From a virus (taxonomy: Duplodnaviria; Heunggongvirae; Uroviricota; Caudoviricetes): a stretch of DNA of 13,700 nucleotides. Both the position numbers and the translations under genes were made by a program. Below are positions 1 through 13,700 of this stretch, one piece after another; positions within the stretch are counted from its first letter, which is position 1, and the number at the start of each line of letters is the position of its first letter. The notes under the pieces are model-generated. The model saw nothing but the letters and a program-made list of their open reading frames with translations. It was not told the DNA's origin and ran no database searches. The stretch lies in IMG/VR virus record IMGVR_UViG_2603880148_000005, positions 1 to 13,700 of that record; one strand, given 5' to 3'.

Positions 1-379
1 TGATTGTTACCGTCTGCGATGGCAAATTGAACTGGCTTTTAAGCGGCTCAAAAGTTTGCTGCACCTGGATGCTTTGCGTGCAAAGGAACCTGAACTCGCG
101 AAAGCGTGGATATTTGCTAATCTACTCGCCGCATTTTTAATTGACGACATAATCCAGCCATCGCTGGATTTCCCCCCCAGAAGTGCCGGATCCGAAAAGA
201 AGAACTAACTCGTTGTGGAGAATAACAAAAATGGTCATCTGGAGCTTACAGGTGGCCATTCGTGGGACAGTATCCCTGACAGCCTACAAAACGCAATTGA
301 AGAACGCGAGGCATCGTCTTAACGAGGCACCGAGGCGTCGCATTCTTCAGATGGTTCAACCCTTAAGTTAGCGCTTATG
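1..379 (+). mobile_element. IS186-like (IS4 family) insertion sequence, right-hand portion; the window begins inside the element
   Basis: Frame 2 encodes a transposase C-terminus. Reverse complement of 334-379 reads CATAAGCGCTAACTTAAGGGTTGAACCATC..., which matches my recollection of the IS186 terminal inverted repeat. The flank at 380 onward (GGACCCGCCCCCGC) is the GC-rich kind of target IS186 favours. Identity to IS186 is from memory, not a search. Confidence 0.65.
2..208 (+). CDS. IS4-family DDE transposase, C-terminal fragment (5' end outside window)
   Basis: Translation ...DCYRLRWQIELAFKRLKSLLHLDALRAKEPELAKAWIFANLLAAFLIDDIIQPSLDFPPRSAGSEKKN, stop TAA at 206-208. Contains the Y-x2-R-x3-E signature of IS4-family transposases. 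Confidence 0.75.
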   Translation, partial: DCYRLRWQIELAFKRLKSLLHLDALRAKEPELAKAWIFANLLAAFLIDDIIQPSLDFPPRSAGSEKKN

Positions 380-452
380 GGACCCGCCCCCGCACCAACA
401 ACCCTGTTATCGTGTCGTCTGCTCTTCCTGATAAGCTAATGGCGGTTTGTGA

Positions 453-528
453 TGGTGGCCCTTGCTGGATTTGAACCAGCGACCTGGCGATTATGAGTCG
501 CTCGCTCTCACCACTGAGCTAAAGGGCC
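453..528 (-). tRNA. tRNA with CAU anticodon (elongator Met or lysidine-type Ile2; resembles E. coli ileX/ileY as I recall them), 76 nt, CCA encoded
   Basis: Reverse complement GGCCCTTTAGCTCAGTGGTGAGAGCGAGCGACTCATAATCGCCAGGTCGCTGGTTCAAATCCAGCAAGGGCCACCA folds as a cloverleaf: acceptor GGCCCTT/AAGGGCC, D stem GCTC/GAGC, anticodon stem GCGA/TCGC with loop CTCATAA, T stem GCTGG/CCAGC with TTCAAAT loop, discriminator A. Confidence 0.85.
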
Positions 529-577
529 GGAAGCAGAATAATAATGGTGCGTAATTAATTCTGCAATCTCATCCGTT

Positions 578-1627
578 TCAAACGATTAAATCCTGAACTT
601 CCCTGACTGTCTGCTCAAAACGTCCGGTCTCCAGTTCAACGCCAATCGCACGACGCCCCAGTGCCATCGCCGCTTTTACCGTTGAACCCGACCCCATGAA
701 AAAATCTGCAACCAGGTCACCCGGACGACTGCTTGCGCTGATTATCTGCTGCAGCATTTCTGCCGGTTTTTCGCACGGATGTTTCCCGGGATAGAACTGC
801 ACCGGTTTATGTGTCCACACATCCGTGTACGGCACCTGCGCCGTCACACCAAAATACCGCCGCAGATGCTTATATTCACTCTGCAGCTCCACATACTGCC
901 GGTTCAGTGACGTATACGTATCCACCAGCTGGTGGTGGGGCTTTTCCAGTTCACCGCGCTGATGTTTCTCTTCTGCCACCCGGGCAAACAGCGACTGTAA
1001 TTTCAGATAATCGCTTTCGTTCGGTAGCTGCCACTGACTGGCACTGAACCAGTGCGACACCATGTTTTTCTTTCCTGTGACATCTGCAATCTGTTTTGCC
1101 GTTATCCCCAGGGCCGCGCGCGCATCACGAAAGTAAGAAATCAGCGGGGCCATCACATGCTGTTTCAGTGCACTGCCCTTCGCCGCATACCCGGCATCTT
1201 TCGGACGATACGGCCCCTGATAATGTTCCGCGAACAGAATGCGCTCTGTGGCGGGGAAATACGCCCGCAGGCTTTCCTTGTTGCATCCGTTCCAGCGTCC
1301 GGACGGCTTCGCCCAGATAATATGGTTCAGCACACTGAAGCGTTCACGCATCATGATTTCGATATCAGATGCCAGGCGATGACCACAGAACAGGTAAAGA
1401 CTTCCGGCAGGTTTCAGCACCCGCCAGAACTGCGCCAGACACTGGTCCAGCCACTTCAGGTAATCATCGTCGCCCTTCCACTGGTTATCCCAGCCTTCAG
1501 GCTTCACTTTAAAGTACGGCGGGTCCGTGACTATCAGGTCAACAGAATTTTCGGGTAACGACCGGATAAATTCCAGGCAGTCGGCGTTGATTAACTCACA
1601 ACTGGATATTTTTACAGTATTAAGCAT
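578..1627 (-). CDS. DNA N6-adenine (or N4-cytosine) methyltransferase, beta-class, orphan
   Basis: 349 aa. DPPY catalytic motif near the N-terminus (LIVTDPPYF) and the SAM-binding motif FFMGSGST near the C-terminus; this motif order defines beta-class amino-methyltransferases. No nuclease partner adjacent. Confidence 0.85.
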   Translation of the reverse strand: MLNTVKISSCELINADCLEFIRSLPENSVDLIVTDPPYFKVKPEGWDNQWKGDDDYLKWLDQCLAQFWRVLKPAGSLYLFCGHRLASDIEIMMRERFSVLNHIIWAKPSGRWNGCNKESLRAYFPATERILFAEHYQGPYRPKDAGYAAKGSALKQHVMAPLISYFRDARAALGITAKQIADVTGKKNMVSHWFSASQWQLPNESDYLKLQSLFARVAEEKHQRGELEKPHHQLVDTYTSLNRQYVELQSEYKHLRRYFGVTAQVPYTDVWTHKPVQFYPGKHPCEKPAEMLQQIISASSRPGDLVADFFMGSGSTVKAAMALGRRAIGVELETGRFEQTVREVQDLIV

Positions 1628-1764
1628 GGATCATTAAGCCTGTCTCTGATAGGCTCATTCTGCTTTTGCGCAAAGCAGTGGGCCTGAGGTTTGCTTGTGA
1701 ACCCAACGCATGAGCAGATGGCTGGTGGGTGCCCCTAACACCCACCAGCCGCCCATTTACCACA

Positions 1765-1791
1765 AATAAAAAAGCCTTCACTGCGGAAGGC
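1765..1791 (-). terminator. Rho-independent terminator candidate (second terminator of the late leader)
   Basis: Plus-strand GCCTTC(actgcg)GAAGGC hairpin at 1774-1791 preceded by AAAAAA; on the minus strand this is a hairpin followed by TTTTTTATTTG. Overlaps the 3' end of the small ORF. Confidence 0.5.
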
Positions 1792-1975
1792 GTCTGTAAC
1801 AACCGAACTGATAGTCTGCCAGCCCCGCCATAACCAGCTGGGTCAGTATTAACTGGCAGCGTTCGCGTGAAAGGTAAGTATTCTGCGCTATCTCCCCGAC
1901 TGTCGCCGGTTCGGTAACGCTTAATTCATTAAACACCACTCTGGCGGTTTCTGTCATATCCTGCTGTTTTAGCAT
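1778..1975 (-). CDS. Hypothetical small protein (65 aa) in the late leader between two terminators
   Basis: ORF track 1778..2062 trimmed to ATG at 1975-1973, which is preceded by AAAAGGGAAAAAGAC (AAGGGA Shine-Dalgarno-like). Protein MLKQQDMTETARVVFNELSVTEPATVGEIAQNTYLSRERCQLILTQLVMAGLADYQFGCYRRLPQ. No family recognised. Confidence 0.4.
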   Translation of the reverse strand: MLKQQDMTETARVVFNELSVTEPATVGEIAQNTYLSRERCQLILTQLVMAGLADYQFGCYRRLPQ

Positions 1976-2094
1976 GTCTTTTTCCCTTTTCCGGTTAACG
2001 TGACACACCAATAACTCTTGTCGAAAAAGCCAGCAAGCTGAAAGACAGGTATTCACCGCCACCAGCGCGTTTACTGTACTGACGCGATTTCAGT

Positions 2095-2119
2095 CATAAA
2101 AAACCCGCCAGGCGGCGGG
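2095..2119 (-). terminator. tR'-like rho-independent terminator immediately downstream of pR'
   Basis: Stem CCCGCC (2104-2109) / GGCGGG (2114-2119), loop AGGC, A6 run at 2098-2103; on the minus strand this is a GC hairpin followed by TTTTTTAT. Confidence 0.6.
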
Positions 2120-2154
2120 GTGTAAAAAATCTTCTAACGTCAGGCATAAAACGC

Positions 2155-2196
2155 CCATCGTTAGGGCAAATTTACCACAGATTCGGGAAAAATCAA
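2155..2196 (-). promoter_or_regulatory. Late promoter pR' with qut-like pause element (lambda-type)
   Basis: Minus strand reads TTGATT-N16-TAAATTTGCCCTAACGATGGG. The -10 TAAATT and the downstream AACGATGGG match lambda pR' (GGTAAATTTGACTCAACGATGGG, as I recall it) at about 20 of 23 positions. -35 at plus 2191-2196, -10 at 2169-2174, predicted start near 2161. Confidence 0.6.
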
Positions 2197-2201
2197 CAAC
2201 A

Positions 2202-3023
2202 CTATCGCGTTACCCTCTTTAACTGCCGCTCCGCCCATGCCTCTTCAATGTCAAACCGAACCACCAACGTATCGTAAAAGCGTTTCACTGATTTTTTCCA
2301 CGTATCAAGCGTGATAGCACTCGTCACTTTGCATATGGCATTAAATGCCTCCGTTGATGGCAGCCTTTCACAGCCACGACCACCACAACGCTGGCAATCT
2401 CTGATAACAGGCATACCACGTTTTACCGACTCTTCACGATGAATGGCGACACCACGCCCACGGCAATCCTTACAGGCGGTGGAAACCTCACCCTTTCCGC
2501 CACACTCCGGACAGGCAACTTTTACCACCTCCCTGACTTTTTTCCATTCTTCCCAGTAAGACGGATACACGCCTTTTGTGCACTTTGCCCACACTGGTGG
2601 CTTACCATCCGGATACTGGATCTTGTTTGTAAAAACCTCGCTTTCAATAAATTTTTTTCCGTGACAGCAGGGGCACTGTTTTTTGCTCGCCGCGCTACGG
2701 GCATAATCTTCAAACGCATACGAAGCCATAATGCGCATCACTACCGGTTTTATTTCTGCCGGAAGTTTTCTCAACGCCGCCACACGATCGCACCGACTGA
2801 GTGCATAATCTGCCAGTAATTCTGTTGCCCGCGCCCTGTCATTCATACTGATGCCCATTTTCCCCAGGAACGCAGAAAACCCCATCTCAGCCCGATTCTG
2901 TGTCATGCCCTGCGCGGCCATCACATCAGTGATACTCAGCGCATCTTTTGACGTTGAGGCCGATGCATCGGTCAGGCCAGGGGATTTTGGGGAGTAGTAT
3001 TTCGGTAAATCTTCCAGTTTCAT
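2202..3023 (-). CDS. Late antiterminator, lambda Q family, with an expanded cysteine-rich insertion
   Basis: 273 aa. N-terminus MKLEDLPKYYSPKSPGLTDASASTSKDALSITDVMAAQGM and C-terminus TWKKSVKRFYDTLVVRFDIEEAWAERQLKRVTR align with lambda Q as I recall it (MRLESVAKFHSPKSP...GTDVMAAMGM / ...TWSRTVKPLYDALVV...NAVTR). Sits directly upstream of the pR'/qut module. Start ATG overlaps the rusA stop (ATGA). Confidence 0.85.
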   Translation of the reverse strand: MKLEDLPKYYSPKSPGLTDASASTSKDALSITDVMAAQGMTQNRAEMGFSAFLGKMGISMNDRARATELLADYALSRCDRVAALRKLPAEIKPVVMRIMASYAFEDYARSAASKKQCPCCHGKKFIESEVFTNKIQYPDGKPPVWAKCTKGVYPSYWEEWKKVREVVKVACPECGGKGEVSTACKDCRGRGVAIHREESVKRGMPVIRDCQRCGGRGCERLPSTEAFNAICKVTSAITLDTWKKSVKRFYDTLVVRFDIEEAWAERQLKRVTR

Positions 3024-3394
3024 TTTTTGACCTGCTCTTCATGCATTATGGGGTAAATCTTCACCCCCATACGTCCACCAGATACTGGCTGACCACGAAC
3101 GATATTGATTTCATCAAACTGCTCATCGTCCATTAACACTCCCGCATGCGTCAGCGCATCCAGCGGTGCTTTCAGGATATTGTCCAGGTCGCGACGACGC
3201 TTATCCGGTGGCTCTGCAATCACCTTTATCGCCAGCCTTCCGGACAGGCTTAATTTCAGCCGCTGCTGGCGAACAATAAGCGCCACAGCCCGGCGATAAC
3301 GCTTTCCCTCCTCCGAGATAAAATATGTGCTGCCACGGCGTCGCCAGTAAGTGTTCACCGTCGGCGGGTAAGGTAAAACCAAATCTATGAGCAT
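3020..3394 (-). CDS. rusA: Holliday junction resolvase RusA
   Basis: 124 aa with PDKRRRDLDNILKAPLDALTHAGVLMDDEQ, matching the RusA catalytic region (E. coli RusA has [28 protein letters not shown] as I recall). SD AGAGGTGA precedes the ATG at 3394. Confidence 0.9.
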   Translation of the reverse strand: MLIDLVLPYPPTVNTYWRRRGSTYFISEEGKRYRRAVALIVRQQRLKLSLSGRLAIKVIAEPPDKRRRDLDNILKAPLDALTHAGVLMDDEQFDEINIVRGQPVSGGRMGVKIYPIMHEEQVKK

Positions 3395-3406
3395 CAGTCA
3401 CCTCTT

Positions 3407-4453
3407 TTACCCAAGCACGCCAGTTGCAAAGGCGTGATCAAGAAAACGAAAAATTAAATCAACCTGAGAACCATGCTTTTCTTCGAACGCCAGAGGATCC
3501 GCATGAAGCTCGTTGTGATGCTCCCGACACAGCGGTAGCGTGAAAATATCGTGAGATTTTGTCCCCATTCCGCCCTGACCATGACCAATCAGGTGATGGG
3601 GATCGTCGGCTGGCTTACCACAACACGCACACGGCTGTGTCTTCACCCAGCGTGTGTATTTCTCGTTAACCCAGCGGCGACGTTTAGGTCGTTTCATGAA
3701 AGATTCCGGAGACTCAGGATCAACGGCAATGCTGACCACCGTCTCTTCCTGTGGCGGGTTTTGCTGGTGGGCGTGAGGCAGCGGCGCAAGATTTTTTGTG
3801 CGCTGCTTCAGTATGCTGGTGGCGGTCTGCTCTCCCGGTACGATGTCGCTTTCACGGTACATTGAGCGGATTTTTTCCGCACGCAACCCCAGCGAACGAC
3901 GTAATACCGCTTCCGGTAGCGCGTCCGCCACCTGATTGCGGACCGCCCACCAGGATAATTCAGCCAGCGATAATTCCCGTTCCTGCGAGCCATTCATTGC
4001 ATGGCGTATGACGTCAATCATCCATGCAGACAGGTTTTGGTGAGCAAGTTGCCCGAGTGATTCGGAGGTCTGGTCGCGCAGCTGGTTGTCGCAGTGCCAG
4101 CACAACACCATTGCGCCGGTACCATAACGGTGAATGACGGTTTCACTGTGGTGATAATCGCCGTGTGGCCACTGGCAGGATTTAACATGGCGCAGTAACC
4201 AGTCAGACAATGCGCCAGCGCCACCAGCAGCACGAATCACTCGTTCGTCGCTGAAAAATGGCAGTAATGATTTATCCTCCGCCAGCGGCTGGCGAACGAC
4301 AGGAACGACCCCGGACGGCAGATTACGCATGCTTTTCGGTTCCGGCTCCACCAGTACCCGGGTATTGTGGAATACCGGCATGGATTCACGGCCCGGCTTA
4401 ACGATCACCAGCCCGAGTTCCGGTACCAGAACAGGTCGAAGTAATACCCGCAC
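3407..4453 (-). CDS. YdfU-like prophage protein (DUF968-type, from memory) with C-terminal HNH/zinc-finger-like motif
   Basis: 348 aa, GTG start at 4453 preceded by GGAGG. C-terminus CACCGKPADDPHHLIGHGQGGMGTKSHDIFTLPLCREHHNELH has a Cys/His pattern like HNH nucleases. Same size and same position (just upstream of Q) as ydfU in the K-12 Qin prophage; that assignment is a recollection. Confidence 0.65.
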   Translation of the reverse strand: MRVLLRPVLVPELGLVIVKPGRESMPVFHNTRVLVEPEPKSMRNLPSGVVPVVRQPLAEDKSLLPFFSDERVIRAAGGAGALSDWLLRHVKSCQWPHGDYHHSETVIHRYGTGAMVLCWHCDNQLRDQTSESLGQLAHQNLSAWMIDVIRHAMNGSQERELSLAELSWWAVRNQVADALPEAVLRRSLGLRAEKIRSMYRESDIVPGEQTATSILKQRTKNLAPLPHAHQQNPPQEETVVSIAVDPESPESFMKRPKRRRWVNEKYTRWVKTQPCACCGKPADDPHHLIGHGQGGMGTKSHDIFTLPLCREHHNELHADPLAFEEKHGSQVDLIFRFLDHAFATGVLG

Positions 4454-4454
4454 G

Positions 4455-4733
4455 TTACCTCCAGATGCGTTGCTGGAATGTGCGGGACGGACGCGGTGGG
4501 CGTTCGGAATAAGGGAGTCTGACGTAGATTATCCAGTGACGATAATCGAGGGTGAGGGCTTTCCTAAACTCATATCCACGTCTGCGGTAGTTATGAATCA
4601 GCCATTCGGCCTGTTCTTCAGTGCATGGGGGATGCTGGAACCAGTCAGATTTGAAAGTGCGGGAACGCCGCCCGTGCCTGCTGGCAAAGACGGCAGAATC
4701 ATCAGAATTGTGTAATTTGGTATCGTGCGCCAT
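4455..4733 (-). CDS. Hypothetical protein (92 aa from the internal ATG)
   Basis: ORF track 4455..4814 starts at a TTG that lies inside the terminator T-tract, so I trimmed to the only in-frame ATG (4733-4731), which has only a weak SD. Stop abuts the next gene's start. No family recognised. Confidence 0.4.
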   Translation of the reverse strand: MAHDTKLHNSDDSAVFASRHGRRSRTFKSDWFQHPPCTEEQAEWLIHNYRRRGYEFRKALTLDYRHWIIYVRLPYSERPPRPSRTFQQRIWR

Positions 4734-4802
4734 CGGTTGTCTCTGCTGGCGCAGCAGGTGCCAGTTGTTCAGGCTGGCGTGTGGATTGTAAACCAGAATG
4801 CC

Positions 4803-4831
4803 AGGAAAAAACAAAACCCGCGAAGCGGGTT
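4803..4831 (-). terminator. Rho-independent terminator after the nuclease gene
   Basis: Hairpin AACCCGC(gaa)GCGGGTT at 4815-4831; on the minus strand it is followed by TTGTTTTTTCC (reverse complement of 4801-4814). Confidence 0.6.
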
Positions 4832-4903
4832 AGTAAAAATGTACTGAAGTCAATGACGTGCCATCACAGTTAAAATATGACAGACTCTATTTACGTAGAG
4901 ATG

Positions 4904-5782
4904 TCAGACTGCAAGATCCAAGGGAAGATCAGAAATATCCTTTAATCTTTTACCATTAACCATCACGGAAAGCATGTCAGCTGCATCGCTGAGCCCCAGT
5001 ATTTCAACTGCTGATATAAGTTCATAAAGCGCAAAATGATACACGCAATCTATATCACCAGTACCAAGAGCAATAGACGCCAGACGACTTGGAGTAGGCT
5101 CAGCAGTAACAACCATTACATGAGGGAGATTTCCCTTACGGTTGCGAATAAGATTTAATGCCTCAGAACGAGCATTCTGGGCCCGGTCGCTTCTTATTGT
5201 CCATTTGCAGGAAATACTTGCGTGTAATATTGGTTTCCCACCATTCGAACTCCTGAGAGCTGACATGCGGGTAACAGAATCATCCACCAGTAATTCAGGA
5301 CTGTTGATAACTTGATCACATTCAGGTTCTCTTTCAACAATAATATCTGGTGAAATCGTATAATCACTCCCCAGTGCAGCAGCTAGCTGAGGATTACTTT
5401 TTGCAGCACTATCCAATGCTATAAGATGGGCATATTGTTCATATTTAGCTATCTCTAATCTGTTTCTACCAGAAACCTGATGTACATTCCATTTTCCAGG
5501 GCGTAAGTGGCTGAGTTTAAAAAAGGTTTTTTCTATAAACTCTGCGCAGATACTCTCAAACTGATTACCAGATGTTTGCCCTGCAACACGTTCACCAATC
5601 GTTTCAGCCTGCAAGAAGCGAGCAATTTCTCTTGCTATAGCTTTACTGTTTTTGTTACTGCTATCTGCGTTACTAACAACTCCGGCAGTATTAATTGTGA
5701 GCGTATTCAGTAACAATTGGGCATGAAACTCCTTTCTGGCTTCAGCAAAACCAACTATGCTGTCAACCAAATCTCCATTCAT
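4904..5782 (-). CDS. Putative Type II restriction endonuclease (PD-(D/E)xK fold, PD...SxK...E variant), partner of the upstream C5-methyltransferase
   Basis: ORF track 4904..5917 overlaps the methyltransferase, so I trimmed to ATG 5782-5780, which is 13 nt after the methyltransferase stop and preceded by AAGGAA. Motifs ISPDIIVERE then ISCKWT then E about 17 residues on, resembling the Cfr10I/NgoMIV/SsoII-type active site. Family call is motif-level only. Confidence 0.5.
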   Translation of the reverse strand: MNGDLVDSIVGFAEARKEFHAQLLLNTLTINTAGVVSNADSSNKNSKAIAREIARFLQAETIGERVAGQTSGNQFESICAEFIEKTFFKLSHLRPGKWNVHQVSGRNRLEIAKYEQYAHLIALDSAAKSNPQLAAALGSDYTISPDIIVEREPECDQVINSPELLVDDSVTRMSALRSSNGGKPILHASISCKWTIRSDRAQNARSEALNLIRNRKGNLPHVMVVTAEPTPSRLASIALGTGDIDCVYHFALYELISAVEILGLSDAADMLSVMVNGKRLKDISDLPLDLAV

Positions 5783-5795
5783 TTCTGGATTTCCT

Positions 5796-6920
5796 TCAGG
5801 CTGCTTGACTATTCTTACTGATGTTATTCTTATACCGTCCCTGCAAAACTCCATACACATATTGTGCGATTTTTGCCGCAAATAGCGGTGGAACAGCATT
5901 CCCGATCTGCTTTGCAATCTCAGTTTTTGAACCGGTAAAAATGAAATTATCAGGAAAAGACATTAATCTCGCTGCCTCACGATGAGTTATTGGCCGATCC
6001 TCTTCCGGATGTAAATATCGCCCTTTCTCCGGTTTGAAAAACTCAGTACGAATCGTTACTGAAGGTCTGTCCCACCACAGACGTCCAAACAAATCGGTCC
6101 CTCCAGATTTCTTTTTTAGCCAGCACGCCGGGGTTATATCAGGTCTTTTTTTCTGTAAATCGAAACGGTTACCTCCTGGTGGAACCGCTTTATATCGCTC
6201 CAAAGAAACAGGTGTGGGATTACGCCCAAAATGTAAGTTCAGCGGAGGAAGTTCATTACGAATATCAGTTCCAACAGGAGCAGGTAAGTCACCAATTGCA
6301 TCACGCGTACAGACCCATTCAGGCAAAGCGACATCCTTATCAGGGGAACGATGCGTTGGTGCTGGCGGGAACGCCGGAATACTATGCACATCGAAGAGTT
6401 CTCGTTTGATACCGATTGCTATCGTTCGTTTTCTTGTCTGAGGTACTCCATAGTCAGCAGTATTCAACACCATTGGATTAAGCAGAATAAAGCCCATGGA
6501 TTTCGCTCTAAACGTAATGTCCGCAAACTCATCGCTTATCAGCAATCCGGGGACATTTTCCATGACGAACATACAAGCCCTTGAACGCTCAATGACATCC
6601 ATATAAGGCTCCCACAATGCTCTTCGGTGATCACCATAACGATTCTTATTTAATAAACTGAATCCCTGACACGGGGGGCCACCTATGACCACATCAGCCT
6701 CAGGAACAGTATTGCTGGATGCCCACTCCTCAATATTTGCCTGAACTCCATGCAAACCAAAATTGGCATTGTAGGTATTTATAGCTGCAGCATTATTATC
6801 AATAGCAAGGATACTTTCAAAGTAGTCAGACATCTCTCCATGAAGAAAACCATAAGATAATCCACCTGCCCCACAAAAGAGGTCTATCACTCTGAATTTA
6901 TTTAATTCTTTCATCCGCAT
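5796..6920 (-). CDS. DNA cytosine-5 methyltransferase
   Basis: 374 aa with the canonical C5-MTase motifs in order: FCGAGG (I), GGPPCQGFS (IV, catalytic Cys), ENV (VI), QTRKR (VIII), GNAVPP (X). Confidence 0.9.
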   Translation of the reverse strand: MRMKELNKFRVIDLFCGAGGLSYGFLHGEMSDYFESILAIDNNAAAINTYNANFGLHGVQANIEEWASSNTVPEADVVIGGPPCQGFSLLNKNRYGDHRRALWEPYMDVIERSRACMFVMENVPGLLISDEFADITFRAKSMGFILLNPMVLNTADYGVPQTRKRTIAIGIKRELFDVHSIPAFPPAPTHRSPDKDVALPEWVCTRDAIGDLPAPVGTDIRNELPPLNLHFGRNPTPVSLERYKAVPPGGNRFDLQKKRPDITPACWLKKKSGGTDLFGRLWWDRPSVTIRTEFFKPEKGRYLHPEEDRPITHREAARLMSFPDNFIFTGSKTEIAKQIGNAVPPLFAAKIAQYVYGVLQGRYKNNISKNSQAA

Positions 6921-7003
6921 CCATATGCCTCAGATTAATGTTGAGCGTCTTACAGGACGCGTAATGTTAACTGGGGCTTTCTCTATCTGCCTTTTGGTGT
7001 TCA

Positions 7004-7028
7004 TGCCTGAGGCAGACAGCCTCAGGCA
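7004..7028. repeat. Perfect 10-bp-stem inverted repeat in the QueH-like/methyltransferase intergenic region
   Basis: TGCCTGAGGC (7004-7013), loop AGACA, GCCTCAGGCA (7019-7028). No T-tract on either side, so not a canonical intrinsic terminator. Confidence 0.5.
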
Positions 7029-7098
7029 CCCGCAGCAATTCTACTTAACTCACGTCACCTCGCCAATATGAAATCAATCAGAAAGGTGATCCATAAAA

Positions 7099-13303: not shown

Positions 13304-13700
13304 TGAACCGCCCCGGGTTTCCTGGAGAGTGTTTTATCTGTGAACTCAGGCTGCCAGATCATCGTTTCCGATGGAAGCATAATAAGCTTTTTCTGCTTCT
13401 GCCGGAGGAGTATGGCCCAGCCTTCCCAGCAATCGTCGATTGTTATACCAGTCCACCCACGTTAGTGTGGCCAGTTCCACTTCTGCACGGTTTTTCCAGC
13501 TCTTACGGTGTATTACCTCCGCTTTGTAAAGACCATTGATGCTCTCAGCCATCGCGTTGTCATACGAGTCGCCTGTACTCCCTGTTGATGCCAGTAATCC
13601 GGCTTCTTTTAGTCGCTCCGTATAGGCCAGTGACACATACTGAGAGCCTTTATCGCTGTGATGGATGGTGCCAGACGGACGACGGGCCCACAACGCCTGC
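13304..13700 (-). mobile_element. IS3-family insertion sequence (IS629/IS1203-like by terminal repeat), end portion; continues beyond the window
   Basis: Terminal sequence TGAACCGCCCCGGGTTTCCTGGAGAG starting at 13304 resembles the IS629 inverted repeat as I recall it (TGAACCGCCCCGGG...). Encloses the transposase fragment below. Confidence 0.6.
13346..13700 (-). CDS. IS3-family transposase OrfB, C-terminal fragment (N-terminus outside window)
   Basis: Contains HSDKGSQY (second catalytic Asp region of the DDE motif) and DSYDNAMAESINGLYKAEVIHR. The reading frame is open to the window edge, so the ORF-track M at 13693 is not the real start. Confidence 0.8.
   Translation of the reverse strand, partial: QALWARRPSGTIHHSDKGSQYVSLAYTERLKEAGLLASTGSTGDSYDNAMAESINGLYKAEVIHRKSWKNRAEVELATLTWVDWYNNRRLLGRLGHTPPAEAEKAYYASIGNDDLAA

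Follow-up and report, generated by a model that had tools for sequence, protein, structure and literature searches.

A probable Q-lambda-type late-gene regulatory cassette with a short leader in a lambdoid Escherichia coli prophage

The element and its place in the prophage

We analysed positions 2,095 to 2,196 of a 13,700-nt stretch of tailed-phage DNA (IMG/VR record IMGVR_UViG_2603880148_000005, positions 1 to 13,700; referred to here as the window) and consider it highly probable that they belong to a Q-lambda-type cassette for late-gene regulation in a lambdoid E. coli prophage. Such a cassette is defined by a Q gene, the PR' promoter, a Q-binding element (QBE), a sigma-dependent pause element, a terminator, and late genes (PMC9388147). 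All of the cassette features, and the genes around them, lie on the minus strand of the window, where a Q gene of Pfam family PF03589 is found upstream, the pause sequence AACGAT at +1 to +6 is followed by GGG at +7 to +9, and an intrinsic terminator precedes the late genes. The analysis establishes which sequence elements are present and how they are spaced, the homology of Q and its fold, the conservation of the layout in relatives, and the same-strand position of the late genes downstream. Judged by these comparisons, the element appears to be an ordinary, uncharacterised member of the textbook cassette, with its own candidate Q-binding spacer and a short leader typical of its family.

The late genes inside the window are limited to a methylase gene and one tRNA, and the genes beyond it can be read from the prophage of strain NCTC86, which is 99.7% identical. 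On one strand, the NCTC86 prophage carries replication genes, nin-type genes, hokD, DUF968, RusA, Q, a small ORF, and the methylase; tRNAs, holin, lysozyme, terminase, and capsid genes follow the methylase on the same strand, which places lysis and morphogenesis genes downstream of the cassette. This order is a standard lambdoid one, and the element occupies exactly the place of pR'/tR'. Of 5426 complete E. coli genomes, 1095 cover at least 80% of a 661-bp region around the element, and in 212 records the identity is 99% or higher. About one in five complete E. coli genomes has the leader of about 65 nt.

The first gene after the terminator is a 65-aa ORF (1778..1975, minus strand) with a TrmB-like winged-helix match below the Pfam cut-off (E 0.0026), annotated as hypothetical in related phages. 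It heads the late unit, sits between two terminators, and moves together with the terminator and the methylase among phages that have different Q genes. The second intrinsic terminator (1768..1791, minus strand), found in the terminator scan, overlaps the stop codon of this ORF, and the next gene in the late unit encodes a DNA methyltransferase (578..1627, minus strand; PF01555, 1.7e-44). A 150-nt segment (1625-1775, minus strand) that separates the second terminator from the start codon of the methylase folds strongly, at -61.7 kcal/mol (z -3.6) and contains a 14-bp hairpin (GGCUGGUGGGUG.../...CACCCACCAGCC). The start of this hairpin motif (GGGCGGCTGGTGGGTGT) also occurs after the terminator in a Kosakonia locus (L043), and the match of the segment to the Rfam P26 family is weak, sub-threshold, and driven by the hairpin. 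Farther away, positions 6851-7031 (minus strand) match the sok antitoxin RNA of Rfam at 61 bits against a gathering score of 59, and hokD is annotated in the nin region of the near-identical NCTC86 prophage. The tRNA at 453-528 (minus strand) has a CAT anticodon and is called tRNA-Met by ARAGORN. Because the first tRNA after the methylase in the NCTC86 prophage is annotated as tRNA-Ile, the window tRNA may be a lysidine-type tRNA-Ile like those upstream of stx in Stx phages.

The predicted promoter and its pause element

Read on the minus strand from 2196 to 2098, the element runs TTGATT-(16 bp)-TAAATT-TGCCCT-AACGATGGG-CGTTTTATGCCTGACGTT-AGAAGATTTTTTACAC-CCCGCCgcctGGCGGG-TTTTTT. The joint pattern TAAATTTGNNNNAACGATGGG has a single match in the window, at 2174..2154 on the minus strand, and was found in none of 200 shuffles. 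The -10 hexamer TAAATT (2169..2174, minus strand) is identical to that of lambda pR' and is separated by 6 bp from AACGATGGG (2154..2162, minus strand), which comprises the putative start A2162, the pause element AACGAT at +1 to +6, and GGG at +7 to +9. We placed +1 at A2162 by analogy with lambda, where the pause element is AACGAT at +1 to +6 plus GGG and the pause falls at +16 (PMC4005639). A pause is accordingly predicted, from lambda, at +16/+17 (2146..2147, minus strand), where U17 is followed by G18. T17 is invariant across a 20-sequence leader alignment, and by analogy both this invariance and the U17-G18 step after the pause element would fit a pause at +16/+17.

The -35 hexamer TTGATT (2191..2196, minus strand; -34 to -29), which was read directly from the sequence, agrees with the consensus at 4 of 6 positions and is not conserved with lambda, which has TTGACT. 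It is a weak -35 element. Together with TAAATT it scores 8 of 12 in our generic promoter scan, one below the calling threshold of 9, and for this reason the scan is silent on the site. Between the two hexamers lies a 16-bp spacer, TTTCCCGAATCTGTGG (2175..2190, minus strand; -28 to -13), which contains an extended -10 TG at -15/-14 (2177-2176, minus strand).

We aligned positions 43800-45600 of lambda with the window region. The two share the order of parts, the Pfam family and fold of Q, the TAAATT hexamer, the 6-bp gap, AACGATGGG at +1 to +9, and an intrinsic terminator ahead of the late genes. The original prediction described the module as conserved almost base for base with lambda and singled out the -10 through the pause element as the matching part. 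The narrower statement is borne out, with TAAATT identical and 9 of 9 positions shared at +1 to +9, and the broader one holds for a 23-bp core (20/23 over -14 to +9, including 9/12 at -12 to -1) but not for the -35, the spacer, or the sequence from +10 onward. Identity outside the core falls to 8/17 at -29 to -13, 3/18 at +10 to +27, and 4/16 at +28 to +43.

Several differences concern the promoter itself. The spacer is 16 bp in the window and 17 in lambda, the extended -10 TG is present in the window and absent from lambda pR', and the -35-like TTGACT just upstream of the lambda pause element is replaced by TTGCCC. The spacer presumed to bind Q also differs from that of lambda (8/17). The conserved spacer TTTCCCGAATCTGTGG is, judging from the alignments, the natural candidate for the binding element of the window Q. 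Because this element is not that of lambda, activation of the window promoter by lambda Q should not be assumed. This divergence was missed by the original prediction, as was the status of the short leader as a family norm rather than a peculiarity.

Point changes alter the pause element of some related prophages (AATGAT, AATAAT, AACTAT), and therefore not every related copy need be active.

The Q antiterminator

The stop codon of the Q gene (2202..3023, minus strand; 273 aa) lies 39 nt ahead of +1 on the same strand. Its product matches Pfam Antiterm PF03589 at 2e-49, a family named as Q-lambda (PMC9388147), and also gives a sub-threshold match to DnaJ_CXXCXGXG. It is 31% identical to lambda Q and 66 aa longer. 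Residues 1-113 and 182-273 align to residues 1-113 and 116-207 of Q-lambda (PDB 7ubm/7ubn/4mo1), which places the extra residues in the zinc arm; in lambda Q, residues 114-152 form this zinc-ribbon "arm", residues 1-44 the exit-channel torus, and residues 61-113 and 153-207 the helix-turn-helix body (PMC9388147).

In an alignment of 30 homologues, eight cysteines are invariant and form four CxxC motifs (C117/C120, C171/C174, C184/C187, and C210/C213), against two CxxC motifs in lambda Q. The arrangement is suggestive of a pair of zinc centres like those in the cysteine-rich domain of DnaJ. An expanded zinc-binding insertion, as had been proposed from the sequence, is thus real, with four CxxC motifs, eight invariant cysteines, and the DnaJ_CXXCXGXG signature. 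It is not restricted to this phage: a database search returned 599 Q homologues, with PF03589 and PF00684 on most of the matches listed, and E. coli members number in the thousands in some of the homologue clusters. Q proteins with expanded zinc binding therefore form a large subfamily that is already catalogued.

An AlphaFold model built from the same 30-homologue alignment (pLDDT 72.9, moderate) has a long beta-hairpin at 125-136/159-170, and its significant PDB matches are eight Q-lambda chains only (best 7ubn_Q, E 3e-12). Residues G39, L202, and T206, which matter for antitermination by lambda Q (PMC9388147), are identical in the two proteins in our alignments. Family membership, the Q-lambda structures, these three residues, and the pause element all support the proposal that the window Q probably engages RNA polymerase in the lambda manner. 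The enlarged zinc arm could alter the geometry of loading.

The terminated leader

The terminator tR' (2098..2119, minus strand) was found in our terminator scan as a stem CCCGCC/GGCGGG with six G-C pairs and a 4-nt loop, followed by TTTTTT. The stem-loop occupies 2119..2104 (+44 to +59) and the U-tract 2103..2098 (+60 to +65), in agreement with the +45 to +65 first estimated. On the plus strand no T-run follows the stem, so tR' works in the minus-strand direction alone. In SfV and Ayreon, the homologous hairpin already carries a terminator annotation. Another terminator-like hairpin from the scan, at 2168..2152, begins ahead of +1 and has a left arm that close relatives do not share (TGCTCT in L029 and L130); we attribute it to chance.

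A transcript ended at tR' would be about 65 nt long, against about 194 nt for the lambda leader, and the expectation of an RNA far shorter than the lambda 6S RNA is upheld. There is no similarity to lambda past +9. We rule out a homologue of the lambda 6S RNA, given the restriction of common sequence to +1 to +9 (3/18 at +10 to +27) and the length of about 65 nt. The 65-nt leader folds as two hairpins (-21.9 kcal/mol, z -2.5) joined by an unpaired A/U-rich linker, AGAAGAUUUUUUACAC (2120..2135, minus strand; +28 to +43 in the fold). Among relatives this linker varies in sequence and, between 1 and 20 nt, in length.

Rfam searches of the whole window at the gathering threshold, and of positions 1550-2260 at an E-value threshold, gave nothing credible for the leader; the best matches, suhB/mmgR (17.8 bits) and Trp_leader (15.2 bits), are far under the cut-offs. 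Literature searches with the motif string, quuQ/ydfT, and sigma-dependent pausing in the Qin prophage returned nothing on this cassette.

Short leaders among relatives

We scanned one genome per species with the window Q as query and obtained 41 loci with Q proteins 38-98% identical to it, from Escherichia, Klebsiella, Enterobacter, Kluyvera, Silvania, Kosakonia, Mangrovibacter, and other genera of the Enterobacteriaceae. The sequence AACGATGG lies 45-80 nt past the Q stop codon in 33 of the 41 loci, and five to six further loci have a pause element that differs at one or two positions. A terminator ending between +53 and +71 follows the exact or one- to two-mismatch motif in 38 of the 41. The terminator finder used for these counts requires a perfect stem and a U-tract, and it misses lambda-type long leaders.

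A query of IMG/VR with lambda Q gave 80 loci, mostly with near-identical Q genes; it added little new Q diversity and exposed different leader types. Thirty-six of the 80 have a short leader ending at +55 to +59, within the range above, and most of the others have the lambda-type long leader. The exact spacer plus -10 block is present in at least 120 IMG/VR contigs, among which there are 57 distinct leaders, all of short types among those listed; the exact leader of the window accounts for 32 of the 120 contigs. By these counts, the short tR' predominates within our sample of the Q-lambda family, and the lambda 6S RNA does not.

Promoter specificity and mosaic joints

Two groups of relatives share different parts of the cassette. 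The first comprises SfV, the Qin prophage of K-12 with ydfT (quuQ), and Ayreon, which have the same layout and a long Q with four CxxC motifs (YdfT has 250 aa and is 40% identical to the window Q). In these, AACGATGGGC is followed by a leader identical to that of the window at 13-14 of 18 positions over +10 to +27 and by a short terminator ending at +63 to +65; SfV and Ayreon also have the same small ORF and methylase after the terminator. Their promoters and spacers differ from the window (TTGCAT, TTTTTCAAAAAATATGG, and TAAGAT/TAAAAT), and because of this difference the sequences imply a different Q specificity. After ydfT, K-12 itself has a predicted 63-nt leader at NC_000913.3 1642360-1642422 (minus strand; L048 561-623, minus strand), which is unannotated in RefSeq and on which we found no paper.

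The second group comprises cassettes from Enterobacter, Kluyvera, and Klebsiella (L007-L031), with Q proteins 54-63% identical to that of the window, an extended -10 TG, and the same pause element. Here it is the spacer that is kept: at -29 to -13 the window is identical to the Enterobacter locus L010 (Q 59% identical) at 17 of 17 positions, the sequence is near-identical across L007-L031, and identity to lambda, SfV, and Qin is 8 of 17. The reverse is found at +10 to +27, where the window matches SfV and Qin at 13-14 of 18 positions and L010 at 3 of 18. The leader type of L007-L031 also differs, with a 5' hairpin of 23 nt, hardly any linker, and a terminator of 12 bp that begins at +26 and ends at +53 to +58. 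On sequence grounds, a spacer shared with L010 and unlike that of lambda fits a distinct cognate Q site.

The breakpoints of similarity are sharp. Similarity between SfV and the window starts exactly at +1 (2162, minus strand; query position 99). In phiP27 and many Stx2 phages it starts at the first base of the terminator stem (window 2119; query 142-143), and phiP27 has a Q of different length farther upstream and an unrelated gene before the terminator. Ayreon carries the terminator twice, on either side of a two-gene insert. The loci with these joints are L002, L003, and L005. The cassette is thus built of exchangeable pieces, namely Q with its promoter and binding site, the leader plus terminator, and the terminator plus small ORF and methylase. 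These pieces are joined at the conserved pause element and at the terminator.

The Stx2a phage Stx2_EH1910 (L004 1501-3658) has the same 273-aa Q, promoter, and short leader, and is 92.9% identical over the queried region. Its cassette lies upstream of the methylase, tRNAs, and stx2A, and in this phage would govern Shiga toxin 2 expression.

A hairpin on the pause element

The first 27 nt of the predicted transcript (2136..2162, minus strand; +1 to +27) fold into a hairpin of -8.6 kcal/mol (z -2.2), in which the RNA copy of the pause element serves as 5' arm and pairs with +18 to +27. A similar fold, with the first 23-27 nt folded from +1 or +2 and AACGAUGGG as 5' arm, occurs in most of the Q-lambda-family leaders that we examined. 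The equivalent hairpin is at 779-803 of the lambda locus (L001), where it has 9 bp and -9.1 kcal/mol, and in loci L006-L249; the Enterobacter-type version has 23 nt.

The pairing is well maintained in the 20-sequence alignment, where 93% of cells are paired; sliding the partner lowers this to 27-57%. Changes in the 3' arm are all compatible with wobble pairing (C/U opposite G, A/G opposite U), and two loci with the pause element AAGAAT have ATTCTT in the 3' arm. When shuffled with +1 to +9 fixed, 10 of the 12 representatives gave per-sequence fractions of 0.004-0.06. Evidence of covariation is weak: the column-shuffle control was not exceeded, with 28-125 of 500 shuffles reaching the observed values, and the pause-element variants AATAAT, AACTAT, and AACAAT have no compensating change in the 3' arm. 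The representatives of L092 and L118 showed no 5'-end pairing within the 30 nt folded. It also counts against the hairpin that its bases overlap the +17 to +36 stretch, which affects scrunching at the DNA level (PMC4005639).

The 5' hairpin may be a selected, so far undescribed component of late transcripts in the Q-lambda family, and the leader of about 65 nt might play its own part in lysogens; we would give this idea perhaps one chance in a few. Stem-loops at a 5' terminus can protect RNAs from decay that depends on the 5' end. By extension, our best guess is that the hairpin would shield pR' transcripts from the same kind of decay.

Alternative readings of the leader

The leader could also be a functional prophage small RNA, made constitutively in lysogens in the manner of StxS and adding to the Q switch rather than replacing it. 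In Stx phages, StxS is a short RNA ended just past the constitutive late promoter in the lysogen; this by-product of pR' and tR' can be an Hfq-binding regulator, and its authors propose antiterminated phage promoters as a source of small RNAs (PMC7547250). The leader of the window is built along such lines, with a 5' hairpin, the unpaired linker AGAAGAUUUUUU, and a U-tailed terminator, and the linker and tail resemble an Hfq site. However, StxS is 258 nt long, is processed by RNase E to 74 nt, and has a demonstrated function (PMC7547250), whereas the window leader is a predicted RNA known from its sequence. The linker, the sole candidate for a seed, is unconserved and nearly absent in the Enterobacter/Kluyvera type, and the U-tract has 6 nt as opposed to the 7 or more described for Hfq-binding small RNAs (PMC5558911). 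Without a conserved seed and with this short U-tract, the leader does not qualify as an Hfq-dependent trans-acting small RNA by that description. No Rfam family matches it, and we found no paper on an RNA from the window site or from K-12 ydfT. This reading is possible but unsupported, and we think it rather improbable.

A second alternative treats the motif as a decayed relic within a cryptic prophage, in which the hairpin would only end early or Q-gene transcription and there would be no Q switch. E. coli has many defective lambdoid prophages, the Qin copy lies in a cryptic prophage, and some copies elsewhere have pause-element mutations. In the window, however, all elements are intact, Q is a full-length ORF, and all eight family-invariant zinc-binding cysteines are present; the near-identical NCTC86 prophage retains replication, lysis, terminase, and capsid genes, and the exact leader recurs in the IMG/VR contigs counted above. 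We regard decay as quite unlikely here. Least plausible is a translated attenuator in which translation controls the hairpin: a 22-codon ORF (MGVLCLTLEDFLHPAAWRVFYD) does run from an AUG at +4 through the terminator, and ribosomes on it would cover the terminator stem, but the AUG is simply part of the pause element and would lie inside the 5' hairpin, it follows a leader of only 3 nt with no Shine-Dalgarno sequence, the same AUG in lambda meets a stop after two codons, and neither frame nor length is conserved among relatives, so we reject a leader peptide.

Proposed mechanism and significance

We thus favour a Q-dependent late-gene switch of the lambda kind. [quoted passage not shown] For the window, we infer a start site, a pause, promoter activity, binding of Q to the spacer, and read-through along similar lines. 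The sigma70 promoter, with its extended -10 and TAAATT, would fire from A2162, and sigma70 region 2 would re-bind the -10-like AACGAT and GGG at +1 to +9 and hold RNA polymerase scrunched near +16/+17. Without Q, the polymerase would escape and terminate at +44 to +65, yielding an RNA of about 65 nt with two hairpins. When Q is present, it would bind its own spacer site (candidate TTTCCCGAATCTGTGG, not the lambda site), load onto the paused complex, and form an exit-channel nozzle as described for Q-lambda. The modified polymerase would then read through tR' and the terminator at 1791..1768 into the methylase, tRNA, lysis, and morphogenesis genes. Loading at +16/+17 can be reconciled with a terminator start at +44 and, in the Enterobacter type, at +26.

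By itself the element adds little, as the expected late switch of a very common type of E. coli prophage. Its interest lies with its relatives. Phages with a four-CxxC Q (QuuQ/YdfT type) have kept the lambda pause element together with at least two non-lambda promoter spacers, and these spacers are natural specificity variants for asking how the longer zinc arm reads its DNA site. In the sampled family, leaders of 53-71 nt prevail over the 194-nt 6S layout of lambda.

What the first reader, a model, noticed from the sequence alone, without database searches (positions are those of the whole stretch)
4803..7028. Low-GC-looking two-gene island in the nin region: C5-methyltransferase plus PD-(D/E)xK nuclease with its own terminator
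A textbook C5-MTase (all motifs present) is followed 13 nt later by a 292-aa protein with a PD...SxK...E pattern typical of one branch of Type II restriction endonucleases. The pair is bracketed by a perfect 10-bp hairpin upstream and an intrinsic terminator downstream, and by eye it is AT-richer than the flanking phage genes (not computed), as expected for a horizontally acquired defence moron. Specificity cannot be read from sequence, and the nuclease assignment rests on motifs only, so it could be a different kind of methylation-linked nuclease.
Basis: partly seen in the sequence, partly recalled or inferred. Interest (0 to 1): 0.6.

Follow-up and report, generated by a model that had tools for sequence, protein, structure and literature searches.

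The report
Prophage NgoMIV-type restriction-modification cassette in hok remnant
This is an ordinary restriction-modification gene pair predicted to target GCCGGC, already labelled as such in public E. coli genomes, and its one unusual feature is that it replaced the toxin gene of a small hok/sok "addiction" locus in a lambda-like prophage and kept that locus's promoter, leader and terminator.

Summary
On the minus strand, a 374-aa C5 cytosine methyltransferase (6920-5796) is followed 13 nt later by a 292-aa nuclease (5782-4904). Both genes are markedly GC-poor (GC3 0.30-0.37, against 0.47-0.62 in neighbouring genes).

The nuclease is an NgoMIV-family Type II enzyme. It is 66% identical to the crystallised NgoMIV, and all catalytic and base-contact residues checked are conserved. 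It should therefore cut G^CCGGC.

The methyltransferase is not the NgoMIV-type partner (about 25% identity). Its clade has a nearly invariant target-recognition region and pairs elsewhere with NgoMIV-type, NaeI-type and uncharacterised HNH nucleases. NgoMIV and NaeI both cut GCCGGC, so GCCGGC methylation is inferred.

The "bracketing" hairpin and terminator do not belong to the island. They are the 5' leader and 3' terminator of a resident hok/sok type I toxin-antitoxin locus. The cassette (about 4833-6926) replaced the mok/hok coding body of that locus, and the methyltransferase start codon sits where the mok start codon would be.

RefSeq already annotates both genes, and 60 of 5,426 complete E. 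coli genomes carry the pair. This is a new member of a known kind with a neat insertion context. Interest is low to moderate.

The parts
7038..7066 (-). Sigma-70-like promoter (TTGGCG-17-TAGAAT), inferred to be the hok promoter. It would place the transcript start near 7031.
   Evidence: Promoter scan. Both hexamers are identical in phage Evi, which has an intact hok locus (alignment A1). The Rfam sok/hok-leader model begins at 7031.
6927..7031 (-). Remnant of the hok mRNA 5' leader (Rfam RF01794 model positions 1-88).
   Evidence: Rfam hit 7031-6851, 61 bits, E 9e-12, convincing only as far as 6927. The full 113.5-bit hit in Evi runs into the hok ATG. Homology to Evi ends at 6927. RNA fold z-score -2.95.
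4833..6926 (-). The acquired GC-poor cassette (M, R and a 71-nt 3' tail). It replaces the mok/hok coding body.
   Evidence: Window-to-Evi homology is interrupted exactly over this stretch, where Evi carries 287 bp containing mok/hok. Three of 80 viral contigs with this leader have the identical junction and the terminator 2,095 nt downstream. The other 77 continue into mok.
5796..6920 (-). C5 cytosine DNA methyltransferase, 374 aa (or 372 aa from the ATG at 6914). Predicted to methylate GCCGGC.
   Evidence: PF00145 E 4e-54 and TIGR00675. All six canonical motifs are present. Its clade has a near-invariant target-recognition region and pairs with NgoMIV-, NaeI- and HNH-type nucleases. The ATG at 6920 lies 7 nt after GAGG, where mok's ATG lies 8 nt after it.
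4904..5782 (-). NgoMIV-family Type II restriction endonuclease, 292 aa. Predicted to cut G^CCGGC.
   Evidence: PF09015 E 6e-127. PDB 1fiu/4abt E 1e-118, 65.8% identity over 281 aa. E70, P139-D140, S185-x-K187, E201, R191-S-D-R194, Q63, D34 and R227 are all conserved.
4805..4832 (-). Intrinsic terminator (AACCCGCTTCGCGGGTT plus T-run). It is inherited from the hok locus and is not part of the cassette.
   Evidence: Terminator scan. Homology to Evi resumes exactly at the stem. In 49 viral contigs with intact hok, the same terminator lies 250-300 nt after the leader.

Best explanation
**What it is.** This is a functional two-gene Type II restriction-modification (R-M) system carried as a moron by a lambdoid E. 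coli prophage.

- The nuclease is an NgoMIV isoschizomer that recognises GCCGGC and cuts after the first G. NgoMIV itself works as a tetramer (Type IIF). This is inferred from homology.
- The methyltransferase makes 5-methylcytosine within GCCGGC and so protects the host and prophage DNA. This is inferred from the partners of its clade.

**How it got there.** The cassette entered the nin region by replacing the mok/hok coding body of a resident hok/sok type I toxin-antitoxin locus. This is shown by sequence comparison.

**How it is probably expressed (inferred).**

- In lysogens, the operon is probably transcribed from the constitutive hok promoter.
- It would be translated from the mok ribosome-binding position, with M first and R second, and terminated at the hok terminator.
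- During lytic growth it would also be read through from pR.

**What it probably does (inferred).** It should restrict incoming DNA that carries unmethylated GCCGGC. Like the Hok toxin it replaced, it should also penalise loss of the prophage, because R outlasts M (post-segregational killing).
For: **Nuclease (R)**
- PF09015 at E 6e-127, and PDB NgoMIV at E 1e-118 with 65.8% identity.
- The catalytic residues E70/D140/K187/E201, the CCGG-reading RSDR motif and the outer-base contact Q63 are conserved. Their roles are taken from PMC3413111 and PMC2532715.

**Methyltransferase (M)**
- PF00145 with all motifs.
- Homologues at 65-80% identity, with a nearly invariant target-recognition region, sit next to three kinds of nuclease. 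These are NgoMIV-type (Klebsiella and Cronobacter), NaeI-type (PDB 1ev7 at E 8e-35) and HNH.
- NgoMIV and NaeI both recognise GCCGGC.

**The pair has been kept together under selection**
- The E. coli, Klebsiella and Cronobacter copies are 78-84% identical at the protein level for both genes.
- Synonymous sites are saturated (pS of at least 0.74), while pN is only 0.11-0.15.
- Both genes carry functional product names in the RefSeq records listed; 60 of 5,426 complete E. coli genomes hold at least 80% of the 2.45-kb query.

**The hok scaffold**
- Rfam leader hit.
- Breakpoints against phage Evi.
- Evi encodes a canonical Hok and an in-frame Mok.
- 77 of 80 viral contigs with this leader continue into mok, and 3 of 80 carry the identical R-M junction.
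- The promoter hexamers are conserved.

**Host sites.** The host DNA does contain GCCGGC sites, which would make R without M toxic.
Against: - No enzymatic or methylome data exist here. I found no paper on this system.
- M is only about 25% identical to the M genes that accompany NgoMIV-family nucleases in 73 of 80 other species. Cognate specificity therefore rests on partner association, not on orthology with M.NgoMIV.
- Use of the hok promoter is inferred only from a 9/12 consensus match and conservation. The scan found no more promoter-like sites in the region than shuffled sequence gives.
- There is no controller protein and no recognisable regulator of the M-then-R timing.
- The Klebsiella and Cronobacter copies work without any hok leader, so the leader is not required for the system.
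Confidence: 0.8

Rival explanations
1. One reading: a self-contained, horizontally acquired R-M moron that brought its own upstream hairpin and its own intrinsic terminator.
For: The hairpin and the terminator do flank the two genes, and the genes are GC-poor.
Against: Both elements lie in sequence shared, at 91% identity or higher, with phages that lack the cassette. They match the hok leader and the hok 3' end. DNA homology between the E. coli, Klebsiella and Cronobacter cassettes covers only the two coding sequences, window about 6902-4905. The Klebsiella copy has neither element.
Confidence: 0.05
2. The pair is mismatched or decaying. The methyltransferase is effectively an orphan, either with a different specificity or serving phage self-protection or epigenetic roles. 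The NgoMIV-like gene is inactive or attenuated.
For: M is not the M.NgoMIV type (about 25% identity). Relatives of this clade pair with other nucleases. No activity data exist.
Against: R keeps every catalytic and recognition residue checked. R shows a strongly purifying pattern (pN 0.11-0.14 with pS saturated) and diverges in parallel with M across three genera. The same M+R architecture occurs in Klebsiella and Cronobacter. An active GCCGGC nuclease without cognate methylation would be lethal, because the host has sites.
Confidence: 0.08
3. The system is active, but its selected role is prophage addiction or lytic-cycle function rather than defence of the lysogen. It would act as a like-for-like replacement of Hok, or be expressed mainly from pR read-through to methylate progeny and degrade naive host DNA.
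For: It sits exactly where a post-segregational killer toxin was. It lies in the delayed-early nin transcription unit. Post-segregational killing by Type II R-M systems is established knowledge (for example the review PMC3874152, listed but not read here).
Against: Nothing in the sequence separates this role from defence, and the two are not exclusive. The conserved constitutive-type promoter upstream argues for expression in lysogens.
Confidence: 0.3

Closest known systems
NgoMIV restriction-modification system of Neisseria gonorrhoeae (R.NgoMIV, PDB 1FIU/4ABT, G^CCGGC, Type IIF)
   Same: The nuclease is 65.8% identical over 281 aa. It has an identical PD...SxK...E active site, the RSDR CCGG-reading motif and the outer G:C contact residues. 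Gene order is M then R on one strand, as in 73 of 80 family loci.
   Different: The methyltransferase is a different lineage: 372-374 aa and about 25% identical to the roughly 313-aa M genes that accompany NgoMIV-family nucleases elsewhere. The system is prophage-borne, has GC3 of 0.30-0.37, and is embedded in a hok scaffold.
NaeI restriction-modification system (GCC^GGC, Type IIE; PDB 1EV7)
   Same: A methyltransferase 65% identical to this one, with the same target-recognition region, sits next to a NaeI-family nuclease. The predicted recognition sequence is the same.
   Different: The nuclease here is not NaeI-like. I did not compare this M with the actual M.NaeI sequence. In the NaeI-type locus the genes are convergent, whereas here they are tandem.
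hok/sok (mok-hok-sok) type I toxin-antitoxin loci of E. coli prophages and plasmid R1
   Same: The promoter, the first roughly 105 nt of the hok mRNA leader (including the 5' hairpin and the SD before mok) and the 3' terminator are retained. They are 91% identical or more to intact loci.
   Different: There is no Hok/Mok ORF. The region that would carry the Sok promoter and target is replaced. The 3' fbi element that pairs with the 5' end is gone: predicted duplex -14.6 kcal/mol here, against -24.9 kcal/mol in Evi. This is a remnant used as a chassis, not a toxin-antitoxin system.
Prophage-borne Type II R-M morons in STEC lambdoid phages (for example the PstI-like system of the O104:H4 Stx2 phage; cited from my own knowledge)
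   Same: A lambdoid prophage carries a complete Type II R-M system as accessory cargo.
   Different: Different enzyme families, specificity and insertion site. No sequenced phage record in the INPHARED collection carries this pair.

Membership tests
NgoMIV/Cfr10I-type PD-(D/E)xK Type II endonucleases (CCGG family) | Full-length homology to NgoMIV (Pfam PF09015) or its solved structure | tested here: met
   PF09015 E 6e-127 over profile positions 1-275 of 275. PDB 1fiu E 1e-118.
NgoMIV/Cfr10I-type PD-(D/E)xK Type II endonucleases (CCGG family) | Active-site motif PDx46-53Kx13E plus the N-terminal Glu (NgoMIV E70, D140, K187, E201) | tested here: met
   All are conserved, at query positions E76, P145-D146, S191-C-K193 and E207. 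Motif definition from PMC3413111. Residue numbers from PMC2532715.
NgoMIV/Cfr10I-type PD-(D/E)xK Type II endonucleases (CCGG family) | RxDR motif that reads the CCGG core, plus residues that read the outer G:C pair (which sets GCCGGC rather than RCCGGY) | tested here: met
   RSDR is identical and Q63 is conserved (PMC3413111). D34 and R227 are conserved, but their role is recalled from Deibert et al. 2000 and was not re-read here.
NgoMIV/Cfr10I-type PD-(D/E)xK Type II endonucleases (CCGG family) | Cleavage at G^CCGGC; tetrameric two-site (Type IIF) behaviour | not testable with these tools
   Needs enzyme assays.
C5 cytosine DNA methyltransferases | Conserved motifs I, IV (PCQ), VI (ENV), VIII (QxRxR), IX and X (GNAVP), with a variable target-recognition region between VIII and IX | tested here: met
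   PF00145 E 4e-54. Motifs located at residues 15, 82, 121, 161, 314 and 340.
M.NgoMIV-type methyltransferase (the usual partner of NgoMIV-family nucleases) | Orthology with the M gene immediately upstream of NgoMIV-family R genes | tested here: not met
   Only 23-34% identity, limited to shared C5-MTase motifs, to the upstream M in 73 of 80 loci.
GCCGGC-specific methyltransferase clade that also serves NaeI-type systems | Same target-recognition region as methyltransferases adjacent to nucleases of known GCCGGC specificity | tested here: met
   The target-recognition region is nearly invariant across 8 members. These pair with NgoMIV-type, NaeI-type (1ev7 at E 8e-35) and HNH nucleases. Methylation of GCCGGC itself is not testable here, and no comparison with the M.NaeI sequence was made.
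Complete Type II R-M operon | Adjacent, intact, co-inherited M and R genes under purifying selection | tested here: met
   13-nt spacer. Parallel 78-84% protein identity in three genera, with pN 0.11-0.15 and pS saturated. Both genes carry functional product names in the listed RefSeq records.
hok/sok type I toxin-antitoxin locus | hok mRNA leader (Rfam RF01794) | tested here: inconclusive
   61 bits against a gathering score of 59. Only model positions 1-88 are truly matched, and the rest is forced onto the M coding sequence. This amounts to a truncated leader.
hok/sok type I toxin-antitoxin locus | Hok toxin ORF with overlapping mok; Sok promoter and target; 3' fbi element | tested here: not met
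   tblastn with Hok finds nothing in the region. The fbi-tac pairing is lost. The mok-hok body is replaced. No plus-strand promoter-like site lies near 6850-6930.

The most novel reading that the evidence does not exclude
The hok/sok chassis is not just an insertion scar. Its constitutive promoter, its structured leader (free of the 3' fbi lock and of Sok) and the mok translation-initiation site have been co-opted as the expression and timing control of an R-M system that lacks a controller protein. This would be a direct toxin-for-toxin swap, converting a type I toxin-antitoxin addiction locus into an R-M addiction and defence locus. Alongside this, the same GCCGGC methyltransferase clade has captured three unrelated nuclease folds: NgoMIV-type, NaeI-type and an uncharacterised HNH enzyme that would be a new GCCGGC restriction endonuclease family.
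Probability: 0.3. Interest if true: 0.45.

Novelty: new member of a known kind. Interest (0 to 1): 0.3.

Why it matters
The practical value is limited.

- **Transformation and phage therapy.** The finding predicts that about 1% of completely sequenced E. coli genomes carry a GCCGGC restriction barrier and m5C mark. The listed carriers include many O157:H7 strains and O103, O111 and O39 strains. PacBio methylomes usually miss this mark. It is relevant to transformation, phage therapy and methylation-aware typing.
- **Evolution of selfish modules.** The locus is a clean natural example of two selfish "addiction" modules competing for the same site. An R-M cassette is spliced into a hok/sok locus so precisely that the methyltransferase starts where mok started.
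- **Modular R-M evolution.** One methyltransferase lineage serves three unrelated nuclease folds.

None of this overturns current understanding.

Tried and rejected
1. **GCCGGC avoidance as evidence of specificity.** The window has 0 sites against about 3.7 expected. However, the depletion is general in E. coli. A full prophage has 6 observed against 13.8 expected, and the chromosomal flanks have 1 against 5.8. Rejected as evidence.
2. **Orthology of M with M.NgoMIV-type partners.** Tested against 80 loci and not met.
3. **Is the hok leader a conserved companion of the cassette?** No. It is absent from the Klebsiella, Cronobacter, Yersinia and Edwardsiella loci.
4. **Sequenced phages carrying the pair.** None were found. 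There is one distant metagenomic hit for R and no hit for M.
5. **Literature.** Four searches (NgoMIV + prophage; GCCGGC + O157; O157 methylome; hok/sok + R-M) found nothing on this system.
6. **Source genome.** No complete E. coli genome covers more than 79% of the window.
7. **Identity of the HNH partner.** The PDB, NCBIfam and PADLOC searches recognise only the HNH motif.
8. **The small ORF downstream of the cassette.** It is not homologous to the one in the Klebsiella prophage.
9. **Structure prediction.** Not run, because 66% identity to a crystal structure makes it unnecessary.
Full report
**1. What is in the sequence**

All genes in this part of the window run on the minus strand.

- ORF 6920-5796 encodes a 374-aa protein. 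RefSeq uses the ATG at 6914, giving 372 aa.
- Thirteen nucleotides after its stop codon, ORF 5782-4904 encodes a 292-aa protein.
- Upstream lies a perfect 10-bp hairpin, 7028-7004.
- Downstream lies a consensus intrinsic terminator, 4831-4815, followed by a T-run.
- The two genes are GC-poor: 0.44 and 0.416, with GC3 of 0.365 and 0.30. Nine neighbouring genes have GC3 of 0.47-0.62.
- The neighbours define a lambdoid nin-type region. On one side are replication P, DUF1627, DUF977 and QueH. On the other are a small ORF, DUF968, RusA and antiterminator Q.

**2. The nuclease**

- It matches Pfam NgoMIV_restric end to end (E 6e-127).
- It matches the crystallised NgoMIV (PDB 1FIU/4ABT) at E 1e-118, with 65.8% identity over 281 residues.
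- The family motif PDx46-53Kx13E and the RxDR stretch that reads the CCGG core are described in PMC3413111. PMC2532715 names the NgoMIV active-site residues Glu70, Asp140 and Lys187 and the RSDR segment.
- In this protein E70, P139-D140, S185-C-K187, E201 and R191-S-D-R194 are all identical. So is Gln63, which contacts the outer C.
- D34 and R227 are also identical. I recall these from the original NgoMIV structure paper as outer G:C contacts, and I did not re-read that paper here.
- PMC3413111 stresses that NgoMIV is strictly GCCGGC-specific because of its network of contacts to the outer base pair.

The predicted specificity is therefore G^CCGGC.

**3. The methyltransferase**

It is a canonical C5 enzyme (PF00145 E 4e-54, TIGR00675, motifs I, IV, VI, VIII, IX and X). 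It is not the usual NgoMIV partner.

- In 80 loci from other species that encode an NgoMIV-family nuclease (59-78% identical to this one), 73 have a methyltransferase immediately upstream on the same strand. Those roughly 313-aa enzymes are only 23-34% identical to ours, which is motif-level similarity only.
- Close relatives of our methyltransferase (65-80% identity) are common in Enterobacterales and other Gammaproteobacteria.
- Their neighbouring nucleases fall into three unrelated families:
  - NgoMIV-type, in a Klebsiella michiganensis prophage and on a Cronobacter chromosome.
  - A 326-330-aa HNH protein, in Yersinia, Edwardsiella, Klebsiella pasteurii and Psychromonas.
  - A NaeI-family enzyme in a metagenome-assembled genome. 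The NaeI assignment was confirmed against PDB 1EV7 at E 8e-35.
- Across all eight methyltransferases, the region between motifs VIII and IX, which sets target specificity, is almost invariant (alignment A3).

NgoMIV and NaeI are unrelated enzymes that both recognise GCCGGC. The simplest reading is that this whole methyltransferase clade methylates GCCGGC. This step is an inference and no methylation data were available.

**4. Is the pair a working unit?**

- The E. coli, Klebsiella and Cronobacter cassettes share DNA homology only across the two coding sequences (about 73% identity, window about 6902-4905).
- Both proteins have diverged in parallel (78-84% identity).
- Synonymous sites are saturated (pS of at least 0.74), while non-synonymous divergence is 0.11-0.15.
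- This is the pattern expected for a pair that has been co-inherited for a long time under purifying selection on both genes.
- RefSeq annotates the two as "DNA cytosine methyltransferase" (WP_001427299.1) and "NgoMIV family type II restriction endonuclease" (WP_001012717.1).
- The 2.45-kb region is at least 80% covered in 60 of 5,426 complete E. coli genomes, at 99.8-100% identity in the 25 records listed. The listed carriers include many O157:H7 strains and O103, O111 and O39 strains.
- The host DNA does carry GCCGGC sites, so an active nuclease without cognate methylation would not be tolerated.

**5. The flanking hairpin and terminator belong to a hok/sok locus**

- An Rfam scan places the family "sok" (RF01794, which models the hok mRNA leader) at 7031-6851 on the gene strand (61 bits, E 9e-12). 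Only model positions 1-88 (7031-6927) align convincingly.
- Phage Evi shares the backbone on both sides. Window 2098-4832 and 6927-7096 align to it at about 91%.
- Between those points Evi carries 287 bp instead of our 2,094 bp. Its Rfam hit is full length (113.5 bits) and runs into the start codon of an annotated MokW/Hok gene.
- Evi's ORF is a canonical Hok (MKQQKAMLIALIVICLTVIVTALVTRKDLCEVRIRTGQTEVAVFTAYEPEE) with an in-frame Mok extension.
- Upstream, homology breaks just after CTGAGGC at 6927. Downstream, it resumes exactly at the terminator stem, about 4832.
- Among 80 viral contigs that contain the end of this leader, 77 continue with GAGGC, 7-8 nt, then ATG(mok). In 49 of them the same terminator follows 250-300 nt later.
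- The remaining three contigs have our exact junction, with the terminator 2,095 nt away. This points to a single replacement event that has since spread with the prophage.
- In the window the in-frame ATG at 6920 lies 7 nt after GAGG. The commonest intact variant reads GAGGCCATATCTATG, against GAGGCATATGGATG here. The methyltransferase therefore starts essentially at the mok start position.
- The promoter-like TTGGCG-17-TAGAAT (7066-7038) is conserved with Evi and would start transcription at about 7031, where the Rfam model begins.
- Three elements are lost: the Hok/Mok ORF, the segment that would hold the Sok promoter and target, and the 3' fbi element that pairs with the 5' end. The predicted 5'-3' duplex is -24.9 kcal/mol in Evi and -14.6 kcal/mol here.
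- The perfect 10-bp hairpin is thus the 5' hairpin of the hok leader. From my own knowledge of the R1 hok literature, the 5' end of hok mRNA forms metastable and tac-stem hairpins.
- The Klebsiella, Cronobacter, Yersinia and Edwardsiella loci have no such leader. The hok chassis is therefore specific to the E. coli prophage lineage.

**6. How it most likely works**

*Shown by the sequence and comparisons*
- An intact NgoMIV-type nuclease and an intact C5 methyltransferase, tandem with M first.
- They sit between a hok promoter and leader and a hok terminator, in the nin region of a lambdoid prophage.

*Inferred*
- In lysogens the operon is transcribed from the hok promoter, which in hok loci is constitutive.
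- M is translated from the mok initiation site and R from its own AAGGA-type site 13 nt after the M stop.
- M methylates GCCGGC on the host and prophage DNA. R cleaves incoming unmethylated GCCGGC DNA.
- Loss of the prophage would be penalised, because residual R outlasts M. This is the same selfish logic as the Hok toxin it replaced.
- During lytic growth, antiterminated pR transcription should read through the cassette, so progeny DNA would be methylated.
- No controller protein or N-terminal DNA-binding extension on M is present. Motif I begins at residue 15. How the delay of R relative to M is achieved remains open.

**7. Comparison with what is known, and novelty**

- The nuclease is a member of the NgoMIV family, and all sequence-level defining features are met.
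- The methyltransferase is a member of the C5 family. It is not of the M.NgoMIV lineage. It belongs to a clade that also serves NaeI-type and HNH-type nucleases.
- The hok/sok locus is a remnant, not a member, because its defining toxin and antisense parts are absent.
- Prophage-borne Type II R-M systems, post-segregational killing by R-M systems and shuffling of M and R genes are all established.
- The genes are already annotated at family level in RefSeq. I found no paper on this particular system and no sequenced phage isolate carrying it.
- The verdict is a new, uncharacterised member of a known kind. It comes with a tidy and apparently unreported insertion context (R-M replacing Hok inside its own transcription unit) and a useful specificity prediction.

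**8. Caveats**

- Specificity, activity, promoter use and start-codon choice are all predictions.
- The promoter scan found no more promoter-like sites than shuffled sequence gives, so the promoter call rests on conservation and position.
- The absence of GCCGGC from the window is not evidence, because E. coli DNA in general under-represents the site.

Noticed in passing
L086 5100-6092; L087 5088-6068; L090 4088-5071; L091 4116-5102: A 326-330-aa protein with only a C-terminal HNH motif recognisable (McrA-like, E 7.5e-8 to PDB 6ghc). It sits directly downstream of 70-75%-identical homologues of this methyltransferase in Yersinia, Edwardsiella, Klebsiella and Psychromonas, abutting or overlapping the M gene's 3' end. 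By association it may be an uncharacterised HNH-type GCCGGC restriction endonuclease.
   Followed up: partly
L083-L085 4001-6004, with DUF968 at 6697-7728: In a Klebsiella michiganensis prophage, the homologous M+R cassette also sits two genes upstream of a DUF968 gene in the nin region, but without any hok leader or terminator. The intervening small ORF is unrelated to the one in the window. The site upstream of DUF968 looks like a recurrent cargo slot.
   Followed up: partly
window 578-1627 (-): A second DNA methyltransferase in the same prophage, downstream of antiterminator Q. It is an N6/N4 type (PF01555, E 2e-44), and the match to the 221-position Pfam profile is spread over residues 29-340 of the 349-aa protein. 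It appears to be an orphan, and its specificity is unknown.
   Followed up: no
window 453-528 (-): A tRNA gene with anticodon CAT (called Met; it could be an Ile2-type tRNA), just downstream of the Q/methylase region, as in Stx-type lambdoid phages.
   Followed up: no
window 7099-7785 (-): The prophage encodes an epoxyqueuosine reductase QueH (PF02677, E 1e-65) immediately upstream of the hok remnant. It is a tRNA-modification gene carried as phage cargo.
   Followed up: no
window 12006-12487 (+): A small ORF followed by a RelE/ParE-family toxin gene (12197-12487; annotated as such in strain JKHS016), beside the cI-like repressor. This would be another addiction module in the same prophage.
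   Followed up: no
window 13346-13693 (-): A fragment of an IS3-family transposase (integrase-core-like sequence) at the window edge. The related prophage in JKHS016 also has an IS5 insertion between QueH and DUF977. The prophage lineage is decaying in several genomes: B-1109 has a deletion joining the region to tail genes.
   Followed up: no
window 6792-6820 (-): The best promoter-like match in the region (TTGAAA-17-AATAAT, 10/12) lies inside the 5' part of the methyltransferase gene. If active, it would give transcripts that encode R without full-length M. It is probably a chance match in AT-rich DNA.
   Followed up: no
L093 (E. coli JKHS016, 50 kb): GCCGGC is under-represented about 2- to 6-fold relative to a Markov expectation, in both prophage and chromosomal DNA of E. 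coli, regardless of the cassette.
   Followed up: partly
window 3407-4453 (-): The DUF968 protein downstream of the cassette has a weak HNH-nuclease-like C-terminus (PF16784, E 1e-4, below the Pfam cut-off).
   Followed up: no
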